Part shown: one piece after another, positions 1 through 64,000 of the stretch | How positions within the stretch are numbered: the first letter of the stretch is position 1 | Layout of the letters: each line of letters starts with the position of its first letter | NCBI GenBank assembly: GCA_040757295.1 | Contig: JBFLXH010000007.1 | Span: 35,142 to 99,141 of the forward strand | Source: Bacillota bacterium | GTDB taxonomy: Bacteria; Bacillota; PH28-bin88 | Direction: 5' to 3' | DNA length: 64,000 bases | Notes under the pieces: model-generated | The model's input: only the letters and a program-made list of their open reading frames with translations | Told to the model about the DNA's origin: nothing | The model's database searches: none | Translations under genes and position numbers: made by a program

Positions 1-2
1 AT

Positions 3-392
3 TTGGATAAGGTGGTAGAGAAGGCCAAAGCAAATGGATATGTAACGACATTGCTCAATAGACGTCGTTATTTACCAGATTTGTTCAGCTCTAACTTCAG
101 TGTTCGCCGCTTTGGGGAGCGAACCGCAATGAATACCCCCATCCAAGGTAGCGCTGCTGATATTATCAAAATTGCAATGGTTAAAGTAAACCGAGCTTTG
201 AAAGAAAGTGGTTTAAAGGCAAAAATGATATTGCAGGTCCACGATGAACTGATATTTGATCTACCTTTCGTTGAGCTTGAAAAAACTGCCGATTTGGTGA
301 AAGAGTGTATGGAATCGGCATATTCCTTAATAGTTCCTTTGAAGGTTGAAAGAAAAGCTGGTTTTAATTGGTACGATATGAACCCAATTTAG
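3..392 (+). CDS. polA: DNA polymerase I, C-terminal end (5' part outside window)
   Basis: ORF open to the window edge. The translation contains the family-A polymerase motif QVHDELIFD and a typical Pol I C-terminus. Confidence 0.9.
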   Translation: MDKVVEKAKANGYVTTLLNRRRYLPDLFSSNFSVRRFGERTAMNTPIQGSAADIIKIAMVKVNRALKESGLKAKMILQVHDELIFDLPFVELEKTADLVKECMESAYSLIVPLKVERKAGFNWYDMNPI

Positions 393-407
393 AACGGAGG
401 ATTAAAT

Positions 408-1229
408 TTGCCCGAATTGCCGGAAGTAGAAACTGTAAAACGTTCTCTTGCTGATAAAATACTGCATATCCCCATTTTGGACGTTGAAATATTATTTCCT
501 AAAGTAATTAAATTCCCCTCGGCTGAAGATTTTTCTGCCCATTTGCGGGGCAAGCGCTTTGTCAATATTAATCGCAGGGGAAAGTATCTGCTTCTTCACC
601 TGAATGATGAACATATCCTGGTAGTCCACCTGCGGATGACGGGGCGGTTGTTGTGGGTAAAAGGGGAAGAGGCTTTAGCAAAACACACCCATATAGTAAT
701 TGTTTTTGAGAACGGCTACCAATTAAGATTCCAGGATCAGCGCCAGTTTGGCACTTTGCACCTTGTGCATGGCAATCAGCTGCATCTCCTTCCTGGGTTA
801 GAAAGGTTAGGTCCTGAACCCCTTTCCAATTTGTCTGTTTGCGGTCTAAGGGAATCTTTGCATAAGAGTAGAAGAAAAATTAAAGATTTCTTATTGGATC
901 AAACTGTTATTGCAGGTATCGGCAATATTTATGCTGATGAAATATTATTTACAGCCGCCCTCCATCCAGAAAGACCGGCTGCAACATTAACCGAAGAGGA
1001 AGTAGACAAACTGTATAGGGCCATTATTTCCAGGCTGGAAGCCGGCATCCGCCATCGGGGTGCTTCTTTCCGGGATTATGTTGACGGGGAGGGCAGGCAG
1101 GGGGAGTTTCAAACCCTTTTGCAAGTATATGGTAGAGAAGGTCTACAATGCTTTCACTGCGGCAGTCTAATTAGCCGCAAGAAAATCGGGGGCCGTAGTT
1201 CCTGCTTCTGTCCTACCTGCCAAAAATAA
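408..1229 (+). CDS. mutM: formamidopyrimidine-DNA glycosylase
   Basis: N-terminus MPELPEVETV (catalytic Pro2/Glu3) and a C-terminal CxxC..CxxC zinc finger (CFHCGS...CFCPTCQK). It sits directly downstream of polA. Confidence 0.9.
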   Translation: MPELPEVETVKRSLADKILHIPILDVEILFPKVIKFPSAEDFSAHLRGKRFVNINRRGKYLLLHLNDEHILVVHLRMTGRLLWVKGEEALAKHTHIVIVFENGYQLRFQDQRQFGTLHLVHGNQLHLLPGLERLGPEPLSNLSVCGLRESLHKSRRKIKDFLLDQTVIAGIGNIYADEILFTAALHPERPAATLTEEEVDKLYRAIISRLEAGIRHRGASFRDYVDGEGRQGEFQTLLQVYGREGLQCFHCGSLISRKKIGGRSSCFCPTCQK

Positions 1230-1254
1230 GAAGTCTGGGTCAGGCACACCTCTT

Positions 1255-1953
1255 TTGGCCGCTGACATATATAGTATTGGTATTTCGAAGTGGCTAAAGG
1301 AGGGGAATGTATTGCTCCTGTTGTCTGTGTTTCTTTTCTCCATTGCTGTTAGCGCTGACGGTTTTGGAGTTGGCATTGCTTATGGTTTACGGCGAATTTC
1401 CATACCATGGTATTCAATGAGCCTGATCTGCTTTACATCTACTATTGCCATTACTTTCTCAATGGTTTGCGGCCACTTAATCGGCAGCCTTATTAATCCT
1501 GCCTTGGCAAAAAAGCTTGGCGCAGCAATCATGGTAGCTGTAGGGGTCTGGCTTTTGTTACAAGCATATCTAAAGCCAAAGGATAATAAGATAGAAGATG
1601 GTGCTTTGCTAAAAATAAATATCCGCTCATTAGGTATTGTTATCCAGATCCTACGCGAGCCAGTACAGGCTGACTTCGACCGTTCTGGTAAAATCAGCCC
1701 AAAAGAGGCCTTGGCCTTGGGATTTGCCCTGGCAATGGATGCCCTAGGAGCTGGATTTGGTGCGGCAGTTGCAGGTTTAGCAGTATGGTTTTTACCTGTT
1801 GTTGTGGGTATTTGCAAATTTATTTTAATTAGTTTAGGATTTAAACTGGGTGCAATATGGGGCGATAATTGGTCACCTCAAAGGCTTGCTTTTCTGCCAG
1901 GCCTGATTATTGTCAGTCTAGGGGTCTTAAGCGGCATAGGGTTTAGTCTTTAA
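1255..1953 (+). CDS. integral membrane protein, YtaF/MntP-like family (start uncertain)
   Basis: Multi-helix hydrophobic ORF with SADGFGVGIAYGLR, as in YtaF-type proteins. The real start is probably an internal TTG/GTG. Confidence 0.5.
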   Translation: MAADIYSIGISKWLKEGNVLLLLSVFLFSIAVSADGFGVGIAYGLRRISIPWYSMSLICFTSTIAITFSMVCGHLIGSLINPALAKKLGAAIMVAVGVWLLLQAYLKPKDNKIEDGALLKINIRSLGIVIQILREPVQADFDRSGKISPKEALALGFALAMDALGAGFGAAVAGLAVWFLPVVVGICKFILISLGFKLGAIWGDNWSPQRLAFLPGLIIVSLGVLSGIGFSL

Positions 1954-1978
1954 GAGATTTGCCTAACAGGGTGATATA

Positions 1979-2608
1979 ATGATTGTGATAGGGTTAACAG
2001 GCGGGATGGCCAGCGGAAAAACCTCTGTTGCCAAAATGCTTTCAAGATTAGGGGCCCATGTAATTGACGCAGATGCCATCGCAAAAGAACTGGTGGCCCC
2101 TGGTCAGGAAGCTCTTCAGCGCTTGGCAGAGATTTTTGGGCAAAGAATAATACTTTCAGACGGCAATCTTGATCGTGGAGCTTTGGCCGCTATTGTTTTC
2201 AATGATCATGAAAAACTAGAACAGCTTAATGCTGTTTTACACCCGCTGGTAATCCAAAAAACCGTTGAAAAACTGAGAAGCATTAAGGAAACAGAACCTG
2301 ATGCAGTCGTAGTAATTGATGCACCCCTACTGCTGGAGGCGGGCATGGCCGGGCTGGTAGATGAGATTTGGGTAGTAGCGGCAGGTGAAGAAGAGCAAAT
2401 CCAGCGTGCCGCCCTGAGGGACAAGCTTTCCCGGGAGGAAGCTTCGAAACGTCTTGCCGTTCAGATGCCCCTGAAGGAAAAACTTAAACATGCCCACCGG
2501 GTGATCGATAATTCCGGTTCTCTTGCATCCACGGCTGAGCAGGTAAAAAGACTATGGGAAAAAGTTATTCTTTCGGGATGTAGTAATAAAAGGAATATTA
2601 AAACATAA
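1979..2608 (+). CDS. coaE: dephospho-CoA kinase
   Basis: P-loop GLTGGMASGKTSV at the N-terminus; ~200 aa; conserved synteny after mutM. Confidence 0.9.
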   Translation: MIVIGLTGGMASGKTSVAKMLSRLGAHVIDADAIAKELVAPGQEALQRLAEIFGQRIILSDGNLDRGALAAIVFNDHEKLEQLNAVLHPLVIQKTVEKLRSIKETEPDAVVVIDAPLLLEAGMAGLVDEIWVVAAGEEEQIQRAALRDKLSREEASKRLAVQMPLKEKLKHAHRVIDNSGSLASTAEQVKRLWEKVILSGCSNKRNIKT

Positions 2609-2641
2609 ATTATAACCAATCTTTAATGACCGGGGTTAATC

Positions 2642-3199
2642 ATGCTCAAAAGAAGTGTTTTCGGAAAACTTTTAGGAGTTTGCCTTGTTGGAGTACTGTT
2701 TGTGCTTGTTGTTTTAGGGGTTTTGCGTTGGGCATATCCATTGGAATATGTTGATATTATCCGCCTTGAGGCCTGGGAAAAAGGGCTTGATCCTTATTTA
2801 GTGGCCGCTGTTCTACGAGTAGAAAGCAGATTTGATCCTGAAGCTGTTTCTCCTAAAGGAGCAAGGGGTTTGATGCAGTTAATGCCCGAAACGGCCCAGT
2901 GGGTTGCAAAGCAGGCGGGTGTTAAATATCACCCGGACAAATTATTCGACCCGGGATACAATATAAAACTAGGAACTTGGTACTTGTCGGATTTGCTCCA
3001 TGAGTTTAACGGCAATATTTGGCTGGCATTAGCAGCATACAATGGGGGTCGTGGTAACGTCAGGCAGTGGCTTGCTTCCAGACGATGGCTTGGCGATGTG
3101 GAAACGCTTCACAAGATACCTTTTGCTGAAACCAGGCGATTTGTCCAGAAAGTTAGAATTACCTGGATAGTATACAATAACCTCTATCCTTTTTTATAA
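2642..3199 (+). CDS. lytic transglycosylase (SLT domain) with N-terminal membrane anchor
   Basis: SLT catalytic block VESRFDPEAVSPKGARGLMQLMPETA and an N-terminal TM helix. Confidence 0.8.
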   Translation: MLKRSVFGKLLGVCLVGVLFVLVVLGVLRWAYPLEYVDIIRLEAWEKGLDPYLVAAVLRVESRFDPEAVSPKGARGLMQLMPETAQWVAKQAGVKYHPDKLFDPGYNIKLGTWYLSDLLHEFNGNIWLALAAYNGGRGNVRQWLASRRWLGDVETLHKIPFAETRRFVQKVRITWIVYNNLYPFL

Positions 3200-3324
3200 C
3201 GCATAGGAAATCTATGCTCGTTTAAAAAATGTGGATAAGCCATAATTTCCGTAATGCGTTTCAACAAAATCAACCATATTAAGGATTCTTTCAAAACAAA
3301 GATTTTGTTTTTATCAGGTAACAC
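3196..3324 (+). repeat. intergenic repeat family 1, copy 1 (two-hairpin element)
   Basis: About 85-90% identical to elements at 48221, 52308 and 63905. Arms ACGCATAGGAAATCTATG / CATAATTTCCGTAATGCGT form hairpin 1; AACAAAATC / GATTTTGTT form hairpin 2. The 5' end (TTTTTATAAC) supplies the slt stop codon. Confidence 0.8.
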
Positions 3325-3431
3325 TTACTAGGCCAAAATTTGCCGATAAAAAAAGGGATTTAGGACAAAATAACGAATACACTAGACGTCCGGCTTCAAC
3401 CCGGTAAATCCGGCACCGAGGTGATTCGTTT

Positions 3432-4481
3432 TTGAAACTTTCCATCAAAGAAATGTGCAGTCTGGAGGCAGTGGTCAACCTTAAGATAGAATCTGACAGG
3501 CCTTTTTTTTCTGCCACTCATGAAGAAATAGCTAACGGTTCAACAACGGACATTTATTTTATTAGAACCTATGAGATTTTAGAAAACCTGCAGCTAAATG
3601 ATACTGAAGTTACTGCTGAGGTGTTCCCAAGGGGTTCTGGGGTAATGGCCGGTTTGCCTGAAGTGCTCAACTTATTAGCCAACAGAGGGTTGGAGATTTG
3701 GGCCCTTCCTGAGGGTGAAGATTTTTCGCCAAAAGAAGTTGTTTTGCGCATCAGAGGTCCTTATAATCGGTTTGGTTTGTTTGAGACTACTTTGCTTGGT
3801 ATTCTGGCCAGTTCCAGCGGGTGGGCCTCTGCCGCCAAAGCAGCAAAGCTGGCTGCAGGTGATAGGCCTGTCTACTGTTTTGGAGCTCGTCATGTGCATC
3901 CGGCGGTCGCCCCGGCGATGGAGCGGGCTGCCATTGTTGGTGGAGTTGATGGCGCAAGCTGTATTTTGGGTGCCAAGTTAGCAGGGAAGGAGCCTGTAGG
4001 TACGGTTCCTCATGCTGTTTTCCTAATCGCAGGTGACACCTTGAAAGTTGCCAAGACCTACCATGAAATCATGCCTCCTTCTGCCCGCAGGGTGATCCTA
4101 GTAGATACTTTTAAAGATGAGGCGGAGGAAGCTCTTAGGGTTGCTGAGGCTTTAGGACCAAATTTGCACGGGATAAGGCTGGATACCCCGAGTGAGAGAG
4201 GTGGAGTGACCCCTGATTTGGTAAGGGAAGTCCGCTGGAGGTTGAACTTAGCCGGGATGAGCCATGTTAAGATATTTGTATCCGGCGGCTTAACTCCTGA
4301 AAAGATTGTTCTGCTGAAACAGGCCGGGGCGGATGCCTTTGGTGTTGGAAGCTATATCTCAGGAGCAGCTCCTATTGATATGACTATGGATATTAAAGAG
4401 ATAAACGGCCAGCCTATTGCCAAGAGAGGCCGCCTTCCGGGGAGAACAGAGAGCCTGCGGCTGAAAGAGTATAAAGTTTAA
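3432..4481 (+). CDS. pncB: nicotinate phosphoribosyltransferase (NAPRTase family, short type)
   Basis: NAPRTase-like blocks (FGLFETTLLGIL, VDTF, GIRLDTP, SGGL) over ~350 aa. The start may instead be the ATG at 3453. Confidence 0.7.
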   Translation: MKLSIKEMCSLEAVVNLKIESDRPFFSATHEEIANGSTTDIYFIRTYEILENLQLNDTEVTAEVFPRGSGVMAGLPEVLNLLANRGLEIWALPEGEDFSPKEVVLRIRGPYNRFGLFETTLLGILASSSGWASAAKAAKLAAGDRPVYCFGARHVHPAVAPAMERAAIVGGVDGASCILGAKLAGKEPVGTVPHAVFLIAGDTLKVAKTYHEIMPPSARRVILVDTFKDEAEEALRVAEALGPNLHGIRLDTPSERGGVTPDLVREVRWRLNLAGMSHVKIFVSGGLTPEKIVLLKQAGADAFGVGSYISGAAPIDMTMDIKEINGQPIAKRGRLPGRTESLRLKEYKV

Positions 4482-4487
4482 ACGGTT

Positions 4488-4510
4488 AAAGCGACACCGG
4501 TCGCTTTTTC
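4488..4510 (+). terminator. rho-independent terminator after NAPRTase gene
   Basis: Stem AAAGCGAC/GTCGCTTT with loop ACCG, followed by a T-run. Confidence 0.6.
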
Positions 4511-4607
4511 CGTTTGTAGCCTAAGCCGGATCACAATGCCAAAAAAGTAGATTAGATTTTGTCTGCAGAAGGGCAAACGAGTATTAAACAAGCAGAGTAT
4601 ATCTTAG

Positions 4608-4714
4608 TATACTCGACAAGGGATAAAATTGCATTATCATAATGAAGCCGAGTATGAAATTCGCTTTGAGGCCACGGTAAATCAATGAATAATTAGTGGC
4701 CTCGCTCATTATAA
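4608..4714 (+). repeat. intergenic repeat family 2, copy A
   Basis: About 105 nt, near-identical to 59949-60054 (same strand) and to the reverse complement of 58808-58914. Contains the GAGGCCAC...GTGGCCTC hairpin and the outer pairing ATAATGAAGCCGAG / CTCGCTCATTAT. Confidence 0.8.
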
Positions 4715-4797
4715 AATAAGGGCGGTTATTAAATGAATGATAATATAGAAAAAGTTTCTATACTTCTCGTCTTAATTATATTAAGGGGTAGGTTATA

Positions 4798-5778
4798 TTG
4801 ATAGTCGGGAGAAAATGGCTTGCTGCTTTGGTTTTTATTCTTTTAGCTTTTGCTGCTGGTTGCTATGGCAAATCCATCCCAGAAGGACCTCAATCTTCGC
4901 CTGCTTCCCCGGAATATTCTTTGAGGATTTTGCGGGTGGGGCTTGTTGATAAATTATACTCTCTAGATCCTAGCGCTATTGCCACTTGGGATGAATTATT
5001 TGTGGCCACTCAAATTCACGAAGGATTGGTCCTACTAAGCTCTGACGGCTCTATCAAGCCTGGTTTAGCCTCGGCCTGGGAAGTTAATAAAGGCGGAACC
5101 CAGTATGTCTTTCATTTAAGTCCGGAAGCCCGTTTCTCCAACGGCCGCAAAATAACCAGCAGGGATGTCAAGCTCTCCTGGGAGCGCTCTGCTAGGATAC
5201 GCCCTGACACGGTATTACCTCTGCTAAAAAGCGTTAAAGGAATGCCGGCAGGTTTAAACGGTGTCGAAGCAAAGGGTGACAACTCCCTTGTAATTGAGCT
5301 GGAGACGCCGGATCCTTTTTTACTCCATTCTTTGAGCCATCCTCTCCTGGCAGTTGTTGACCTGCAGCCAACCAATACTTCCGTTGGCATTCCGGGATGT
5401 GGGCCTTTTCAGGTTGTGGAGTGGATCCCTGGCGAAATGTTAACTTTAGAAAAAAACCCAGAATACCATGGTCCGCAACAAATAATTGAAAGGATTGAAA
5501 TAAGGTGGGAAGGGACTGCACCGGAGAATGCCCTCGTCGATTTCAGCGCTGGGGATCTAGACCTGGTGGTGGAACTGCCAGCTATGTATTACAGGCATAT
5601 TGTGAAAGAACCTTTTCTCGAAAGTTCTTTGCGCCGTTACCGCCCCTCGGGGTCCAAGGGCAATTGGCCAGCTAACCCTGAACACCCATTTGGGTTGACC
5701 CTTGTGGCGGAAAAAATTGAGGGCTTGGATGCAGATGCCCTGGGCCGGCTGGATCTTCGAGGAATAGTATTTAAATAA
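4798..5778 (+). CDS. family-5 solute-binding lipoprotein (peptide/nickel ABC SBP), apparently truncated
   Basis: Lipobox LAFAAGC and SBP_bac_5-like N-terminal region. Only 326 aa (family norm ~520), with no cognate permease or ATPase adjacent. Confidence 0.5.
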   Translation: MIVGRKWLAALVFILLAFAAGCYGKSIPEGPQSSPASPEYSLRILRVGLVDKLYSLDPSAIATWDELFVATQIHEGLVLLSSDGSIKPGLASAWEVNKGGTQYVFHLSPEARFSNGRKITSRDVKLSWERSARIRPDTVLPLLKSVKGMPAGLNGVEAKGDNSLVIELETPDPFLLHSLSHPLLAVVDLQPTNTSVGIPGCGPFQVVEWIPGEMLTLEKNPEYHGPQQIIERIEIRWEGTAPENALVDFSAGDLDLVVELPAMYYRHIVKEPFLESSLRRYRPSGSKGNWPANPEHPFGLTLVAEKIEGLDADALGRLDLRGIVFK

Positions 5779-5879
5779 GCTTGTTGGCTCTTGTAATGTG
5801 ATTTGCGCATACCTTCCTATAGGGTGAGAATAATAAAAACTGAGCAATCCGCCAACAACCGTGTTGGGAGGGCAGCGCT

Positions 5880-6752
5880 GTGTTTGATGTAAGATATCAC
5901 ATCAGTTCCCTGATGGCGGTTTTCCTAGCCCTAGGCATAGGTATTCTGATTGGCAGTACTTTAATTGGTGATGACCTTTTGATAAATGAGCAAAGACAAA
6001 TGATAGATCGGTTGGAACAGGATTTTGTTTCATTGCGAAAACAAGCAAGAATAGCCCAGGAAGAACTTGCAGTGACACGCCAAATGGTTGGACTGTACGA
6101 GCAGTTTGCCCAGGAGGTCTTTCCCATATTGGCGCAGGGCCGTTTAGAAGGAAGGAACCTTGCAATAATAAAAACCGGAAAATGCGGGGATCTGGAACCC
6201 TTGTTGGCAAATCTGAAATGGACGGGGGCCAGGATAGAATCCGTTACTACCATCAAAAGCGATTTGAATCTAAAAGAAATAGCCACTCTTATGCCTAGCC
6301 CTGATCTTATTGCCGGGGTCCACAGCGCCTCTCAGGTGCCGGCCCATCTCGCTACAATCATAGGGAAAGTAATTCACCAGGGACAAGGAATGGAAATAAT
6401 GCAGTTCCTGCAAAATATTGATTTGGTTGAAACCTCTGGGAATTATGGGAAAAATGTTGACGCGGTAATTTTAATCGGCGGTAGTGCACTGGAAAAGGAC
6501 AATTACTTCCGCGCTTTAGATTTACCGCTAATTAATTATTTTAAAGAGCAAAAAGTAAGGGTAATTGGGACAGAGTTTAGTAATGCAGGGGTTTCCTACA
6601 TCAAGCTGTATCAAAGCCAGAGTTTAACTACGGTTGATAATGTGGATACCGTACTAGGCATAACTGCTTTGGTCATGGCGTTAGCCGGAGGGGAAGGTAA
6701 TTTTGGCATTAAACCTACAGCTGAGCGGTTATTGCCTGTAGCGGTCCAGTAA
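5880..6752 (+). CDS. membrane-anchored coiled-coil protein, uncharacterised (DUF3084/MctB-like from memory)
   Basis: GTG start, a single N-terminal TM helix (LMAVFLALGIGILIGSTLI), then a coiled-coil (RQMIDRLEQDFVSLRKQARIAQEEL); 290 aa. Confidence 0.55.
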   Translation: MFDVRYHISSLMAVFLALGIGILIGSTLIGDDLLINEQRQMIDRLEQDFVSLRKQARIAQEELAVTRQMVGLYEQFAQEVFPILAQGRLEGRNLAIIKTGKCGDLEPLLANLKWTGARIESVTTIKSDLNLKEIATLMPSPDLIAGVHSASQVPAHLATIIGKVIHQGQGMEIMQFLQNIDLVETSGNYGKNVDAVILIGGSALEKDNYFRALDLPLINYFKEQKVRVIGTEFSNAGVSYIKLYQSQSLTTVDNVDTVLGITALVMALAGGEGNFGIKPTAERLLPVAVQ

Positions 6753-6792
6753 GTTAATCCGGTAAGTATAAAAAAAATCAAAAGACCGTGGA

Positions 6793-6830
6793 CGCGGATG
6801 CATCTAGTATCCGCGATTTTTTTGTTTTTT
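6793..6830 (+). terminator. rho-independent terminator
   Basis: CGCGGAT...ATCCGCG hairpin followed by ATTTTTTTTGTTTTTT. Confidence 0.75.
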
Positions 6831-6973
6831 AATTAACTAAATTCCTATAGTTTTTCCGGTAATTATTTTGGAAGATAGGAAGGATTTGTTACCAAGACGT
6901 CGAACCAAAGTATTCAACTGGAAAGTGCGGCATATTATCAAATGTCTGCGATAAGAGGGAGGGGGAAAGACAA

Positions 6974-8044
6974 ATGAAAGGCAAATTCTTTGACTACATG
7001 GAGACTTGGGAGTACGAGAATCTATGGCTTTGTCAGGACAAGGCAATAGGGCTAAAGGCAGTCGTTGCTATTCACGATACTACTCTGGGGCCGGCGACGG
7101 GGGGCTGCCGGATGTGGGTCTATGACCATGAGGAAGACGCTATTATTGATGCCTTACGTCTGGCTAGGGGAATGACCTATAAGTACGCCGCAGCTGGGGT
7201 AAATCTTGGCGGTGGAAAGACTGTTGTCATTGGCAACCCAAAAACAGATAAGTCTGAGGCATTATTCAGGGCTCTTGGAAGATTTATCGACAGATTAGGC
7301 GGGATTTACATAACTGGGCAGGATGTGGGTACAACCCTTGAGGATATGGAGCAAATCCGGATGGAAACTCCCCATGTGGTTACACTGCCTGAACACTTAG
7401 GCGGGGCCGGCCCTATTTCTCCTTACACTGCCTTGGGAACAGTTGAAGGGATGCGGGCGGGCTTAAAGCATATTTATGGGTCTGACAGCTTAGCTGGCGT
7501 TAGAGTTGCTGTTCAGGGCTTAGGTTCTGTTGGCTATCATGTAGTCCGCTTGTTGGTTGAAGGCGGCGCTTCAGTAGTGGTCACCGATATCGACCCTGAG
7601 AAGGTTGAGGAGGTAACCAAGGAATTCAATGTGCAATCTGTAGCTCCGGAAGCCATTTATGGAGTAGACTGTGATGTGTTTTCCCCTTGTGCTTTGGGGG
7701 CTGTGGTCAACGACAATACTTTGACCATGTTTAAATGTAAGATTATCGCAGGAGCCGCCAATAACCAGCTAAAAGAATATCGCCACGGGGATGCTCTTGA
7801 GGCAGCCGGGATTTTGTATTTGCCCGATTATATTCTTAATGCCGGCGGGACTATCTACGACACGGATCGCTTGATGTTTGGACTGCACGACAAGGCGCGG
7901 GCAGAAAGGAATGTGCGTCGGATTTACCAAACAACCGAAAAAGTCCTCGCTATTGCCAAGTTAGAAAAGTTGCCTACCTACCAAGCTGCTGACCTTTTTG
8001 CCGAAAGGAGAATTCAAAGCATCCGGAACGTCAAAAACATTTAG
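6974..8044 (+). CDS. leucine/branched-chain amino acid dehydrogenase (Glu/Leu/Phe/Val DH family)
   Basis: 356 aa, the short LeuDH/ValDH length. Has the catalytic-Lys region NLGGGKTVV and Rossmann GLGSVG. Confidence 0.85.
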   Translation: MKGKFFDYMETWEYENLWLCQDKAIGLKAVVAIHDTTLGPATGGCRMWVYDHEEDAIIDALRLARGMTYKYAAAGVNLGGGKTVVIGNPKTDKSEALFRALGRFIDRLGGIYITGQDVGTTLEDMEQIRMETPHVVTLPEHLGGAGPISPYTALGTVEGMRAGLKHIYGSDSLAGVRVAVQGLGSVGYHVVRLLVEGGASVVVTDIDPEKVEEVTKEFNVQSVAPEAIYGVDCDVFSPCALGAVVNDNTLTMFKCKIIAGAANNQLKEYRHGDALEAAGILYLPDYILNAGGTIYDTDRLMFGLHDKARAERNVRRIYQTTEKVLAIAKLEKLPTYQAADLFAERRIQSIRNVKNI

Positions 8045-8099
8045 TTTTTTTCAGGGCGGAAGGCGCCAAATTAAATAAATTTGTTGGGAGGTAGTTTGA

Positions 8100-9299
8100 A
8101 TGGCAAAGACCAAGGTATCTGTTGTCCGGACTGCCCAAGGGCCCAGCCGGGAAGAGATTCAACGGGCTGTTAGAGAAGCGGTTGCTCTGGCAGGCGGCCT
8201 GGAAGGTATTGTCAATCATGGTAACCTGGTAATTATTAAGCCCAATTTGGTTGCTGTTCCAAAAGAGCCCCATTCAGGAGCTGTTACTAACCCCGAAGTA
8301 TGCAGGGCGTTGGCCGACATGGTACGGGAAATGGGGGCTAGACCGGTTATTGCCGAGTCTGCTGCTGCAGGGGTGGATACGGAAAAGGTAATTGCCAGCG
8401 AAGGCTATGAAGAACTAAGAGCAGATGGCTATGAAGTAATCGACTTAAAAAAGACGCCTAGAGTTACCTTGCCAATACCTGGTGGGGTGGCCATTAGTGA
8501 GTTTGAAACCTTTGAATTGGTAAAAGAGGCTAACGTAATTATTAGTGTCCCGGTAATGAAAACCCATGATCAAACTCAGGCCTCCCTAAGCTTGAAAAAC
8601 CTGAAAGGTTTGGGGACGGATAATGATAAAAAGCATATGCATTCAGTTGGTATCTTTGAGGGAGTCCCGGACATTGTTCAACTTTTCAAGCCTGCTTTTA
8701 CTGTTGTTGATGGGATTTACTGCCAGGAAGGCTTAGGCCCGGTTTTTGGCATCCCGGTAGAAATGGATCTGATCCTTGCTGGCCGGGACCTGGTAGCGGT
8801 AGACACTGTCTGCAGCAAAATAATGGGGTATGAGCCGGGAGAGCTGTTGATCACTGTTAATGCTGCTAACCGGGGATTGGGCACCATGAATATGGAAGAA
8901 ATAGAGGTTGTAGGATGCAGTATCCCTGAGGTTCATCGCCGGTTTAAGCGATCTTCCGAAGACGTGATTGTTGATGTTAAGGATTTCCACCTCCTTTTTG
9001 AAGAGGGAACTTGCACCGGCTGCCACAACACGGTTTTAAGTTCTATTGTGGATATTAAGAATGACGGAAATCTGGATTTCCTTCCAGGCAAATGGGTGGT
9101 GGCGGGTCTCCTCAAGGAAGAGTCCTTGCCTGCAGGCGTTGCCAAGGAGGATCTGGTATTAGTTGGGAAGTGCACCAAGCCGTGGGCTGAACAGGGTATC
9201 CATGTTAAAGGCTGTCCCCCCAATAACATATGGGTTGTTCAGGCGATTTGCGGTGATAAGGCTAAACGCAGGTATGCCACTGAAGACATCAAGGATTAA
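8100..9299 (+). CDS. DUF362 domain-containing protein with C-terminal Cys cluster
   Basis: About 400 aa. DUF362-like region (LVIIKPNLV...) and a C-terminal Cys-rich segment (CTGCHNT, GKCTKPW, GCPPN). Tightly spaced between the ldh and OFOR genes. Confidence 0.65.
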   Translation: MAKTKVSVVRTAQGPSREEIQRAVREAVALAGGLEGIVNHGNLVIIKPNLVAVPKEPHSGAVTNPEVCRALADMVREMGARPVIAESAAAGVDTEKVIASEGYEELRADGYEVIDLKKTPRVTLPIPGGVAISEFETFELVKEANVIISVPVMKTHDQTQASLSLKNLKGLGTDNDKKHMHSVGIFEGVPDIVQLFKPAFTVVDGIYCQEGLGPVFGIPVEMDLILAGRDLVAVDTVCSKIMGYEPGELLITVNAANRGLGTMNMEEIEVVGCSIPEVHRRFKRSSEDVIVDVKDFHLLFEEGTCTGCHNTVLSSIVDIKNDGNLDFLPGKWVVAGLLKEESLPAGVAKEDLVLVGKCTKPWAEQGIHVKGCPPNNIWVVQAICGDKAKRRYATEDIKD

Positions 9300-9331
9300 A
9301 GGACTACTATTTCTGTTAGGAGGTCACGGAT

Positions 9332-9874
9332 TTGAAGGAGATCCGGATTCACGGCCGCGGTGGTCAGGGTTCGGTTGTACTTGCCGAGATGTTTGCTGTT
9401 GCGGCCTTCGCAGGAGGGAAATACAGTCAGGCCTTTCCTTACCTTGGCGGCGGTGGAGAGCGGCGCGGAGCCCCTGTTCAGGCTTTTGCCAGGATCAGCG
9501 ACGACCCTATCCGTTTAAGGAGTAGAATTAAAGACCCTGATTATGTGATTGTCCAAGATGTATCCTTGCTTGGGATTGTAGACGTTTTTAAGGGCCTTAA
9601 ATCGACAGGTATTGTTTTAATTAACAGCGAAAAAGAGGCTAAAGAGCTTGGAGAAAGGGTTATTACCGTCCCGGCGACTCATATTGCGCTGGAGAAACTC
9701 GGGGTGCCAATAACCAACACCGCTATTATGGGCGCCTTTGCCGCAGCTACAGGTGAATTGACTTTAGATGCAGTAGAGAAGGTTATTAGATCACGTTTTC
9801 CGGGAGTACTGGGGGAGCGTAACGCCGAAGCAGCTGCTGCTGCGTATTCCTTAATGAAGAGGTGTGGGGAATGA
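9332..9874 (+). CDS. 2-oxoacid:ferredoxin oxidoreductase gamma subunit
   Basis: POR/VOR gamma family (IHGRGGQGSVVLAEMFA); TTG start with RBS. Confidence 0.85.
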   Translation: MKEIRIHGRGGQGSVVLAEMFAVAAFAGGKYSQAFPYLGGGGERRGAPVQAFARISDDPIRLRSRIKDPDYVIVQDVSLLGIVDVFKGLKSTGIVLINSEKEAKELGERVITVPATHIALEKLGVPITNTAIMGAFAAATGELTLDAVEKVIRSRFPGVLGERNAEAAAAAYSLMKRCGE

Positions 9875-10128
9875 AACTTACTGTAGGTGCCGTTGTTCTA
9901 CCCGGAACATCCAAGAAAACAAAAACCGGATTATGGCGCGCAACACGGCCTTTGGTAAACCCAGAAGCATGTAATGGTTGCGGCGTTTGTGAATTGTTTT
10001 GTCCCGACAGTTCAATTGCGATAATAGATAAAACCTGTCAAATCAATTACGAATACTGCAAAGGTTGTGGAATTTGTGCTTATGAATGCAGCCGGAGAGC
10101 CATTACAATGCAGGAAGAGAGGAAATAG
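9871..10128 (+). CDS. 2-oxoacid:ferredoxin oxidoreductase delta (2x[4Fe-4S] ferredoxin) subunit
   Basis: CNGCGVCELFCP and CKGCGICAYEC motifs. ATG 9871 overlaps the gamma stop (ORF track starts at 9862). Confidence 0.85.
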   Translation: MKLTVGAVVLPGTSKKTKTGLWRATRPLVNPEACNGCGVCELFCPDSSIAIIDKTCQINYEYCKGCGICAYECSRRAITMQEERK

Positions 10129-10131
10129 GAG

Positions 10132-11316
10132 ATGCGTAAAACAGCTGTTTTGGAGGGCTCGGTAGGGGTTGCTGAAGCAGTAAAGGCGTGCCGCCCAAAG
10201 GTAATTTCCGCTTATCCTATCAGCCCTCAGACTCATGTGGTAGAGACTTTGGCTAAAATGGCCGCAGAGGGAGAAATTGATGCCGATTATATTCGAGTTG
10301 AATCAGAATTTTCAGCTGCATCGGTTGTTTATGGCGCTAGCGCTGCCGGTGTCAGGGCATATACCGCTTCTTCTTCCCAAGGTTTGCTGTTGATGACGGA
10401 AGTTATTTATAATATGGCGGGAACTAGGTTGCCTGTCGTTTTGACAGGAATTAACAGAACGGTTTCAGCCCCGATTACAATTCAACCTGACCACCAGGAT
10501 ACAATGGCTTTCCGGGATGCAGGCATCATCCAGTTGTATGTGGAAAGCAATCAGGAGGCATATGCGACCCATATTCAAGCCTTTAAAATTGCCGAAGACC
10601 ATCAAGTGCTTCTGCCGGTAATGGTATGTATGGACGGATGGATTTTGACTCATTGCTATGAGCCGATTGAACTATTAGGACAAGAAGAGGTTGACAGCTT
10701 TTTAGCGCCCTACCGGCCCCTTTACCCCCTTGATCCGCGAAAGCCTGTGACTTATGGTTCATTTGCAGATGAGGAGGTTATGGAATTTCGGTATATGGTT
10801 CATGCGGCAATGGAAAGGGCCAAGGCGAAGATTGTGGATGTGGCGGAGGAGTACCGCCAACGGTTCGGTTATTATTTCGGGGGATTGATTGAAGAGTATT
10901 ACTCCCAAGACGCCGAAATAGTCCTGGTAGCTATGGGTTCTATGGTGGCTACATTGAAAGACGCAGTTGACACATTGAGGAACGAAGGGATAAATATCGG
11001 GCTTTTGAAAATTCGGGCCTATCGCCCTTTTCCTGCCGAAGAGGTGAGACAGGCCTTAGCCAAAGCCAGAATTGTGGCGGTTTTAGATAAAAGCTTGTCT
11101 TGCGGTTATGCCGGGCCTTTGGCCTTGGATCTCAAGGCAGCCATGTATAATGCTGAAGCTCACCCGACCATTTTAAGTTTGATTGCTGGCCTAGGGGGCA
11201 GAGAAGTGGACCTGCAAACAGTGCGGGAAATTGTTAACCGGTGCCGGGCTGCAGCCAAGGCAGTGGACTGCGATTTCTTCCAACTGAGATCAGGACTTGT
11301 TGAATTCCCGGGCTGA
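10132..11316 (+). CDS. 2-oxoacid:ferredoxin oxidoreductase alpha subunit
   Basis: POR/VOR alpha family, 394 aa (AYPISPQT..., GINRTVSAP...). Confidence 0.9.
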   Translation: MRKTAVLEGSVGVAEAVKACRPKVISAYPISPQTHVVETLAKMAAEGEIDADYIRVESEFSAASVVYGASAAGVRAYTASSSQGLLLMTEVIYNMAGTRLPVVLTGINRTVSAPITIQPDHQDTMAFRDAGIIQLYVESNQEAYATHIQAFKIAEDHQVLLPVMVCMDGWILTHCYEPIELLGQEEVDSFLAPYRPLYPLDPRKPVTYGSFADEEVMEFRYMVHAAMERAKAKIVDVAEEYRQRFGYYFGGLIEEYYSQDAEIVLVAMGSMVATLKDAVDTLRNEGINIGLLKIRAYRPFPAEEVRQALAKARIVAVLDKSLSCGYAGPLALDLKAAMYNAEAHPTILSLIAGLGGREVDLQTVREIVNRCRAAAKAVDCDFFQLRSGLVEFPG

Positions 11317-11334
11317 ATTGGGGGAGGAAATAAT

Positions 11335-12225
11335 ATGGAACAACTTTTGGCGCCGGGGCATCGGGCCTGTCCAGGTTGCGGTGTGGCGGTAGCAGTAAGG
11401 CAGATATTGAGCGCAACAGGCCCTAATGTGATTGTTGTATCACCTACAGGCTGCCTGGAGACTTTTACTTCTCCTTATGGTTATTCAGCATGGGAGGTGC
11501 CTTGGATTCATCCCCTTTTTGAAAATGCTGCAGCCGTGGCTTCAGGCGTTGAGGCAGCTCTGAAATACACCGGCCTAAAAGACACACCAGTAGTGGTAAT
11601 GGGCGGTGACGGGGGTACTTTTGATATTGGTTTCGGCGGTCTTTCCGGAATGTTTGAGCGGGGGCATAACGTAACCTATATCTGCTATGACAATGAGGCG
11701 TACATGAATACCGGCATCCAGCGCAGCAGCGCTACCCCTCTAGGGGCTGCCACCACCACCACCCCATCGGGGAAAATATCATTGGGGAAAATGGAGCGGA
11801 AGAAAGATATGCCTGCGATTGCTATTGCCCATGGTCTTGACTATGTGGCCACCGCAGCTATCTGTTATCCCAAAGACCTAATGCACAAGGTAAAAAAGGC
11901 TATTTCCATTGAGGGGCCCAAATATCTTCAGGTGCATACCCCATGCTGCGTTGGCTGGGGTTTTGAACCAGCCCTTACTGTCGAAATGGCACGGTTGGCG
12001 GTGCAAACAGGATTGATGCCTATTTTTGAAGCTGTAAACGGCCAAATATCTGCGGTACGAAAAATTGCTCAGGTCCGGCCTGTTAGGGAATATATCGAAA
12101 AGCAGGCCAGGTTTAAACACCTGTTTAATTCAGGACCAGAGGGTTTGGCAGTCTTAGAACGTATCCAAGAACTGGCCGATAAAAATATTGCTGCTTGGGG
12201 AATGGCGTCAAAGGAGGTAAGCTGA
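11335..12225 (+). CDS. 2-oxoacid:ferredoxin oxidoreductase beta (TPP-binding) subunit
   Basis: ACPGCG Fe-S/TPP region and the GGDGG TPP-binding motif (VVMGGDGGTFDIGF). Confidence 0.9.
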   Translation: MEQLLAPGHRACPGCGVAVAVRQILSATGPNVIVVSPTGCLETFTSPYGYSAWEVPWIHPLFENAAAVASGVEAALKYTGLKDTPVVVMGGDGGTFDIGFGGLSGMFERGHNVTYICYDNEAYMNTGIQRSSATPLGAATTTTPSGKISLGKMERKKDMPAIAIAHGLDYVATAAICYPKDLMHKVKKAISIEGPKYLQVHTPCCVGWGFEPALTVEMARLAVQTGLMPIFEAVNGQISAVRKIAQVRPVREYIEKQARFKHLFNSGPEGLAVLERIQELADKNIAAWGMASKEVS

Positions 12226-13665
12226 ATGAAAACTGCTGCGGAATATTTGGAATCTCTACGTGGGCTGAGACCAAGAGTATATGCCTTTGGGGAGGAAATT
12301 GCTTGTGTAGTAGACCATCCCTTGACAAAGCCCCATGTGGCAGCAGCTGCATTAACATATGAGCTGGCTCATCAACCCGATGCTGAGGACTTGGTAACCG
12401 CCCTTTCCCATCGAAGCGGGCGGGTTATTAACCGTTTTACCCATATCCATCAAAGTACTCAAGACTTAGTAAAAAAAGTAAAAATGCTTAGGATGATTGC
12501 CCAAAAAACCGGTAGCTGTTTTCAGAGATGTGTTGGATTTGACGCGATAAATGCTATATACAGTGTTACCTACGAAATGGACCAGGAACTGGGCACCAGC
12601 TATCACGAGAGGTTTTGCGCTTACCTGGACAGATTGCAGGAAGAAGACCTGATGGTAGCTGGTTCTATGACAGATGCCAAGGGCGACCGCAGTTTAAAGC
12701 CAAGCCAACAGCCAGATCAAGACGTCTATGTCAGGGTGGTGGCAAAAAATGAGAAAGGGATTGTAATTAGAGGAGGGAAAGCTCACCAAACAGGCATTGT
12801 CAACTCTCATGAAATGTTGATCATGCCTACAACTGCTCTAACCGCGGAGGATGCCGACTTTGCCCTGTGCTGTGCGGTCCCGGTTGATGCACCAGGAGTT
12901 ATCCATATTTTTGGCAGGCAAACCAACGACACCCGAAGGCTAGAAGGCGGCAGCATTGACCAGGGCAATGCCCGGTATGCTATCGTTGGCGGCGAGGCTT
13001 TGACGGTCTTGGAGGATGTTTTTGTGCCATGGGAAAAGGTGTTCATGTGCGGCGAGCACCAGTACGCCGGAATGCTGGTTGAGCGTTTTGCCTGTTATCA
13101 CCGGCAAAACTATGGGGGCTGTAAAACGGGGGTTAGTGATATTATTATTGGCGGCGCCTGCGCCTTAGCAGAATATAACGGGGTGGCCAAGGCTTCTCAC
13201 ATCCGGGATAAGATAGCTGAAATGGTTCACCTGGCAGAAACCATGTATTGCGGCTCCATAGCCTGTTCAGCTGAGGGAAGCCCAACCAAGTCAGGGGCTT
13301 ATCTGGTAGAGCCACTATTAGCTAACACGGTGAAACAAAATGTTACCCGGTTTATTTACGAAATTAGCCGTCTAGCCCATGACATTGCGGGTGGATTCCT
13401 TGCTACCCTGCCATCGGAGAAGGATATTGAGCACCAGGAAATTGGACAGTATGTGCTAAAATACTTTGCCGGGACGGCAGGAGTCCCGGTTGAGCACAGG
13501 ATTAGGGTGGCCAGGCTGCTTGAAAACATGACAGGGGGAACCGCCTTGTTAGAGTCCATGCACGGCGCCGGCTCACCCCAAGCACAGCGGGTAATGATCT
13601 TAAGGCAGGCAAACTTGGCCCATAAAAAGAAGCTGGCTGAGCGTTTAGCGGGCGTCTGCTGCTGA
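12226..13665 (+). CDS. abfD: 4-hydroxybutyryl-CoA dehydratase / vinylacetyl-CoA delta-isomerase family (AbfD-like)
   Basis: 479 aa, collinear with AbfD. Hallmark blocks: QKTGSCFQRCVGFDA (cluster Cys pair), HQTGIVNSHE, ESMHGAGSPQAQRVMI. Confidence 0.8.
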   Translation: MKTAAEYLESLRGLRPRVYAFGEEIACVVDHPLTKPHVAAAALTYELAHQPDAEDLVTALSHRSGRVINRFTHIHQSTQDLVKKVKMLRMIAQKTGSCFQRCVGFDAINAIYSVTYEMDQELGTSYHERFCAYLDRLQEEDLMVAGSMTDAKGDRSLKPSQQPDQDVYVRVVAKNEKGIVIRGGKAHQTGIVNSHEMLIMPTTALTAEDADFALCCAVPVDAPGVIHIFGRQTNDTRRLEGGSIDQGNARYAIVGGEALTVLEDVFVPWEKVFMCGEHQYAGMLVERFACYHRQNYGGCKTGVSDIIIGGACALAEYNGVAKASHIRDKIAEMVHLAETMYCGSIACSAEGSPTKSGAYLVEPLLANTVKQNVTRFIYEISRLAHDIAGGFLATLPSEKDIEHQEIGQYVLKYFAGTAGVPVEHRIRVARLLENMTGGTALLESMHGAGSPQAQRVMILRQANLAHKKKLAERLAGVCC

Positions 13666-13666
13666 G

Positions 13667-14011
13667 ATGGTTGCTGAGATGGAGCTTAGCGAGAAGAAGC
13701 CCTTGGTGCTGGTCAAGTTTTGTGGCGGGTGCAATCCGCTAATTGACCGCCAGGCAGTTTTTAATGAATTAAAGGAGCTCCTTTTCAGTACTCACCAGGT
13801 GATTGCTGCCCTTATGCCTGCGGCTGACTGGTTTTTAATTATCAGCGGTTGTAGGGTAAACTGTGCTGGTGTTCCAAAGGAATGGGCAAAGCCGGAGAAA
13901 ACAATCCGAGTTGCGGGAACAGCTGTAAATGGTTGGCTTGTCAATGAGAATGAATTAGCCGATGCCATTGCCCGAATTATTACTGGCTTGCATACTATTA
14001 ATTACGGCTAA
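13667..14011 (+). CDS. small CGGC-motif protein (function unknown)
   Basis: KFCGGCNP motif plus a second Cys pair. Overlaps the abfD stop by 1 nt (operonic). Start may be the ATG at 13676. Confidence 0.5.
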   Translation: MVAEMELSEKKPLVLVKFCGGCNPLIDRQAVFNELKELLFSTHQVIAALMPAADWFLIISGCRVNCAGVPKEWAKPEKTIRVAGTAVNGWLVNENELADAIARIITGLHTINYG

Positions 14012-14070
14012 TTTGCCCCAAAAATCCGTGGTAATGGAGATTGCAATGGTTACCAAGCGGCTGCTTCTTA

Positions 14071-14099
14071 TTGACTTACTTCACTGGCTATGCTATGAT
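14071..14099 (+). promoter_or_regulatory. sigma-A-type promoter for tRNA-Leu(GAG)
   Basis: TTGACT, 17-nt spacer, TATGAT; ends ~16 nt upstream of the tRNA 5' end. Confidence 0.6.
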
Positions 14100-14115
14100 A
14101 TCTCTTGCCAAGAGA

Positions 14116-14200
14116 GCGGAAGTGGCGGAACCGGCAGACGCGTACGTTTGAGGGGCGTATGGGAAATCCCGTGGGGGTTCAAGTCCCCCCTTCCGCACCA
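14116..14200 (+). tRNA. tRNA-Leu (anticodon GAG), type II with long variable arm, encoded CCA
   Basis: Hand-folded. Acceptor GCGGAAG/CTTCCGC; anticodon stem TACGT/GCGTA with loop TTGAGGG; variable arm GGGAAATCCC; T-arm GGGGG-TTCAAGT-CCCCC; 3' ACCA. Confidence 0.75.
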
Positions 14201-14256
14201 ACAAAACAAATTAAGGCGTGCATTAAGTCGATGTGCGCTTTTTGTTTTTGGTTTAC

Positions 14257-14601
14257 TTAGCCAAAAACCCTGTAGGTGATGAAAACGGCGCCTGCGAAAC
14301 CAGCAAAATCGGCAAGCAAACCCACAGGCACGGCATAGGAGAATTTTTTGATGCCAACTGATGCAAAATAGACAGCCAAAATATAAAAGGTGGTGTCGGT
14401 ACTGCCATCCAAGGTGCAGGCTAATCTCCCGATAAAGGAATCAGGCCCGAACCTATCAATAAGTTCTGCAGTCAGACCGAGGGCTGCCGGACCGGAAAGA
14501 GGGCGAACAAGCATGAGGGGAAAGATTTCCCCAGGAATGTTAAAAAGAGATAAGCCCAAGAACCCTTTCCACTGCTGCCCCGGCAGACATTCGCTATTCA
14601 A
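14257..14601 (-). pseudogene. spmB: spore maturation protein B (SpmB) C-terminal two-thirds; N-terminally truncated fragment
   Basis: Aligns to the B. subtilis SpmB C-terminal region (IPGEIFPLMLVRPLSG...TTFYILAVYFASVGIKK). The N-terminal ~60 aa and the expected spmA partner are absent. Confidence 0.6.
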
Positions 14602-14603
14602 TG

Positions 14604-14696
14604 ATTCCTATTATCATGCTGACGGCCAAAGATGATGATATTGACAAAATCTTGGGAATTTAAATGGGGGCAGATGACTATATGACCAAGCCATGA
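14604..14696 (+). pseudogene. remnant of OmpR-family response regulator (end of receiver domain), disrupted by stop
   Basis: Translation [29 protein letters not shown] matches the receiver-domain consensus MLTAKxxxxDxIxGLExGADDYxTKPF, with an in-frame TAA. Confidence 0.55.
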
Positions 14697-14697
14697 A

Positions 14698-14851
14698 GCT
14701 CAAGGATTTGCAGGTCCAACTTGAAGTGCGGGATACTGGCGTTGGAATTCCAGCAGAGGAATTGCCCTTTATTTTCGATCCTTTTTACAGGGTTGACCGA
14801 GCCCGGGCAAGAGCGACCGGCGGTTACGGGCTGGGGCTTGCCAAAAATTAA
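14698..14851 (+). pseudogene. remnant of sensor histidine kinase (C-terminal HATPase_c G-boxes only)
   Basis: Translation LQVQLEVRDTGVGIPAEELPFIFDPFYRVDRARARATGGYGLGLAK covers the G1/G2 boxes. No upstream kinase domains are present. Confidence 0.55.
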
Positions 14852-14879
14852 AACAGGGGCACATGGCCCCTGTGTTTTA

Positions 14880-15749
14880 TTAGTAGGAACGACCAAAGTT
14901 TTGTCCGGCGAAATTGGGGCTGGTGTACTGGCCCCCGAACTGACCGCCAATGTTTTGTCCTCCAAAGGTAGAGAGTCCGCCAAACTGGGCGCCAGCCTGT
15001 TGGGTCAGGCCACTAATCTGCTGCAAGTCCCTGTTTACTTGGTTTGCCATTTGCTGTAGCTGCTGCAGCTGTTGGCTAACTTGACGTTCAGCTTGGGCTA
15101 GCTGCTGGAGCTGTTGAGCCGTGCTGAATTCAGTTTGTTGCAAGCGCTGTAGGGTATTGGCATTGTTTTGCTCTACTTGGGCCATTTGGGAGACCATAGC
15201 CTGTATGCTGTTCAGCTCATCCCTGAAACGCTGGATCTGCTGCTGCAGTTGGAAGGCAGAGGTAATCGGGGCTTGGTATGACTGCTGATAATTAGGGGTA
15301 AACCCTATATTTGTTTGTCCATAGGCTCCGGTTGTAAAGGGAGAGAAACCGCCGAAACCCCCATAAGCGCCTGTGTAACCCAAGGTTGGGCTGATTTGTC
15401 CCGCTGTGTATGCGCTGCTCGCCCACTTATCGCCAACTCCCAAGGTTCTGTAATTGTCGCCGACACCAAGGGTAGTTTGGCTATATGGCTGCTGGGTATA
15501 TGCGCCTGCCCAATTGCTAATAGGCTGGTGTGCGAAGTTTTGACCGTACTGGCTTGCGGCGCTGGCCCATTTGTCCCCGACCCCCAAAGTCCTGGTATTA
15601 TCTCCAACGCCTAGAGTGGTCTGGGCATAGGGTTGGCTAGAAAATCCGCCTGTCGAAAACCCTTGTGACCCGTAGCCGAACGAACCCAACTGAGAACCCT
15701 GCATCCCTGTACCAAGATTTCCTGCTTGATAGCCGAATTGATTGAACAC
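14880..15749 (-). CDS. Gln/Gly/Tyr/Thr-rich low-complexity protein with internal ~45-aa tandem repeat and Q-rich coiled-coil (candidate spore coat/structural protein)
   Basis: 289 aa with GTG start. TTLGVGDNxRTLGVGDKWAS is duplicated. Central QQLQQLAQAERQVSQQLQQLQQ. G/Q/Y-rich termini, no signal peptide. Confidence 0.6.
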   Translation of the reverse strand: MFNQFGYQAGNLGTGMQGSQLGSFGYGSQGFSTGGFSSQPYAQTTLGVGDNTRTLGVGDKWASAASQYGQNFAHQPISNWAGAYTQQPYSQTTLGVGDNYRTLGVGDKWASSAYTAGQISPTLGYTGAYGGFGGFSPFTTGAYGQTNIGFTPNYQQSYQAPITSAFQLQQQIQRFRDELNSIQAMVSQMAQVEQNNANTLQRLQQTEFSTAQQLQQLAQAERQVSQQLQQLQQMANQVNRDLQQISGLTQQAGAQFGGLSTFGGQNIGGQFGGQYTSPNFAGQNFGRSY

Positions 15750-16090
15750 CTAAAAACCGCACCTCCTGGATTGTTATAGTTTTTTCCGCTGTTAGTATGA
15801 CACCGGATTTATTACTTATGCTGGGAATTATTAGAATGCGAGTTGGAATCATATGGGTGTGTTACTATGGCCTTTTCTTTACTCCCTAATCCTGTTAAAC
15901 AGATCAGGTAAAATCCAGATAGGAAATAAATTGCCGTATTTTCCGAACATCCTTTGGAGGAAATCAAAAGTGCTTATAGAATAGATTAAATTAAAACTCC
16001 CAGGAGGTTGTAGTTGTACTTGCAATTTTAGTCACAAAAAGGGTAAGATATTAATAAGTCTTTTTAGGAAAGCAGAAGGAGGCTAAAATA

Positions 16091-16294
16091 ATGTTTGGCT
16101 TAATTCCCAGCATTGGTCCAACTGAACTCATATTGATATTGGCCTTGGCTTTAATTATCTTTGGTCCCGGTAAATTGCCCGATGTAGGGAAATCCTTGGG
16201 CAAGACAATTAGAGAATTTCGCAGCGCAACTAAAGATGAAGCCCCCTCTGCCGCTCAGCTAAAGAATGAAGGGGAGAAGCAGGCAGATTCGTAA
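16091..16294 (+). CDS. tatA: twin-arginine translocase TatA/E-family subunit
   Basis: N-terminal TM plus amphipathic helix (IILALALIIFGPGKLPDVGKSLGKTIREF); 67 aa. Confidence 0.85.
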   Translation: MFGLIPSIGPTELILILALALIIFGPGKLPDVGKSLGKTIREFRSATKDEAPSAAQLKNEGEKQADS

Positions 16295-16323
16295 ATTATT
16301 AGTGGGACAAGAGAGGTGCCAAC

Positions 16324-16518
16324 ATGTTTAATATTGGGCCGTGGGAACTAATCCTGATATTAATTGTTGCGTTGGTTGTTGTAGGTCCGAAAAAGCTGCC
16401 GGAGATGGGCAGGGCTGTTGGGAATGGATTAAAGGAATTCCGAAAAGCTACTTCTGATATCAGAAACCAACTAGATGTCACCAAAGCCGAGCCTCCTGCG
16501 GAAGAAAAGAAAACTTAA
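16324..16518 (+). CDS. tatA: second TatA/B-family subunit
   Basis: ILILIVALVVVGPKKLPEMGRAVGNGLKEFRK; 64 aa. Confidence 0.85.
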   Translation: MFNIGPWELILILIVALVVVGPKKLPEMGRAVGNGLKEFRKATSDIRNQLDVTKAEPPAEEKKT

Positions 16519-16853
16519 GGGAATATCAAATATTTTAATATTCGGTCTCCGAGCTAATACCGCCTAACGGTTTTTCCTATGGGGTTTAAGCCTGAGCTCT
16601 TAGCTCACGGGGTACAATTACCGGAAACGGGTGTGCCTCCATTATTGGGAAGGAGATGCATTAGGTCGTTTATTATTTCGGCCCTGCTAATTCGTTCCTT
16701 AGCAGGGCCATTATTTATAAGCTGGGATGCAAAAATAAGGTTGTTTATCCTTTTATTAGGTTAGCTGCTTATTAGTACTGGGAGCGCCTTACTGCCTCAG
16801 CAAGTATATCCAAGTTATTAACAAAGCATCGTAGAAGCTTTGGGGGTGTTTTC

Positions 16854-17609
16854 GTGGAAGAAAAGTCCATGACTATTGTGGAACACTTAGAAGAATTGAG
16901 GAAGGTTGTCGTGGTTTCAATTATTGCTGTTTTGATTTCAACCATGGCAATTTTTTTCCTATTTCGCGATCTCCTATTTATGGCGGCCATCAAGCCATTA
17001 GCTGATTATGGCATACAGGTTGTTTTCATTGGGCCGACAGAAGCTTTGTTTTCCAAACTAAAAATAAGTATCTTCGCTGGCCTTTTTGTCTCTTTGCCGG
17101 TTATTTTATGGAAGATATGGAGCTTTGTGGTCCCGGCTCTGCATACCAATGAGCGGCGGTATGTTTACTTGTTAGTTCCTACATCCTTGCTGCTATTTCT
17201 GCTGGGAGTTTCTTTTGCTTACTTTACAGTTCTACAAGTCGCCACCAGATTCTTACTCGTAATTGCTGCTGAAGGATTAGAACCCATGATTACTGTAAGT
17301 AAATACATTTCTTTCTTAGTCTCCTTTTTACTCCCATTCGGGGCCGTTTTTGAGCTGCCATTAATAGTCTTTTTTCTGACCCATATTGGTATAATAAACC
17401 ACAGTTTTTTGGCAAGGAATCGTAGATATGCAATACTAATTACCTTTGTTTTAGCCGCTTTGTTAACACCCCCGGATGTAGTGTCCCAAACCCTCTTGGC
17501 TGGGCCAATGGTTATTTTATATGAAATCAGTATTTGGGTTTCCCGTGTGGCAAAACCTAAACCTAAGTTGGAAAATTCCGTTGCAAAAGAAACTTCCTCA
17601 AGGGATTAA
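16854..17609 (+). CDS. tatC: twin-arginine translocase subunit TatC
   Basis: Six-TM TatC family (EHLEELRKVVVVSIIAVLIS..., LTPPDVVSQ). ORF track start is GTG; the ATG at 16869 is also possible. Confidence 0.9.
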   Translation: MEEKSMTIVEHLEELRKVVVVSIIAVLISTMAIFFLFRDLLFMAAIKPLADYGIQVVFIGPTEALFSKLKISIFAGLFVSLPVILWKIWSFVVPALHTNERRYVYLLVPTSLLLFLLGVSFAYFTVLQVATRFLLVIAAEGLEPMITVSKYISFLVSFLLPFGAVFELPLIVFFLTHIGIINHSFLARNRRYAILITFVLAALLTPPDVVSQTLLAGPMVILYEISIWVSRVAKPKPKLENSVAKETSSRD

Positions 17610-17617
17610 AAATAATT

Positions 17618-18271
17618 GTGGAATTATTTAATTACCGCAAGGGAGGAAAGGCAATGCGCGGGGTAAGCGCTATAGTCCTGTCCGGCGGTAGAAGTACCCG
17701 CATGAAAGCAAACAAGGCCTTTATTGAGATCGGAAGTCAACCGCTGCTGGAGAGGATTGTTAATGACTTAAAACAGGAATTTGCTGAAGTGATTCTTTCA
17801 ACAAATGAACCTCATTTGTACCATGGGATTAATGTTAAGCTAGTACAAGACATTATCCCTTATCGCGGCCCTATAAATGGAATCCATGCAGGTCTTTCCG
17901 CCACGGCATATTCCCATGCTTTCGTTGTTGCTTGTGACATGCCCTTTATGGATGTAAAGCTGGCGGCTTTCCTGGCGGATTTGGCAGTGGGATACGATGT
18001 TGTTGTCCCTGTGGTGAATGGGCATTACCAACCCCTTTATGCAGTTTATAGCAAAGCCTGCCTTCCGTATATTGAAGAGAATCTTAAGCAGAACATTTAT
18101 CGAATTGCGGCTTTTTATGACCATGTTAGAGTACGCCGGGTCCAGGCGTCCGAAATTGAGATGCTGGTTGATAAGCACAAGGTATTTTTTAATGTAAACA
18201 CGCCAGAAGACCTTGCTAAGGCTCACGAAATGTCTAAATCAGGAGGTCGAAAAACTGGTGAAAAAAGTTAA
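17618..18271 (+). CDS. mobA: molybdenum cofactor guanylyltransferase
   Basis: LSGGRSTRM nucleotide-binding motif (start likely ATG 17654); MobA-like fold; next to mobB, moeA and moaA. Confidence 0.85.
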   Translation: MELFNYRKGGKAMRGVSAIVLSGGRSTRMKANKAFIEIGSQPLLERIVNDLKQEFAEVILSTNEPHLYHGINVKLVQDIIPYRGPINGIHAGLSATAYSHAFVVACDMPFMDVKLAAFLADLAVGYDVVVPVVNGHYQPLYAVYSKACLPYIEENLKQNIYRIAAFYDHVRVRRVQASEIEMLVDKHKVFFNVNTPEDLAKAHEMSKSGGRKTGEKS

Positions 18272-19283
18272 GGTTGAAGAGGCCATTGGGCAGGTATTAT
18301 GCCATGATATAACCAAAATAGTCCCTGGCGAATTTAAAGGAGCTGCTTTTAAGAAGGGGCACATTGTCCGGGAAGAAGATATTCCCGAGTTATTAAGCTT
18401 AGGCAAGGAGCATTTATTTATTTGGGAGATCAAGGAAGGCTATTTGCATGAAGACCAGGCAGCAGAGCGGATCGCAAGAGCTAGTGGAGGCGAAGGTATA
18501 AGTTTTTCTAGACCGGCAGAAGGCAAAATTAATTTCCGTGCAACCTATCGAGGCCTGTTAAAAGTCAATGTCCAGACCTTATTTCAGATTAACTCTATTT
18601 CCCAGGTGGTTTTGGCTACAAAGCATAACAACCGGGTAGTAGAAGAAGGAGAAATTGTGGCTGGTACTAGGGTAATTCCTATTGTAATTGACGACCAGTC
18701 TATTGAACAGGTAGAACAAATTTGCCATGACGCTGGGCCAGTAGTAGAGGTAAAACCTTTTTTTTCTAAGAAGGTTGGCATAATTACTACAGGAAATGAG
18801 GTTTACCGGGGCCGAATCCAGGATAGGTTTGGGCCTGTCGTTATTAATAAATTAGAACCCTTTGGCGCTACCCTTATCGGGCAAGAAATAGCGCCTGATG
18901 ATCCGGAAACAATTGCGAATAGCGTGAAGAAGTATTTAGCTAAAGGTGCGGAAATGATTTTAGTTACCGGGGGCATGTCTGTTGATCCGGATGATGTAAC
19001 CCCTTTAGGCATAAAACTTGCTGGCGCTCAAATTGTTGCATATGGCGCTCCCGTGTTGCCGGGTTCGATGTTTATGATGGCTTATTTGGGTGAGGTTCCT
19101 GTAATGGGCTTGCCCGGTTGTGTTATGTATGCTCGTACAACTATTTTTGACCTTGTTTTACCAAGGGTTTTAGCCGGTGAGTTTATTTGCCAAAATGATT
19201 TAATCGGTTTAGGGCACGGGGGGTTGTGCCAGGAATGCGCCCAGTGCCAATATCCTACCTGCGCTTTTGGAAAAGGATTTTAG
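18258..19283 (+). CDS. molybdopterin-binding domain protein (MoeA/MogA-like MoCF-biosynthesis domain, N-terminal extension)
   Basis: GTG start after RBS AGGAGG. Central MoCF_biosynth-like region (GIITTGNEVYRG...VTGGMSVDPDD) and a C-terminal Cys-rich tail (CQECAQCQYPTC). Confidence 0.65.
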   Translation: MKKVKVEEAIGQVLCHDITKIVPGEFKGAAFKKGHIVREEDIPELLSLGKEHLFIWEIKEGYLHEDQAAERIARASGGEGISFSRPAEGKINFRATYRGLLKVNVQTLFQINSISQVVLATKHNNRVVEEGEIVAGTRVIPIVIDDQSIEQVEQICHDAGPVVEVKPFFSKKVGIITTGNEVYRGRIQDRFGPVVINKLEPFGATLIGQEIAPDDPETIANSVKKYLAKGAEMILVTGGMSVDPDDVTPLGIKLAGAQIVAYGAPVLPGSMFMMAYLGEVPVMGLPGCVMYARTTIFDLVLPRVLAGEFICQNDLIGLGHGGLCQECAQCQYPTCAFGKGF

Positions 19284-20535
19284 GGGGAATGTAAAATTGT
19301 TTTTCAATATTCCTCTTGAGCAGGCACAAGAACTGCTCTTGTCCTGTGTAAGGCCTCCAGTTGTGGAGGAGGTAGCTTTATTAGAAGCTTTGGGACGGGT
19401 TTTAGCCAGAGATGTTTATTCAGTAGAAGATATTCCCCCCTTTGATCGTTCTCCTTTGGATGGATATGCGGTGAGGGCAAAAGATACTGAAGAAGCGTCT
19501 GCCACCGTTCCTGCACGGCTAAAAGTAATTGCTGAATTACCTGCAGGGTTGGTCTGGCCGGTACCCTTATCTCAAGGGACAGCAATAAAGATAATGACGG
19601 GCGCTCCTATTCCGCCAGGGGCAAATGCAATCATAAAGATAGAAGATGTTCAGCCTCTTGATAATGAAATTCTGATTAGGACGCCGCTGAAGCCTGACAG
19701 CAATATCGTTAAAGCAGGCGAAGACGTAAAAGCAGGAGAATTGGTTTTAAAACGGGGCAGCTTTTTGAATGCCGGTGCGATCGGCATGCTGGCAGCGGTC
19801 AACCGGGAGACGCTCCCGGTTTTCGAAAAACCAAAAATTGCAGTAATTTGTACTGGAGAAGAGCTGGTAGAACTAGGGGCTGTCAGGGGACCAGGAAAGA
19901 TTAGGAATAGCAATTTGTATGCTATAAGCGCTGCAGTTATAGAAGCAGGTGGCCAGCCAATATTAATGGGCACAGTGCCTGATCGGCTGGAAGAGATAAG
20001 TAGGGCCATGGAACAAGGCTTGGAACAGGCTGATTTGATAGTTACTACCGGTGGAGCCTCTGTGGGCGAGTATGACCTGGTTGGTGAGGCTTACAGCAAA
20101 ATAAATTCAGAGATTCTTTTTAGAAGGGTGGCTGTGAAGCCAGGGACCCCCACTCTAGCAGCAAAGAGAAGCTCTCAATTATTAGTTGGTTTATCGGGAA
20201 ACCCTGCGGCTGCTTTGATAGGCTTTGAGTTCCTTGTCCGGCCCCTGATTAAGGTTATGAGCGGCTGGTCTAGTTGTTTCAGGCCAAGAGTGGAAGCTGT
20301 CATGGCCGAGGATTTTAACAAGGCAGGTGGACCCCGCCGGTTTTTGCGGGCTATGGTTAAGAAGCAAGAGGGAAGCTACCGTGTTTTCTTAGCGGGAAAA
20401 CAAAGTCCTGGTATCTTGAAATCCATCCTCCATTGTAATGCTCTGGTAGATGTGCCTGAGGGCAGCGGTCCGTTAAAAGCCGGAGAGAAGGTTGAGGCCA
20501 TAATTCTTGCCGAAAGCGAGGTATTGACCCTGTGA
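19267..20535 (+). CDS. moeA: molybdopterin molybdotransferase
   Basis: MoeA N/linker/MoCF/C domain order; FDRSPLDGYAV, GGASVGEYD. Confidence 0.85.
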   Translation: MEKDFRGNVKLFFNIPLEQAQELLLSCVRPPVVEEVALLEALGRVLARDVYSVEDIPPFDRSPLDGYAVRAKDTEEASATVPARLKVIAELPAGLVWPVPLSQGTAIKIMTGAPIPPGANAIIKIEDVQPLDNEILIRTPLKPDSNIVKAGEDVKAGELVLKRGSFLNAGAIGMLAAVNRETLPVFEKPKIAVICTGEELVELGAVRGPGKIRNSNLYAISAAVIEAGGQPILMGTVPDRLEEISRAMEQGLEQADLIVTTGGASVGEYDLVGEAYSKINSEILFRRVAVKPGTPTLAAKRSSQLLVGLSGNPAAALIGFEFLVRPLIKVMSGWSSCFRPRVEAVMAEDFNKAGGPRRFLRAMVKKQEGSYRVFLAGKQSPGILKSILHCNALVDVPEGSGPLKAGEKVEAIILAESEVLTL

Positions 20536-21026
20536 TACCGGTTATTTCCGTTGTAGGGAAATCTGATATGGGCAAAACTACACTGCTTGAGAAGCTCATT
20601 CCTGAGCTAAAAAACCGGGGTTATCGTGTAGCCGTAATAAAACATGATGCCCATAGCTTTGATATTGACCATCCTGGAAAAGACACTTGGCGTCATGCCA
20701 GGGCAGGAGCCGATGTAGTAGTAATCTCTTCTCCTGCTAAAGTAGCTATGATCTGTAAAGTGGAAGAAGAAAAGAAATTGGATGAGATTGCTGCAATGAT
20801 CCAAGATGTTGATTTAATTATAACAGAGGGTTACAAGAGGGGAAACAAGCCGAAAATTGAAGTTTTTAGGAAAGCCAGGGGCGAAAAAGAATTGTTATGC
20901 CAACCAGAAGAACTAGTCGCCATTGCCACCGATATGCATTTTGACATTGGCGTTCCTGTTTTTTCCCTGGATGATACGGTTGGCTTGGCGCTTTTGATCG
21001 AGAATAAGTTTTTGCGAAAGGTGTGA
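20532..21026 (+). CDS. mobB: molybdopterin-guanine dinucleotide biosynthesis adapter protein
   Basis: P-loop GKSDMGKTTLLEKL; ~160 aa. Confidence 0.85.
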   Translation: MIPVISVVGKSDMGKTTLLEKLIPELKNRGYRVAVIKHDAHSFDIDHPGKDTWRHARAGADVVVISSPAKVAMICKVEEEKKLDEIAAMIQDVDLIITEGYKRGNKPKIEVFRKARGEKELLCQPEELVAIATDMHFDIGVPVFSLDDTVGLALLIENKFLRKV

Positions 21027-22009
21027 ACACCTTGCTGGATCGCTTTGGCAGGATGATTGAGTATCTTAGGGTTTCCGTTACAGATAAATGTAATTTGCGC
21101 TGTATTTACTGCATGCCGGAGCAAGGTATTTGCTCTAAGCCCCAAGAAGAAATACTGCGTTTCGAAGAGATCCTGCGTTTTGTGCAATGCGCTGCAGAAT
21201 TGGGAATTAGTAAAATTCGGGTCACGGGTGGGGAGCCTCTTGTCCGCCGGGGGATTATTGATTTTATTGGGCAGTTATCAAAAGTACCGGGTATAAAAGA
21301 GATATCGATGACTACTAACGGTACCCTCTTAAAAGATGCTGCTTGGCAGTTAAAAGAGAATGGGTTAACCCGGGTTAATGTTAGCCTGGATACCCTTAAT
21401 GCCGAAAAGTTTATGCATATGACGCGCTGGGGCAAACTAGAGGAAGTTTGGAGTGGCATAGAAGCCGCTTTGGAAGCTGGACTTACACCAGTAAAAATTA
21501 ATACGGTCATAATGAGAGGGTTTAATGATCACCAAATAATGGATTTTGTTAATTTGACTATGCGTAAACCTTTGCATGTAAGGTTTATTGAATTAATGCC
21601 TATCGGAGAAAGCGATGGTTGGTGGCAGGATGCTTTCTTGCCTGCGCGGCATGTATTAAGGTTAATTCAAAAACAGTATGACCTCAAGGTTTCTGTCGGA
21701 TTGGCCGGTAACGGGCCAGCTTCCTGCTATCAATTACCAGGCTCCCAGGGCAGTATCGGCTTTATTACGGCCATAAGTGAGCATTTTTGTTCTGCATGTA
21801 ATCGCATGCGGTTAACTTCTGATGGCAAATTGAGACCATGCTTGCAGGATAGCTATGAAGTTGATGTGAAGCCTGCGCTAAGAGGAGACCAGACAGAAGA
21901 AAAACTAAAAGAACTGATCCTGCGGGCTGTTAGCATGAAGCCTGTTCGGCACCACCTGGTTGAAGGCTGGAAAGGACAGGAACGGTTGATGTCGGACATT
22001 GGGGGTTAG
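21023..22009 (+). CDS. moaA: GTP 3',8-cyclase (radical SAM)
   Basis: CNLRCIYCMP radical-SAM cluster motif and C-terminal auxiliary cluster Cys residues; 328 aa. Confidence 0.9.
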   Translation: MNTLLDRFGRMIEYLRVSVTDKCNLRCIYCMPEQGICSKPQEEILRFEEILRFVQCAAELGISKIRVTGGEPLVRRGIIDFIGQLSKVPGIKEISMTTNGTLLKDAAWQLKENGLTRVNVSLDTLNAEKFMHMTRWGKLEEVWSGIEAALEAGLTPVKINTVIMRGFNDHQIMDFVNLTMRKPLHVRFIELMPIGESDGWWQDAFLPARHVLRLIQKQYDLKVSVGLAGNGPASCYQLPGSQGSIGFITAISEHFCSACNRMRLTSDGKLRPCLQDSYEVDVKPALRGDQTEEKLKELILRAVSMKPVRHHLVEGWKGQERLMSDIGG

Positions 22010-22055
22010 ATAAGAAACCAGATAGAACATATATATAAGGGGGGAAAAATCTCCT

Positions 22056-22511
22056 GTGGCTAAGATAGTTGCAGTATGCATAAGCGAAAAAAAAGGCGGT
22101 CGCAAGAAAAATGTTTTTTCGGGTGAACTGGTTGCTGGCCATGGGCTAAAAGGGGACGCTCATGCGGGCCCCTGGCACAGGCAAGTCAGCCTGCTGGCCC
22201 TGGAAAGCATAAAAAAAATGCAGGAAATGGGCTTGCAGGTCGGGCCGGGCGATTTTGCCGAGAATATTACAACTGAAGGGATAGAATTATGCAGCTTGCC
22301 TCTTGGCACTCTTTTACAACTAGGGACTGAGGCTGTAGGGGAAGTAACCCAGATTGGCAAGGAATGTCATACCAGATGCGCCATTTTCTATCAAGCAGGG
22401 GATTGTGTAATGCCGAGGGAGGGTATTTTTATTAAGGTTTTAAAAGGCGGCCACGTTCGGGTAGGCGATGAAGTAGCAATAATTATGGAACAGGATGGAA
22501 GGAAGCCTTAG
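22056..22511 (+). CDS. MOSC domain-containing protein
   Basis: 151 aa with the MOSC-like core (GLKGDAHAGPWHRQVSLLA...GDFAENITT) and a conserved Cys; GTG start. Confidence 0.7.
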   Translation: MAKIVAVCISEKKGGRKKNVFSGELVAGHGLKGDAHAGPWHRQVSLLALESIKKMQEMGLQVGPGDFAENITTEGIELCSLPLGTLLQLGTEAVGEVTQIGKECHTRCAIFYQAGDCVMPREGIFIKVLKGGHVRVGDEVAIIMEQDGRKP

Positions 22512-22513
22512 CC

Positions 22514-23620
22514 ATGGACTTGCTAAAAGCTTCGACATTATTGCAGGGTTTTCGCCAAGTGGTTTTCAATAAACAGCATTGCACACGAAGCATTTCCCCT
22601 CGCTCACAGTGCTCTTGGTGCTCTGATGTATGTCCGGTTAATGGCTTAAGGTTAACTTCTGAGGGGGTCATTATAGAAGACTGCATCGGGTGCGGCTTAT
22701 GTGTTGGAGCCTGTCCGGGCCAGGCTATGGTATTGCCGGCTATTAACTGGTTTGGGAGGAAGTTAGATGGAGCCGGCGATAAGGTTTATTATCACTGCCA
22801 AAAGGTAAAGGCAGAAAGCCAGGCAACTTCTCGCGGGGTTACGGTACCTTGTCTTGGAGCCATTCCTGTTGAAACCATGGTGTCAGTGGCAGCCAATTTT
22901 TCCGCGGTTTATTTTTATCATCCCCAATGCTGCAGTCAATGCGAGATCAAGAATGGTTTGTCTCTGTTTGAGGATAATGTCAAAGGCGCCAAGCGCTTGT
23001 TACAGTTGTTTAACGCCGATGATCGGCTAATTGTCCATTCTAACGAGGCTTTTTCCGGCTATTTGCCAAAACAAGAAGTGGGCCAGGTATTAAATCGTCG
23101 GGGTTTCTTTAGCATGATTGCTCTTAATGTGCGAAAAGCGCCAGCTGCGATAATTGAAGTTGCTGCTCCGGTATCTGATCCCGTTTTATCAGTTAACCAG
23201 CCAAACCGGCGAAGGGAATTAGTTTCTGCCATAAAGCGACTGGCAGTTCAGGCGGGCGGGGCTTTGCCCGAACAACTGCCTGTTATCAGTCATCAAATCG
23301 AGAGGCCCTGTTATTTATGTGGAGCATGCGCCAAGCTTTGCCCTGCTGGGGCATTGCGTTTGAACGAGGCCGAAGTTCCTATTCTTGAAGTTAATCTTTC
23401 CTTGTGTATGGCCTGTAACTTATGTCAAGATATCTGCCCACAGCGAGCAATTGCTTTTTCTTCAGCCGGAGATACTCAGGATTTGCTCAGTGAGAACTTT
23501 AAGGTCCTTGCAGCCGGTGAACAAAAGAAATGCCCCAACTGTGGTGCTGATTATGTTGGAAATTATCTTGCAGAGGTTTGCTTGCGCTGTAGATTTGCCG
23601 CCTTACGACGAGAATTTTAG
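22514..23620 (+). CDS. polyferredoxin-like multi-[4Fe-4S] protein
   Basis: At least four CxxCxxCxxxCP-type motifs (CIGCGLCVGACP, CYLCGACAKLCP, CMACNLCQDICP) plus additional Cys pairs; 368 aa. Confidence 0.75.
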   Translation: MDLLKASTLLQGFRQVVFNKQHCTRSISPRSQCSWCSDVCPVNGLRLTSEGVIIEDCIGCGLCVGACPGQAMVLPAINWFGRKLDGAGDKVYYHCQKVKAESQATSRGVTVPCLGAIPVETMVSVAANFSAVYFYHPQCCSQCEIKNGLSLFEDNVKGAKRLLQLFNADDRLIVHSNEAFSGYLPKQEVGQVLNRRGFFSMIALNVRKAPAAIIEVAAPVSDPVLSVNQPNRRRELVSAIKRLAVQAGGALPEQLPVISHQIERPCYLCGACAKLCPAGALRLNEAEVPILEVNLSLCMACNLCQDICPQRAIAFSSAGDTQDLLSENFKVLAAGEQKKCPNCGADYVGNYLAEVCLRCRFAALRREF

Positions 23621-23621
23621 A

Positions 23622-23658
23622 AACCCTGAGATATAAAGCTCAGGGTTATTATTTTTTC
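23622..23658 (+). terminator. rho-independent terminator ending Moco/ferredoxin operon
   Basis: AACCCTGAG...CTCAGGGTT hairpin followed by ATTATTTTTTC. Confidence 0.8.
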
Positions 23659-23776
23659 TGCATTTTATGGCAGGAATAACAAAATTTCTATCAAATATAT
23701 AAACAAACATTGATTTTCGCCTTTTGTAAGACCTGTACTACAAGCGCCGCTTCTGCAGGCAAGGAGGTTTTTCTCG

Positions 23777-25395
23777 TGAGGTGGAAGAGATATCTTGCAA
23801 TAGTTTTGATCATATTAGCACTTACGGTTACCGCTTGTGGGACAAAGCAACCTGAGATAAAACAACAGTCTGAGGCTGTGTTAATTTATAATTTGGGTAC
23901 TGAACCGGAAATACTTGACCCGGCTAAGGCATCGGGGAGACCGGAAATTACAGTGATGGCGGCATTATTTGACGGTTTAGTAAGGTATAATGAAAAAAAT
24001 GAACTTAATAAAGGCAGTGGAATGGCTGTTGATTGGGCCGTATCCCCTGATGGCTTGAGGTATATTTTTAAGCTGCGTCAAGACGCTAAATGGTCTAACG
24101 GGGATCCGGTGACAGCTGGTGACTTTGAATTCGCATGGAAAAGGCTGCTTGCCCCGGAAACCGGCGCTGAGTACGCATACCAATTGTTTTATTTAAAAAA
24201 TGGTCAGGAGTACAATTCGGGAAAAGTCACCGCCGATCAAGTTGGAGTTAAGGCATTAGATAGCTATACCCTTCAGGTAGATCTTGCGTCTCCGACCCCA
24301 TATTTTATTGCACTAACCGCTACAAGTAATTTGGCTCCTCTCAACAAAAAAGTGGTAGAAGCCAATCCGGATTGGCATAAGGCAGTTGAAACATATGTGT
24401 CCAACGGGCCATTTGAGTTGGTCAGCTGGCAGCACCATCAAAAATTGGAGCTGAAAAAAAATCCCAACTATTGGGATGCATCTTCGGTTAAACTTGATAA
24501 ATTGGTTATGACTATGGTTGAATCTAGAGATACAGAGCTTATTATGTTTCAAAATAATGAAATTGATATTGGGGAGAACCCCCCACTACAGGAAATGAGG
24601 AAGCTTATTTCCGAGGGAGTGGCTACAGTAATCCCTGATCCCAGCACTTATTATTACATTTTTAATACTTCAAAACCTCCCTTTGATGATGTTCGAGTGC
24701 GAAAGGCATTAGCTTACGCCATTGACCGGAAGGCAATAGTTGAAAATGTGCTTCAAGCCGGCCAAAAACCTGCGTTGGCTTTTGTTCCCTTTGGTTTTTC
24801 CGATGCGAGCGCTGAAAAAGACTTTCGTGTTGTAGGAGGTAGTTATTTTAAGGATAATGATGTAAGTGAAGCAAAAGCCCTGTTAGCTGAGGCTGGTTAT
24901 CCCGGAGGGACCGGTTTTCCAGAAATTGAATTTTTGTACAATACCAATGAAAGCCATAAAAAGATTGCCGAAGCTATTGCTCATATGTGGAAGGAAAACC
25001 TGGGAATCAAAGTTAAGCTGGTAAACCAGGAGTGGGGAATTTATTTGAACAACCGTTTTCAGGGGAATTTTCAACTTACGTGGTCCGGTTGGGGTCCAGA
25101 CTATCCGGATCCAATGACTTTTCTAGATGTATATGTATCGGATGGAGGCCATAATGAGACCGCTTGGGGTAGCGCCCAGTATGATGGGTTAATTGGACGG
25201 GCAAAGTTAAGCGGAAATAGCAAGGAACGTTTTGCTCTTATGCATGAGGCAGAAAAGATTTTAATGGATGAAATGCCCATCATGCCAATATATTATTATG
25301 TTAATGTTACCCTTTATAAGCCCTGGGTTAAGGGGGTATTTAGCCCACCCTTCGGCCCTCAGCAAGAGTTTAAGTGGGGATTGATTAAAAAGTAA
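23777..25395 (+). CDS. oligopeptide/dipeptide ABC transporter substrate-binding lipoprotein (SBP family 5)
   Basis: GTG start after AAGGAGG, lipobox LTVTAC, ~540 aa SBP_bac_5. Confidence 0.85.
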
Positions 25396-25473
25396 GCCTT
25401 AAAGGCATGAAGGGTATTTTAATACCCTTCATGTGCTAATTAGCCTAGCCTTACCTGGCCGGAGTGAAAGGTT

Positions 25474-26412
25474 GTGTTAAGGTTGGCCTTTTTTTTGTTG
25501 CGCAGACTTGTTACATGTATTCTAGCAATGCTTTTTGTTGTTACTTTGACCTTTTTTATGATGAAGGCCTTACCCGGCGGGCCTTTTTCTAAAGAGAAAA
25601 AACTGCCGCCAACGGTAATGGCCAACATTGAGGAAAAGTACCGGCTTAATGATCCCATATTTAAACAATATTCTGATTACCTTTGGCGCATCGCAAAGCT
25701 GGACCTAGGCCCTTCGTTTCGGTATCCTGGCAGCTCAGTGAATGACATTATTAAAAGAAGTTTCCCGGTGTCAGCAGCCCTTGGCGCTATTGCAGTCTTT
25801 GTTGCTCTTACTTTAGGCGTCACAACGGGGTTGGTTGCCGGGTTGCGTCCGTGTCAAATGGCTGACCGGATACTAGTCTTTGTTTCCGCTATTGGTTTTT
25901 CCGTACCTAGCTTTGTGTTGGCGGGAATGCTGCAGCATTTTTTCTCATTCCGTTTTAATTTATTGCCGGCTGCTTTGTGGGGTTCTCCACAGCATGCCGT
26001 TATGCCGGTCATCGTCCTTGCAGCCCTACCCACAGCAGTAATATCTAGGCTGGTTCGCATTCAAGTAATGGAAGTTATGCAGCAGGACTATATTATCATG
26101 GCAAAGGCCAAGGGTTTACCGTCTTGGAGGCTTATTTTGTTCCATGTGATGCCAAATGCTCTGCAGCCAGTAATAACATACTTGGGACCGCTGATTGCGG
26201 CTGTTTTCACCGGCAGTTTTGTGGTTGAGCACATTTTTGCCATTCCTGGACTTGGCAAGTATTTCGTGACTAGTATTCATAACCGCGACTATACGTTGAT
26301 AATGGGTGTTACGATTTTTTACAGTGGTTTCCTTATGGCCATGAACCTTATGGTTGACCTGATCTATGCCTTGCTTAATCCGCAGGTAAGATACCCTGGT
26401 TGGGAGGAGTAA
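25474..26412 (+). CDS. ABC transporter permease (OppB/DppB type)
   Basis: Six TM segments and the BPD_transp_1 signature region. Confidence 0.85.
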   Translation: MLRLAFFLLRRLVTCILAMLFVVTLTFFMMKALPGGPFSKEKKLPPTVMANIEEKYRLNDPIFKQYSDYLWRIAKLDLGPSFRYPGSSVNDIIKRSFPVSAALGAIAVFVALTLGVTTGLVAGLRPCQMADRILVFVSAIGFSVPSFVLAGMLQHFFSFRFNLLPAALWGSPQHAVMPVIVLAALPTAVISRLVRIQVMEVMQQDYIIMAKAKGLPSWRLILFHVMPNALQPVITYLGPLIAAVFTGSFVVEHIFAIPGLGKYFVTSIHNRDYTLIMGVTIFYSGFLMAMNLMVDLIYALLNPQVRYPGWEE

Positions 26413-27332
26413 TTCCCATGGAACCAATCACCAAAACCTTTACTCAATCCTATTTCAGGTCCCTTTTTTTACCTTTGCCAAATGCTAATTCCAGACAAGG
26501 CTCTTTTTTTCCCAACCGACCAGCTGTTTTGGGGCTTTGGCTTTTGGCTGTCGTCATAATCATTGTCTTTCTTGGGCCAATGGTCTCTAATCAAATGCCG
26601 GATCAGGTGGACCTTTCCAGGACAAACCAGGCGCCAAGCCAGGAGTATTGGTTTGGCACGGACCAACTAGGGCGAGATTTATTCACAAGGGTGTGCTACG
26701 GTGCCAGGCTGTCATTGTTTGTAGCTCTCTCTACCGCCGTGATAGTTTCATTTATTGGGGTTGTTTATGGGGGTTTTGCGGGATACATGGGTGGTTGGAC
26801 AGATGAGGTGCTGATGAGGGTTCTTGAAATAATTGCCAGCGTTCCATTCTTAATATATGCTATTCTCCTGATGACTGTCTTAGGACCTGGAGTTAATTCC
26901 CTCCTAGTTGCTCTTGCTGCCGTTTATTGGATGCCAATGGCTAGGGTAGTCCGCGGCCAGTTCATAAACCTTAAAGAAGAGGGGTTTGTTATTGCTGCAA
27001 GGGTTTTGGGCTTAAGCAGGTGGAGGATAATTCTAGGCCACATTGTTCCCAATGCTTTGGGGGTCATTATTGTATACGGCACTTTAGTTATTCCGGAGGC
27101 CATCTTTGCTGAAGCTCTATTGAGCTATATTGGCTTGGGTGTCTCTTCCCCACAATCCAGTTTGGGTTCATTGGTAGGAGATGGACTGGGCTCAATACGG
27201 CTATATCCATGGCAGCTTTTCTTCCCTGCTCTGTTTATTATTCTGCTAGTATTATCCTTAAATCTTATTGGCGAGGGTTTGCGGGAGTATTGTGACCCTC
27301 GTTTTTTCAGGCAAGGGGGGAACGGGGAATAG
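26400..27332 (+). CDS. ABC transporter permease (OppC/DppC type)
   Basis: N-terminal OppC-type region; TM-rich; 310 aa. Confidence 0.85.
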   Translation: MGGVIPMEPITKTFTQSYFRSLFLPLPNANSRQGSFFPNRPAVLGLWLLAVVIIIVFLGPMVSNQMPDQVDLSRTNQAPSQEYWFGTDQLGRDLFTRVCYGARLSLFVALSTAVIVSFIGVVYGGFAGYMGGWTDEVLMRVLEIIASVPFLIYAILLMTVLGPGVNSLLVALAAVYWMPMARVVRGQFINLKEEGFVIAARVLGLSRWRIILGHIVPNALGVIIVYGTLVIPEAIFAEALLSYIGLGVSSPQSSLGSLVGDGLGSIRLYPWQLFFPALFIILLVLSLNLIGEGLREYCDPRFFRQGGNGE

Positions 27333-28325
27333 ATGCTTCTTCAGGTTAGAAATCTGGAGGTTAGTTTTTTACAGCAAGGGATTGAGGCTCCCATTGTGAA
27401 AGAAATAGATTTGTCCTTGGAACCCGGGCAAACCCTTGCCTTGATAGGTGAATCTGGAGCCGGGAAAACGGTGACAGCCTTAGCGATAATGGGACTGCTT
27501 TCTCCGTTGAAAACCAGAATCAGAGGTTTAATCTGTTTTGAAGGAATAGAAATCAGCAGCCTTAATTCTAAAGACATGGCTAAAATCAGGGGAAATAAAA
27601 TAGGCTATATTCCTCAAAACTCTACTTCATCCTTGAACCCAGCTCTACCGGTTGGAATGCAAATAATCGAAGGCTTGCTGTTCCATCGTAAAATGTCCTT
27701 TGCGGCTGCTCGTGAACTTTGCATCAGCCTGCTTGAGGCGATAGGAGTAGTCAGGGCAGAGCAATTTTTTTCTGCTTATCCGCATCAATTAAGCGGAGGA
27801 ATGCGTCAACGTGCATTAATAGCTATGGCTTTAGCAATGAAGCCCAGTCTTTTAATTGCTGACGAGCTGACATCGGCGCTAGACGTAACCGTGCAGGCAG
27901 AAGTGTTGACAATTTTGAAGCGAGCGCAAGACAGCCGTGAGTTGGGGATCTTGCTGATTACCCATGATTTGGCGGTAGCTGCCCAAATAGCTGAAACAGT
28001 TGCCATTTATTATGCAGGAAGAATAGTCGAAGGGGGCTTGTTGAAAAGAGTTTTTTCTTCGCCCAGGCACCCCTATACCCAATTGCTGTTGGAAAACACT
28101 TGGCGATTGGAAAAACCAGAAGCCAAAGGAACTCATGGTACTACCAGGATTATTCGGGCTTCTTCTCCAGCAAACGGCATTGAGGGCTGTAGCTTTGCTC
28201 CGAGTTGCGGACTGGTTGTCAGTAAATGCTTAGAAGCAGTCCCGCCTTTTGTTCCAATGGGTTTGGAACATGGAGTTGCATGCTGGCAGGCATTATCAAT
28301 GAAAGGTGATAGAAATGGGGAATGA
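27333..28325 (+). CDS. ABC transporter ATP-binding protein (OppD/DppD type)
   Basis: Walker A GESGAGKT and signature LSGGMRQR. Confidence 0.9.
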   Translation: MLLQVRNLEVSFLQQGIEAPIVKEIDLSLEPGQTLALIGESGAGKTVTALAIMGLLSPLKTRIRGLICFEGIEISSLNSKDMAKIRGNKIGYIPQNSTSSLNPALPVGMQIIEGLLFHRKMSFAAARELCISLLEAIGVVRAEQFFSAYPHQLSGGMRQRALIAMALAMKPSLLIADELTSALDVTVQAEVLTILKRAQDSRELGILLITHDLAVAAQIAETVAIYYAGRIVEGGLLKRVFSSPRHPYTQLLLENTWRLEKPEAKGTHGTTRIIRASSPANGIEGCSFAPSCGLVVSKCLEAVPPFVPMGLEHGVACWQALSMKGDRNGE

Positions 28326-29277
28326 AAGGCCTTTAGTTGAGGTAATGCAACTTAAAAAAGCCTTTCGATTAGGAGGCTTGCATAAGAAAGAACCAATTTT
28401 GGCTTTGGACGGGATAAGCTTTTCCATGTTTCCAAGGCAAATCTTTGGTTTGGTTGGTGAAAGCGGTTGTGGAAAGACAACCCTTGCCAAAACTATGCTA
28501 GCTTTGCATCGACCAACGGCAGGTGAAGTCAGATTTGAAGGGGGCAACATTTTTTCTTATGACCAGAGACAGTTAGAGAGATTTCGCAGTCAGGTACAAA
28601 TGATTTTTCAAGACCCTTATGGCAGCCTTAACCCGAAAATGAGAGTTGCAGATGCACTGGCGGAGGTGTTGTTGAAACACAAGCAAGTTAATGCAAAAGA
28701 ATGTGCAAAAATTATTTTCGAGTTGTTAGAGCAAGTAGGTTTAAACAAAAATCACGCAGACTGTTATCCTTATGAGTTGAGTGGAGGACAGAAGCAAAGA
28801 ATAGCCATCACCAGGGCCCTGGCGGTGGGACCAAGAGTTTTGATTTGTGATGAGCCGGTTTCAGCCTTGGATATGGTCTATCAAACCCAAATTATCGATT
28901 TACTGGAACACCTGCAACAAAGGAAGAAATTGACGCTATTATTGATTTCCCATAATATGATGTTTATTAAGCGACTTAGCCATATTACTGCTGTGATGTA
29001 TAAAGGAAAAATAGTTGAACAGGCGCCTACTTCAAACCTATTTGGAGAGCCCCTGCACCCATACACAAAACTGCTGTTGGCTTCTATTCCAAAAATGAAT
29101 AGCAGAGCTGAGGACTCCTTCCCTCCGAGTATTACGCGGCTGGTTTTATCCGAAAAGGCACAAGGATGCCGCTTTGTCACCAGGTGCTGTATGAGATTGC
29201 AGGATTGTACTGGTGCGGAGCCAAGCCTCAAACCGATAAATGATACCCATTGGGTTGCCTGCCATTTGTACCGCTAA
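28306..29277 (+). CDS. ABC transporter ATP-binding protein (OppF/DppF type)
   Basis: Walker A GESGCGKTT and signature LSGGQKQR. Confidence 0.9.
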   Translation: MIEMGNERPLVEVMQLKKAFRLGGLHKKEPILALDGISFSMFPRQIFGLVGESGCGKTTLAKTMLALHRPTAGEVRFEGGNIFSYDQRQLERFRSQVQMIFQDPYGSLNPKMRVADALAEVLLKHKQVNAKECAKIIFELLEQVGLNKNHADCYPYELSGGQKQRIAITRALAVGPRVLICDEPVSALDMVYQTQIIDLLEHLQQRKKLTLLLISHNMMFIKRLSHITAVMYKGKIVEQAPTSNLFGEPLHPYTKLLLASIPKMNSRAEDSFPPSITRLVLSEKAQGCRFVTRCCMRLQDCTGAEPSLKPINDTHWVACHLYR

Positions 29278-29348
29278 CCGAGAAAAGAGATGCCCTAAGA
29301 AGCATTGAATTCGTTATGTTGCATTAAACGAGGTTTATTCAGCCGGCC

Positions 29349-29582
29349 CTAATCTTGTTTTTCCAAGGCGTCCTCCATCAGGGCTTCACGGTAATGCTCT
29401 TCGTCTTTTGAAGTAATCGGATTAAGGGATAAAGCTTTCTTAAAGCGTTCTATTGCCAGGGTTGCCGAAGAATTGGCATTAATTTTTAGTGGCGCTCTCC
29501 TAGTCTGTTTTTCTTCTCGATGATTTTTGGTCACGAGAATGTCACCTCTACTTTGTTTGTTAAGCTTATTGTGTGCTTTCAT
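29349..29582 (-). CDS. small basic hypothetical protein (77 aa)
   Basis: ORF only; no recognisable family. Confidence 0.3.
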   Translation of the reverse strand: MKAHNKLNKQSRGDILVTKNHREEKQTRRAPLKINANSSATLAIERFKKALSLNPITSKDEEHYREALMEDALEKQD

Positions 29583-29714
29583 GAGCTAATATATTTTAAT
29601 AGGCTAACCTGGCGACATTAACCAAATTAAGGTTTATTTTTATTTTCTTTTTGTTATAATAAACAAGGCAGAATTACCAGTTGTTCCATAAGTTTCGAAA
29701 AAGGAGGCGAGCCA

Positions 29715-30545
29715 ATGCAGGGTGTATGGTTTTCAGAAGCTCAGTCAGCTAATTTAGGTTTTTCCTGCAGAGTAAAATCAGTTTTGCATAAAGAAAAAAC
29801 CGGTTTTCAGGATCTATTAGTGTTAGATACTGAAAGCTTTGGCAGAATGCTGGTTTTAGATGGAGCTATCCAAACAACAATTATTGATGAGTTTGTTTAT
29901 CATGAAATGATCAGTATGGTTGCGGTTAATTCCCACCCTAATCCGAGTAGGGTGTTAGTAATTGGCGGAGGCGATGGGGGAGCTATTAGAGAGATTATTA
30001 AGCATCCTAAAGTTAAAAAAGCTACCTTGGTAGAAATAGACGAGCGAGTTGTGGAATGTGCAAAGAAATATCTGCCAGAGATTTCGGTGGCCCTTGACAA
30101 TGAAAAGGTTGAAGTGCTAATCGAAGATGGTATCAAGCACATTGACGAAAGGTCGGACTATTACGATGTAGTCATTGTTGATTCAACAGATCCGGTTGGC
30201 CCGGCAGTAGGTCTTTTTAACAAAGATTTTTATGGTTCTATTTTTAAAGCCCTCAAAGAGGACGGAATATTTGTTGCTCAAACCGAATCACCATGGTTTA
30301 ATAAAGACTTAATTCGGCGTGTTTATGCTGACATTAAGGACATTTTTCCAATTGCCAAACTTTACACCGCAAATGTGCCAACATATCCAAGCGGTATGTG
30401 GAGCTTTACCATTGGAAGCAAGGTCTATGACCCAGAGAAGGTTGACTTAGATAAGTTGCCTGATACAAGAACCAAATACTATTCGCCAGAGGTCCATCTT
30501 GCAGCCTTTAAGCTGCCTCCCTTTGTTAAGGCTTTGTTGGGCTAA
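29715..30545 (+). CDS. speE: polyamine aminopropyltransferase (spermidine synthase)
   Basis: VLVIGGGDGGAIREI SAM-binding motif; SpeE length and N-terminal tetramerisation region. Confidence 0.9.
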   Translation: MQGVWFSEAQSANLGFSCRVKSVLHKEKTGFQDLLVLDTESFGRMLVLDGAIQTTIIDEFVYHEMISMVAVNSHPNPSRVLVIGGGDGGAIREIIKHPKVKKATLVEIDERVVECAKKYLPEISVALDNEKVEVLIEDGIKHIDERSDYYDVVIVDSTDPVGPAVGLFNKDFYGSIFKALKEDGIFVAQTESPWFNKDLIRRVYADIKDIFPIAKLYTANVPTYPSGMWSFTIGSKVYDPEKVDLDKLPDTRTKYYSPEVHLAAFKLPPFVKALLG

Positions 30546-30558
30546 ATAAGGAGGAACA

Positions 30559-31416
30559 ATGGAGCAATTTTTAGAAAAGCCTGGAGGTTTTCTAGGGTCC
30601 AACGCTGATTATTTAGACGCTGCAATAGTCTTATTGGGCGCTCCAATGGACTTTACCGTAAGTTATCGGCCCGGAACCCGTATGGGGCCTCAGCAAGTCC
30701 GTGCTGTCTCTGTTGGACTGGAAGAGTACAGTATTTATCTTGACAGGGACTTATCAGAAGTGCCTTTTGCAGACTTGGGCGATGTTGCACTACCCTTTGG
30801 GAACGTTACCCAAAGCCTGGAGCTGATAAAACAAGTGGTGGAACGGGTTTTAGAAGACGGGAAAAAACCCTTTGTGATTGGTGGGGAACATTTAATATCC
30901 TACCCTGTTATCCAAGCAGTATATGAAAGATATGCAGATCTAATGGTAGTGCACTTTGATGCCCATGCTGATTTGCGGAAAGATTACATTGGAGAAGCAA
31001 ATTCCCATGCGACAGTAATGCGAAAAGCAACTGAATTGTTGGGACAGAAACGCATTGTGCAGGTAGGTATTAGGTCAGGTATCAAGGAAGAATTTGAATA
31101 TGCCCATGACTATACCTATCTTTTTAGGGATAGAGTTGAGGAAGCAATGCCACGGGTTAAAGAAATTGTTGGCGACCGGCCTTTATATATTTCTTTGGAT
31201 ATTGATGTAGTTGACCCTGCCTTTGCTCCGGGAACCGGAACTCCTGAACCCGGAGGCTGTACTGCAAGAGAGATTATCGGTGCAATTCATTCTTTGAAAG
31301 AGTGCCGGACTGTCGGTTTTGACCTGGTAGAGATTTCTCCGGTCTATGATCCTTCTGAGCGGACAGCCTTGCTAGGCGCAAAACTGTTAAGAGAGGCTAT
31401 TCTTTGTTTTGGTTGA
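30559..31416 (+). CDS. speB: agmatinase (ureohydrolase family)
   Basis: Arginase-fold Mn ligands (GGEHLIS, DAHAD, SLDIDVVDPAFAPGTGTPEPGG); adjacent to speE. Confidence 0.9.
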   Translation: MEQFLEKPGGFLGSNADYLDAAIVLLGAPMDFTVSYRPGTRMGPQQVRAVSVGLEEYSIYLDRDLSEVPFADLGDVALPFGNVTQSLELIKQVVERVLEDGKKPFVIGGEHLISYPVIQAVYERYADLMVVHFDAHADLRKDYIGEANSHATVMRKATELLGQKRIVQVGIRSGIKEEFEYAHDYTYLFRDRVEEAMPRVKEIVGDRPLYISLDIDVVDPAFAPGTGTPEPGGCTAREIIGAIHSLKECRTVGFDLVEISPVYDPSERTALLGAKLLREAILCFG

Positions 31417-31495
31417 CATTAATTTTTTGCCCATGATATAATGAAGGCACTTGCTTCCAGAAGTACACTTATCCCAAAATGGTAAAAAAAACTCT

Positions 31496-31524
31496 TTGAC
31501 TTAAACCTGGTTTTTGTGTATAAT
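31496..31524 (+). promoter_or_regulatory. sigma-A promoter of tRNA cluster
   Basis: TTGACT, 17-nt spacer, TATAAT; ~15 nt upstream of tRNA-Val. Confidence 0.7.
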
Positions 31525-31539
31525 AAATTTTGTCGGTGC

Positions 31540-31615
31540 GGGCGATTAGCTCAGCTGGGAGAGCACCTGCCTTACAAGCAGGGGGTCGGCAGTTCAAACC
31601 TGTCATCGCCCACCA
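31540..31615 (+). tRNA. tRNA-Val (TAC)
   Basis: Hand-folded cloverleaf; anticodon loop CTTACAA; CCA encoded. Confidence 0.85.
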
Positions 31616-31624
31616 AAAAAGTAC

Positions 31625-31701
31625 GGAGCTGTAGTGTAGCGGTCTAACATGCCGGCCTGTCACGCCGGAGATCGCGGGTTCGATTCCCGTCAGCTCCGCC
31701 A
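31625..31701 (+). tRNA. tRNA-Asp (GTC)
   Basis: Acceptor GGAGCTG/CAGCTCC; anticodon loop CTGTCAC; CCA encoded. Confidence 0.85.
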
Positions 31702-31705
31702 TTCT

Positions 31706-31781
<76 letters not shown>

Positions 31782-31784
31782 GTT

Positions 31785-31859
31785 GCGGAAGTAGCTCAGT
31801 GGTAGAGCATCGCCTTGCCAAGGCGAGGGTCGCGGGTTCGAATCCCGTCTTCCGCTCCA
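31785..31859 (+). tRNA. tRNA-Gly (GCC)
   Basis: Acceptor GCGGAAG/CTTCCGC; anticodon loop TTGCCAA; CCA encoded. Confidence 0.85.
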
Positions 31860-31941
31860 TTAAGTTTATACCGTGCAAGTAACGTAAATGATATTATGAA
31901 GCAACACTCGGCCTATGGCCTTTTTTGAGGCATTTTGTGTT

Positions 31942-32017
31942 GGTGCGGTGGCGAAGAGGCTAACGCCGCGGACTGCAAATCCGCTATTCGTGGGTTCAAA
32001 TCCCACCCGCACCTCCA
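31942..32017 (+). tRNA. tRNA-Cys (GCA)
   Basis: Acceptor GGTGCGG/CCGCACC; anticodon loop CTGCAAA; CCA encoded. Confidence 0.85.
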
Positions 32018-32031
32018 AAAAAGAATGAAAA

Positions 32032-32057
32032 GGACTGCCCAAAAGGCGGTCCGTTTT
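32032..32057 (+). terminator. terminator after tRNA-Cys
   Basis: GGACTGCC-CAAAA-GGCGGTCC hairpin followed by GTTTT. Confidence 0.55.
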
Positions 32058-32081
32058 ACTGCAAAAATATAGAGTGATTGG

Positions 32082-32110
32082 TTGCTAATTACAAAGCAGC
32101 GTGATATAAT
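32082..32110 (+). promoter_or_regulatory. sigma-A promoter (extended -10) for tRNA-Leu(TAA)
   Basis: TTGCTA, 17-nt spacer, TGaTATAAT. Confidence 0.6.
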
Positions 32111-32153
32111 TATTTTTGCCTTCGTTAATTACTATAATTACTATTTAAAATGT

Positions 32154-32241
32154 GCCGGAGTGGCGGAATAGGCAGACGCAAGGGACTTAAAATCCCTCGG
32201 GCCACAAGCCCGTACCGGTTCGAGTCCGGTTTCCGGCACCA
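32154..32241 (+). tRNA. tRNA-Leu (TAA), type II
   Basis: Acceptor GCCGGAG/TTCCGGC (G-U); anticodon loop CTTAAAA; long variable arm; CCA encoded. Confidence 0.8.
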
Positions 32242-32347
32242 ATACTTTGTAACAAGGTCAAGTCAAGGTTTTTCCTTGACTTGTTTGCTTTTGTTGGTTA
32301 TGCAAATATGCATAACAGTTCCCTGGTTTTCCAAGGAGCTGTTTGCT

Positions 32348-32689
32348 TTATCCAGGCAGACAGACTTGCTGGCCGATACGCAAGTTGTTTGGATCAATCC
32401 CAGGATTTAATTCTATTAAGCGCTGTACGGTTGTACCGGCTGACCTTGCTATGGCATATAAAGTGTCTCCCGCTGCAACTTCCCAATATACTCCTGAGGG
32501 ACATGGTGGCGTAGCAGGGATGCAGATAATTTGCCCAACCTGCAACCGCCTAGGGTCCACGCCAGGGTTTAGTCTCTTAATTGCATCCACTGTACTATTA
32601 ATATGAGAGGCAATTAAATAAAATGTATCGCCTGGTCTAATCCTCCAGTATCTACCGGTGGGACAAGGTGGCAATTGACGGTTTTCCAT
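32348..32689 (-). CDS. LysM-repeat protein (two LysM domains)
   Basis: Two LysM modules (YWRIRPGDTFYLIA...LNP and YWEVAAGDTLYAIA...LNP); 113 aa. Confidence 0.8.
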   Translation of the reverse strand: MENRQLPPCPTGRYWRIRPGDTFYLIASHINSTVDAIKRLNPGVDPRRLQVGQIICIPATPPCPSGVYWEVAAGDTLYAIARSAGTTVQRLIELNPGIDPNNLRIGQQVCLPG

Positions 32690-32857
32690 GCAAGCCCCCC
32701 TTATAGCTTTTATGTTTCATAATATGTGGAAGAAAATGAGATGTGACAGATTAGTCCTTATATTTGAGAAATTCCGCCAATCTTGACTACAAATGAAGGG
32801 AAATATTCGACAATGGAGAATAATACATGTTGACAATCTGCATAGGGAGGCATAATT

Positions 32858-33730
32858 GTGAGTTACGTAAATGTTGAAAACCAGGAGGCCCAATTAGGCG
32901 TTAATACCCATGCCGATGTTTTAAATTGGTTAGTACAGTTGGCTCCATTTTTTCAACAACTTGTTCCTATTGATTGCATTATCACAGTATCCGATAAGGA
33001 AAAGTTTCTGTTATGTCTCCCTGGTAGGGAACTTGGTTTGGGCGAGTTAAAGGAAGGCATGCCAATTCCTAAAGGGAGTAATACATATCAAGTTCTTAAT
33101 TCGGGCACGGTTTCTCATCGCATCGTTCCTAAGGAGGTTTATGGCGTTCGTTTAAAATCCAGCTGTGTTCCAGTAAAGGATGCTAAAGGAAGTATTATCG
33201 GAGCAATGGCCCTTGGGGTAAGCTTAGGGACTCAGGATGCCTTGTTTGAGGTGGCTCAGACAGTTGCAAACTCCTCCCGCCAAGTTCTAGCCAGCACTGA
33301 AGAGCTACGAGCAGCGGCAGAAAGTTTGGCCAAACAGCAAGATGGTCTTCAAGTATTAGCAAAAGACGCCTTAGATCAAATTAAAAACACTGAAAAAATT
33401 CTAGCTTTCATTAACGACATCTCAACAAACTCGAATTTATTGGGTTTAAATGCCGCTATTGAAGCTGCCAGAGCCGGCGAACATGGCCGTGGTTTTTCGG
33501 TGGTTGCGGAAGAAATTCGCAAAATGGCAGTCAATAGTGCTCGCTCAGTTAATGAGATTAAAGAGATCCTTCATGCTATTAATAACAAACTTCAGATAAT
33601 GGGAGACAGAATAAAAGAAACTGCGGCAATTAGTCAACAGCATGCTGCTGCTACAGAAGAAATTTCCGCTGCAATTCATGAAATTGCGTCTACTGCGAAA
33701 AACTTAGAAAAAGTTGCAGAAGTACTTTAG
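32858..33730 (+). CDS. cytoplasmic methyl-accepting chemotaxis protein (short MA domain, N-terminal sensor of unknown type)
   Basis: MCP signalling core ([31 protein letters not shown]); no TM segments; 290 aa. Confidence 0.75.
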
Positions 33731-33779
33731 GATTGTTTAGTAGCTTTCTTTAACTATATTTTTAAGGGGGGGGTACCGT

Positions 33780-34628
33780 ATGCCAGTAAGGTTAGTAACT
33801 GATGGCACCTGTGATATTGATAGTCGAGTCCTGCAAGAATACGACATCATTATGATTCCGCTAACTGTGAATTTTCCGGATGAATCCTTCAAAAACAACG
33901 AAGTTTCCCTGGATTATTTTTTCTCAAAGCTTGAAACCAAGGGGGTATTTCCTTCTTCTTCGCAACCGTCCCAAGGAGAGATCTGCAGTGTTTTTGAGGA
34001 TTTGATCGCAAAAGGCAATGATGTGGTGGCTATTTTTTTATCCTCAGGGGTTAGTGGTACATTTGAAACAGCTTTAGGCGCGAGGGAAATGGTTTTGCAG
34101 AAGTTTCCAGAAGCTAAGTTAGAGGTCTTAGATTCAAAGGTCACTGCCATGGCGTTAGGATTGGCTGTAATCGAAGCGGCAAAATCGGCAAAAGCCGGAA
34201 AACCATTTGACCAAGTCGTTGCCCAGGCCAAAAATGCGATAGAGAAGGTTCGGTTTTATTTCGCCCCTGCCACTTTGGAGTATTTAAGACGGGGTGGCCG
34301 GATTGGGGGGGCGGCAGCAATACTGGGTTCATTACTCAGCATTAATCCCATTTTGTATTATGTTAATGGGAAAACTGCTGTCAAGGAAAAAGTAAGGGGT
34401 GCTGGTGTTGCGGTTGCCCGCATGCTTAATTTAATGCATGAAGATTTTGAGGCCCACGGGTTGGACAATATTGTCGTTCAGCATATAAGGAATCTGAGCA
34501 AAGCCAAAGAGGTAGCTCAAAAAATATTTGAACGCTATGGTATTGAGCCGCCTATTGTGCCGGTTGGGCCGATTGTTGGTTTGCATGTAGGTCCGGGAAC
34601 CATTGGCATCATATACAAAATAAAATAG
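33780..34628 (+). CDS. DegV family fatty-acid-binding protein
   Basis: DegV/EDD fold hallmarks (LVTDGTCDI, SSQPS, GPGTIGI); 282 aa. Confidence 0.9.
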   Translation: MPVRLVTDGTCDIDSRVLQEYDIIMIPLTVNFPDESFKNNEVSLDYFFSKLETKGVFPSSSQPSQGEICSVFEDLIAKGNDVVAIFLSSGVSGTFETALGAREMVLQKFPEAKLEVLDSKVTAMALGLAVIEAAKSAKAGKPFDQVVAQAKNAIEKVRFYFAPATLEYLRRGGRIGGAAAILGSLLSINPILYYVNGKTAVKEKVRGAGVAVARMLNLMHEDFEAHGLDNIVVQHIRNLSKAKEVAQKIFERYGIEPPIVPVGPIVGLHVGPGTIGIIYKIK

Positions 34629-34639
34629 GTCAATTTAAT

Positions 34640-35815
34640 TTAAGTTATACTATTAATCATTTCCACCAGCTTATTGCTTGTATTGGAGATATTAGATAGT
34701 GACTTGGCAATTGTGGCCACCGCATGTTTCTCATCTTGGGCAGAGCGCACAATCCTGGTTATGCCTGTTTGGTTTTCTTTTATGGCAGAAGCCAGGTTGT
34801 TTAAAGCGGGGGCTAAATTATGGGCTCCTGTTAGCACATCTTCAATTGAATGTTTTATGCTCTCCACTGATTTACGGCTTTCTTCGGCTAATTTCCTGAC
34901 CTCTTGGGCCACAACGGCAAAGCCTCTTCCTTGTGCCCCGGCACGGGCTGCTTCAATGGCCGCATTTAGAGCCAGCAGATTAATTTGACCGGCAATATGT
35001 TTAATTACTTCCACTATCTTGCTTATTTTCTCAGTTGCTTGTGACAAATCTGCGGATAATTCAACTGAATGCTTCACCATGCCCACTTCGTCCTGCATTT
35101 GTTTATCTAGCTGGGTGATGGTCGTGGCAGTAAGATCAATAGAAGCTGATACCTCTTGTGTAATTGCTAGAGTTTCCTCTATCTCGTCATTTAGTATTTT
35201 GGAAATTCGGGCTGCTTCCTTGGATAGCTGTTGATAATTAAATAATGCGAGGCGTTCCATAATATTTTTTATCGAGTCTATTGTTGGGATCCGCTTAGCA
35301 GAAATAATGGTTACATTTTGGGATAAAAAGTTTCGATATTGTGTCCTCAGTACTCCGTGCGGTCCCACCATTGTCTCTGCTCCAATAATAAATCTGGATT
35401 TTGATAACAAGTCTCTAATTTCCTGTTCCCCGAGTTCGTTAAATGGCACTAAGACAAATTTTAAGTGCTTAATATCATTTTCTGTACAGTATTCCGCAAT
35501 TTTTGCTGCCTGGGCAGAGTTGTTATTAAAAATAGCAACTTCTTCTCCCGAAGGAATTCTTGCGACTTGAATATAGAACTTGGTTTCTGGGATTAGTTCC
35601 ATTGGGACAATTTTTTCCCTGGGGATTTTCCTGGCGGCTTCTTCTACTCTGGTTGGTAATGCGATAAAAAGATCTCCAATTGTATTCTCAGTTACTTCTT
35701 TTATATCATAAGCTGTAACAAAGGCAAGTTTTCCCAGGAGCTCTATGGTAGCATCCTTCAATTCGTTAGCAATAGTAGAATTGCTCCCAACCGTTACAAT
35801 CTGGATTTGCCGCAA
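34640..35815 (-). CDS. cytoplasmic methyl-accepting chemotaxis protein with N-terminal uncharacterised domain
   Basis: MCP core ([31 protein letters not shown]). Likely TTG start at 35815 preceded by AAAGGGGG; the ORF track extends to 35860 without an RBS. Confidence 0.8.
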
Positions 35816-36042
35816 AGGCCTTACCCCCTTTTTTTTAATTAGGAAAACGAATAATACCATAAAATAAAATTCTACATAAATTGAGGAAAATCCTGCATTT
35901 CCTTAATAATTAACAATTTTAGAGGTATTTCATGCCTAGACCGCCAAAAAGCAGGCAAGTGGAGAACATTCCTAACAATTATTTTAAGCCGACAGGACTC
36001 CCCTTCTGAAATTGGACGAGTTGTGGCTGTCAAAAATAACCG

Positions 36043-36071
36043 CAAAAAAAACGGGGGGCTCCCCGTTTTTT
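36043..36071. terminator. bidirectional rho-independent terminator
   Basis: AAAAAAAACGGGGGGCTCCCCGTTTTTT; a GC hairpin flanked by an A-run and a T-run. Confidence 0.8.
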
Positions 36072-36315
36072 AGTGGTTTTTCACCATCTTGACCAGCATG
36101 CTGGCCAAGGCCTGTCTTTCCTTTTCGTTTCCCTGCTCCCACAGATTTTTTAACAGCCTGTTTTCTGGAATATCAGGTTCAACATTGGTTGCCAAGAAAT
36201 TCCCCAGTTGAGTGGCTGATTTGGCAATTTCATTATCATTCATTCCCATTGTTTCTGCATGATCCAGGGCACTGGACAAGGTATTTAACCATTGGTCAAA
36301 GCTATTTATTTCCAT
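36070..36315 (-). CDS. small hypothetical protein (81 aa; possibly DUF3243-like)
   Basis: Compact ORF with its own terminator; family assignment from memory is weak. Confidence 0.45.
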   Translation of the reverse strand: MEINSFDQWLNTLSSALDHAETMGMNDNEIAKSATQLGNFLATNVEPDIPENRLLKNLWEQGNEKERQALASMLVKMVKNH

Positions 36316-36755
36316 TTTTTCTCCTCCTTTCGTCTTCTCAATTTTAGATAAGGTTTATCTTCCCTTTGGTTGTTATTATGTTCTTTTTCTATTTTCTTAT
36401 TAATAAGTTTTTTTTGTTTTGGGGCGCAGTGTTGCGAGAAGCCTATGTCATGACAAAATGAAGGAAATTAAGGTTAAAATGTGGAATTACTTATCATCAT
36501 TTTTTGCGAGGTGTTGACCTTGTTATTTTACGGAATAACAGCCTTAGTTTTAAGCTTATTAATCCCTAGTTTCTTCAAAGTAGATTCGTGGACAAAGAAT
36601 CGTTACCGTTTGATTTTTGCGGGTCTTGTGATGCTTTTTTTATCCATTCATGGTGGACGATAATTTATGGTTATTATGTTAGACATCAGACAAAGCTCCA
36701 GGCTGTAAACCTGGACCTAATGAAGAGGGAAAGAAGGACATATAACCGATTGGGG

Positions 36756-38234
36756 TTATATGTTTTTTGTTTGATGCATTAATTCCATGATAGAAGGATG
36801 CTGATAGTATTGCCTATATATTTGATAATAATAAAATTCTTCCTTATTGCGTAGTAAATGACCCTTGAGTTCTTTCTGACTTTTTTCATATTTTTCGGTA
36901 TCCACCAGCTTATCGAACAGTGTTGATGCTGCAATCCCTGAACCAGAGCCTTGGAAGAATTTCTGTTTTACCCTTTCCGTAATTTGCGATGGCAGTGCTT
37001 GGGCAAAAGCTTCTCGAAGGATCCATTTTTCGATCTTGTCTTTACCCCAGATTTTAAGGTCAATAGGAATTGTTAGCGCAAAGCTTAGCAGCTGGCTATC
37101 CATAAAGGGAATTAGAGGTTCGATGGAATTGGCTGCGTTCATCCTGTCGACCCGCTGGAATCCTCCTTTACGACCGCTGTAAATTAAATGTAACAACTCT
37201 GCGTTTACCTGGTCTTTAGGGAGCTCTTTCAGGTAATGATAACCGCCAAACAATTCATCGGCGCCTTCTCCCACGCAAACGACCTTAACCCCGTTCTCTT
37301 TAGCTAATTTGGAAACGAGATAATTTGCCAACGAACTCCGTACTAGGGGTAAGTCGAAAGATTCTAAGTAATAAATTACCTCAGACGCATGGTTGAGCAG
37401 TTCCGTTTCAGAAAATAGAAATTCATGATGCTCGGTTCCCAGGTACTCAGCTACGCTACGGGCAGCCAACAAATCACTTGCTCCAGGCAACCCAACAGTA
37501 AAGGTAGCTACTTTTGGCGATACTTCTGCTGCAAGAGCGGCAATAATTGAGCTGTCTAGACCTCCGCTCAAAAGAATACCGATTTTCTCATTTCCAGGCA
37601 GCCTAATCTTTAACGCTGCATTTAAGTATTGCCTAAGGTTAAACTTAATCTCTTCGATATCGGCATTATCCAATTCAGAAACTGGCCTTAAGCTAAAATA
37701 CCTAACGAAGCCAGTTTGCGGTGTCCAATAGTGACCTGGAGGGAACTCCTTAATCCCCTCAACAACATCTATTAATGCTTTTATTTCTGAAGCGAAATAA
37801 TAAGTATTTTGGTTTCTGCCATAATAAAAGGGTTTGAGGCCAAAAGGATCTCTTGCCAAAAGCAGGTTTTCACCAGTGGAAATAAAGATAACAAACTCCC
37901 CATTAATTTTTGTTATTGCATCAGGCCCTAATGAATGGTAAAGGTCAATCAGCTTTTGTCTTGCTAATGAGGGCTGTAAATTAGAATCTGGCCTCTCGTT
38001 AAAAAAGAAACGACCGTCAGATAAGACATACTCTTTTTTACGAACCAGGTGAACGCCCGAATCATCCGCTGTGGCCAAATGGCAATAACCTACGGCATGA
38101 TTGTGGCCCGAAAAAGCAGTTTCCAGGTCAGGTCCTCTGTGTTTGATTTTTTCCAGCATACCTTTAAGCTGCTCGGCTCTTCCTTCTTTCACCCCATATA
38201 TGAAGGCGATTCCACTCAATTCAACCACCTCCAA
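36756..38234 (-). CDS. asparagine synthetase B family protein with Ser in place of the N-terminal nucleophilic Cys
   Basis: Full GATase-II plus synthetase domains (RDPFGLKPFYY, ILLSGGLDSS PP-loop). The probable start is TTG at 38219 (RBS GGAGGTG 6 nt upstream), giving M-S-GIAFI instead of the canonical M-C-GIAG. Confidence 0.85.
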   Translation of the reverse strand: MEVVELSGIAFIYGVKEGRAEQLKGMLEKIKHRGPDLETAFSGHNHAVGYCHLATADDSGVHLVRKKEYVLSDGRFFFNERPDSNLQPSLARQKLIDLYHSLGPDAITKINGEFVIFISTGENLLLARDPFGLKPFYYGRNQNTYYFASEIKALIDVVEGIKEFPPGHYWTPQTGFVRYFSLRPVSELDNADIEEIKFNLRQYLNAALKIRLPGNEKIGILLSGGLDSSIIAALAAEVSPKVATFTVGLPGASDLLAARSVAEYLGTEHHEFLFSETELLNHASEVIYYLESFDLPLVRSSLANYLVSKLAKENGVKVVCVGEGADELFGGYHYLKELPKDQVNAELLHLIYSGRKGGFQRVDRMNAANSIEPLIPFMDSQLLSFALTIPIDLKIWGKDKIEKWILREAFAQALPSQITERVKQKFFQGSGSGIAASTLFDKLVDTEKYEKSQKELKGHLLRNKEEFYYYQIYRQYYQHPSIMELMHQTKNI

Positions 38235-38420
38235 AAAAATTTTCCTGTAAGTCCAATTGTGTCAAGCCAATAAGAAGTGGAATCCTGGTACTTCGGCTAT
38301 TCTTTTGCTAGGCGGCAATTTCCTGCCTATGGCAAAAATAACTTTGGTGTCACATTTAAATTATTAACTTTCATAGGGCATAATAACCATAAGAACCTTG
38401 CTTTATAGGAGAGGATAAAA

Positions 38421-38918
38421 ATGACGCGCAGGTATCTGATTGCGGCCATAGTCCTAATTTTGGGGGCATTTTTAATCACTTGGGGGGTATCCTTTTTTGA
38501 TCCTGCCCCACCGCAAAAAAAGAAATTGATACCGGAGCACATAATCAATCAGGAACCACAGCCCGAAATCCTTCGTGTCGCAGATGAATACAGCATAGCT
38601 TTAGCATCAAGAAAATATAACAAAGCAAAGCAAATGGGTACACTTGCAAATAGCATAATGATTGATGGAAATATCCGTCCCTATATTGAAAGGCTTTATA
38701 ACAGTAGTGGCAATAGAATTTTGTTTAAGTCTGTGGTCTTTGAGCGGGCGCTGTTAGTTAGCGAAAATATGGAAGATTTGGTTGTATTAGAGATTCTCAA
38801 TTATGACCATCCTGTCGGGAATAGCACTGGAGCCTTCTTGTCGTTCAGGATAAAAAAAATTGGAGAGAATTATCTTGTTGTCAGTACTAGAATAAAAGAT
38901 AAAAAGGATAATAGCTAG
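38421..38918 (+). CDS. membrane-anchored hypothetical protein (165 aa)
   Basis: N-terminal TM helix (LIAAIVLILGAFLITWGV); no recognisable domain. Confidence 0.5.
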   Translation: MTRRYLIAAIVLILGAFLITWGVSFFDPAPPQKKKLIPEHIINQEPQPEILRVADEYSIALASRKYNKAKQMGTLANSIMIDGNIRPYIERLYNSSGNRILFKSVVFERALLVSENMEDLVVLEILNYDHPVGNSTGAFLSFRIKKIGENYLVVSTRIKDKKDNS

Positions 38919-38987
38919 TGGGCAGTTGACACCAAAGGGCCTACTTCCTTCATAGATTATTAAAACAAATTAAGGAGGTAGAGCAAG

Positions 38988-39719
38988 GTGAAAGTCGGGA
39001 TTGATATTGGTCATGGCGGTTCGGATCCTGGTGCAATAGGCCCCAGCGGATTAAAGGAGAAAGATGTTAATCTTTCAGTGGGACTGATTTTGTTGGATTT
39101 ATTGCGTCAGAGAGGGTTTAATGCCATAGCGCCCCGAACTAAAGATGTTTATGTTTCCCTCAAAGAAAGAGTTAAAAGGTTCAACAATGAAAAGCCTGAT
39201 TTGGTTGTTTCGATACATGTTAATGCATTCAGCGATCCTAGCGCAGATTATATAGCAACATTTATTTACCAGCGGGGTGGCGCTGCGGAAAAGGCTGCAA
39301 AACTAGTGCAGGAGCAATTAAGACTGGGGACAAAATGGAGGGGACCGGCATCTCCAAACGGTTTGATAACAAATAATCTATATATTCTAAGAGAAACTAT
39401 ATCTCCTGCCATACTAGTTGAAATGGGTTTTATTACCAATCCCCGTCATGAACAACAGTTAAGAGACCGTGGTTTTCATCAGGTCCTAGCTGAAGCAATA
39501 GCAAAAGGGCTAGCTGCATACTTTGGGAAACCGGCAGTTGGCGAACCTTCTAACGCTGGCAAGGTGAAAATAGTACTGAATGGAAGAGAAATAGCTTTTG
39601 ATGTTGATCCGGTTATTATTGCAGGCCGGGTTGTTGCGCCTGTCCGCCAGCTTGCTGAGGCTTTGGGCGCAAAGGTTATATGGGATGCGGAGCAAATGAC
39701 CGTTTTTCTTGAGAAATAA
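38988..39719 (+). CDS. N-acetylmuramoyl-L-alanine amidase (Amidase_3) with C-terminal Cu-amine-oxidase-N1-like domain
   Basis: MKVGIDIGHGG...SIHVNAF zinc-amidase motifs; C-terminal VAPVRQLAEALGAKV repeat-like segment. Confidence 0.85.
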   Translation: MKVGIDIGHGGSDPGAIGPSGLKEKDVNLSVGLILLDLLRQRGFNAIAPRTKDVYVSLKERVKRFNNEKPDLVVSIHVNAFSDPSADYIATFIYQRGGAAEKAAKLVQEQLRLGTKWRGPASPNGLITNNLYILRETISPAILVEMGFITNPRHEQQLRDRGFHQVLAEAIAKGLAAYFGKPAVGEPSNAGKVKIVLNGREIAFDVDPVIIAGRVVAPVRQLAEALGAKVIWDAEQMTVFLEK

Positions 39720-39877
39720 GAATTATTCTATTCAATTGCCCGTTCGCCAATGTGTAGTTTTTTGTTATTCCGGTAATAATTATATAGACCCCCACGCCGC
39801 TTATCGCGGCACCATCAGAGGGATGAAGAAATATGACAAGCTATTTTCAGGGCAGATAGCTTCTTGTTAATAAAGGG

Positions 39878-41155
39878 GTGAAAATACTTCTAGTGCATGC
39901 AATCAGCCTGTGGGAATGGGCTTTATTATTCTTTTTATTTTTAATGTCCAGTTTTTTTTCGGCAACAGAAACAGCTTTATTTTCAATCGGACCGGTTAAA
40001 GTGAGGCAATTGGTGGAAAAAAAAGTACCCGGTTCGGAGATCGTCGACAGATTAGTCAACAGGCCTAATAACCTATTGGCTACTATCCTTGTGGGAAATA
40101 ATATAGTGAACATTGCCGCCACGGCTATGGCGACCTCTATGGCATTAAGGATTTTTGGCAAGGGCGGAGTAGGGATTGCAGTAGCTGCTTTAACCATAAT
40201 AGTACTGTTATTCGGAGAGTTAACGCCAAAGACCTATGCGGCTAATAATCAGGAAAAAGTCTGCTTAAGGGTGGCTAGGCCATTATCATTACTACAGAAA
40301 ATTTTTTCACCGTTAATAAAGCTTCTAGGTAGCCTTGCTAACCTTTTTGTTATGATTTTGGGTGGAGAGGTGAAAAGCTCCCAAAGTTTTGTATCATCTG
40401 AAGAAATAAAGACTATGGTTAACGTTGGACTTGAGGAAGGAGTTATTCCTCCGCAGCAGTGCAGGATGATTGACAGTATTTTTAATCTAAATAACATTAG
40501 AGTTAGAGAGATGATGGTTCCTAGGGTAGATATAGTAGGAATCGAGGCAGGCACTTCCGTGTCCCGCGTTGGTGAACTTGTTGCTCGGACAGGCCATTCC
40601 CGTTTTCCTGTGTACTTAGAAAACCTAGACAAAGTCCTTGGCCTTATTTATGCTAAAGATATAATAGCCCATGATAGAACAAACAATGAAGATATGCGAG
40701 TAGATGACCTGATGCGGGAGTGTTCTTTTGTCCCGGAAACCAAAACCGCAGGTGAAATGATTAAATATTTCCAGCAAAGAAATACTCATGTTGCAATTGT
40801 AGTAGATGAGTTCGGTGGGACTGCTGGAATGGTGACTTTAGAGGATCTGCTAAAATGTATTGTCGGAGATATTATCTCGGAAAGCCCTCAGGCTGTTAAC
40901 GATAATCAAATTAGCTGGCTTAGCCCTGGGGAAGCGCTAATTAATGCCCGTTTGTCTATCAGCGAGATCAACCATTTGCTGGATATCAATTTGCCGCAAA
41001 AAGACTACGATACGGTAGCCGGATTAGTATTAGGGCTTTTAGGAAATGTGCCCCAAAAAGGGCAAGCGGTAGTTTTTCAAGGCTTGCGCTTTATTATTGA
41101 AGAAACTGAAGGTAACCGTATTAGAAAAGTAAGAATAATAAAAAGAGGCAACTAA
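39878..41155 (+). CDS. CNNM/DUF21-CBS-CorC_HlyC family protein (hemolysin-like, Mg/Co efflux type)
   Basis: DUF21 TM domain, then two CBS motifs and a C-terminal CorC/HlyC transporter-associated domain; 425 aa. Confidence 0.85.
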   Translation: MKILLVHAISLWEWALLFFLFLMSSFFSATETALFSIGPVKVRQLVEKKVPGSEIVDRLVNRPNNLLATILVGNNIVNIAATAMATSMALRIFGKGGVGIAVAALTIIVLLFGELTPKTYAANNQEKVCLRVARPLSLLQKIFSPLIKLLGSLANLFVMILGGEVKSSQSFVSSEEIKTMVNVGLEEGVIPPQQCRMIDSIFNLNNIRVREMMVPRVDIVGIEAGTSVSRVGELVARTGHSRFPVYLENLDKVLGLIYAKDIIAHDRTNNEDMRVDDLMRECSFVPETKTAGEMIKYFQQRNTHVAIVVDEFGGTAGMVTLEDLLKCIVGDIISESPQAVNDNQISWLSPGEALINARLSISEINHLLDINLPQKDYDTVAGLVLGLLGNVPQKGQAVVFQGLRFIIEETEGNRIRKVRIIKRGN

Positions 41156-41299
41156 ACTAAACTCCCATTGGGCACCCTCTGCTGGTGGAACTGCTGAATA
41201 ATATTTGACGCAAAAAATTTTATCTTGCTAATTGGTTATTGAGCAGTGAAAAGAATATTGGTAGAATTGACAAAGGAGCCCATATAGGAGGAAATTTGC

Positions 41300-42103
41300 T
41301 TGCAAAATTTATTTATGGATTACCATGTACACTCGAATTATTCTATTGATGGTGATGGGAAAATAAGGGATTATTGCCGCCGGGCGGTTGAAATTGGCTT
41401 GCAGGAAATCGTCTTCACTGAGCATTTTGATTATCACCCTTCAGATCCGGGAACTGGATATTTTGATTATGCAGGTTACTCTAAAGAAGTCAAACAATGC
41501 AGAGAAGAATTTGGCAGATACTTAACAGTAAAAATGGGGTTGGAGTTGGGGGAATCCCACTTATATAAAGAAAAAACCACAAAGTTTCTGGCAAGTAAAG
41601 ATTTTGATTTTCTAATTGGATCCGTTCATTGGATAGGACAACAAGCCCTTCATATTGATTTCTGCTGTTCTATGAAGGTAGACGAAGCCTTTAAGAACTA
41701 CTTTTACGAAGTGGCAGAATTAATAAAAAGCGGGGGTTTCCATGTTCTTGGTCATTTGGATGTCTTAAAACGTTATACTCCTCCATGGTATCCCCAGTTT
41801 GATGCCGAACGCTACAGAGAAGAGATTTCTACTATTTTAGAGGTTGCGGTAGAAAAAGGCATAGGTCTGGAAATAAATACTTCCGGCTTAAGACATGGCT
41901 TAAAAGAAACCCTTCCTTCCAGGACTATTTTAAGCTGGTATAAAAAAATGGGTGGAGAAATAATTACATTAGGTTCTGACAGCCATCGAGTTCTGGATTT
42001 GGCCAGTGGATTAACGGAAGGGTATGAATTGGCAAAAAGCCTAGGATTCCAGTATGTAGCCAGTTATTCTGAGGGTAAAATTCATTTTCACAGGCTGCAG
42101 TAA
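41300..42103 (+). CDS. PHP-domain histidinol-phosphatase family protein (HisJ-like)
   Basis: DYHVHSNYS...FTEH...GSVHW...GSDSH metal-binding motifs. Start TTG 41300 or ATG 41315. Confidence 0.75.
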   Translation: MQNLFMDYHVHSNYSIDGDGKIRDYCRRAVEIGLQEIVFTEHFDYHPSDPGTGYFDYAGYSKEVKQCREEFGRYLTVKMGLELGESHLYKEKTTKFLASKDFDFLIGSVHWIGQQALHIDFCCSMKVDEAFKNYFYEVAELIKSGGFHVLGHLDVLKRYTPPWYPQFDAERYREEISTILEVAVEKGIGLEINTSGLRHGLKETLPSRTILSWYKKMGGEIITLGSDSHRVLDLASGLTEGYELAKSLGFQYVASYSEGKIHFHRLQ

Positions 42104-42124
42104 CAGAATAGGGGGTGGGGGAGA

Positions 42125-42805
42125 ATGAGTTCCAGCAAGAATCTCGGCTTCTTATTTGTTGTAAGCTTACTGTTTTTTATTGTGCTCGGTTGCGGAAGTA
42201 AAGCAGGTTCTCCATTAAAGCCAGAGGTAAAAAAAGAGCCACAGGCGGCTCAAAAACCAATTAGTGAGAGTGTAATTAATAAAAATCAACCCCCAAAAAA
42301 AGAGGACCCTATTCCAGTTCCAGATAAAACCGTTAATGCCGATAGGAATGTCTCCGAAAAGGATCTGAATACTAAAGAAGCTTACCTGACAGAAAGCGAC
42401 TTAGGGTTAGCAGGTATCATGTTGTACGATAGCCCCGAACGGATAATACAGGTCTGGGGTATCCCCGAAAAGGTCCTGCCTGATGAAGATTACCCTAACA
42501 CCGATATTTACCTATACACCGTTGAAGAGAATATTAAGCTCAATTTCTGGGTGAATAAGGAGCATAATTACATCCTGGCAATTGTAGTCGAACATGAAGG
42601 AGTTATTCCAGCTAGCTTGCCGCCCATTGAGACTCCGCGTGGGTTGCGCTTGGGTCACCCTGTTGAAAAGCTGGCAGAGATGTATGGCCTTTGGATAGAT
42701 GCCGGGGATGGGTTATTGTATTCTACTGAAGATATGATGGTTGGATTAAAGATAGGGGTTACGGATGGCCATGTCTCCCGGATGTTTTTATTTATTGGAG
42801 ACTAG
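42125..42805 (+). CDS. hypothetical lipoprotein (226 aa)
   Basis: Signal peptide with lipobox VLGCGS; Lys/Pro-rich linker; no known domain. Confidence 0.55.
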   Translation: MSSSKNLGFLFVVSLLFFIVLGCGSKAGSPLKPEVKKEPQAAQKPISESVINKNQPPKKEDPIPVPDKTVNADRNVSEKDLNTKEAYLTESDLGLAGIMLYDSPERIIQVWGIPEKVLPDEDYPNTDIYLYTVEENIKLNFWVNKEHNYILAIVVEHEGVIPASLPPIETPRGLRLGHPVEKLAEMYGLWIDAGDGLLYSTEDMMVGLKIGVTDGHVSRMFLFIGD

Positions 42806-43021
42806 CTGGATAAGATAAGTAATAGCCCTCGGAAGTGGGCTAAATTACAATAACAGTTATTTTTTTGGTAAAAAACAGCTAGGGCAGTTTAAGTTACTTC
42901 TATTATATTTGCTTTGAGGAGCTTGTTGGGTGCATAGGCCGTTTAAATACCAGTGGCAATCGTACCTGAAACAAAGATCATTTCTCATGGTCATGCCTCC
43001 CCAACAATTTAAGTTAGTCTA

Positions 43022-43228
43022 TTATTTCATCTTGTACTGGGGTTCTTGTTGCTCAACGTAATTAATTCGACCTTTCAGGTTTTGGGCTATGCTTTCCAGT
43101 TGGCGGGCATAGTTGTTAAATTCTGTTTGAGCGTTTTTGTCTTGGGTATCTAACGCAAAGGTCTTTAGTGAGGCGCTGGCAGTTTCTATGCTTGCTAAGC
43201 ATTGGTGTAGTTTTTGTCCGACAGTCAT
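43022..43228 (-). CDS. DUF1657 family small protein (sporulation-associated)
   Basis: 68 aa; MTVGQKLHQCLASIETASASLKTFALDTQDKNAQ matches the DUF1657 pattern. Confidence 0.7.
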   Translation of the reverse strand: MTVGQKLHQCLASIETASASLKTFALDTQDKNAQTEFNNYARQLESIAQNLKGRINYVEQQEPQYKMK

Positions 43229-43564
43229 TTTTTTACTCCCTTTCTTTTATGAATTAAAACTTAGGACTAGTATTTGTTTTTATTTTAATTATATGCAAAA
43301 AAAACGCTGCGGCCAGGGAAGTGAAGGTGGGAAAAACTGGTTCAGGTTAAGGTGCAAAAGAAAACCAAAAATTTGAGCTGTCCGGTTGAGCAGACTTTCA
43401 AGATAAGTTTATTAACTTTTTTGGTTTTTCCATCTATCTGATTGGAAGTGTAAAAGGAAATTGTCAATTGAAAAAGAATAAAAAGAGGTGCAATAGCCAA
43501 TCCTGTATTGAACACCATATTTTTTCATGGAGATTAACAGGTTAAAGAAAGGAGATACATCGCT

Positions 43565-44836
43565 ATGGCGGGGAAAGAATACACCAATGAAGCCCAAGAA
43601 ATGGTCGAAAAAACCCTTGAGGACTACGGTACATATGTTAACGAAGGGTTAGCGAGAATGTTTCGTTTTTTAGGCTTTACTACTTTGGAATGGGAAAACT
43701 TCGGTGCAGTGGTTAAAGACATTTTTGGTAAAGAGTATATTGACTGCGGCGGATATGGCGTATTTTTTCACGGGCATCGTCATCCCAAAGTGGTAGCAGC
43801 TGTAAAAAATCAGTTAGAGCAATTCCCCCTTTCAAATCGCTTGCTGCCACAAAAGCCGGTAGCCGAATTAGCCCGTTTGTTGGCAGAAGTAACTCCTGGA
43901 AACCTGCAGTACAGCTTCTTTTGTAACAGCGGCGCCGAAGCTGTTGAAGGCGCTTTGAAACTAGCTCGGGCATACACCTTGCGATCCGGTATTGTATCTA
44001 CTTATGGGGCATTTCACGGTAAGACATTTGGGTCACTGTCGGCTAGTGGGCGGGAGCTATATAGGGAACCATTTTACCCTCTTCTACCGGGAGTTGTCCA
44101 CGTTCCATTTGGGGATCTAACAGCCATGGAGAAGGCTGTTAATAGGGAAACTGCAGCTGTCATTTTAGAGCCAATTCAGGGTGAAGGGGGGGTTTTACTC
44201 CCGCCTGATAATTACTTGAACGAGGTTAGAGATTTGTGCGACCGCACAGGGGCTTTGCTGGTATTGGATGAAGTTCAGACAGGCATAGGGAGAACCGGAA
44301 AGATGTTCGCCTGTGAACACTGGCATGTTACGCCCGATATTATCTGCATGGCAAAATCCTTGGGCGGGGGAGTCATGCCTATAGGAGCTTTTACAACTAA
44401 AAAAGAAATATTTGAACCCTTTAACGAGAACCCTTACCTGCATTCTTCTACTTTTGGAGGCAATCCTCTGGCTTGCGCTGCAGGCTATGCGGCTATTGAA
44501 ACCATTCTGCAGGATGGATTGCTGGAAAGGGCGGCTAGGTTGGGGGACTATGCCATCTCAAAACTAAATCTATTAAAAGAGCAGTTCCCGAGGGTGATTG
44601 CCGATGTAAGAGGAAAAGGTCTTTTAATCGGAATTGAGCTGGAGGACGAAGGCTCCGGTGGCTTTCTAGTATCGAGACTGCTGGAGCACGGAGTAATTGT
44701 TGTGGTTTCGCTTAATAAGCCGAAAGTAATTCGATTTATGCCTCCGGCGATAATTTCGGATGAACAACTGGATTTTTCTTTGAGCGCTTTTGCGGAATCA
44801 GTTAGCTATGTTAATGAAATAGTGGCCCAGATTTAA
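43565..44836 (+). CDS. class-III PLP aminotransferase (ornithine/putrescine/acetylornithine aminotransferase-like)
   Basis: PLP Lys region (DIICMAKSLGGG); GAEAVEGALKLAR; 423 aa. Confidence 0.85.
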   Translation: MAGKEYTNEAQEMVEKTLEDYGTYVNEGLARMFRFLGFTTLEWENFGAVVKDIFGKEYIDCGGYGVFFHGHRHPKVVAAVKNQLEQFPLSNRLLPQKPVAELARLLAEVTPGNLQYSFFCNSGAEAVEGALKLARAYTLRSGIVSTYGAFHGKTFGSLSASGRELYREPFYPLLPGVVHVPFGDLTAMEKAVNRETAAVILEPIQGEGGVLLPPDNYLNEVRDLCDRTGALLVLDEVQTGIGRTGKMFACEHWHVTPDIICMAKSLGGGVMPIGAFTTKKEIFEPFNENPYLHSSTFGGNPLACAAGYAAIETILQDGLLERAARLGDYAISKLNLLKEQFPRVIADVRGKGLLIGIELEDEGSGGFLVSRLLEHGVIVVVSLNKPKVIRFMPPAIISDEQLDFSLSAFAESVSYVNEIVAQI

Positions 44837-44850
44837 AGGGGGGAAAACTT

Positions 44851-45291
44851 ATGCCATATATTGAGGTTACTAAAGGTATTGATGCCACACCGGAAATTGT
44901 TTATGACCTGGCAAAAGATATGGAATCCTACCCCAAGTTCATGGAAAGCGTGGAAAAGGTGGAAACCCTCGAACGTGGCGACGGTTATACGATAACCAAG
45001 TGGCATACAAAGCTGCAAGGGCGTCCGGTAGTATGGACTGAGAGAGACGTGTTTGATGATGTTGCCAAGAGAATTGACTATTCTCTGGTTCAGGGAGATC
45101 TAAAAAAATTTGAAGGGGCATGGACTTTTCAGCCCCATGGAGACGGAACGCAGGTTAAGCTTACAGTCGATTTTGAGTTGGGAATACCCATGTTTGCAGC
45201 ATTATTAAATCCTATTGCTGTAATGACAGTAAGACAAAACTGTGAAAGCATGCTGGAAGCCATGAAAAAGCAGCTAGAACAAAATAAATAG
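44851..45291 (+). CDS. SRPBCC (START/polyketide-cyclase-like) domain protein
   Basis: 146 aa; SRPBCC-like beta-grip pattern (YPKFMESVEKVETLE...). Confidence 0.7.
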   Translation: MPYIEVTKGIDATPEIVYDLAKDMESYPKFMESVEKVETLERGDGYTITKWHTKLQGRPVVWTERDVFDDVAKRIDYSLVQGDLKKFEGAWTFQPHGDGTQVKLTVDFELGIPMFAALLNPIAVMTVRQNCESMLEAMKKQLEQNK

Positions 45292-45383
45292 TAAAATAAA
45301 AGGGGTGCCGTCAAGGCGCCCTTTCATATTATCTTCTTTTGTGGACAAAATAAGAGATAGAGCAAAACGCCGGGGGGCCTTTT

Positions 45384-45626
45384 ATGGGAGAAATAACAAT
45401 CTACACTGCTCCTGCTTGACCACTTTGCGCGAAAGTGAAAGAGTATCTTTCAAAGAAGGGTTTGTGCTTCCAGGAAATAGATGTGGTAATAAACTTAGAA
45501 GCTCGGGAACAGATGGTTGCCAAAACAGGAATAATGGCTGTTCCAGCAGTAGACTTGGCCGGGGAGATGGTAGTTGGTTTTAATCGCCACAGGCTTGATC
45601 AATTAATATTTAGGATGATGGAATAA
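45384..45626 (+). CDS. glutaredoxin/NrdH-like redoxin with in-frame TGA at the redox-active position (candidate selenoprotein, U-P-L-C motif)
   Basis: RBS GGGGGG then ATG 45384. Codon 12 is TGA (45417-45419), which lies where the first Cys of CxxC would be (IYTAPA-U-PLC...EIDV...GIMAVPAV...VVGF, a Grx/NrdH fold). Candidate SECIS hairpins lie just downstream. Confidence 0.6.
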
Positions 45627-45681
45627 TCAATAGCCATCGGAGGGAAAATATGCCCGAAGAAAATCGGAAGGGAGGGGTTTT

Positions 45682-45888
45682 ATGCCAAACCTGACTCAAG
45701 CGGAACTAATGCAGTTAAGGGAAGACATAAGTGCTGAAATGCTAATGATTCAAAAATTTGCTGCTTATGCAAACATGTGTAATGACCAACAGGTGAAACA
45801 GGTCATAACCAATGTGCAGCGCACGCACGAAAGACACAGGGACATTTTAATGCGCCATCTAATGGCAGCCGGTCAAGGAATGATGTAG
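45682..45888 (+). CDS. Coat F domain protein (spore coat protein F-like), short
   Basis: AELMQLREDISAEMLMIQKFAAYANMC resembles the Coat_F domain; 68 aa. Confidence 0.55.
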   Translation: MPNLTQAELMQLREDISAEMLMIQKFAAYANMCNDQQVKQVITNVQRTHERHRDILMRHLMAAGQGMM

Positions 45889-45911
45889 TTTATTGCAAAG
45901 GAGGAGTCTAA

Positions 45912-46382
45912 GTGACCCACCATATGGAGCATGCGGGACAAGGAGTCCAAATGCATCAGATGCAGACGGCCGGTGGTGCCAATCTGCTCACTGATAAAAA
46001 CATTTTAAGTGATTGCCTGGCTTCCCAAAAGTTTTTGGCAGCATGTTATAATCATGCTGTAACAGAAAGTGCTAATGAAAGTTTGCGGCGGGATTTCATG
46101 GGTATTTACCAGGAAGAGCAAAACAACCTAAAAGCCGTCTTTGATGTTATGACAAGGCAAGGCTGGTACAACCTGAATTATGCTAACCCTCAGGATATTG
46201 CTCAGGTTCAACATCAATTCCAGCAAGAGATGGCCCAAGGAGGACAGCCTCAAAACTTTACCGCCCAGCACCAATACCAAGCCAATGTACCGGCCCAACA
46301 GTTTAACCAATATGGGGTGCAAGCCGGACAATTTACTCCCCATCATCACCCCGGTTTTCAACAGCCTTACCGGAATTGGTAA
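45912..46382 (+). CDS. Coat F domain protein (spore coat protein F-like) with Q-rich tail
   Basis: NILSDCLASQKFLAACYNHAVTESANESLRRDF Coat_F core; own RBS AAGGAGG; 156 aa. Confidence 0.65.
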   Translation: MTHHMEHAGQGVQMHQMQTAGGANLLTDKNILSDCLASQKFLAACYNHAVTESANESLRRDFMGIYQEEQNNLKAVFDVMTRQGWYNLNYANPQDIAQVQHQFQQEMAQGGQPQNFTAQHQYQANVPAQQFNQYGVQAGQFTPHHHPGFQQPYRNW

Positions 46383-46388
46383 AAAAAA

Positions 46389-46429
46389 GGGCACAAGCTT
46401 GATAAATCAGGTTGTGCCCCTTTTTCTTG
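46389..46429 (+). terminator. terminator after cotF-like genes
   Basis: GGGCACAA...TTGTGCCC hairpin followed by CTTTTTCTT. Confidence 0.6.
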
Positions 46430-46645
46430 GGGGGGGGGGTAAGATGCACGAGAGCGTCACTATTGTCGCTGCAAATTGTCTTAAATATGAAGCCATTACC
46501 TCTGCTCAGGGTTATGGTTTTTCCCTTTTAAATCATTTGCCGTACATTCCCAGATGCGATAGTTGCGTTAATTGGCTTGCTGGGACCTGTAATGAGTATG
46601 TAATTAACCAGCGAAAAATACTAATAACTAGAGTTTATTCGAGTA

Positions 46646-46673
46646 TTGACTTTTCTTCTCACCGTATTATAAT
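46646..46673 (+). promoter_or_regulatory. sigma-A promoter of glnA
   Basis: TTGACT, 16-nt spacer, TATAAT. Confidence 0.65.
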
Positions 46674-46694
46674 AAAGGGGAAAGAATAATAATT

Positions 46695-46771
46695 GGAACA
46701 ATGAAGTTCCTGAAATGAGGGCAAAGGCGCCCTTGGTAGTAAATTTGACTGCCAAGGGCGTTTTGTTTTTT
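46695..46771 (+). promoter_or_regulatory. glnA leader: ANTAR-type dual-hexaloop antiterminator target overlapping an intrinsic terminator
   Basis: Hairpin 1 is GGAAC-AATGAA-GTTCC. Hairpin 2 is GGGC-AAAGGC-GCCC (hexaloops with A1 and G4). The 3' arm of hairpin 2 is the 5' arm of the terminator CGCCCTTGG...CCAAGGGCG plus TTTTGTTTTTT. Confidence 0.6.
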
Positions 46772-46807
46772 GAAATCTGGTTTTAAAACAAAAGAAAGGG
46801 GATTGGC

Positions 46808-48145
46808 ATGAAAGCAAAACCATCAACTAAGCAAGAAGTAATGAGTTTGGCAAAAGAGTATGATGTCCAGTTCGTTCGCCTGCAGTTTACTGACATTTTC
46901 GGTGTGCTAAAAAATGTTGCTATTACCGTTGACCAGTTGGAAAAAGCCCTTGATGGTGAGTTAATGTTTGACGGGTCTTCTATTCATGGCTTTGTCCGAA
47001 TCGAAGAATCAGATATGTATCTTCGACCAGACCCAGCAACCTTCACCCTTTTTCCTTGGCGGCCACAGGAAGGAACAGTTGCTAGGTTAATTTGTGATGT
47101 TTATAATCCTGATGGGTCTCCTTTTGAGGGTTGTCCAAGACACATATTGAAATCCGCATTAGCTGAAGCTTCAGAAATGGGTTATACCATGAATGTGGGG
47201 CCTGAGGCTGAATTCTTTTTATTCCAGACAGACACCCATGGTCGGCCCACCTTAGAAACCCATGACCGTGCAGGCTATTTTGACCTTTCGCCTATTGATC
47301 AAGGGGAAAATGCACGCCGGGAAATCTGTTTGGCTTTACAAAAGATGGGTTTTGAAATTGAGGCTTCCCATCACGAGGTTGCGCCTGGACAGCACGAAAT
47401 TGATTTCAAATATGCAGACGCTTTAACTACAGCGGACAATATCGTGACCTTTAAGTTTGTTGTACGGACCCTCGCCCAACGACATGGACTACACGCCACA
47501 TTTATGCCTAAACCGATTTTTGGAATTAACGGCTCTGGCATGCATACCAATCAATCTTTAAGCAAAGACGGAATGAATGCCTTTTTTGATCCTACAGGTC
47601 CTTTGCAATTAAGCCAAATAGCGTATTATTATATTGGGGGCTTAATGAAACATGCCAGAGGTTTTGCAGCCATTACAAATCCGACTGTCAACTCGTATAA
47701 GCGGTTAGTGCCTGGTTATGAAGCTCCTGTTTATATTGCCTGGTCAGCTAGAAACCGTAGCCCTCTAATCCGTATTCCAGCTAAACGAGGGGCCTCTACC
47801 AGAGTTGAACTTCGCAATCCGGATCCGGCATGCAACCCGTACCTGGCAATTGCCGTAATGCTGAAAGCCGGGCTGGATGGTATTAAGAACCAGATTCAAC
47901 CGCCCCCATCAACAGACCGAAATATCTATCATATGGACGAGGAAGAACGGGTAAAAGCAGGTATCTTGAGCCTTCCTGGCAGTTTGGCAGAAGCGTTGGA
48001 AGAACTTTCTGCCAACGAAGTAATAAAAAGCGCTTTAGGCGAACATGTATTTAACCGGTTTGTTGAGGCGAAGAAGCTGGAATATGACGAATTTAGGATC
48101 CATGTAACCCAATGGGAAATTGATAAATACCTTACATTATTTTAA
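46808..48145 (+). CDS. glnA: glutamine synthetase type I
   Basis: 445 aa; the GSI beta-grasp and catalytic domains with conserved blocks ([42 protein letters not shown]). Confidence 0.95.
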
Positions 48146-48185
48146 ATTTGGTCGGTACATTGAAGTACCATTGAGCAGTGACGCT

Positions 48186-48220
48186 CGGCAAGGTTTTTTA
48201 CCTTGCCGGGCGTCTTTTTT
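48186..48220 (+). terminator. rho-independent terminator after glnA
   Basis: CGGCAAGGT-TTTTT-ACCTTGCCG followed by GGCGTCTTTTTT. Confidence 0.8.
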
Positions 48221-48372
48221 ATAACACATAGGAAATTATGCTCGTTTAAAAAATGTAGATAAGTCATAATTTCCGTAATGTGTTGCAACAAAATCAACCA
48301 CATTAAGTTTTTCAAAAGGAAGATTTTGTTCTAACACATAGGAAATTATGCTCGTTTTAAAAGATGTGGGTT
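48221..48372 (+). repeat. intergenic repeat family 1, copy 2 plus a partial tandem copy
   Basis: Full unit 48221-48330 and a second start (TAACACATAGGAAATTATGCTCGTTTTAAAAGATGTGG) at 48331-48372. Same two hairpins as copy 1, with compensatory substitutions. Confidence 0.8.
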
Positions 48373-48434
48373 CGAAAATACTCTTTAGGAGCATTAACGA
48401 GAAAACTTTAAATCATTGAGGGAGGCTAGATAAG

Positions 48435-49811
48435 ATGTCTAAAAAATGGATTAATCTTATGCGCACAGGTTTGTTAGGGGTGTTATTTTGGGTTCTTGCT
48501 GGGATTGCAGTGGCTGATACAGGGGACATAACTGCTGGGGAAATAGCTTTTGCGGTGGATACCCTTTGGACTCTTTTAGCAGGTTTTATGGTTTTTTTCA
48601 TGCATGCTGGATTTACCATGGTGGAAACCGGTTTTACTCGTGCAAAAAATGCAGTAAATATCATTATGAAAAATATTTTAACTATTTCCTCTGGAGTTAT
48701 TATTTTCTATGCTATTGGCTTTGCCATTGCCTTTGGGCCCTCGTTGGGCGGTTTTATAGGTACCAAGGGATTTGGCCTAATTGGTTTAGAAGGAGCAGAT
48801 TTTGGGGTGCCACTTACTGGCTTTTGGTTTTTCCAGGCAGTTTTCGCGGCTACAGCAGCTACGATTGTTTCCGGTGCTGTGGCTGAAAGAACCAAATTTA
48901 GTGCATATCTTTTATTCACTGTTATTATTACCTCGATAACTTATCCAGTGGTAGTGCATTGGGTATGGGGTGGGGGATGGCTGTCCGAACTTGGATTTGT
49001 TGACTTCGCAGGCTCAACGGTCGTTCATAGTGTTGGCGGGTGGTCTGCTCTGGTAGGCGCAGCTTTGGTTGGGGCAAGGATTGGTAAATATGGAACCAAG
49101 GGAGAGGTAAAAGCAATACCTGGCCATAACATACCTTTTGGCGCCCTGGGCGTGCTGATATTGTGGTTTGGCTGGTTCGGTTTTAATTGTGGTAGCACTT
49201 TGTCTGGGACAGATGAGGCCATTTCAAGCATAGCCGCGACAACAATTTTATCTGCCTCAGCGGCTACTGTTTCTGCCATGGCAATAACCTGGCTTAGGTA
49301 TGGGAAACCTGACATCAGTCTTACATTAAACGGTGCCTTGGGTGGGTTAGTAGGGATTACTGCTGGCGCTGCTTCGGTCACCCTCGGAGGCTCTTTACTG
49401 GTAGGGTTGTTTTCAGGGGCTTTGCTAGTATTGGCAGTAGAGTTTATTGATCAAAAACTAAAAATAGACGATCCCGTAGGGGCTATATCTGTTCATGGTG
49501 TGTGCGGCGCTTTTGGAACATTGGCAGTTGGGCTGTTTTCTTCAGAAGCCGGTTTATTTTACGGTGGTGGTACCAGCCTTTTGGCAATTCAGGCGGCTGG
49601 CGTTTTTGCCGTGGGTATTTGGGTAATTCTGATCAGCTTCTTAGCCTTTAAATTAATTGGCTGGGTAGTAGGGTTAAGGGTATCGCCAGAAGAGGAGATA
49701 GAGGGACTTGATGTGGGAGAACACGGTATTTCGGCTTATGGAAATTTGGCGGGCAAAACTGGCCATCCCATTGGAGAAGCTATTGTTGCAAATACCCCAA
49801 TCAGTATCTAA
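48435..49811 (+). CDS. amt: ammonium transporter (Amt family)
   Basis: 11-TM Amt/MEP signature blocks ([23 protein letters not shown]); 458 aa. Confidence 0.9.
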
Positions 49812-49830
49812 TAGGCGGAGGTGCTTTATA

Positions 49831-50169
49831 ATGAAAAAGATCGAGTGTATTTTTAGGCCTTCGAAACTTGAGCAGGTGAAGGAAGCCTTAAGTATGTATG
49901 GTATCAACGGAATGACTGTAACCCATGTCATTGGATGTGGCATACAGAAAGGTAAAACAGAGCTTTATCGCGGGAGTGAATACAGCCTTGATCTCCTGCC
50001 TAAAGTAAAGATAGAGATAATAATCAAAGACGAATTAGTTAGACAGGTAATTGACATTATTTCTTCTGCGGCAAAGACAGGTCAAATAGGTGATGGGAAA
50101 ATATTTGTGTATGATGTAGAAACAGCTATTCGCATTCGAACGGGAGAAACAGGCGATGATGCCATCTAA
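49831..50169 (+). CDS. glnK: nitrogen regulatory protein P-II
   Basis: 112 aa; [13 protein letters not shown]...[23 protein letters not shown] signatures. ATG 49831 with RBS GGAGGTG (the ORF track start at 49708 is an upstream artefact). Confidence 0.9.
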
Positions 50170-50215
50170 TCGTAAGGAAGACTCTTTGCCATAATAAAAA
50201 TTTCCCATAGACAAA

Positions 50216-50253
50216 AAACGGGCGCACTGGCAATCAGGCGCCCGTTTTTTTTT
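50216..50253 (+). terminator. rho-independent terminator after glnK
   Basis: AACGGGCGC...GCGCCCGTT hairpin followed by TTTTTTTTTG. Confidence 0.8.
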
Positions 50254-50388
50254 GTTGTTTCTGGATAGAATACAAAGAACAAAGTTGTTATTAAGAGAAT
50301 TAACGTAAATTTTATATTTTGGCTTTCCTGGCACAACTATAAATTTAACAATTTGCTGTTATTGTGGTAGTCAAAGGGGGTTTTTTCA

Positions 50389-51096
50389 ATGCATACAGCT
50401 GATGCCCAGAGTCTTTGTTTGTCGTTGAAGTGGGCAGGTATTAAAAAAATAATATTTTCAACCCCTCTTTTTGGCGATGATTGCGAGCAGGAAAATACCC
50501 ATATTTTCTGTAATCATCAAGCGCTTCAAATATTGGCAAATGACGGTTATGAAGGACCTACAAGCCAACTGAAAAAATATTTAATCCAATTAGACAAAGG
50601 AGTACAATGGGCAGATAGAGGAAAAGGAAGTATTAATCACCACTATAATCCAAGTTCTGGTAAAGGGCTGTGGCACTGGGCATCTGCTGCGGCTACCTGT
50701 GCCTTTTTTTACTCAAAAGCCTTTGGGCTGTGGGAAAGAGGATTTTTTGAACAAGCAATGTTTTTTTTAGGAGCCAGTACTCATTTGATACAGGATGTGT
50801 GCGCGCCCCACCATGCCCGCTGCCAAGTTCTAGACGGGCACCAGCGTTTCGAACGTTGGGTAAGCAACAGGGTTCATAGTTTTAGGGTTTTTAGGAATGG
50901 TATTTACCAGTTAAAAAGGCCGCCAGAGGAATGGATATCTATAAATGCCACGGAGGGCTATCAGGGATACTCTCTTGTCAGACTAGGCAACAGTAGCAAG
51001 GACTACCACCAAGCGGCATCTCATTTGCTCGCATTGGCACAGAGAAGCACTGCGGGTTTTTGGCTGTCATTTCTCGAAAAAGCCAGAATAATCTAG
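50389..51096 (+). CDS. zinc-dependent phospholipase C family protein (no signal peptide)
   Basis: Zn_dep_PLPC-like motifs (WHWASAA, HLIQDVCAPHH); 235 aa; cytoplasmic by sequence. Confidence 0.6.
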   Translation: MHTADAQSLCLSLKWAGIKKIIFSTPLFGDDCEQENTHIFCNHQALQILANDGYEGPTSQLKKYLIQLDKGVQWADRGKGSINHHYNPSSGKGLWHWASAAATCAFFYSKAFGLWERGFFEQAMFFLGASTHLIQDVCAPHHARCQVLDGHQRFERWVSNRVHSFRVFRNGIYQLKRPPEEWISINATEGYQGYSLVRLGNSSKDYHQAASHLLALAQRSTAGFWLSFLEKARII

Positions 51097-51132
51097 TGTA
51101 ATTAATTAGTTGCTGGGGAAGAGGGTTAATTT

Positions 51133-52311
51133 ATGCCTTTGGCAGATATTTTACTGCTGACAGCCCCTTTTGGGGGGGGACATCTTCATGCTGGTATGGC
51201 ATTGGAACATGCCTTTCAGCGATTTTTCCCTGAGGTAAAAGTAGCCTCATTTGATTTTGTTAAGGAAATAAGTCCATGGCTGGCAGGGTCCGCTAACTCC
51301 CTGTTGCTTGCTACCATAAGGTTTAAACCGGAATTATACGGGTCTTTTTACAACTATGTAGACAGGCTACCCCATGATTCATCTCTGCAAAAAGGATTGA
51401 ATCGAATAGGCTTAAACAAAGGCGCAAAACTTTTAGAGGATATTCAACCGCAGGTGGTGGTTTCTTTTTATCCGACCCCCTCCCAGGTTGTAGGAGATCT
51501 CAAGGGTAAGGGACAGTTTAAGGGCCAATTGGTGACAGTTATAACTGATTATGCTGTAAATAAGCAATGGATTCATCCGCTGACAGACCTGTACTTGGTT
51601 GCGGCTACTGAGGTAAAAAATGAGCTGACAGCCTGCGGGGTATCCGATGATAAAATCAAAGTGACCGGTATTCCTATTTCTCTGGATTTTGCTCAGGAAA
51701 AGATCAGAAATGAACTTTTAAAAACCCACGGTTTAGATCAGAGCCTCCCTCTTTTGCTGATCTGCTGTGGGGCATTTGGCGTTATCAGAGGTATTGAGGA
51801 GTTATGCAGAGAAATATCCTCTTACAAGGCCTCCCTGCAAAGCGTTATAATTGCTGGTAGGAACTTTCGGTTGCAACGGCGTCTGGAGGCTATTGCCCAA
51901 AGAGCTAAACACCCTTTTTATGTATATGGGTATGTTAAAGATATGGCTGATTGGATGGCAATGGCAGACATTGTTGTTAGTAAATCTGGCGGTTTAACTG
52001 TAAGTGAGGCATTAGCGTGTGAGCTTCCAATGGTAATTATTCCTCCTCTTCCAGGTCAAGAAACAGCTAATGCCCAATACCTTCTTAACTATGGAGCAGC
52101 TGTCTGTTGCGACGATATTTCTCAAATTCCACAAGTAATATTGCATCTGTTGACAAAACCTTCAGAGATGCAAAAAATGCGATGCTCGGCACGAGAGATA
52201 AAAAAACCCTTTGCAGCTAAACATGCGGCTTCAGTGATAGCTGGAATGCTGTCTTGTATTCATTCAGAAAGGGAAGCACAGAAACTGATGGTCGGAGCAT
52301 CTTTTTTATAA
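51133..52311 (+). CDS. diacylglycerol glycosyltransferase (MGDG synthase / UgtP-like, GT28 family)
   Basis: MGDG_synth N-terminal domain (LLLTAPFGGGHLHAG) and a C-terminal GT-B domain; 392 aa. Confidence 0.75.
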   Translation: MPLADILLLTAPFGGGHLHAGMALEHAFQRFFPEVKVASFDFVKEISPWLAGSANSLLLATIRFKPELYGSFYNYVDRLPHDSSLQKGLNRIGLNKGAKLLEDIQPQVVVSFYPTPSQVVGDLKGKGQFKGQLVTVITDYAVNKQWIHPLTDLYLVAATEVKNELTACGVSDDKIKVTGIPISLDFAQEKIRNELLKTHGLDQSLPLLLICCGAFGVIRGIEELCREISSYKASLQSVIIAGRNFRLQRRLEAIAQRAKHPFYVYGYVKDMADWMAMADIVVSKSGGLTVSEALACELPMVIIPPLPGQETANAQYLLNYGAAVCCDDISQIPQVILHLLTKPSEMQKMRCSAREIKKPFAAKHAASVIAGMLSCIHSEREAQKLMVGASFL

Positions 52312-52410
52312 CACAAAGGAAATTAGGCTCGTTTAAAATATTTGGATAAGTCATAATTTCCGTTTCAACAAAATCCACCACACTAAGTGTTCCAAAGGAA
52401 GATTTTGTTC
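52308..52410 (+). repeat. intergenic repeat family 1, copy 3 (hairpin-1 3' arm partly deleted)
   Basis: ATAACACAAAGGAAATTAGGCTCGTTTAAAATATTTGGATAAGTCATAATTTCC ... GATTTTGTTC. The 5' end supplies the stop codon of the glycosyltransferase gene. Confidence 0.75.
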
Positions 52411-52446
52411 TGATATGTTCCTTAATATTTACCTGGAGGTGTTTTT

Positions 52447-52599
52447 ATGAAATTTAATCATGTAAACCTGCTTAACCGGGAAAGGGCGCTGCTATTGGAT
52501 AAATGGCTTTTGGAGCCCCAATCTAGACCAAAAATTTTGGCAAGGATAATGGAGCTAGAAGAAGAGATATCAATACATATGGAGAAGACTAGAAACAGT
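52447..52599 (+). CDS. small hypothetical ORF (50 aa) immediately downstream of repeat copy 3
   Basis: RBS GGAGG 7 nt upstream of the ATG; followed by CGGCTTTGCA...TGCAAAGCCG hairpin; no family recognised. Confidence 0.3.
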
Positions 52600-52785
52600 T
52601 AATAAAAAACAATACGGCTTTGCAAAAGAGGATGCAAAGCCGCAGTGTTTCTTCCAGCAAAAATCATTTTCCTTATCGCAAAAAAATTGTTTCCCCGTAC
52701 CAGCAGGTCTTTTCAAGTCTTTGAGGCTATTGGCTTAATAATTGCTTGGTTATTATAAAAATATTGTCAGAAAGCAGGAGGGGAT

Positions 52786-53748
52786 ATGGAAGTGAAGTCG
52801 CAAGTGATAGTTACTGACTTTCCTTGGAAGGATTTGTCCTGTGAACAAAACATTCTTTTACCTCAGGATATAGAGCTTGTTGGTTTTCAATGTAATACTG
52901 AAGAAGAAGTATTGGCTGCCTGTAAGGATGCGGACGGAGTTATTACCAACCTGAGCCCGATTTCGGCACAGGTCATCCAGGGAATGAAAAAATGCAGGGT
53001 TATTTCCAGATATGGGGTTGGATATAACAATGTGGACATCAAAGCTGCTTCAAATAAAGGTATCATTGTGTGCAATGTTCCAGATTATTGCTTTGATGAA
53101 GTGGCGGATCATGCCTTCGCATTAATGTTAGCTTTGGCAAGAAAATTAAACGCCTGTATTCAAGGTGCTAGGGATGGTTCATGGAATTACTCCTTGTATA
53201 AGCCAATTTTTAGGTTAAGAGGTAAAGTTTTGGGTCTTGTTGGTTTTGGAAGTATTGCTCGTAACCTAGCCCGAAAAGCTCAATCCTTTGGTCTTAAAAT
53301 TGTTGCTTTTGATCCCTATGTTTCCCATGAGAAAATGGAGCAATTAGCAGTTTCCCCTGTTGATTTAGATCACCTGTGCCGTGTATCTGATATTGTTTCC
53401 ATTCATGTGCCTTTGACGGATTCCACCAGGGGCTTAATTGGCCAACGACAGCTTGAAAAAATGAAACCTACTGCTATATTGATTAATACTGCTCGCGGGC
53501 CGGTGGTGGATGAAGACGCCCTAATAAATGCCCTTCAAGCAAAAATGATTGCAGGCGCGGGTTTGGATGTGGTAAAAAAAGAACCGATTGACGTTAATAA
53601 CCCATTACTTATAATGCCTAATGTTATTGTAACTCCCCACATGAGTTGGTATTCTGAAGAGGCAGAAGAAGAATTGCGAATGAAAGCAGCAAATAATGTC
53701 CTTTCCGTTCTAAAGGGGGGCAACCCTAGGTACCGGGTCAACAGCTGA
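52786..53748 (+). CDS. D-isomer-specific 2-hydroxyacid dehydrogenase family protein
   Basis: GLVGFGSIARNLARK NAD-binding motif; catalytic Arg/Glu/His pattern; 320 aa. Confidence 0.85.
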   Translation: MEVKSQVIVTDFPWKDLSCEQNILLPQDIELVGFQCNTEEEVLAACKDADGVITNLSPISAQVIQGMKKCRVISRYGVGYNNVDIKAASNKGIIVCNVPDYCFDEVADHAFALMLALARKLNACIQGARDGSWNYSLYKPIFRLRGKVLGLVGFGSIARNLARKAQSFGLKIVAFDPYVSHEKMEQLAVSPVDLDHLCRVSDIVSIHVPLTDSTRGLIGQRQLEKMKPTAILINTARGPVVDEDALINALQAKMIAGAGLDVVKKEPIDVNNPLLIMPNVIVTPHMSWYSEEAEEELRMKAANNVLSVLKGGNPRYRVNS

Positions 53749-53859
53749 AAAAGGACAGAATTGATTGAGGCGAAAAGCGCGGTTTATTTTGGTGGTGGAC
53801 GAGGTTGGAATTAAATGGAGATATTGACTAAAGCTTATATATTATGATATTATAATTTT

Positions 53860-54133
53860 GAGCTTTGCAAAATATTGGCTGAAACAGTCAATCCATCAGA
53901 TCGCTGAGTTTCCTTTTCTTAAAAAGGAAAGCGGGGGACCTAATTTTTTGGGGCTAATCCGGCGAAAATTGGCCATAAAATGGCCAAAATTGCGCTGGAC
54001 GGGTGAATCCTCTTCGATCCGAGCCCGTCAACTAACCTCGTAAGCGTGGGAGAAGGAGGTGGATTGGGTTTAGCAGCAGCATTGCTTGTCGATGTTGTTT
54101 TGCTGCTTTTCCCACCCAAGGAGATGCCTCCTT
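53860..54133 (+). promoter_or_regulatory. structured ~270-nt leader ending in an intrinsic terminator (54103-54133), immediately upstream of ODH-family/B12-domain operon; candidate riboswitch or attenuator of unknown class
   Basis: Hairpins TTTCCTTTT-CTTA-AAAAGGAAA, TTGGCCAT-AAA-ATGGCCAA and GACGGG..CCCGTC. Then CCCAAGGAG-ATGC-CTCCTTGGG plus TTATTTTTT, 25 nt before the ORF. Confidence 0.5.
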
Positions 54134-54157
54134 GGGTTATTTTTTCCTCCCGATTAG

Positions 54158-55375
54158 ATGGGTGCAAGCATGGAAGAAAAGGAGGGATGTAGGGTGAAAA
54201 ATCAACGGAAACAAAAGCCTGGTGAGCGCAGAGTCAATTTATTTCCGTTAGGTTCCCATCACTCGTTTCCGCGCTTCAGCATTATCGGTGCAGGTAACGG
54301 GGGTATGGCCATGGCAGGGCATTTGGCTTTGGCTGGTTTTCCCGTTAAGCTGTTTAATCGGAATCCGGCTAAACTAGCGGGGGTAATTCATGAGGGAGGT
54401 ATTCGTTTAAAAGGCCAGATTGAAGGTTTTGCTCATATTCCCAAAGTTACGAGCGATCCACGGGAGGCTGTCGCAGATGCAGATGTTTTGATGGTTGTTG
54501 TGCCTGCTTCCGGTCACAGAGTAATAGCAAAAATCCTTGCACCTTATCTAAAGGACGGCCAGATTGTAGTCTTGAACCCCGGGCGTACTCTGGGGGCGTT
54601 GGAGTTTGAGCACATAATTGTCGAAGCAGGATGCCAGGCCAGCGTAGTTGTCGCCGAGGCACAAAGCCTCTTGTATGCCAGTAGGATAACCAATGCGGCG
54701 GAGGTTACTATTTTTGGGATAAAAAATACGGTACCTGTTGCGGCTATACCAGCCTGGCAAACTGAGCGGGTCACCAAAATCCTGAATTTGGCCTTTCCTC
54801 AGTTTATACAGGCTGCCCATGTGCTTCAAACCAGTTTGGACAACGTTGGCGCTGTACTGCATCCCGCCCCGACTATTTTAAATATGGCCAGAATTGAGTC
54901 GGGTGAAACCTTTGAGTATTACCATCAAGGAATTACACCGAGGATTGCTCGGATTGTTGAACAACTGGATCAGGAACGATTATCCATTGCTAAGGCATTA
55001 GGCTTGGAGACAATGAGCACCAAAGAGTGGTTGGAAAAAGCCTATGGAGCAACAGGAGAAGATTTGTACGAGGCAATCCTAAACAATGTTGGTTACAGCG
55101 GGATACTAGCTCCTAGCAGCATGCCAACCAGGTATATTACGGAGGATGTGCCAACTGGTCTTGTGCCTTTGGCAGCCCTTGGCGAATTGACCGGTGTTGC
55201 CACGCCTACTATAAACAGCCTAATCAATATGGCTTCTTTTGCTGAAGGTGCCGATTATTGGACAGAAGGCAGGAGTTTGCAAAACTTAGGGCTTGCCGGT
55301 AAAGGCCTGGAGGAAATCTTTGCATATATTCTGGAAGGGAGGGAAGGCCTATTTCCAAGAGTATCAAACGTCTAA
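54158..55375 (+). CDS. NAD(P)-dependent opine dehydrogenase family oxidoreductase (octopine/nopaline DH-like); start uncertain
   Basis: Rossmann IIGAGNGGMAMAGHLA plus a C-terminal ODH-type domain. Alternative GTG start at 54195 after AAGGAGGG. Confidence 0.65.
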   Translation: MGASMEEKEGCRVKNQRKQKPGERRVNLFPLGSHHSFPRFSIIGAGNGGMAMAGHLALAGFPVKLFNRNPAKLAGVIHEGGIRLKGQIEGFAHIPKVTSDPREAVADADVLMVVVPASGHRVIAKILAPYLKDGQIVVLNPGRTLGALEFEHIIVEAGCQASVVVAEAQSLLYASRITNAAEVTIFGIKNTVPVAAIPAWQTERVTKILNLAFPQFIQAAHVLQTSLDNVGAVLHPAPTILNMARIESGETFEYYHQGITPRIARIVEQLDQERLSIAKALGLETMSTKEWLEKAYGATGEDLYEAILNNVGYSGILAPSSMPTRYITEDVPTGLVPLAALGELTGVATPTINSLINMASFAEGADYWTEGRSLQNLGLAGKGLEEIFAYILEGREGLFPRVSNV

Positions 55376-55404
55376 AAAAGCCAGGCAAATTACTGACCGC
55401 AGCG

Positions 55405-57030
55405 GTGGGCGATTGCGTCCATGTTGCCGGTTTATATAATTTTATGCGGATAGCTGAGAATGAGGGGTATCAGACTGTTTTCCTTGGTCCTGCTGTCGAC
55501 GTAGCGCAGTTGGCCGATGCTTTGATTAAGGAAAAACCGGATATGGTTGGTATCAGCTATCGTTTAACTCCCGAAGCTTTTGAAAAAATGGTCCCTGCAT
55601 TAAAAAGGGCCTTTGAGGGGTACAGCAATTCCAGTTGCACCTATCTTTTTGGAGGGACACCCCCGGTTACGAGGATTGCTGTGCAAAGTGGTCTTTTTGC
55701 AGCATGTTTCGATGGAACAGAAACCGAGGAAGCAATGCTGAATTGTGTTCGGGGCGAAGAAGTGAGTGGGGGACCGGAAAAATACCCAACAGGCCTGGTG
55801 GAGCGTATTAATTGGAAGAGACCTTTTCCGATCATTAGGCATCATTTTGGATTGCCTACTATGCCGGAAAGCCTGCACGATATAGTAAAACTGGCCGAGT
55901 CTTGCGAGCTGGATGTTATCTCGTTAGCTCCAGATCAGAATGCCCAAGAAAGCTTTTTTCGCCCGGAGGAAATGGACCCCCTGCAGGACGGGGCGGGTGG
56001 CATGCCGGTTCGCACAGAAAAGGACTTCTGCCTATTGTATGAGGCAACCAGAATTGGGAATTACCCCTTGCTACGTTCCTACGCAGGTACCCGGGATTTG
56101 CTTCCTATGGGCTCAATGCTGAAAAAAACAATTAACCAGGCATGGGCAGCAATTCCCCTTTGTTGGTACAGTGAATTAGACGGACGAAGTACTAGGCCCT
56201 TGGAAAACGCCATTAGAGAAGCCTTAGCGGTTATTAGATGGCATGGAGAAAATGGAATTCCAGTTGAGGTTAATGAGGCTCATCAATGGAGTTTGCGGGA
56301 TGCGCCAGATACAATTGCGGTTGCAATGGCTTTTCTAGCTGCTTACAATGCAAAAAAAGCCGGGGTCAAGCACTATGTTGCCCAATATATGTTAAATAAT
56401 CCTCCTGGGACTTCGCCCGCCATGGACTTAGCCAAAATGCTGGCAAAGATCGAACTAATTGAATCACTGCACGACGACCAGTTCTGTACTTATCGGCAAA
56501 CTCGCACAGGTTTAACCAGTTTGCCTTCAGATATTGTTTTGGCGAAAGGTCATTTAGCGGCCAGCACAATGCTGCAAATGGCGTTGAGGCCTCATATCGT
56601 ACATGTAGTAGCCCACTGCGAAGCAGACCACGCGGCGCGAGCGGATGATATTATAGAGGCTGTAAAAATCGCTAAAGGAGCTATTAAGCTTGGGCTGTAT
56701 GGATTTGATACTTTAGTAAACAGTCCGGAAGTAAAAGCCCGCAAGGAAGAACTAATTGCAGAGGCTACAATACTTCTTGATGCTATCAAGTCCCTAGCTC
56801 CTGCATCCGTTAATGATCCCTGGGCCGATCCTGCAACTTTGGCCACAGCAGTTCGGTATGGATTATTAGACGCTCCTCATCTCAGAGATCATAAAGTCGC
56901 ACTTGGGTTAGTGAGTACCAGGATTATTGAAGGGGCCTGCCGGGCTATTAATCCCCAATCTGGTAAGCCTTTAAGTGAAGACCAAAGAATAATGTCTTTA
57001 AAACAAATGAAATTTAAGGCAACTATATAA
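55405..57030 (+). CDS. cobalamin-binding-domain protein (DxHxxG at residues 3-9) fused to ~410-aa C-terminal domain of unclear family (mutase- or methyltransferase-like)
   Basis: GTG start; GDCVHVAG matches the B12-binding DxHxxG; ..GISYRL..GG Rossmann-like B12 domain; long C-terminal domain not assignable by eye. Confidence 0.6.
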   Translation: MGDCVHVAGLYNFMRIAENEGYQTVFLGPAVDVAQLADALIKEKPDMVGISYRLTPEAFEKMVPALKRAFEGYSNSSCTYLFGGTPPVTRIAVQSGLFAACFDGTETEEAMLNCVRGEEVSGGPEKYPTGLVERINWKRPFPIIRHHFGLPTMPESLHDIVKLAESCELDVISLAPDQNAQESFFRPEEMDPLQDGAGGMPVRTEKDFCLLYEATRIGNYPLLRSYAGTRDLLPMGSMLKKTINQAWAAIPLCWYSELDGRSTRPLENAIREALAVIRWHGENGIPVEVNEAHQWSLRDAPDTIAVAMAFLAAYNAKKAGVKHYVAQYMLNNPPGTSPAMDLAKMLAKIELIESLHDDQFCTYRQTRTGLTSLPSDIVLAKGHLAASTMLQMALRPHIVHVVAHCEADHAARADDIIEAVKIAKGAIKLGLYGFDTLVNSPEVKARKEELIAEATILLDAIKSLAPASVNDPWADPATLATAVRYGLLDAPHLRDHKVALGLVSTRIIEGACRAINPQSGKPLSEDQRIMSLKQMKFKATI

Positions 57031-57405
57031 CTAAAATAGATTGCCCGGAGCTAAAACTCTCCGGGCAATCTATTTTAATGGGGTTTGTAGTCCTGGTGAT
57101 GCCAGTTAGGGTTATTTCTCTTTGGATCAGGGGCGCCGGGACCGATTTCTTTATGGCCATGAGGGGACGGATCCTTGCCGTATGCTGGGTGGCTGCCATA
57201 CTGCTGAGGGGGCTTTTAATTCTCCATTTGGTCCCCCAAACTGCTGCAGTAAAAGAGTTGCAAATCTAGGATCGGGTTGGCTTACCCTGACATGGTATTC
57301 AGTATCTTTTACGTGTTTAAACAATAAACATATCCCTCCTATTTTAAATATCGAATTTAGGATATGATAACTTATGTTTTTGGATACTAATAAAATCCTG
57401 GAAAA

Positions 57406-58734
57406 TTAATTCGGTTCCATGTTTCTTAGGTTTAACCAAGAGATAATTCGTTGAAGTGTTTTTTCCATTTTACCTTCAGCGAAGGAACCTGTGGTTGGTT
57501 TAGAGGGGAGACCCTTAATGAGCTCTTTTTGGTTTATTAACCAAACGCATAATATGGCGCCAGCCAAAGCTAATAATCCGCCAGCCATTAGCATCACCTG
57601 TTTGCTTACCTCTAATAGAAGGCTGAATGCTGGAGGCCCCAGTGCAACGCCAAAAAAGCGAACACTGCCATAGAGGGCTGTGATCCCGCCCCTTTCTTCC
57701 AGAGGAACAGAACTGGTAACAAGGGTATTAACTGCCGGAAGGACAAGCCCGGTGCCAATCCCCATAATAGTTACGCCGACAAAAAAAATCCAATCCATAG
57801 GAAATATGGCTATTAATAAGAGAGAGGAAGCAACAGAAGCCAGACCAAGAATAACGATAAATTTAAGCAAAAAGCCCCGTTTTTGTAAGAAACGCCCACT
57901 GGCGTACGAGGTTGTGGCCATAGCTAGGACAGGGATGGCTATGGCAAATCCTTTGATAACCCCTTTTAGATTGTACCTGGTTTCTAAAACATCAGACAAA
58001 TATGATAAAACCCCAAAAAGAACCAATAGGACTATGCTACCGGCTAGGTAACAGCCAATAAGGGATTTGCCTTTTTCCATAAAAATTTTTTTTAAGGTTT
58101 TTAAATATTCACCTGCAGTTCTATCCTTGGTTTTTAATGGCGGCTCTATTATTGCAAGCCATATACCCACGGCAATAGGAATAGCGAGAAATGAATATAC
58201 AAAGAACAAGGCAAACCAAGTAATTAAGGCTATAAGGGAACCCAGGATTGGACTGATTACTTTACCTAATCCGTTTGCTGCCTCAATCACACCAAGGGCC
58301 TTGCTGCGTTCTTGGTTTTGGAAAATATCCCCTGCTAAGGCCATCGCAATCGGGGCTGTTCCGGCGGCGCCAATACCTTGAATCACTCTCCCTACTAACA
58401 GTACAATATATGAGTTTGGTAGCAACCAAGCTGCAATTCCTGACAGAAGTCCTCCAAGACCATACATTATGAGGGCGGGGATTAGTATTTTCTTTCTGCC
58501 TATTTTGTCGGATAAGAAACCTAATAGAGGAATGCTGATGCCGGCAGGGATCGAAAAAAGGGTAATAGTCAGCCCCGCTTGAAACTGGGTAATGTTTAAG
58601 GCCTGCTGCATCTGCGGGAATACTGGAATTAACATCGAGTTGCCAAGAACCATAATAAAAGGAACTCCGCTTAAAGCGGCTAATTTCCAAGTTTTGTTGC
58701 TGGCCATCTGTTGCTCCTTTAATCGTTGATGCAT
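57406..58734 (-). CDS. MFS transporter (12 TM)
   Basis: MFS signature GRVIQGIGAAG and 12 predicted TM helices; 442 aa. Confidence 0.85.
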   Translation of the reverse strand: MHQRLKEQQMASNKTWKLAALSGVPFIMVLGNSMLIPVFPQMQQALNITQFQAGLTITLFSIPAGISIPLLGFLSDKIGRKKILIPALIMYGLGGLLSGIAAWLLPNSYIVLLVGRVIQGIGAAGTAPIAMALAGDIFQNQERSKALGVIEAANGLGKVISPILGSLIALITWFALFFVYSFLAIPIAVGIWLAIIEPPLKTKDRTAGEYLKTLKKIFMEKGKSLIGCYLAGSIVLLVLFGVLSYLSDVLETRYNLKGVIKGFAIAIPVLAMATTSYASGRFLQKRGFLLKFIVILGLASVASSLLLIAIFPMDWIFFVGVTIMGIGTGLVLPAVNTLVTSSVPLEERGGITALYGSVRFFGVALGPPAFSLLLEVSKQVMLMAGGLLALAGAILCVWLINQKELIKGLPSKPTTGSFAEGKMEKTLQRIISWLNLRNMEPN

Positions 58735-58807
58735 ATAATGTATGCCTATTATGTGTCTTTTTAAAGGAGTATACGCGTACTGTTCAGAGTAATAATTTGG
58801 CGAGATA

Positions 58808-58914
58808 TTATAATGAGCGAGGCCACTAATTATTCATTGATTTACCGTGGCCTCAAAGCGAATTTCATACTCGGCTTCATTATGATAATGCAATTTTATC
58901 CCTTGCCGAGTATA
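58808..58914 (-). repeat. intergenic repeat family 2, copy B (inverted orientation)
   Basis: The reverse complement matches 4608-4714 almost base-for-base. Confidence 0.8.
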
Positions 58915-59009
58915 TTCCCGCAGATGCTTTATTGTTTAAAAAGGAATTTTGACCTCAACGGAGAACACTAGTTAGCGCGCGAAATTATTCAGCTGTGGAG
59001 GTTATTTAG

Positions 59010-59942
59010 GTGTTAAGCAAAAAATTTAAATTTATTACTGATATGAAATCCGAACTTCCCCCCAAGAGGGTTTGTATTGCGGCTGCGGCTGACAACAAAG
59101 TTTTGGCATCCGTAAAAATGGCATTGGGAGACGGCTTGGGAAGCTTTACCTTAATTGGCGATTGTGACCGCATTACAGAAATAGCTGAGGAAATTGAACT
59201 CGACCTAAAAGGAGTCCGGTTAATTGATCAGCCAAGCCCGGATCAAGCCGCTCAGCATGCCTGCCATCTGGCCGGGGCAGGAGAGGTCGATATTGTCGTA
59301 AAGGGAACTGTTAATACCGCAGATTTTTTGCGGGGAGTGTTAAATCACCATAATGGCCTTAGAACCGGGCGAATATTAAGCCATGTTGGCATTTTTGACA
59401 TTCCTTCTTATGATCGTTTGCTGTACGTGACTGATGCCGGCATTAATATTAAACCTACTTTTGAGGAAAAAAAGCAGATCATTCAAAATGCTGTGGAATT
59501 AGCCGTTTCTCTAGGAATTCAACTGCCCAAAGTTGCACTTTTGGCTGCGGTTGAAACCGTTAATCCAAAAATGGAGGCTACTTTAGAGGCTGCGGCCCTT
59601 GCGAAAATGGCTGAACGGGGGGAACTTCGTGGCGCTATTGTAGACGGGCCTTTAGCTTTAGACAATGCTGTCAGCAGAGATGCAGTTTTAAGTAAGGGGA
59701 TTAAGAGTGAAGTGGCTGGTGCAGCGGATATATTGATTGTACCTAACATTGAGGTTGGAAACGTCCTTGTAAAAAGTCTAACATATTTTGCAGGCGCTAC
59801 GCTGGGAGGAGTTGTGCAAGGGGCTAGAGTTCCAGTCGTGATGACATCCCGGGCTGATTCTGCAGAAACTCGCTATTTATCTTTGATTGTTGCCTGTGTT
59901 AGCAGCCACTTAAACAGCATTAAAAGCGCTATCGGGAAATAG
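59010..59942 (+). CDS. ptb: phosphate butyryltransferase / phosphotransacylase family
   Basis: PTA_PTB family blocks (KGTVNTADFL, SRADSAE); ~310 aa is the Ptb length class; GTG start. Confidence 0.8.
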   Translation: MLSKKFKFITDMKSELPPKRVCIAAAADNKVLASVKMALGDGLGSFTLIGDCDRITEIAEEIELDLKGVRLIDQPSPDQAAQHACHLAGAGEVDIVVKGTVNTADFLRGVLNHHNGLRTGRILSHVGIFDIPSYDRLLYVTDAGINIKPTFEEKKQIIQNAVELAVSLGIQLPKVALLAAVETVNPKMEATLEAAALAKMAERGELRGAIVDGPLALDNAVSRDAVLSKGIKSEVAGAADILIVPNIEVGNVLVKSLTYFAGATLGGVVQGARVPVVMTSRADSAETRYLSLIVACVSSHLNSIKSAIGK

Positions 59943-59948
59943 TAAAAA

Positions 59949-60054
59949 TATACTCGGCAAGGGTAAAATTGCTTTATCTAATGAAGCCGAGTATGAAATT
60001 CGCTTTGAGGCCACGGTAAATCAATGAATAATTAGTGGCCTTGCTCATTATAAA
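59949..60054 (+). repeat. intergenic repeat family 2, copy C
   Basis: TATACTCGGCAAGGGTAAAATTGC...GAGGCCACGGTAAATCAATGAATAATTAGTGGCCTTGCTCATTATAAAA; about 95% identical to copy A. Confidence 0.8.
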
Positions 60055-60155
60055 AGATTAATACACCGAGAATAAAAATAGCAGGAGAAAGAAGTCTACA
60101 GGTCGAATAGGATTGTAAATAATTCCGGACGCCGTTTGGCATCGCCGGACAGGGG

Positions 60156-60941
60156 GTGGGAATTATCAGCAATAAAAGGAGCGGCTATATACAATCAGTA
60201 GATAGAGCCTTATCAATTCTGGAAGCATTTGCACCCGGACAGTGGCTGGGAGTTCGGGAATTGGGTTCCCTTGTTGGATTACCCAAAAGTACTACTTATG
60301 GACTGTTAATCACCCTGACCAAGAGAGGTTATTTGGTGCAAAACCCTGAAAATGGAAAGTATAAACTTGGCTTAAAGCTATTTGAACTGGGCAACAGGTT
60401 TATTGATGGGCTTGATGTGCGCCAAGAAGCGCTTCCCTTTTTAAAGCAGCTTAATGAAAGTTTTCAAGAGACTGTGCACTTAGTAACCCTTGATGCAGAT
60501 GAGGTTGTGTATATTGATAAAGTAGAAGGGCCTCGCAGTATTAGAATGTCTTCCCGGGTTGGCCAGCGGAATCCATTATACTGTACGGCTGTGGGCAAAG
60601 TCCTGATGGCGAATATGCCAGAATCTCTTGTGCTAAATATCATTAATAAAGGCCTGAAAGAATATACTCCTTTCACAATCACTGACCCCCATAAGTTACT
60701 AGCCCACTTAAAAACTGTTAGACAGCAAGGCTATGCGCTAGACGACCAGGAATTGGAGATAGGTCTTCGCTGTGTTGCAGCGCCAATTATGGATCATTTA
60801 GGCAATGCAGTGCTGGCTTTGAGTGTTTCTGCTCCTGTTGACAGACTGGGCGAGGCAAAACTGCAGGAGGTGATTAATTCCTTAAAAAATGTTGCGGCTA
60901 TTATTTCCACAAGACTTGGCCATTTAGGGCCAATAATTTAA
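60156..60941 (+). CDS. IclR family transcriptional regulator
   Basis: N-terminal wHTH (SVDRALSILEAF...LGVRELGSLVGLPKSTTYGLLITL) and C-terminal IclR effector domain; 261 aa. Confidence 0.85.
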   Translation: MGIISNKRSGYIQSVDRALSILEAFAPGQWLGVRELGSLVGLPKSTTYGLLITLTKRGYLVQNPENGKYKLGLKLFELGNRFIDGLDVRQEALPFLKQLNESFQETVHLVTLDADEVVYIDKVEGPRSIRMSSRVGQRNPLYCTAVGKVLMANMPESLVLNIINKGLKEYTPFTITDPHKLLAHLKTVRQQGYALDDQELEIGLRCVAAPIMDHLGNAVLALSVSAPVDRLGEAKLQEVINSLKNVAAIISTRLGHLGPII

Positions 60942-60971
60942 TTTTGCAGGTTCGCGGAAAGGAGCATAGGA

Positions 60972-61868
60972 ATGAATTTAAATGGCAGAATTAGCGTTGC
61001 CATTATTGGCCCTGGCAACATCGGTACTGACCTTATGTATAAAGTTTTACGCAGCAAAAACCTCAAATTAGATTTGGTAGCCGGAGTAATTGAGGCTTCA
61101 GAAGGGCTAGCCTTAGCCCGGAAGGAGGGAGTGCTGACTACTTCCAAAGGTATTGGACCGATTTTGGAAAATCCTGAAATTAAAATTGTATTTGATACAA
61201 CTGGAGCAAAGCCCCATATCATGCATGCGCCCATGCTCGAGGCCGCCGGTAAAATTGCAATTGACCTTACCCCTGCAGCGGTTGGTCCTTATGTTGTCCC
61301 TGCTGTAAATATGGAAGACCATCTGAATAGCCCGAACATCAACTTGATTACGTGTGGTGGGCAGGCAACCATTCCCATTGTTTACGCTATCAACGAGGTA
61401 GCAGGAGTCGAATATGCCGAGATCGTTGCTACTATCAGCAGTAAGAGCGCTGGTCCCGCGACCAGGCAAAACATTGACGAATTTACAAAAACAACTGCTG
61501 CCGGCTTAGTAAAAATCGGCGGTGCTCAAAGGGGAAAGGCAATCATTATCTTGAATCCAGCCGATCCCCCAATTTTGATGCGGAATACCATTTATACCCT
61601 TGTCCGCGAAAGCGATGCCGACAGGATTAGAAAGGCTGTAAATAATATGGTAGCCCGTATCCAGGAATATGTACCGGGGTATCGGCTTAAAGTACCACCT
61701 TTAGTTGAAGGGAACAAGGTTACAACTATGATTGAGGTCAAGGGTGCGGGAGATTACCTGCCTGAATACTCAGGCAATCTAGATATCATTACAGCTGCAG
61801 CAGTTGGGGTAGCTGAGAAATTGGCTGCAAATATTCTGAAACAGTCGGGGGGTGAGGTTGTTGCCTAA
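60972..61868 (+). CDS. mhpF: acetaldehyde dehydrogenase (acetylating), MhpF/DmpF family
   Basis: [13 protein letters not shown]; catalytic Cys in [12 protein letters not shown]; 298 aa. Confidence 0.9.
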
Positions 61869-62874
61869 AAGAATACAAATAATCGATATGACCTTAAGAG
61901 ATGGCAGTCATTCCTTTGACCATCAATATACTCCAGGTCAGATGGCGGCCATATCAAAGGGATTAGATGAAGCAGGGGTAGATTACATTGAGATAGGCCA
62001 TGGGGATGGATTGGGAGCCTCTTCCCTTCAATACGGTTTATCTGCTGCGAAGGATGCAGAATATCTTCAATCGGTTTCTGCTGTAGTAGAGCGAGCAAAA
62101 ATATGTGTCCTTTTAATACCTGGAATTGGCATTAAGGAAGACCTGGAAATGGCCAAGGGCTACGGCGTACGGGCTGCAAAAATTGCCTGCTTGGTGACAG
62201 AAGTTGATATTGGCCAGCAGCATATTGAACTTGCAAAGAGTTTAGGACTAGAAGCCATAGGCTTCATGATGATGTCCCACTTGCTTGAACCGGATAAAGT
62301 TGCGGTCCAGGCTAAGCTTTTTGCCGATTATGGTGCAGATATTGTGTACGTGGTTGACTCGGCAGGAGCCTTGCTGCCTGTTGATGTAAAAGCCCGAATT
62401 ACCAGAGTAATAGAAACGGTAAATATTCCTGTAGGATTCCATGCCCATAACAACTTAGGTTGTGCCGTAGGTAATGCCTTGGCTGCAGTTGAAGCCGGTG
62501 CAACGTACATTGATGTAGCTCTTTGTGGTTTGGGTGCTGGCGCCGGAAATGCTCAGTCCGAGGCGGTAGTTGCATCTTTGATGAAAATGGGTTATATAAC
62601 CGGTGTAGATTTATATAAAATCAGCGATGTTGCCCAGGATATTGCACGACCCTTACTTCGGCGTCCCCAAGAAATTGACCGGGCTGCCTTAATGCTTGGG
62701 TATTCAGGGGTATATTCCAGTTTTCTTTTGCATACTTACCGGGCAGCCGAAAAGTTCGGTGTTGATGCCAGAGATATCCTAGTGGAGTTAGGACGACGCA
62801 AGACTGTTGGCGGCCAAGAAGATATGATTGTGGATGTTGCCTTTGAACTAAGCCAGCGAAGGGCAAGCAAATAG
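61852..62874 (+). CDS. mhpE: 4-hydroxy-2-oxovalerate aldolase, MhpE/DmpG family
   Basis: DMTLRDGSH metal-binding start; HAHNNLG; C-terminal DmpG communication domain; overlaps mhpF by 17 nt. Confidence 0.9.
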
Positions 62875-62883
62875 GTGTAGCAA

Positions 62884-62917
62884 AGAAAAACCGGCAAGGT
62901 AGCTGCCGGTTTTTCTT
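62884..62917. terminator. bidirectional terminator between mhpE and convergent hydratase gene
   Basis: AAAAACCGGCA-AGGTAGC-TGCCGGTTTTT. Confidence 0.75.
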
Positions 62918-62923
62918 TGGTTA

Positions 62924-63832
62924 TTAGAGTTGAAGTGCTGTATTTCGAAGAGTACCAAGGTGATCGATTGTAATCTCAATTATGTCGCCGTCCAGTAATG
63001 TAAAATCGTCAGGCGGGACCAGACAGGTGCCGGTTAATAAAACAGTACCTGCGGGAATTACATTGTCGCGACACAGGTAATCTACCAGTTCTGCAAAAGA
63101 GCGTTTAAGCTGGCTGGTACTGGCGGAATCTTGATAAACTATAATACCCTGACGGATAATCTTACAGTCAATTTTTAGGTTGTTTGCATCTGGGACCTTA
63201 TCTGCGGGGGCGATTACCGGGCCTAGGGCGCAGCTGTTTTTAAAAACTTTTGCTTGGGGCAGGTATAAGGGGTTTTCCCCTTCAATATCCCGGGAGCTCA
63301 TGTCATTGCCAATAATATAACCCAAAATCTCACCGCCATTGCCCAACACTAGCCCCAATTCAGGTTCCGGCACCATCCAGTGGGCATCACTGCGGAGGCA
63401 AACTTTTTCATAGGGGCCGGCAATCCTAGAGGGAGTTGCCTTGAAAAATATTTCTGGCCTTTTTGCTTCGTATACCCGGTCATAGATACTCTTGGCTGTA
63501 GTTTCAAACTCCCTGGCTTCCTGGCTCCGTTTATATGTGACTCCGGCAGCCCATACTTCGGGAGGGTCTAAAGGTGTAAGTAAGTGATTCCTCCCATCAG
63601 CAGGTTCCGCATCCAGAGTTTGATAGCTTTGCCAAGGCGTTGTCTGATTAATCAGCGGTGAGATTTTTTGTTCTATATAGGCGCCAATTCGGCTGCCTCC
63701 GGCGCACTGGACAAGTTCTAAAAAACTGGTGATCCTGCTCCCAGTTAAGTCAGAAAGATCGTAGACCTTTTCATCCAATAACAATCCTAAACGCTGGCCT
63801 CTACTTTGCTCATAATAACGTACAATGCTCAA
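62924..63832 (-). CDS. fumarylacetoacetate hydrolase (FAH) family hydratase/decarboxylase (2-keto-4-pentenoate hydratase-like)
   Basis: FAH-fold blocks (PEIFFKATPS, EPELGLVLGNGG, IGNDMSSRDIEGENPLYLPQAK). Likely TTG start at 63832 after AAAAAGGGGGAGG; ORF track extends to 63910. Confidence 0.8.
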   Translation of the reverse strand: MSIVRYYEQSRGQRLGLLLDEKVYDLSDLTGSRITSFLELVQCAGGSRIGAYIEQKISPLINQTTPWQSYQTLDAEPADGRNHLLTPLDPPEVWAAGVTYKRSQEAREFETTAKSIYDRVYEAKRPEIFFKATPSRIAGPYEKVCLRSDAHWMVPEPELGLVLGNGGEILGYIIGNDMSSRDIEGENPLYLPQAKVFKNSCALGPVIAPADKVPDANNLKIDCKIIRQGIIVYQDSASTSQLKRSFAELVDYLCRDNVIPAGTVLLTGTCLVPPDDFTLLDGDIIEITIDHLGTLRNTALQL

Positions 63833-63904
63833 AACTGCCTCCCCCTTTTTCTCGGTATAAAATAATAATAGCACACCAGCGTTCTTTGACGATAAATTTT
63901 TTTG

Positions 63905-64000
63905 AAACACATAGGAAATTAGGTGCGTTTAAAAATGTGGATAAGTTATAATTTCCGTAATGTGTTTCACCATAATCAACCTTAAATTCTTTCGCAAGGA
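63905..64000 (+). repeat. intergenic repeat family 1, copy 4 (runs off window end)
   Basis: AAACACATAGGAAATTAGGTGCGTTTAAAAATGTGGATAAGTTATAATTTCCGTAATGTGTTTC...; the same hairpin-1 architecture. Confidence 0.7.

Follow-up and report, generated by a model that had tools for sequence, protein, structure and literature searches.

The window analysed here, a 64-kb stretch of DNA from a MAG of an uncultured Bacillota lineage related to Calderihabitans, contains next to a tRNA-Leu gene a region in which recent deletional decay of a sporulation locus has left pseudogene fragments beside one intact gene, which encodes a long-form member of the YxeD family. This region amounts to gene decay of a common sort alongside a protein whose family is already catalogued, and on its own such a finding is modest. 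An earlier note on this DNA, which had read the region as decayed, was right in this respect, and the four features that it had described (a truncated spmB, two remnants of a two-component system, and an intact gene for a low-complexity protein) were all recovered where it had placed them. A conserved sigma-G-type promoter, purifying selection acting even on the low-complexity arms, and invariant Glu residues in the helix core suggest that the YxeD protein may be made in the forespore and reside in the core, with a structural or storage role. We regard the combination of a recently decayed locus and a long-form YxeD protein of the forespore core as a moderately probable explanation for the region as a whole.

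A long-form member of the YxeD family

The intact gene occupies positions 14880-15749 on the minus strand (stop codon at 14880-14882, GTG start) and encodes a protein of 289 residues with 18% Gln, 15% Gly, 5% Tyr, no Cys, and a pI of 6.6, confirming the low-complexity protein with a Q-rich coiled coil noted previously. No signal peptide, transmembrane, or hydrophobic segment was found in it. The YxeD domain (aa 162-252; 14994-15266, minus strand) is predicted by AlphaFold2 (a monomer run with eight sequences) to fold into one Q-rich helix, 91 residues long, in which 13 heptads follow each other without a break, with pLDDT values of ~85-93 centrally (10-residue block means 65-93) and below 50 in the flanks. 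The a/d heptad register is continuous along the helix, Glu is invariant at a-positions 193, 207, and 221, and Asn is near-invariant at d-position 196; an alignment of 29 domains has E193, E207, and L214 in every sequence and N196 in 28 of them. Profile search of the PDB returned only generic or designed coiled coils, with E-values of 0.06 or worse. The helix is flanked on one side by a G/T/Q/S/Y/F-rich N-terminal region that is predicted to be disordered (aa 1-161; 15267-15749, minus strand; pLDDT <50) and on the other by a G/Q/F-rich C-terminal tail (aa 253-289; 14883-14993, minus strand), the length of which varies among orthologues, with a 12-aa indel. These arms carry 21 [G/S/A/Q]-[Y/F]-[G/S/T/Q] motifs. 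Uncharged G/S/Q/Y/F-rich arms flanking a coiled coil are also found in FUS-like or prion-like eukaryotic domains on Q-rich coiled coils; however, this likeness is one of composition without homology.

The earlier note could name no family for this protein and considered the gene novel, which is contradicted by the presence of Pfam PF27172 (YxeD) in its homologues. Exhaustive phmmer search of 1.84 billion proteins yielded 28 representative clusters, and 27 further clusters were matched with E-values of 1e-13 to 1e-4 over aa ~164-280 (2.6e-10 to P0006 and 2.5e-8 to P0007). Phmmer with the domain alone gave E-values of 1e-10 to 1e-20. A precomputed PF27172 hit is carried by seven of the homologues (P0001, P0002, P0003, P0006, P0007, P0012, and P0019), among which P0001 and P0002 are orthologues at 78-81% identity. 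Homology with conserved residues to these proteins, together with the predicted long helix and its low-complexity flanks, shows that the protein is a long-form YxeD member, an assignment that rests on the precomputed hits of orthologues and on direct homology. Searches of Pfam and NCBIfam with the protein returned only sub-threshold generic coiled-coil matches (EzrA, the N-terminus of RNase Y, and SMC). Scanning 185,579 species genomes with a four-sequence alignment turned up three loci, all of them distant, and nothing from a close relative, and profile search of a word-indexed protein database gave four proteins, all already known, probably reflecting poor indexing of Q-rich words. A second family member was not found in the 64-kb window.

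The protein shares with B. subtilis YxeD and PF27172 the homologous Q-rich helix of ~80-95 residues, the Glu/Asn/Leu pattern, the long form with two additional heptads (seen as a two-heptad indel in the family alignment), and the absence of an export signal. However, in most YxeD members, of 94-280 aa, the domain is N-terminal and a low-complexity tail follows, whereas the 289-aa protein and its close orthologues add a 161-residue N-terminal extension that carries a charged, duplicated 20-aa unit without counterpart elsewhere. In the exhaustive phmmer search the N-terminal region had matches in no proteins but P0002 and, at a weak level, P0004, indicating that only the close orthologue group has it. 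Its two repeat units are TTLGVGDNTRTLGVGDKWAS (aa 44-63; 15561-15620, minus strand) and TTLGVGDNYRTLGVGDKWAS (aa 92-111; 15417-15476, minus strand). The duplication of a ~20-aa unit had been described as perfect; the duplication itself stands, and the identity is 19/20 at the amino acid level and 43/60 at the nucleotide level, with almost all of the 17 nucleotide differences being synonymous. The two units hold all of the charge in aa 1-161 (D50, R53, D59, and K60 in unit 1) and are conserved in L014 and L005, as is unit 2 in L002. In the DNA, the 20-aa duplication escaped tandem-repeat and direct-repeat finders, which fits its age, and the sequences indicate that it is old and held by selection rather than recent. 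RTX-like Ca-binding nonapeptides were rejected as a candidate, as the sub-repeats TLGVGDNxR and TLGVGDKWA do not fit GGxGxDxUx and no Pfam HemolysinCabind match was found. Compared with orthologues at dS ~1, a distance at which pairwise dN/dS is blind to recent relaxation of selection, the gene has a dN/dS of 0.07-0.10 (0.03-0.04 within the helix and 0.08-0.15 within the N-terminal region), values indicating strong purifying selection on the gene, including its disordered arms.

Promoter evidence and a possible forespore role

A ribosome-binding site (AGGAGGTG; 15760-15767, minus strand) lies 10 nt upstream of the GTG start and is invariant in L002 and L005. Further upstream, a sigma-G-type promoter consensus (GCATA-N17-CATACTA; 15793-15821, minus strand) was identified, the -10 element of which ends 43 nt before the start codon; this promoter call is a consensus match, four sigma consensus patterns having been tried. 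It is the sole match on both strands of the 64 kb, against 0.69 expected, and the same consensus with an 18-nt spacer has no match in the 64 kb. Exact matches with diverged spacers are also located 37-43 nt upstream of the orthologues in L002, L014, and L009, making the motif common to the window and three other orthologous loci. Among more distant members, L003 and L011 show one mismatch to the consensus, and L006, L008, and L012 show no match. A sigma-E or sigma-K promoter had been envisaged upstream of the gene; consensus scan of the upstream 250 nt detected no exact match to either in the window or in L002, L014, and L009, and the sigma-G-type match was found instead. No SASP gene that could serve as a positive control for the sigma-G consensus was found in the window (alpha/beta-type, tblastn) or in the loci of the relatives. 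On the downstream side, a GC-rich 8-bp hairpin with T-runs on both strands (14853-14873), in a region homologous to L002 10844-10886, is likely the terminator of the yxeD-like gene.

B. subtilis YxeD has been quantified in purified spores and is listed among the proteins that rise with coat proteins in kinA-overexpressing spores (PMC7352945), and the expression profile of yxeD resembles those of sspD and the SigF-dependent yhfW (PMC7317962). A spore or forespore link may be common to B. subtilis YxeD and the 289-aa protein, suggested by the promoter motif here and by the proteome and expression profile in B. subtilis. The setting is that of a spore-former, as a Coat_F gene is located in the window at 45912-46382 and relatives belong to Peptococcaceae, Syntrophomonadaceae, and Desulforudis. 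The 289-aa protein is probably made in the developing spore, and the promoter motif favours a place in the forespore (spore core) over one in the coat or exosporium. Most likely, a forespore sigma-G promoter drives the gene, and the product, having no export signal, would stay in the spore core. Self-association of its Q-rich helix of 13 heptads would probably give a long coiled coil, in which buried layers of conserved Glu and Asn would fix how the helices align and how many come together, and the uncharged, aromatic/Gly-rich disordered arms with their charged TLGVGD(N/K) islands might make multivalent weak contacts. From the sequence we infer oligomerization, a function of the buried Glu, and network formation; within the dehydrating core the protein would then build networks or serve as a store, and would not be a cross-linked coat protein.

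It is also conceivable that the protein is a general cytoplasmic coiled-coil or low-complexity protein (involved in stress, desiccation, or the cytoskeleton) and that the promoter match is fortuitous, in agreement with the weak and generic nature of the profile matches mentioned above, with the location of the L003 and L008 members near a YflT-like stress-protein gene, and with the family members that have no sigma-G consensus. However, the chance that a sole match falls within the right 150 nt on the right strand is ~1e-3, the match recurs in the three other orthologous loci in spite of diverged spacers, all named sources of the family are Bacillota lineages known for endospore formers, and the namesake protein is present in purified B. 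subtilis spores, all of which makes this explanation unlikely.

The earlier note had likened the protein in composition to those of the spore coat or exosporium. A mother-cell component of this kind could be cross-linked through Tyr-Tyr or Gln-Lys bonds like GerQ, CotC/CotU, and CotG, with which the protein shares a Gln/Tyr/Gly bias and few conserved Lys; its only two Lys sit in the conserved duplicated motif of an otherwise Gln-rich sequence, compatible with transglutaminase-type cross-linking, and the rise of B. subtilis YxeD together with coat proteins would fit the same idea. Nevertheless, GerQ, CotC/CotU, and CotG are mother-cell proteins dependent on sigma-E/sigma-K without homology to the 289-aa protein, whose gene has a forespore-like promoter type, and a coat or exosporium role is disfavoured because the sigma-G-type promoter is conserved and no sigma-E/sigma-K consensus was matched. 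In addition, the second Lys is replaced in the L002 orthologue by Arg, which is not cross-linkable by transglutaminase, the protein has neither Cys nor homology to the coat families of Pfam and NCBIfam, and B. subtilis yxeD co-varies with forespore genes. Taken together, we consider the coat or exosporium reading quite unlikely.

SspE, the gamma-type SASP of Bacillales, is Gln/Gly-rich, internally repeated, and predicted to be disordered, and is expressed in the forespore under sigma-G and located in the cytoplasm of the spore core. The 289-aa protein resembles it in composition, repeats, predicted disorder, and a probable forespore-type promoter, and as a possible store of amino acids the protein has a plausible analogue in SspE, although the two proteins have no sequence homology and the long structured coiled coil is absent from SspE. 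The 289-aa protein contains no GPR-type cleavage motif (E-[FIY]-[AG]-[ST]-E), the nearest sequence being TEFSTA, and identity as a gamma-type SASP was rejected on account of the missing motif and homology. In a bolder version of the forespore hypothesis, which we put forward only as a speculation of low probability, the YxeD family as a whole might be a forespore-made core scaffold, or take in clostridia the place of the gamma-type SASP as a store of amino acids, with a coiled coil of ~13 nm and sticker arms. The buried Glu layers, recurring every 14 residues, could then bind Ca2+ in the Ca-dipicolinate-filled core, the helix could tether aromatic/Gly-rich sticker arms that gel the dehydrating cytoplasm, and the protein might contribute to an immobilized, glass-like state of the core.

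Recent decay of the spmA-spmB locus

The original content of the site was examined by comparison with relatives. In L014, which could be aligned with window positions 10336-14552 at 86% nucleotide identity, a yxeD-like gene is followed by ykuD, spmA (197 aa), spmB (178 aa), and tRNA-Leu(GAG), and the SpmA/SpmB pair consists of two Gate-domain proteins. Both spm genes are also intact in L002, where the order is yxeD-like, spmA, and spmB and the flank past spmB is a defence island in place of the tRNA; L005 is consistent with the same picture. Furthermore, the 289-aa gene adjoins tatA, divergent from tatA-tatA-tatC, in four independent relatives, implying that it is a resident of the site and not, as had been proposed, a gene left behind by a scar. 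An intact two-component system had also been considered as possible ancestral content; L002, L014, and L005 have no two-component system at this site, and intact spmAB is carried by the relatives compared (L014 and L002). This finding, and the membership of the repeat protein in a conserved and catalogued family, are the two outcomes that the earlier note had named as refuting its reading.

The spmB remnant (14257-14553, minus strand; tblastn and blastn) retains codons 82-179 and the stop codon, confirming the N-terminal truncation noted previously. Positions 14260-14553 match aa 82-179 of the 179-aa L002 SpmB at 86% identity (tblastn, E 7.5e-52), and the nucleotide identity to L002 and L014 is 82-86% (blastn). 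The scar had been described as old; however, the 98 codons of this piece have no stop, frameshift, or other disabling point mutation, and its dN/dS is 0.10-0.15, which together indicate that the deletion is recent. Contrary to the view that the spmA partner was wholly missing, ~13 codons of it (SpmA aa 31-44) persist at 14549-14591 on the minus strand, out of frame with the spmB piece; positions 14549-14589 read SAGAAVERVLGLI and are 90-95% identical to L002 11212-11252, L005 2001-2040, and L014 7950-7989 (blastn). The junction between the two pieces marks a 702-bp deletion relative to L014. A chimeric 114-aa mechanical ORF spans this junction (14257-14601, minus strand, TTG start), the first ~16 codons of which are spmA DNA in the wrong frame; it has no Pfam or NCBIfam match and is not a gene. 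Neither an intact adjacent pair of Gate-domain (PF07670) genes, nor any Gate match, nor another spmAB copy was found in the 64 kb.

Both two-component-system remnants lie on the plus strand and were confirmed. The first (14601-14696) covers only receiver positions 71-100 of an OmpR/WalR-type response regulator (Pfam Response_reg, E 1.8e-5; best NCBIfam matches YycF, 4.4e-13, and OmpR, 1.2e-11), is interrupted by an in-frame TAA at 14661-14663, and does not include a complete receiver with phospho-acceptor Asp and a winged-helix output domain. The second (14693-14851) keeps HATPase_c positions 35-78 of 111 of a histidine kinase, with the G1, F, and G2 boxes (Pfam E 4.6e-11; NCBIfam matches PnpS and WalK), and Pfam search of it found no HisKA domain. 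Kinase homology ends near 14842, and the alignment with L002 resumes at 14843. The debris totals ~250 nt and is non-functional, and a second OmpR-type system was not found in the 64-kb window.

These comparisons suggest an ancestral order in which tatC-tatA-tatA was divergent from yxeD-like, ykuD, spmA, and spmB, followed by tRNA-Leu(GAG). In the lineage of the window, a two-component system would have arrived between the yxeD-like gene and spmA, and several later deletions would have taken ykuD (present in L014 and missing from the window), the 5' end of spmA, the 702-bp block at the spmA/spmB junction, and all but ~250 nt of the two-component system. For the most part, this account of ancestral order, insertion, and subsequent deletion is demonstrated by the comparisons. 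A gene for a peptidoglycan-modifying enzyme is likewise paired with spmA-spmB in the dacB-spmA-spmB operon of B. subtilis, which functions in cortex modification and spore-core dehydration; however, the enzyme is the D,D-carboxypeptidase DacB in B. subtilis and an L,D-transpeptidase (YkuD + Big_5) in the relatives, and, unlike the B. subtilis operon, the spmAB set of the window has been destroyed. The ancestral-site copy of spmAB and ykuD has just been lost from this genome, and if there is no second spmAB copy, the uncultured lineage would offer a naturally occurring example of spore maturation that is altered or in decay.

As a separate observation, the loss of spmAB in the same genome raises the possibility that the sporulation programme using the 289-aa protein is decaying. 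A stronger form of this idea, namely that sporulation is being lost and that the yxeD-like gene is functionless here and has simply escaped damage so far, would agree with the recent deletion of ykuD and spmAB, with the report of spmA and spmB in all spore-formers (PMC3533761), and with a relaxation too recent to be visible to pairwise dN/dS at dS ~1. However, the ORF, ribosome-binding site, promoter, and terminator of the gene are all intact, an intact Coat_F gene is located elsewhere in the window (45912-46382), and a second spmAB copy may lie outside the 64 kb covered, and hence we consider this form of the idea very unlikely.

The least probable explanation, that the stretch is the scar of a mobile element that integrated at the tRNA-Leu with the two-component system, and perhaps also the 289-aa gene, as cargo, would account for the position beside a tRNA gene and for the variable neighbourhood (such as the defence island beyond spmB in L002), but it is already largely refuted by the same tRNA directly adjoining intact spmB in L014, the position of spmB between the tRNA and the two-component-system debris, the synteny of the 289-aa gene beside tatA in four relatives, and the absence of any repeat of at least 12 nt of the tRNA 3' half in the 64 kb, of an integrase-like ORF in 12-18.5 kb, and of a GC or other compositional anomaly. 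The framing of the tRNA as an integration hotspot is therefore unsupported, and the evidence from synteny indicates an ancestral neighbour of spmB rather than a demonstrated integration site. The tRNA-Leu gene itself (anticodon GAG; 14116-14200, plus strand) was identified by ARAGORN and by Rfam (RF00005, 48.9 bits), being the sole Rfam match in the window, and is followed on the same strand by a terminator-like hairpin with a T-run at 14213-14241, a consensus match from a pattern scan.

Ancestral gene order at the locus and what was deleted

All four features that an earlier note had claimed in the flank 3' of the tRNA-Leu(GAG) gene (14116-14200, plus strand; ARAGORN and Rfam) were found using ARAGORN, Rfam, Pfam, NCBIfam, ORF calls and homology. 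The spmB remnant (14260-14553, minus strand) represents SpmB residues 82-179, with 86% identity to the 179-aa SpmB of a related contig (E 7.5e-52), and fills the 3' two-thirds of a mechanically called 114-aa ORF (14257-14601, minus strand). Its N-terminal part is gone, as the earlier note had stated, but the spmA partner said to be missing has left 41 nt (14549-14589, minus strand; SAGAAVERVLGLI), which do not share the reading frame of the spmB part. On the plus strand, a response-regulator remnant (14601-14696; Pfam receiver domain positions 71-100; best NCBIfam matches YycF/WalR and OmpR) is interrupted by an in-frame TAA and overlapped by the ORF of a histidine-kinase remnant (14693-14851; HATPase_c positions 35-78, containing the G1, F and G2 boxes; best matches PnpS and WalK). 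A GC-rich hairpin with T-runs on both strands (14853-14873, by pattern match) is followed by the 289-aa ORF (14880-15749, minus strand), whose GTG start codon lies 10 nt after a AGGAGGTG site.

Sequence comparison of this flank with relatives, as the earlier note had proposed, yielded three contigs that define its ancestral content. In L014 (JGI Ga0208734_100006, 219 kb; 86% nucleotide identity over window positions 10336-14552), the order is yxeD-like gene (302 aa), ykuD (260 aa; YkuD and Big_5), spmA (197 aa; Gate) and spmB (178 aa; Gate), then tRNA-Leu(GAG) on the opposite strand; past the tRNA, a 112-aa gene and an HpaB-like gene are common to L014 and the window. L005 (98.6% identical to L014) has the same order, and L002 (about 76% nucleotide identity) has the yxeD-like gene, spmA and spmB, then a defence island. 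This gene order makes spmAB, ykuD and tRNA-Leu(GAG) ancestral neighbours, and none of the three contigs contains a two-component system at the locus. The same comparison establishes the deletions: the window lacks a 702-bp block (L014 7990-8691) comprising SpmA from about aa 45 to its end and SpmB aa 1-81, and L014 6834-7949 (the 3' end of the yxeD-like gene, its terminator, ykuD and the first 89 nt of spmA) is replaced by window 14592-14916, which holds the two-component remnants. What is specific to this lineage comes down to about 250 nt of debris from the regulator and the kinase. Relatives with intact spmB and no two-component system thus reposition the earlier interpretation, although the decay itself stands.

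The proposed tRNA integration hotspot is unsupported, the tRNA being an ancestral neighbour: the tRNA 3' end is not directly repeated anywhere in the 64 kb, the ORF scan revealed no integrase-like ORF nearby, and composition shows no anomaly. Nor is the scar old, because the spmB piece has 98 codons without a stop or frameshift and its dN/dS against intact orthologues (0.10-0.15) is near that between intact genes (0.08); the spmAB deletion is recent. Both spmA and spmB are reported to occur in all spore-formers (PMC3533761) and to act in spore-core dehydration (PMC8745062). Their recent loss from the ancestral site opens up another reading, in which this lineage is losing sporulation as such. 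No second spmAB copy was found in the 64-kb window. The presence of a Coat_F gene (PF07875, 156 aa; 45912-46382, plus strand) a short way upstream of the glutamine synthetase gene is a sign that this organism has genes for spore-coat proteins.

Several further observations concern the surroundings. Beyond spmB, L002 (12412-20843) carries genes for a protein kinase, AAA_15, a DEAD helicase, a TIR-HamA protein and a type I restriction enzyme R subunit; this defence island occupies the place of the tRNA and HpaB-like genes, and the flank past spmB is therefore variable in the group. Contig L001 (Logan SRR32167787_7225) ends at window 14135, inside the tRNA-Leu gene, and L009 and L010 end 60-125 nt past the yxeD-like gene; such breaks of independent assemblies at the junction hint at strain-level variation or repeats in the sampled communities. 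The conserved 112-114-aa ORF (window 13667-14011, plus strand; L014 9233-9571) after the HpaB-like gene (4-hydroxybutyryl-CoA dehydratase-type) has the Cys motifs FCGGCNP and GCR(V/I)NC but matches nothing in Pfam or NCBIfam. Elsewhere, six tRNA genes (Val, Asp, Phe, Gly, Cys and Leu-TAA; 31540-32241, plus strand) directly follow the agmatinase gene.

Conservation and family of the 289-aa gene

The 289-aa gene has stayed intact and conserved and shows homology to the YxeD family. Orthologues are 81-82% (P0001, L014) and 78% (P0002, L002) identical to its product, and P0004 (Firmicutes bacterium UBA2598; 41% identical) is a positional orthologue, divergent from tatA-tatA-tatC-mobA-moeA like the window gene. 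By Nei-Gojobori estimates (dS about 1), dN/dS is 0.07-0.10 for the whole gene, 0.03-0.04 for the helix and 0.08-0.15 for the N-terminal low-complexity region. The gene is real and ancestral to the site. Strand bias in the window is strong, with 49 of 55 ORFs of at least 150 aa on the plus strand and the yxeD-like gene among the remaining six; cumulative GC skew climbs steadily over 12-18 kb.

When 1.84 billion representatives were searched exhaustively with phmmer, 28 clusters came up at E <= 1e-3, with matches nearly all confined to aa ~164-280, and P0001-P0003, P0006, P0007, P0012 and P0019 carry precomputed Pfam PF27172 (YxeD). The protein, which the earlier note could assign to no family and considered novel, is probably a long-form YxeD member, the label being read from the precomputed annotation of its homologues. 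Named sources are all Bacillota (Desulforudis, Peptococcaceae BRH_c4b, Syntrophomonadaceae, UBA2598 and a Bacillota MAG); the window glutamine synthetase is 85% identical to that of Clostridiales bacterium PH28_bin88 and 82% to that of Calderihabitans maritimus. The function of B. subtilis yxeD is unknown (PMC4624776). The locus amounts to ordinary pseudogene debris beside the long-form variant of a family that is catalogued but has no known function.

In the 29-domain alignment (A1), E193, E207 and L214 are invariant and N196 is near-invariant. A clean 14-residue (two-heptad) indel at columns 62-75 (window aa 217-230) gives the domain two lengths exactly 14 residues apart, the window protein having the long form. 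As the inserted block echoes the xExxxxQQLQQLxQ pattern of its neighbours, the domain looks to be built from 14-residue repeats. Most members (94-280 aa) consist of an N-terminal domain and then a G/Q/Y/S/T-rich tail; only the close orthologues share the 161-residue N-terminal extension. Within it, two 20-aa units (aa 44-63 and 92-111), described earlier as perfectly duplicated, share 19/20 residues and 43/60 nt, with nearly all differences synonymous; the duplication is therefore old, with selection acting to keep its peptide sequence, and in line with this age DNA repeat finders detected nothing there. P0004 (L009:8001-8963) has a different duplicated unit in this region, (I/V)P(N/Y)FGGI(T/S)...GY(T/A)GA, without sequence kinship to TTLGVGDNxRTLGVGDKWAS, so the two lineages have each evolved a repeat of their own.

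A second type of YxeD locus (L003:10001-11020 and L008:7941-8585) lies between a polyamine set (PvlArgDC, spermidine synthase and agmatinase) and a YflT-like gene and lgt/ftsK. No YxeD-family gene is found beside the window spermidine synthase and agmatinase genes (29715-31416).

Expression signal and predicted structure

Neither a sigma-K nor a sigma-E consensus, the promoters suggested earlier, occurs in the 250 nt upstream of the 289-aa gene; a sigma-G-type motif is found instead. This GCATA-N17-CATACTA (15793-15821, minus strand), whose -10 element ends 43 nt before the GTG, fits the B. subtilis sigma-G consensus GHATR-N17/18-CATNHTA. It is the sole match in 64 kb on both strands (expected 0.69 with a 17-nt spacer; none with an 18-nt spacer), and a match would fall by chance within the relevant 150 nt on the correct strand with a probability of about 1e-3, uncorrected for the four sigma patterns tried. 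In L002, L014 and L009, exact matches lie 37-43 nt from the start codon, with diverged spacers and both hexamer regions kept; L003 and L011 have one-mismatch versions, and L006, L008 and L012 have none. The B. subtilis YxeD protein has been quantified in purified spores (PMC7352945), and the yxeD expression profile is described as very similar to those of sspD and the SigF-dependent yhfW (PMC7317962). With moderate confidence, we propose that the gene is transcribed by sigma-G in the forespore, which, together with the lack of an export signal, would place the protein in the spore core. The coat or exosporium component envisaged by the earlier note is disfavoured by this promoter type and by a K-to-R change in the L002 orthologue.

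The protein is predicted as a long helix with disordered arms: an AlphaFold2 monomer model (8-sequence alignment) gives a single continuous helix over aa 162-252 (pLDDT about 85-93 centrally; 10-residue block means 65-93), with pLDDT <50 for aa 1-161 and 250-289. Column statistics indicate 13 unbroken heptads (a = 165 + 7n, d = 168 + 7n), with invariant Glu at a-positions 193, 207 and 221 and Asn at d-position 196. As a rule, polar residues in the core of a coiled coil determine its register and oligomeric state, and they can also bind ions. A PDB profile search returned generic coiled coils only, and no hydrophobic segment is present (maximum Kyte-Doolittle 19-residue mean 0.31). The protein (pI 6.6) has no Cys, and its only Lys residues are K60 and K108; all charged residues of aa 1-161 fall inside the two repeat units, the rest being uncharged and aromatic- and glycine-rich. 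Tentatively, self-association of the coiled coil and multivalent contacts of the arms might make the protein a network-forming or storage component.

What the first reader, a model, noticed from the sequence alone, without database searches (positions are those of the whole stretch)
45384..45626. Glutaredoxin/NrdH-like ORF with in-frame TGA exactly at the CxxC nucleophile position: candidate selenocysteine redoxin (U-P-L-C)
A good RBS and ATG (45384) open a reading frame that hits TGA at codon 12 (45417-45419) and then continues in the same frame for another 69 codons. Those codons encode an unmistakable Grx/NrdH thioredoxin-fold protein (KEYLSKKGLCFQEIDV ... TGIMAVPAV ... VVGFNR). The TGA sits where the first Cys of the CxxC redox motif belongs (IYTAPA-[TGA]-PLC). 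This placement is typical of Sec-for-Cys selenoproteins rather than a random nonsense mutation. Two small hairpins follow immediately (CACTTT-GCGCG-AAAGTG at 45421-45437; GAAAGA-GTA-TCTTTC at 45437-45451) and could be a bacterial SECIS. The six-frame track splits the gene into two meaningless ORFs, so automated annotation would likely miss or truncate it. Grx-like selenoproteins are known from Clostridia and Deltaproteobacteria. This instance sits next to spore-coat (CotF-like) genes, which suggests a spore-associated redox role.
Basis: partly seen in the sequence, partly recalled or inferred. Interest (0 to 1): 0.7.

Follow-up and report, generated by a model that had tools for sequence, protein, structure and literature searches.

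The report
Unannotated selenocysteine glutaredoxin-like gene
A small redox-protein gene that gene finders cut in two at an internal TGA is almost certainly a real selenoprotein, with selenocysteine as the reactive residue; it is a new example of an already known kind, not a new kind.

Summary
ATG 45384 opens a frame that meets TGA at 45417-45419 and runs on to TAA 45624-45626, giving an 80-residue glutaredoxin-fold protein with U-P-L-C where relatives have C-P-x-C.

Evidence for selenocysteine:
- The same TGA, in the same column, occurs in the syntenic ortholog of a related genome (PH28_bin88) and in seven further distinct metagenomic homologs.
- A 7-bp hairpin (45436-45452, loop GUA, 23 nt after the UGA) matches the published bacterial SECIS consensus.
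- An equivalent hairpin is present in 9/9 TGA forms but only 5/67 Cys forms.
- Under 1% of synonymous recodings of the window gene form it.
- TGA is an ordinary stop for 8 of 52 window genes.
- The closest solved structure is Clostridium oremlandii Grx1, a native selenoprotein with Sec at the equivalent residue.

NCBI assigned no protein to this gene in two MAG assemblies.

A sister lineage has deleted the gene.

This is a new member of a known selenoprotein family, of modest interest.

The parts
45300..45324 (+). Terminator-like hairpin ending the upstream SRPBCC gene. It marks the 5' boundary of the Grx transcription unit.
   Evidence: 10-bp stem with 6 GC pairs, followed by a T-rich tail. 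No sigma-70-type promoter was found between it and the ATG.
45372..45377 (+). G-run serving as a Shine-Dalgarno-like site, 6 nt upstream of the ATG.
   Evidence: Read directly from the sequence. The function is inferred.
45384..45626 (+). Full coding sequence of the 80-aa glutaredoxin-like selenoprotein (11 codons, UGA, 68 codons, TAA).
   Evidence: Pfam PF00462 E=1.4e-14 spanning the TGA; best NCBIfam hit is TIGR02196 GlrX_YruB. PDB 7c10 at E=4e-14.
45417..45419 (+). In-frame UGA read as selenocysteine (U12), the attacking residue of the U-P-L-C motif.
   Evidence: It aligns with the first Cys of CxxC in 67 homologs and with TGA in 8 other distinct loci. It also aligns with residue 13 of C. 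oremlandii Grx1, which is natively Sec (PMC7642778).
45426..45428 (+). TGC codon for Cys15, the resolving cysteine of the UxxC motif.
   Evidence: The column holds Cys in every full-length homolog aligned.
45436..45452 (+). SECIS-like hairpin: 7-bp stem UGAAAGA/UCUUUCA with apical loop GUA (45443-45445), 23 nt after the UGA.
   Evidence: -5.2 kcal/mol, z=-2.45. An equivalent hairpin occurs in 9/9 TGA forms against 5/67 Cys forms. Covariation is seen in 4 of 7 pairs. Under 1% of synonymous recodings form it. It meets the loop, G and spacing criteria of the bSECIS model (PMC13188914).
45421..45437 (+). First small hairpin (CACUUU-GCGCG-AAAGUG). Probably incidental and not part of the SECIS core.
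   Evidence: -5.5 kcal/mol. It is not conserved in the other TGA forms. Its loop starts 7 nt after the UGA, outside the 16-37 nt range.
45682..45888 (+). Downstream 68-aa gene, same strand, 55 nt after the Grx stop. NCBI names it a spore coat protein; it is weakly DUF3231-like.
   Evidence: It is syntenic in L086.
45912..46382 (+). CotF-family spore coat protein gene. It probably lies in the same transcription unit as the Grx gene.
   Evidence: Pfam Coat_F E=7e-19. One search gives the NCBI name. It is syntenic in L086. Co-transcription is inferred from gene spacing and from the terminator-like hairpin after 46382 (sequence shown).
46444..46689 (+). Small Cys-rich ORF (PRCDSCVNW..GTC) of unknown family. 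It is present where the Sec-Grx is present and absent where it is absent.
   Evidence: 56% identity to the L086 ORF; no family hit; absent from L093-L095. Whether it belongs to the same functional unit is speculative.

Best explanation
Window 45384-45626 encodes an 80-residue glutaredoxin-fold thiol/selenol-disulfide oxidoreductase with a U12-P-L-C15 active site.

Recoding step. During translation the UGA at 45417 is not read as stop. The hairpin 45436-45452 (GUA loop, 23 nt downstream) acts as a bacterial SECIS. It would recruit SelB-GTP-Sec-tRNA(Sec) to the ribosome, so that selenocysteine is inserted.

Catalytic cycle. The selenolate of U12 attacks a disulfide or sulfenic acid on a substrate protein. 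Cys15 resolves the mixed selenenylsulfide, leaving an intramolecular Se-S bond. An external reductant then reduces that bond.

Reductant. I think a thioredoxin-reductase-like flavoprotein is the more likely reductant. The neighbourhoods of homologs and the YruB/Cp9 precedent point that way. Glutathione, as used in vitro by C. oremlandii Grx1, is the alternative.

Shown: the continuous homologous reading frame; the Sec/Cys pairing; the TGA-specific hairpin; normal use of TGA as stop elsewhere in the window.

Inferred: that the organism has selA/B/C/D; that selenium is incorporated; the identity of the reductant and the substrates; co-transcription with the spore-coat genes.
For: 1. Frame and fold. 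Pfam Glutaredoxin E=1.4e-14 across the TGA. The score rises by 16.4 bits when the 12 N-terminal residues are included.

2. Sec/Cys pair. 67 distinct homologs have Cys at this column, and 9 distinct loci including the window have TGA. About 43 of 149 other top hits in the exhaustive protein search are ORFs that start just after the CxxC. Of four such hits looked up, three (P0015, P0007, P0065) have the TGA and one (P0009) is cut by a contig end.

3. Orthology. In Clostridiales bacterium PH28_bin88 (GlnA 85% identical) the gene sits at the same place, between the aminotransferase and the coat genes and glnA. It has TGA at the same codon at 51% protein identity.

4. SECIS.
- A hairpin at +18 to +36 is present in 9/9 TGA forms against 5/67 Cys forms (Fisher p=1.4e-8, not corrected for phylogeny).
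- The core MFE is -7.6 against -3.8 kcal/mol for GC-matched Cys forms (Mann-Whitney p=2e-4).
- The Glu codon at +8 is GAG in 7/7 TGA forms against 7/21 Cys forms. The Leu codon is CTT in 8/9 against 8/67.
- 4 of 7 pairs show changes on both sides, and 0 of 500 shuffles reach the observed covariation score.
- Under 1% of synonymous recodings of the window gene form the hairpin.
- Loop size, G in the first loop position and the 23-nt spacing fit the published model.

5. TGA ends 8 of 52 window genes, so the genetic code is standard.

6. The closest solved structure, 7c10 (E=4e-14), is C. oremlandii Grx1. It is a native selenoprotein whose Sec aligns with the window's TGA (PMC7642778, PMC4479559).

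7. An independent assembly is identical.

8. Clostridia that use Sec are on record. Moorella thermoacetica (GlnA about 76% identical to the window's) itself has a Grx selenoprotein (PMC1794560).
Against: - No tRNA-Sec, selA, selB or selD lies in the 64-kb window. The rest of the genome could not be reached.
- No other selenoprotein gene was found in the window.
- The window's hairpin is the weakest of the nine, at -5.2 kcal/mol. This is above the model's -7.5 kcal/mol limit unless the 60-nt fold (-13.0) is used, and that fold is no better than shuffles.
- Rfam has no matching SECIS family here.
- RNAalifold alone does not recover the hairpin, because its register shifts by 1-2 nt between lineages.
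- One TGA form (L004) has a UUA loop with no G.
- The hairpin overlaps the conserved K-E-[YF]-L peptide, so coding and RNA constraints are entangled.
- The closest relatives (L093-L095) have deleted the gene, so it is dispensable.
Confidence: 0.85

Rival explanations
1. The gene is a pseudogene. A Cys codon (TGC or TGT) mutated to TGA, and the gene is decaying.
For: The gene is dispensable, because the sister lineage deleted it. NCBI gave it no protein accession. Sec machinery was not demonstrated.
Against: The same TGA at the same codon occurs in a syntenic ortholog at 51% protein identity and in 7 further distinct lineages. In all of them both flanks are intact and in frame. The N-terminal 11 codons remain homologous. 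A hairpin specific to TGA forms is maintained through disfavoured codons.
Confidence: 0.05
2. The UGA is read through without selenocysteine. For example, Trp or Cys is inserted by near-cognate suppression, or TGA has been reassigned.
For: Two database homologs (P0082, P0140) read T-W-P-Y-C at this column. Sec machinery has not been seen in this genome.
Against: TGA terminates 8 of 52 window genes whose Pfam coverage is full length. The W in those two database entries is best explained by a code-4 gene caller, which is my inference. The aligned column is Cys, the catalytic nucleophile, and Trp could not replace it. A SECIS-like hairpin accompanies the TGA.
Confidence: 0.05
3. Translation really stops at the UGA. 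The locus makes an 11-residue peptide and/or a 63-aa protein started at GTG 45435.
For: This is what mechanical ORF calling gives. Logan called a 47-aa fragment.
Against: The sequence directly before GTG 45435 (GCGCGAAA) has no Shine-Dalgarno-like element. A 63-aa product would lack strand beta-1 and the whole active site of the fold. Its Pfam score falls to 28 bits against 54 for the full product. The residues upstream of the TGA are conserved as I/V-x-V/I-Y/F-T-x-P-x in all TGA forms.
Confidence: 0.03
4. The TGA is a sequencing or assembly error.
For: The source is a metagenome-assembled genome.
Against: An independent Logan assembly of SRR32167787 is 100% identical over 341 nt, including the TGA. 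Two NCBI MAGs share the flanking proteins exactly. Orthologs from other studies carry the TGA.
Confidence: 0.01

Closest known systems
Clostridium (Alkaliphilus) oremlandii OhILAs glutaredoxin 1 (cGrx1; PDB 7c10, 7c12, 7c13)
   Same: Both are small single-domain Grx-fold proteins. cGrx1 is a native selenoprotein with a U-P-x-C active site near the N-terminus (U13/C16, against U12/C15 here). The K-G-I-M-A-V-P and V-V-G-F motifs are shared. The alignment covers residues 3-75 at about 40% identity by my own count, E=4e-14 (PMC7642778, PMC4479559).
   Different: cGrx1 is proposed to reduce the selenoprotein MsrA and to be recycled by glutathione. No msrA lies near the window gene, and neither reductant nor substrate is known here. 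The genomic context differs, since the window gene sits among spore-coat genes. Sequence identity is only moderate.
Bacterial glutaredoxin selenoprotein family (PF00462, UxxC), catalogued in Geobacter sulfurreducens, Alkaliphilus metalliredigens and Moorella thermoacetica
   Same: The Pfam domain is the same. Sec replaces the first Cys of CxxC, and a bSECIS lies directly downstream in the coding region (PMC1794560, PMC13188914).
   Different: This copy comes from an uncultured Bacillota MAG near Calderihabitans and PH28_bin88. It is unannotated. Direct orthology to the catalogued members was not tested.
YruB-family glutaredoxin-like proteins (NCBIfam TIGR02196). From my own knowledge, this family includes Clostridium pasteurianum Cp9, which is reduced by the thioredoxin-reductase-like Cp34.
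   Same: It is the best-scoring NCBIfam model (79.2 bits, E=2.4e-22). Homologs in L089, L091 and L092 are directly followed by a gene of about 305 aa of the Pyr_redox_2 (TrxR-like) type, matching the Cp34/Cp9 arrangement.
   Different: The score is below the model's curated cut-off of 88.55 bits. The window has no adjacent TrxR-like or rubredoxin gene. The active site has Sec where the family has Cys.
NrdH-redoxin
   Same: Both are small Grx-fold redoxins, and NrdH is reduced by thioredoxin reductase rather than glutathione. There is weak similarity: TIGR02194 at 44.8 bits and PDB 1r7h at E=6e-11.
   Different: The score is far below the cut-off of 85.75 bits. From my own knowledge of that family, the C-V-Q-C and W-S-G-F-R-P motifs are absent here (U-P-L-C and V-V-G-F-N-R instead). 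No nrdI/E/F genes are nearby.
Uxx-star glutaredoxin-like selenoproteins (NCBIfam NF041212, NF041114, NF041211)
   Same: They are Grx-like and begin their active site with Sec. The hit is weak: NF041212 at 48.5 bits.
   Different: The score is below the cut-off of 66 bits. Those families are listed with other motifs (UxxT, GxGU; PMC13188914) and, by their name, end soon after the Sec motif. The window protein has a full UxxC motif and a complete fold.

Membership tests
Bacterial Grx selenoprotein (PF00462, UxxC) | Glutaredoxin/thioredoxin-fold domain | tested here: met
   Pfam PF00462 at 54.4 bits, above the cut-off of 22.9, E=1.4e-14, covering profile positions 1-59 of 60. PDB Grx hits go down to E=4e-14.
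Bacterial Grx selenoprotein (PF00462, UxxC) | In-frame UGA aligned with the catalytic first Cys of CxxC in Cys-containing homologs (Sec/Cys pair) | tested here: met
   67 Cys forms against 9 TGA forms at one column; the TGA aligns with residue 13 of cGrx1, which is natively Sec.
Bacterial Grx selenoprotein (PF00462, UxxC) | [quoted passage not shown] | tested here: met
   L086 is a syntenic ortholog. The others are L004, L023, L037, L030/L033, L031, L089/L090 and L091.
Bacterial Grx selenoprotein (PF00462, UxxC) | bSECIS geometry: apical loop of 3-9 nt, upper stem of 4-16 bp, G in the first two loop positions, 16-37 nt between UGA and loop | tested here: met
   The loop is GUA (3 nt), the stem is 7 bp, G is in loop position 1 followed by U, and the spacing is 23 nt. 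The criteria come from PMC13188914.
Bacterial Grx selenoprotein (PF00462, UxxC) | bSECIS stability: MFE of -7.5 kcal/mol or lower | tested here: inconclusive
   The core hairpin alone folds at -5.2 kcal/mol. The 60-nt fold that contains it reaches -13.0 but is no better than shuffles. The other TGA forms range from -5.4 to -9.9.
Bacterial Grx selenoprotein (PF00462, UxxC) | Sec-decoding machinery (selA, selB, selC/tRNA-Sec, selD) in the same genome | not testable with these tools
   None lies in the window or in the fetched loci. The source genome is absent from the searchable genome set. The rest of its 160,860-nt contig and the other contigs could not be fetched.
Bacterial Grx selenoprotein (PF00462, UxxC) | Selenium actually incorporated at the UGA | not testable with these tools
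   This needs 75Se labelling or selenopeptide mass spectrometry.
YruB-family glutaredoxin-like protein (TIGR02196) | Score at or above the curated NCBIfam cut-off | tested here: not met
   79.2 bits against a cut-off of 88.55. It is nevertheless the best-scoring model.
YruB-family glutaredoxin-like protein (TIGR02196) | Partner thioredoxin-reductase-like flavoprotein encoded next to it | tested here: not met
   None of the window ORFs scanned, including the immediate neighbours, hit Pyr_redox_2. Such a gene is adjacent in the homolog loci L089, L091 and L092.
NrdH-redoxin | NCBIfam TIGR02194 or NF007657 score at cut-off, and an nrdHIEF context | tested here: not met
   44.8 bits against 85.75, and 21.6 against 131. 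No ribonucleotide reductase genes lie nearby.
Uxx-star glutaredoxin-like selenoproteins (NF041212) | Score at or above the curated cut-off | tested here: not met
   48.5 bits against 66.

The most novel reading that the evidence does not exclude
The Sec-glutaredoxin may be a dedicated component of a sporulation or spore-coat module. On this reading it is transcribed with two coat-protein genes and works with the neighbouring unannotated CxxC mini-protein (46444-46689). A selenol would then drive disulfide exchange in coat assembly or germination. To my knowledge no spore-associated selenoprotein has been described.

What fits this reading:
- The order grx(U) - 68-aa coat gene - cotF - small Cys-rich ORF is conserved in two lineages that share only 51% Grx identity.
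- Both the grx(U) gene and the Cys-rich ORF are missing from the sister lineage.

What does not fit:
- Other homologs sit next to thioredoxin-reductase-like genes instead.
- No sporulation promoter was identified.
- The co-loss is a single evolutionary event.
Probability: 0.15. Interest if true: 0.55.

Novelty: new member of a known kind. Interest (0 to 1): 0.3.

Why it matters
- Annotation. This is a clear case of a functional gene missed by routine annotation. Two NCBI MAG annotations skip it, and another pipeline reports a 47-residue stump.
- Selenium dependence. Adding the gene marks an uncultured spore-forming Bacillota lineage as a probable selenium user.
- A reusable signature. The family-wide comparison gives a simple way to find more members: TGA at the CxxC column plus a hairpin built on the V-K-E-[YF]-L-x codons, with a GU loop about 23 nt downstream. 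Roughly a quarter of the closest database hits look like similarly truncated selenoprotein genes.
- Biology. Glutaredoxin selenoproteins are already known and one is biochemically characterised, so the finding extends a catalogue rather than opening a new field. The spore-coat linkage is the only part that could lead somewhere new.

Tried and rejected
1. Rfam, at gathering thresholds and at a permissive E-value on 45350-45560, gave no SECIS family. The only hit was a chance snoRNA match at E=4.6.

2. Folding the whole 62 nt after the TGA was no better than shuffles. Only the local hairpins stand out.

3. RNAalifold on nine TGA forms returned a trivial 4-bp structure, because the hairpin register shifts by 1-2 nt. 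I replaced it with per-sequence folds and explicit pair counting.

4. The first hairpin (45421-45437) was rejected as a SECIS. It is not conserved, and its loop is too close to the UGA.

5. The search for Sec machinery led nowhere:
- The window holds no tRNA-Sec.
- Motif scans for SelA, SelD and SelB over all 96 fetched sequences found nothing.
- Pfam scans of 28 window ORFs found no sel genes.
- The source genome is not among the GTDB representatives.
- Contig look-ups returned only short Logan contigs.

6. A second selenoprotein gene in the window was looked for with two TGA-readthrough scans. Nothing credible turned up.

7. The first word-index protein search found only the 47-aa fragment. 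The exhaustive search was needed.

8. The first alignment was too diverse for the metagenome scan and was narrowed to four sequences.

9. Calderihabitans maritimus has no synteny upstream of glnA.

10. Literature searches for Calderihabitans plus selenocysteine, and for PH28_bin88, gave nothing usable.

11. I inspected the region upstream of the ATG by eye for sporulation sigma-factor promoters, in the window and in L086. I saw no convincing match, and no tool was available for this.

12. The third homologous-protein search was left unused. No query close enough to this MAG's SelA or SelB was available to make it informative.
Full report
**Observation**

A run of six G (45372-45377) lies 6 nt before ATG 45384. 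The frame reaches TGA at 45417-45419 (codon 12). It then continues for 68 sense codons to TAA at 45624-45626.

The conceptual product is 80 residues, not 81: MGEITIYTAPA-U-PLCAKVKEYLSKKGLCFQEIDVVINLEAREQMVAKTGIMAVPAVDLAGEMVVGFNRHRLDQLIFRMME. Mechanical ORF calling yields only a 63-aa GTG-started fragment and an out-of-frame 92-aa ORF.

Both small hairpins are at the stated coordinates. Each folds at about -5 kcal/mol, with z about -2.5 against dinucleotide shuffles. The 62-nt stretch as a whole is no more stable than shuffles.

**The two halves form one gene**

With Cys substituted for the TGA, the product matches Pfam Glutaredoxin (PF00462) at E=1.4e-14 over residues 4-62, that is, across the TGA. 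Without the first 12 residues the score is 38.0 bits; with them it is 54.4 bits. The short stretch upstream of the TGA is therefore itself homologous to strand beta-1 and the start of the active site.

The best NCBIfam model is the YruB-type glutaredoxin-like family TIGR02196. Its score of 79.2 bits is below the curated cut-off of 88.55.

**TGA is a normal stop in this organism**

Of 52 well-supported genes in the window, 31 end in TAA, 13 in TAG and 8 in TGA. Those ending in TGA include pyruvate:ferredoxin oxidoreductase subunits and an HpaB-family protein with full-length Pfam coverage. A reassigned genetic code is therefore excluded. Any decoding of 45417-45419 must be site-specific.

**The TGA is not an error**

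A Logan assembly of SRR32167787 is 100% identical over 341 nt around the gene, including the TGA. The flanking proteins are present unchanged in two NCBI MAG annotations.

**Comparative evidence for a Sec/Cys pair**

An exhaustive HMMER search with the 68 residues after the TGA found 578 relatives.
- Full-length hits carry T-P-T-C-P-[YW]-C at the aligned position.
- About 43 of the 149 other top hits are short ORFs that begin immediately after the CxxC. That is what a gene caller produces when it meets an in-frame TGA.
- I looked up the DNA for four of these. P0015 (L004) reads MSEIRVFTTPT-TGA-PHC. P0007 (L089/L090) reads VVLYTIPT-TGA-PFC. P0065 (L091) reads ITVYSTST-TGA-PWC. P0009 (L092) is a Cys form cut by a contig end.

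A metagenome scan returned 80 loci.
- Most have Cys at this column.
- L023 and L037 (AIVYTTPT-TGA-PYC) and L030, L033 and L031 (IIVFTTPT-TGA-PYC) have TGA at the same column.

**The syntenic ortholog**

The window's glutamine synthetase is 100% identical to that of an NCBI 'MAG: Bacillota bacterium'. Its nearest named relatives are Clostridiales bacterium PH28_bin88 (85%) and Calderihabitans maritimus (82%).

In PH28_bin88 (GCA_000987045.1, locus L086) the gene order is aminotransferase, Grx-like gene, 67-aa coat protein, CotF, small Cys-rich ORF, glnA. The Grx-like gene reads KVVVYTTPT-TGA-PHCTRVKEFLSQKG... It is 51% identical to the window protein, with TGA at the same codon.

A nonsense mutation would not persist at one codon across that much divergence with both flanks intact.

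**The SECIS**

The published bacterial SECIS consensus requires four things (PMC13188914):
- an apical loop of 3-9 nt on a stem of 4-16 bp;
- a G in the first two loop positions, usually followed by G or U;
- 16-37 nt between the UGA and the loop;
- an MFE of -7.5 kcal/mol or lower.

The second hairpin (45436-45452) has a 7-bp stem (UGAAAGA/UCUUUCA), a GUA loop and a 23-nt spacing, so it meets the first three.

Alone it folds at only -5.2 kcal/mol. The 60-nt fold that contains it reaches -13.0 but is unremarkable against shuffles. I score the energy criterion as inconclusive.

The comparative signal is much stronger.
- All nine distinct TGA forms have a hairpin of 6-8 bp at +18 to +36. Eight of the nine have GU in the loop; L004 has UUA.
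- Only 5 of 67 Cys forms have such a hairpin (Fisher p=1.4e-8).
- The mean core MFE is -7.6 kcal/mol for TGA forms against -2.4 for all Cys forms and -3.8 for GC-matched Cys forms (Mann-Whitney p=2e-4).
- Codon choice differs. Glu at +8 is GAG in 7/7 TGA forms against 7/21 Cys forms. Leu at +10 is CTT in 8/9 against 8/67. In the window genome GAA and other Leu codons are preferred.
- Explicit pair counting gives 79% of cells paired. Four of seven pairs change on both sides, and 0 of 500 shuffles reach the observed covariation score.
- For the window gene itself, only 44 of 5000 synonymous recodings form a comparable hairpin.

Caveats apply.
- The nine sequences are few and partly related, and the statistics are not phylogenetically corrected.
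- The hairpin overlaps the conserved V-K-E-[YF]-L-x peptide.
- RNAalifold does not recover the hairpin, because the register shifts by 1-2 nt between lineages.
- Rfam has no matching model.

The first hairpin (45421-45437) is not conserved and lies too close to the UGA. I do not count it as part of the element.

**Closest known**

Glutaredoxin is an established bacterial selenoprotein family with a UxxC motif. It is catalogued in Geobacter sulfurreducens, Alkaliphilus metalliredigens and Moorella thermoacetica (PMC1794560; PMC13188914).

The closest solved structure to the window protein is 7c10 (E=4e-14, residues 3-75; about 40% identity by my count). This is Clostridium oremlandii Grx1. It is a native selenoprotein with a U(C)-P-X-C site, and its catalytic selenocysteine was replaced by cysteine for crystallography (PMC7642778). 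Other work refers to the same substitution as U13C/C16S (PMC4479559). The window's position 12 aligns with residue 13 of that chain.

The window gene is therefore a homolog of a biochemically characterised selenoprotein, with Sec at the equivalent position.

**Mechanism**

Shown: a continuous homologous frame, the Sec/Cys pairing, a TGA-specific hairpin, and the standard genetic code.

Inferred:
- SelB-GTP-Sec-tRNA(Sec) is recruited by the hairpin, and Sec is inserted at codon 12.
- The selenolate attacks a substrate disulfide or sulfenic acid.
- Cys15 resolves the mixed selenenylsulfide.
- The resulting Se-S bond is reduced externally.

For the reductant there are two leads. C. oremlandii Grx1 is described as glutathione-recycled (PMC7642778). 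In three unrelated homolog loci (L089, L091, L092), however, the gene is directly followed by a Pyr_redox_2 protein of about 305 aa, the size and family of thioredoxin reductase. From my own knowledge, this recalls the C. pasteurianum Cp34/Cp9 pair, Cp9 being the founding YruB protein. I favour a flavoprotein reductant but did not test it. None of the window ORFs I scanned is of that type.

**Context**

A terminator-like hairpin (45300-45324) closes the upstream SRPBCC gene. The Grx gene is followed on the same strand by a 68-aa gene and a CotF-family gene. NCBI names both 'spore coat protein'.

Next come a further hairpin, a small Cys-rich ORF (46444-46689) and the glnA promoter. No sigma-70-type promoter precedes the Grx gene. 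I could not assess sporulation sigma factors.

The linkage to coat genes is conserved in PH28_bin88 but not in more distant homologs. The spore-role idea therefore remains a hypothesis.

**Loss in the sister lineage**

Proteins in the same 90% GlnA cluster come from GCA_018333865.1 ('Syntrophomonadaceae bacterium', L093) and from JGI metagenomes (L094, L095).
- In these loci the SRPBCC gene is followed after 69 nt by the 68-aa coat gene. Window 45298-45600 is missing.
- The junction lies at an imperfect repeat (AAATAAATAG / TTAATATTTAG).
- The last 14 nt of the Grx gene (GGATAATGGAATAA) survive downstream of the junction.
- Because the more distant PH28_bin88 has the gene at this position, this is a deletion, that is, a selenoprotein loss.
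- The small Cys-rich ORF is missing from the same loci.

**Annotation status**

NCBI protein accessions run MEW6661536 (SRPBCC)...537 (68-aa coat)...538 (CotF)...539 (GlnA). In a second MAG they run MFZ5689089 down to ...086. Neither series has an entry for the Grx gene or the small ORF. The only database product from this gene is a 47-aa Logan fragment.

**What remains open**

I could not examine the rest of the genome for selA, selB, selC and selD.
- The window has no tRNA-Sec and no sel genes.
- The source genome is not among the searchable representatives.
- Only short Logan contigs were retrievable.
- No other selenoprotein gene is present in the window.

Indirectly, the TGA-specific hairpin and the intact frame argue for active decoding. 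Moorella thermoacetica, a moderately related Clostridia species, is a documented Sec user with its own Grx selenoprotein (PMC1794560).

**Verdict**

This is a genuine but unannotated selenocysteine glutaredoxin-like gene, and a new member of a known selenoprotein family.

- Confidence that it encodes Sec: about 0.85.
- Interest: modest (0.3). A specialist would not be surprised, and selenoproteome pipelines find such genes routinely.
- Mildly new elements: the conserved linkage to spore-coat genes, the co-loss with an uncharacterised CxxC mini-ORF, and a simple family-wide SECIS signature.

Noticed in passing
window 46444-46689 (+); L086 5572-5808: An 81-aa Cys-rich ORF (…AQGYG.S.LN.LP..PRCD.CVNW..GTC…) lies between cotF and glnA and is not annotated. 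It is 56% identical over 50 aa in PH28_bin88 and hits no Pfam or NCBIfam family. It is absent from exactly those relatives (L093-L095) that also lack the Sec-Grx. Its 3' end overlaps the glnA promoter.
   Followed up: partly
window 45298-45600 versus L093 2950-2969, L094, L095: The sister lineage (GlnA at least 90% identical) has a clean 303-bp deletion that removes the terminator, the 5' region and most of the Sec-Grx gene. The junction is at a short imperfect repeat, and the last 14 nt of the Grx gene remain.
   Followed up: yes
L089 2785-3702; L091 3142-4056; L092 226-1155: In three unrelated metagenomic loci the Grx-like gene (two TGA forms and one Cys form) is directly followed by a Pyr_redox_2 gene of about 305 aa, resembling thioredoxin reductase. 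This suggests the usual reductant for this subfamily.
   Followed up: partly
L030 and L031 around 4001-4340; L023 around 855-1360: Some TGA-form homologs are fusions. L030 and L031 carry a C-terminal CxxC...CxxC zinc-ribbon-like tail (113 aa in total). L023 carries a C-terminal extension of about 90 aa that looks PDZ-like (169 aa in total).
   Followed up: no
P0082 and P0140 (representative search hits): Two database proteins read T-W-P-Y-C at the Sec column. Most likely a gene caller using genetic code 4 translated a TGA as Trp, which would hide further selenoprotein genes.
   Followed up: no
window 16535-16671 (+) and 53892-54061 (+): There is a Moco/tungsten-cofactor riboswitch (63 bits) upstream of a molybdenum-cofactor biosynthesis cluster (MoeA-like, MoaA). 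There is also a c-di-AMP (ydaO) riboswitch (76 bits) upstream of the ORF at 54158-55375.
   Followed up: no
window 31540-32241 (+) and 14116-14200 (+): A cluster of six tRNA genes (Val, Asp, Phe, Gly, Cys, Leu) plus a separate tRNA-Leu. None is tRNA-Sec.
   Followed up: yes
window 48435-50389 versus L093 5305-5522: The ammonium transporter gene and the stretch after it (48435-50389) follow glnA in the window. They are absent from the sister-lineage loci, where glnA is followed directly by the Zn-dependent phospholipase C-like gene.
   Followed up: no
L086 1635-4447: In PH28_bin88 the class-III aminotransferase is part of an ORF of about 900 aa. A short stretch just downstream (about 4378-4447) translates to a remnant resembling the C-terminus of the window's SRPBCC protein. 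This suggests that gene was lost or rearranged there.
   Followed up: no
window 44851-45291 (+): NCBI names the upstream SRPBCC/polyketide-cyclase-fold protein a 'type II toxin-antitoxin system RatA family toxin'. Its NCBIfam score is only 37.6 bits against a cut-off of 258, so the name is probably over-specific.
   Followed up: partly

What the first reader, a model, noticed from the sequence alone, without database searches (positions are those of the whole stretch)
46695..46771. glnA leader carries an ANTAR-type two-hexaloop antiterminator motif competing with an intrinsic terminator
Between the glnA promoter (TTGACT-16-TATAAT, 46646-46673) and the start codon lie two short hairpins with hexanucleotide loops: GGAAC-AATGAA-GTTCC and GGGC-AAAGGC-GCCC. 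Both loops have A at position 1 and G at position 4, the consensus reported for RNA targets of ANTAR-domain antiterminators (NasR/AmiR/EutV class; NitR-type regulators of clostridial nitrogen genes). The 3' half of hairpin 2 (GCCC) is simultaneously the 5' arm of a strong terminator (CGCCCTTGG ... CCAAGGGCG followed by TTTTGTTTTTT). Binding of hairpin 2 would therefore prevent terminator formation. This predicts that glnA, and possibly amt-glnK downstream, are controlled by transcription antitermination through an ANTAR protein encoded elsewhere.
Basis: partly seen in the sequence, partly recalled or inferred. Interest (0 to 1): 0.55.

Follow-up and report, generated by a model that had tools for sequence, protein, structure and literature searches.

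The report
ANTAR antiterminator leader before glnA
The untranslated leader of the glutamine synthetase gene carries a two-hairpin RNA site that, when bound by an ANTAR-type regulator, should stop a built-in terminator from forming; this is a good new example of a nitrogen-control device already described in related bacteria, not a new kind of system.

Summary
Downstream of a near-consensus promoter lie P1 (GGAAC-AATGAA-GTTCC, 46695-46710) and P2 (GGGC-AAAGGC-GCCC, 46719-46732). P2's 3' arm is the 5' arm of a strong intrinsic terminator ending at 46771, 36 nt before glnA.

A covariance model built only from relatives' leaders finds two significant hits in the window. One is this site (37.7 bits, E 3e-8).

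The motif shows covariation. It recurs next to glnA, amt/P-II and glutamate-synthase-type genes in Peptococcaceae-like relatives, and it co-occurs with response-regulator-ANTAR genes (Fisher p = 2e-12).

The window holds no ANTAR gene. Two REC-ANTAR genes sit on another contig from the same sample, in the same NCBI accession series and with matching composition, so very probably in the same genome.

Ramesh et al. 2012 already listed such sites upstream of glutamine synthetase and ammonium transporter genes in Desulfotomaculum, Pelotomaculum and Heliobacterium. Geobacter GnfR, tested experimentally, is proposed to recognise CAGGCAANGGCGCC, nearly identical to P2 here.

Verdict: interpretation supported; new member of a known kind; modest interest.

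The parts
46646..46673 (+). sigma-70-type promoter of glnA (TTGACT, 16 nt, TATAAT)
   Evidence: Read directly. It matches 11 of 12 positions and is the best promoter-like site in the region. Both hexamers are conserved in orthologous leaders L086-L088 while the spacer differs.
46695..46710 (+). P1 hairpin: GGAAC, hexaloop AATGAA, GTTCC
   Evidence: It matches the family consensus gGuAC-AAuGnn-GUaCc. Orthologues carry the compensatory version GGAGC...GCTCC.
46711..46718 (+). 8-nt linker between P1 and P2
   Evidence: It falls within the 5-12 nt range of the E. faecalis eut sites (PMC3369931) and within the range seen in the family alignment.
46719..46732 (+). P2 hairpin (antiterminator): GGGC, hexaloop AAAGGC, GCCC
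   Evidence: GGCAAAGGCGCC matches 12 of 14 positions of the sequence proposed as the Geobacter GnfR site, CAGGCAANGGCGCC (PMC2995071). Alone it is worth only -7.1 kcal/mol.
46724..46771 (+). intrinsic terminator: stem 46724-46764 (G+C-rich core 46728-36 with 46752-60) and U-tract 46761-46771; its 5' arm contains the 3' arm of P2
   Evidence: With P1 and P2 enforced, only a 6-bp A/U-rich stem remains and it is detached from the U-tract.
46808..48145 (+). glnA, type I glutamine synthetase (445 aa), the regulated gene
   Evidence: Pfam PF03951 and PF00120. Identical to NCBI MEW6661539.1 / MFZ5689086.1.
48154..48186 (+). second dual-hexaloop element: P1 GGTAC-ATTGAA-GTACC (48154-69), 3-nt linker, P2 GAGC-AGTGAC-GCTC (48173-86)
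   Evidence: My own scan. Covariance model hit at 17.9 bits, E = 0.005, the second-best hit in the window. It deviates from the family at position 2 of both loops, and its linker is the shortest seen.
48180..48220 (+). second intrinsic terminator: GACGCTCGGCAAGGT, loop TTTTT, ACCTTGCCGGGCGTC, then T6; it overlaps the 3' arm of the second P2
   Evidence: (15 pairs, 10 of them G-C).
48435..49811 (+). amt, ammonium transporter (458 aa)
   Evidence: Pfam PF00909.
49831..50169 (+). glnK-type P-II protein (112 aa); an intrinsic terminator at about 50218-50253 follows and ends the unit
   Evidence: Sequence. PF00543 is recorded for the identical gene on L082.

Best explanation
The glnA leader is a protein-dependent transcription attenuator of the ANTAR class.

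Proposed mechanism:
1. Transcription starts at the promoter at 46646-46673.
2. By default the nascent RNA folds into the strong terminator (46724-46771) and RNA polymerase stops 36 nt before glnA.
3. When a response-regulator-ANTAR protein is active, presumably as a dimer under nitrogen limitation, it binds the two hexaloops of P1 and P2.
4. Binding locks P2's 3' arm (GCCC) away from the terminator stem, so polymerase reads into glnA.

A second, weaker copy of the same device directly after glnA (48154-48220) gates read-through into amt-glnK. The three genes therefore form one unit with two checkpoints in series.

Shown here: the anatomy, the mutual exclusivity of the two folds, family membership of the RNA, its conservation and covariation, and its co-occurrence with ANTAR genes.

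Inferred: which protein binds, that binding occurs at all, and that the signal is nitrogen status.
For: Anatomy and energetics:
- The structure is exact at the stated coordinates.
- The terminator fold is -37.8 kcal/mol. P1 plus P2 give -13.2 and P2 alone -7.1, so the antiterminator needs a stabilising factor. Enforcing P2 destroys the terminator.

Family membership:
- Model R1 was built from 44 sites in relatives, with the window left out. It hits 46694-46733 at 37.7 bits (E 3e-8) and 48153-48187 at 17.9 bits (E 0.005). Nothing else in the window scores above 10.4 bits.
- In the family alignment 89% of cells are paired and 9 of 11 pairs show changes on both sides. The two outer P1 pairs, which my scan did not require, are paired in 37/43 and 42/43 sequences with 4-6 pair types each.
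- Close orthologues (GlnA clustered at 90% identity or more) keep the promoter hexamers, P1 with an A-U to G-C compensatory change, loop positions A1, A2 and G4, and the terminator with compensatory changes.

Link to ANTAR proteins:
- R1 gives 87 hits at E < 0.1 in the 80 glnA loci, all but one in L001-L044. The seed hits lie in intergenic regions before glnA, after glnA, or before REC-ANTAR genes.
- Presence correlates with a REC-ANTAR gene in the same locus (27/3/6/44, p = 2e-12).
- Two REC-ANTAR genes, P0002 and P0113, share the sample (SRR32167787) and both NCBI accession series (MEW666..., MFZ568...) with the window's GlnA and Amt. Their contig has a tetranucleotide correlation of 0.95 with the window.

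Literature:
- A1 and G4 of both loops, the stems and the linker length are needed for EutV action. Table S2 lists such sites with overlapping terminators upstream of glutamine synthetase, amt/P-II and ANTAR regulators in Desulfotomaculum, Pelotomaculum and Heliobacterium (PMC3369931).
- In Geobacter, deleting gnfK or gnfR caused premature termination of the nifH transcript. Similar terminator-like leaders carrying CAGGCAANGGCGCC precede nifEN, nifX, glnK and amtB (PMC2995071).
Against: - No ANTAR gene lies in the 64-kb window. The link to the REC-ANTAR contig is circumstantial: same sample, same accession series, similar composition. It is not a closed genome.
- No expression or binding data exist for this organism or for any Peptococcaceae-type glnA leader that I could find.
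- The second element departs from family-invariant loop positions (ATTGAA, AGTGAC). Its 3-nt linker matches the length that drastically reduced EutV-dependent induction.
- Leaders next to the candidate regulator genes (L084) have a good P2 and terminator but no recognisable P1. The recognition rules in this genome may therefore differ from the textbook dual-hairpin rule.
- The 44 seed sequences were selected by a scan that required A1, G4 and the inner 3-4 pairs of each stem, so only the outer pairs and the independent hits are unbiased.
Confidence: 0.8

Rival explanations
1. The terminator is a constitutive attenuator or plain terminator, for example the end of the upstream small-ORF/CotF transcript, and the two hexaloop hairpins are incidental.
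For: The small conserved ORF 46444-46689 ends just upstream, so the terminator could also end that transcript. Short hairpins with ANNGNN loops are common: about 1.4 dual-hairpin pairs arise by chance per shuffled window.
Against: A near-consensus promoter lies between the ORF's conserved part and the hairpins and is conserved in orthologues. No promoter-like site was found between the terminator and glnA, so glnA transcription must pass through it. The whole P1-P2-terminator combination is expected 0.055 times per window. The hairpins match a family model at E 3e-8 and are kept by compensatory changes.
Confidence: 0.05
2. The dual hairpin is a real regulatory RNA, but it is read by something other than an ANTAR protein, such as another RNA-binding protein or a small ligand like glutamine.
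For: No binding experiment exists. The regulator is not encoded next to this glnA. The element has no Rfam family.
Against: The conserved positions are exactly those required by ANTAR proteins: A1, G4, the closing pair and the paired stems (PMC3369931). P2 is nearly identical to the sequence proposed as the GnfR site. The element co-occurs with REC-ANTAR genes and often sits immediately beside them. Two 4-5-bp hairpins offer no plausible ligand pocket. No glutamine-riboswitch or other riboswitch model matches.
Confidence: 0.07
3. glnA is controlled mainly at initiation by a GlnR/TnrA-type repressor, as in Bacillus, and the leader structure plays only a minor role.
For: GlnR/TnrA control of glnA is the classical Firmicute model (my own background knowledge).
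Against: No TGTNA-N7-TNACA site, even allowing one mismatch, lies within 46400-46810 or 48146-48435. Window-wide counts equal chance (27 found against 23 expected).
Confidence: 0.04

Closest known systems
Predicted ANTAR target RNAs upstream of glutamine synthetase, ammonium transporter/P-II, glutamate synthase and ANTAR-regulator genes in Desulfotomaculum acetoxidans, D. carboxydivorans, Pelotomaculum thermopropionicum and Heliobacterium modesticaldum (Ramesh et al. 2012, PLoS Genet, PMC3369931, Table S2)
   Same: Same architecture: two hairpins with hexaloops carrying A1 and G4, and a terminator overlapping P2. Same target genes and the same bacterial group. The loci I fetched from Desulforamulus, Pelotomaculum, Heliorestis and other relatives carry the same consensus.
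   Different: This organism is a different, uncultured Bacillota lineage whose best GlnA match among the fetched genomes is 84%. Its glnA is not adjacent to the regulator gene, and two elements in series flank glnA ahead of amt-glnK. Those published sites are predictions too, not experimentally tested.
GnfK/GnfR two-component antitermination of nitrogen-fixation genes in Geobacter sulfurreducens (Ueki and Lovley 2010, PMC2995071)
   Same: A REC-ANTAR response regulator acting on nitrogen genes. [quoted passage not shown] The window's P2, GGGCAAAGGCGCC, matches 12 of its 14 positions.
   Different: Geobacter is a proteobacterium and uses RpoN promoters under GnfL/GnfM control. Here the promoter is sigma-70-like, and no cognate kinase is visible next to the candidate regulators. 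glnA is not among the Geobacter genes named as carrying these leader terminators.
EutV/EutW control of the eut genes in Enterococcus faecalis (Ramesh et al. 2012; structural work in PMC8934654)
   Same: The mechanistic template: a phosphorylated REC-ANTAR dimer binds a dual-hexaloop motif that is mutually exclusive with a terminator. A1, G4, the closing pairs and the linker length are all required.
   Different: A different pathway (ethanolamine utilisation), a different signal, and different stem sequences.
NasR / nasF leader (Klebsiella oxytoca) and AmiR / amiE leader (Pseudomonas aeruginosa)
   Same: ANTAR-domain antiterminators of nitrogen-related operons that use the same two-hairpin hexaloop site.
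   Different: Their sensing domains differ: a NIT domain in NasR, and a pseudo-receiver domain with the AmiC partner in AmiR. Their targets are nitrate assimilation and amidase genes, not glnA.

Membership tests
ANTAR target RNA (dual-hexaloop antiterminator, as defined by Ramesh et al. 2012) | Two stem-loops, each with a stem of at least 3 base pairs | tested here: met
   P1 has 5 bp (46695-99 with 46706-10) and P2 has 4 bp (46719-22 with 46729-32). The second element has 5 bp and 4 bp.
ANTAR target RNA (dual-hexaloop antiterminator, as defined by Ramesh et al. 2012) | Hexanucleotide loops with A at position 1 and G at position 4 in both hairpins | tested here: met
   The loops are AATGAA and AAAGGC. 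The second element has ATTGAA and AGTGAC.
ANTAR target RNA (dual-hexaloop antiterminator, as defined by Ramesh et al. 2012) | Short linker that places the two loops close together (5-12 nt in eut; 3 or 14 nt impaired EutV-dependent induction) | tested here: met
   The glnA leader has an 8-nt linker. The second element has only 3 nt, at the unfavourable extreme.
ANTAR target RNA (dual-hexaloop antiterminator, as defined by Ramesh et al. 2012) | Intrinsic terminator whose 5' arm overlaps P2, so that the two folds are mutually exclusive | tested here: met
   The terminator at 46724-46771 shares 46724-46732 with P2. Enforcing P2 leaves no functional terminator. The same holds at 48180-48220.
ANTAR target RNA (dual-hexaloop antiterminator, as defined by Ramesh et al. 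2012) | Match to a covariance model of bona fide family members, with covariation supporting the stems | tested here: met
   Model R1, built from relatives only, scores 37.7 bits (E 3e-8) and 17.9 bits (E 0.005). Covariation is shown and orthologous compensatory changes. Caveat: the seed comes from my own scan, not from the published alignment. Rfam holds no such family.
ANTAR target RNA (dual-hexaloop antiterminator, as defined by Ramesh et al. 2012) | An ANTAR-domain protein (PF03861) encoded in the same genome | tested here: inconclusive
   None is in the window (tblastn E > 0.9). Two REC-ANTAR genes lie on contig SRR32167787_2744 from the same sample. They share both NCBI accession series with the window's GlnA and Amt, and their contig has a tetranucleotide correlation of 0.95 with the window. 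This makes the same genome very probable but does not prove it.
ANTAR target RNA (dual-hexaloop antiterminator, as defined by Ramesh et al. 2012) | Binding by the ANTAR protein and signal-dependent read-through of the terminator | not testable with these tools
   This needs gel-shift assays, in vitro transcription or reporter assays.
GnfR-type site (Geobacter nitrogen-fixation leaders) | Conserved sequence CAGGCAANGGCGCC upstream of and overlapping the terminator | tested here: met
   The window has AGGGCAAAGGCGCC at 46718-46731. Twelve of 14 positions are identical, including the whole GGCAANGGCGCC core.
GlnR/TnrA operator (Bacillus-type glnA control) | TGTNA-N7-TNACA palindrome at the promoter | tested here: not met
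   No site with one mismatch or fewer lies in 46400-46810 or 48146-48435.
Known riboswitches and leaders in Rfam 15 (glutamine riboswitch, T-box, PyrR site and others) | Score at or above the family's gathering threshold | tested here: not met
   No hit reaches its gathering score in the leader. The best sub-threshold matches are microRNA models and the PyrR site, which simply pick up the terminator hairpin.

The most novel reading that the evidence does not exclude
The genome may run a two-tier ANTAR circuit. Canonical dual-hairpin sites sit in series at glnA and amt-glnK: a strong site, then a deliberately weak one with a 3-nt linker and off-consensus loops. That arrangement would turn on glnA first and the transporter and P-II genes only at higher regulator activity. 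Meanwhile the leaders inside the regulator/glnA/glutamate-synthase cluster (L084) keep only P2 and the terminator, with a degenerate P1. This hints at a single-hairpin recognition mode, or at a division of labour between the two REC-ANTAR paralogues.
Probability: 0.2. Interest if true: 0.45.

Novelty: new member of a known kind. Interest (0 to 1): 0.27.

Why it matters
The result assigns a concrete post-initiation control mechanism to the central ammonium-assimilation genes (glnA, amt, glnK) of an uncultured spore-forming Bacillota lineage. It also names candidate regulators, MEW6662718.1 and MEW6662723.1. It adds orthologous, covariation-backed support to predictions from 2012 that, as far as I could find, remain untested for glnA in Peptococcaceae-type bacteria. 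The practical uses are better annotation of nitrogen regulons in these genomes and a compact, well-defined RNA-protein pair for testing. It does not change what is known about ANTAR systems.

Tried and rejected
- Rfam at gathering thresholds over the window, and a permissive scan of the leader, gave no relevant family. Only terminator-shaped chance matches appeared.
- A regex and tblastn search for an ANTAR gene inside the window found none.
- GlnR/TnrA boxes are absent near glnA and amt.
- I first suspected that the 40-nt direct repeat between the second terminator and amt (48222-48260 and 48333-48370) was a regulatory switch. It is part of a dispersed intergenic repeat with 5 copies in the window, so I rejected it as part of the mechanism.
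- I tried to link contig L084 to the window's genome through that dispersed repeat. L084 holds no copy, which is uninformative.
- Model R1 gives only weak hits (E about 0.1) on the L084 leaders because P1 is degenerate there.
- The third hit of my own scan in the window (32053, between tRNA genes) is made of A/U and G-U pairs and R1 does not score it. I treat it as chance.
- The look-up of encoding contigs did not reveal the name of the long source contig.

Full report
**1. The observation.**
- A promoter, TTGACT (46646-51), 16 nt, TATAAT (46668-73), is the best sigma-70-like site between 46300 and 50400, matching 11 of 12 positions.
- P1 follows: GGAAC-AATGAA-GTTCC (46695-46710).
- Then come an 8-nt linker and P2: GGGC-AAAGGC-GCCC (46719-46732).
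- A terminator follows, with its core CGCCCTTGG (46728-36) pairing with CCAAGGGCG (46752-60), and then TTTTGTTTTTT (46761-71).
- The glnA start codon is at 46808.
- Pfam confirms glnA (46808-48145) and amt (48435-49811). A 112-aa P-II gene lies at 49831-50169.

The leader folds far better than shuffled sequence (-37.8 kcal/mol, z = -7.1).

**2. Is it more than chance?**
I scanned for two ANNGNN hexaloop hairpins (at least 5 and 4 bp), a linker of 1-15 nt, and an overlapping terminator.
- Dinucleotide shuffles of the window give 0.055 hits on average, and none of 200 shuffles gave two or more.
- The real window gives three hits.
- Two of them flank glnA. The third (32053, between tRNA genes) is made of A/U and G-U pairs and fails the family model.

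**3.
Nine nucleotides after the glnA stop codon lies another copy of the device.
- P1 is GGTAC-ATTGAA-GTACC (48154-69).
- A 3-nt linker follows.
- P2 is GAGC-AGTGAC-GCTC (48173-86).
- P2's 3' arm lies inside a 15-bp terminator (48180-48214), which is followed by T6.

What looks like the glnA terminator is therefore itself built as an ANTAR-type attenuator in front of amt-glnK.

**4. Energetics.**

| Element | Terminator fold | P1 + P2 only | P2 alone |
|---|---|---|---|
| glnA leader | -37.8 | -13.2 | -7.1 |
| glnA-amt spacer | -38.2 | -12.1 | -5.5 |

Values are in kcal/mol. With P1 and P2 enforced, only a short stem remains and it is detached from the U-tract. The default state is therefore termination. 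The antiterminator cannot win without an external stabiliser, which is the logic of a protein-dependent switch.

**5. Relatives.**
Eighty glnA loci were fetched from reference genomes.
- The best match is 84% GlnA identity, to Clostridiales bacterium PH28_bin88.
- The next are Peptococcaceae/Desulfotomaculia-type genomes, Thermincola, and the heliobacteria.

My scan found the same architecture in many loci from L002 to L044, immediately upstream of glnA. It also found it after glnA and before a 190-200-aa gene located upstream of glnA. Pfam identifies that gene as a response-regulator receiver domain plus an ANTAR domain.

The consensus is striking:
- P1: gGuAC-AAyGnn-GUaCc
- P2: GGC-AAyGrn-GCC, with C-G closing pairs in both hairpins

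**6. Covariation.**
The alignment holds 44 sites and excludes the window.
- 89% of cells are paired, against 76% in column shuffles and 28-44% when the partners are slid.
- 9 of 11 pairs show changes on both sides.
- The covariation score is 0.505, against 0.22 in shuffles.

My scan required A1, G4 and the innermost 3-4 pairs of each stem, so those positions carry no independent weight. The unbiased evidence is the two outer P1 pairs, which were not required. They are paired in 37/43 and 42/43 sequences, with 6 and 4 pair types respectively.

**7. Independent membership test.**
Model R1 was built from that alignment and run over the whole window without speed filters.
- 46694-46733: 37.7 bits, E = 3e-8.
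- 48153-48187: 17.9 bits, E = 0.005.
- Next best: 10.4 bits, E = 0.5.

Over the 80 loci it gives 87 hits at E < 0.1, all but one in L001-L044. These include sites that were not in the seed, such as the orthologous glnA leader of the syntenic locus L001 (26 bits).

Loci with a hit and loci with a REC-ANTAR gene overlap as 27/3/6/44 (Fisher p = 2e-12).

**8. Orthologous leaders.**
Three contigs whose GlnA clusters with the window's at 90% identity or more (L086-L088) share the gene order upstream of glnA.
- They keep both promoter hexamers.
- P1 carries a compensatory A-U to G-C change (GGAGC...GCTCC).
- The P2 stem is identical. Its loop changes only at positions 3 and 5 (AATGTC).
- The terminator carries compensatory stem changes.

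The more distant L001 keeps P1 with another compensatory change, but its P2 loop reads GAAGGC, with G at position 1.

**9. Is there an ANTAR protein in this genome?**
There is none in the window. I searched the protein collection with the REC-ANTAR protein of PH28_bin88.
- Its closest relative, P0002 (67% identity), lies on an 11-kb contig (L084) from sample SRR32167787. That sample also holds exact copies of the window's glnA and amt contigs.
- L084 is a nitrogen cluster: REC-ANTAR (191 aa), glnA, a glutamate-synthase-like gene, glnA, REC-ANTAR (195 aa), then glutamate-synthase subunits.
- In NCBI the two regulators are MEW6662723.1 / MFZ5686835.1 and MEW6662718.1 / MFZ5686840.1.
- The window's GlnA and Amt are MEW6661539.1 / MFZ5689086.1 and MEW6661540.1 / MFZ5689085.1. 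In both accession series these lie about 1,200 and about 2,250 numbers from the regulators.
- L084 has 45.0% G+C against the window's 44.3%, and a tetranucleotide correlation of 0.95. Other loci gave 0.22-0.89.

I take this as very probable, not proven, evidence that the same genome encodes two candidate regulators. Both keep the receiver aspartate, whereas some relatives have Q or E at that position. No histidine kinase is adjacent.

**10. Comparison with what is known.**
- Ramesh et al. 2012 (PMC3369931) defined the ANTAR site as two hairpins of at least 3 bp, with hexaloops carrying A1 and G4 and a variable linker.
- They showed that A1, G4, stem pairing, the closing pairs and the linker length matter for EutV-dependent induction.
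- Their Table S2 already lists hits overlapping terminators upstream of glutamine synthetase, ammonium transporter/P-II, glutamate synthase and ANTAR response regulators. The species include Desulfotomaculum acetoxidans, D. carboxydivorans, Pelotomaculum thermopropionicum and Heliobacterium modesticaldum.
- Ueki and Lovley 2010 (PMC2995071) showed that deleting gnfK or gnfR in Geobacter causes premature termination of nifH transcripts.
- They found similar terminator-like leaders before nifEN, nifX, glnK and amtB, carrying the conserved sequence CAGGCAANGGCGCC.
- The window's P2 matches 12 of the 14 positions of that sequence.
- Rfam 15 returned no matching family for this leader.

The finding is therefore a correct identification of a new member of a known kind.

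**11. Rivals.**
- A constitutive terminator with incidental hairpins does not fit the family-model score, the conservation, or the position of the promoter.
- A non-ANTAR reader cannot be excluded without biochemistry. However, the conserved positions are the ones ANTAR proteins need, and the element travels with ANTAR genes.
- GlnR/TnrA boxes are absent.

**12. Caveats on the second element.**
It departs from family-invariant position 2 of the P2 loop, and its linker is the shortest seen. A 3-nt linker drastically reduced EutV-dependent induction. It may be a weaker site, which would give graded control, or a decaying one. About 215 nt separate it from amt, and most of that is an inserted dispersed repeat.

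Close relatives L086-L088 lack amt-glnK altogether. There the glnA stop codon and a remnant of P1 are fused to the sequence that follows glnK in the window.

**13. Verdict.**
The mechanism is inferred with about 0.8 confidence for the glnA leader and about 0.55 for the amt element. Novelty: new member of a known kind. Interest is modest.

Noticed in passing
window 3186-3283, 48210-48332, 48320-48386 (partial), 52297-52412, 63892-64000: A dispersed intergenic repeat of about 115-125 nt, all copies on the + strand. Its core ACACATAGGAAATTATGCTCG occurs 4 times within 3 mismatches against 0 expected. It has an internal inverted repeat (ACACATAGGAAATTATG / CATAATTTCCGTAATGTGT). One and a third copies fill the spacer between the second terminator and amt, and the short-read (Logan) assembly is broken between glnA and amt, where the repeat lies. 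It looks like a MITE- or REP-like element.
   Followed up: partly
window 4640-4716 and 59979-60055: A second repeat: two 77-nt copies that are 99% identical and 55 kb apart. Its nature is unknown.
   Followed up: no
L086 3838-4055, L088 3340-3557, compared with window 48146-50390: Close relatives (GlnA clustered at 90% identity or more) lack amt-glnK. The glnA stop codon plus a degenerate remnant of the second P1 is joined directly to the sequence that follows glnK in the window. The more distant L001 has glnA-amt-glnK, so a deletion in those relatives is the likelier history.
   Followed up: partly
L084 2524-2600, 7885-7960, 8613-8690: On the contig that carries the two candidate REC-ANTAR genes, three intergenic leaders have a strong P2 (GGGC-AATGRC-GTCC) overlapping a terminator-like hairpin but no recognisable hexaloop P1. 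The first hairpin has only a weak U-tract. Either P1 has decayed or recognition there differs from the dual-hairpin rule.
   Followed up: partly
L001 5885-5922 and 7425-7470: In the syntenic locus of Clostridiales bacterium PH28_bin88, some loops start with G instead of the canonical A: P2 of the glnA leader is GAAGGC, and P1 of the post-glnA element is GAAGGA. Two attenuator-like elements lie in tandem between glnA and amt.
   Followed up: no
window 46429-46439: A run of 11 G lies 4 nt upstream of the ATG (46444) of a small conserved Cys-rich ORF (46444-46689; motif PRCDxCVNW...GTC is shared with L001). The run could serve as its ribosome-binding region, be a slippage-prone tract, or be an assembly artefact.
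   Followed up: no
L013 5242-5847 and 2606-3178: In some relatives the REC-ANTAR proteins next to glnA have Q or E in place of the receiver domain's phospho-acceptor aspartate. This suggests pseudo-receiver regulators of the AmiR type. The two candidates for this genome keep the aspartate.
   Followed up: no
window 53892-54061 and 16535-16671: Rfam finds a c-di-AMP riboswitch (76 bits) upstream of gene 54158-55375. It also finds a molybdenum-cofactor riboswitch (63 bits) upstream of the gene cluster that starts at 16854.
   Followed up: no
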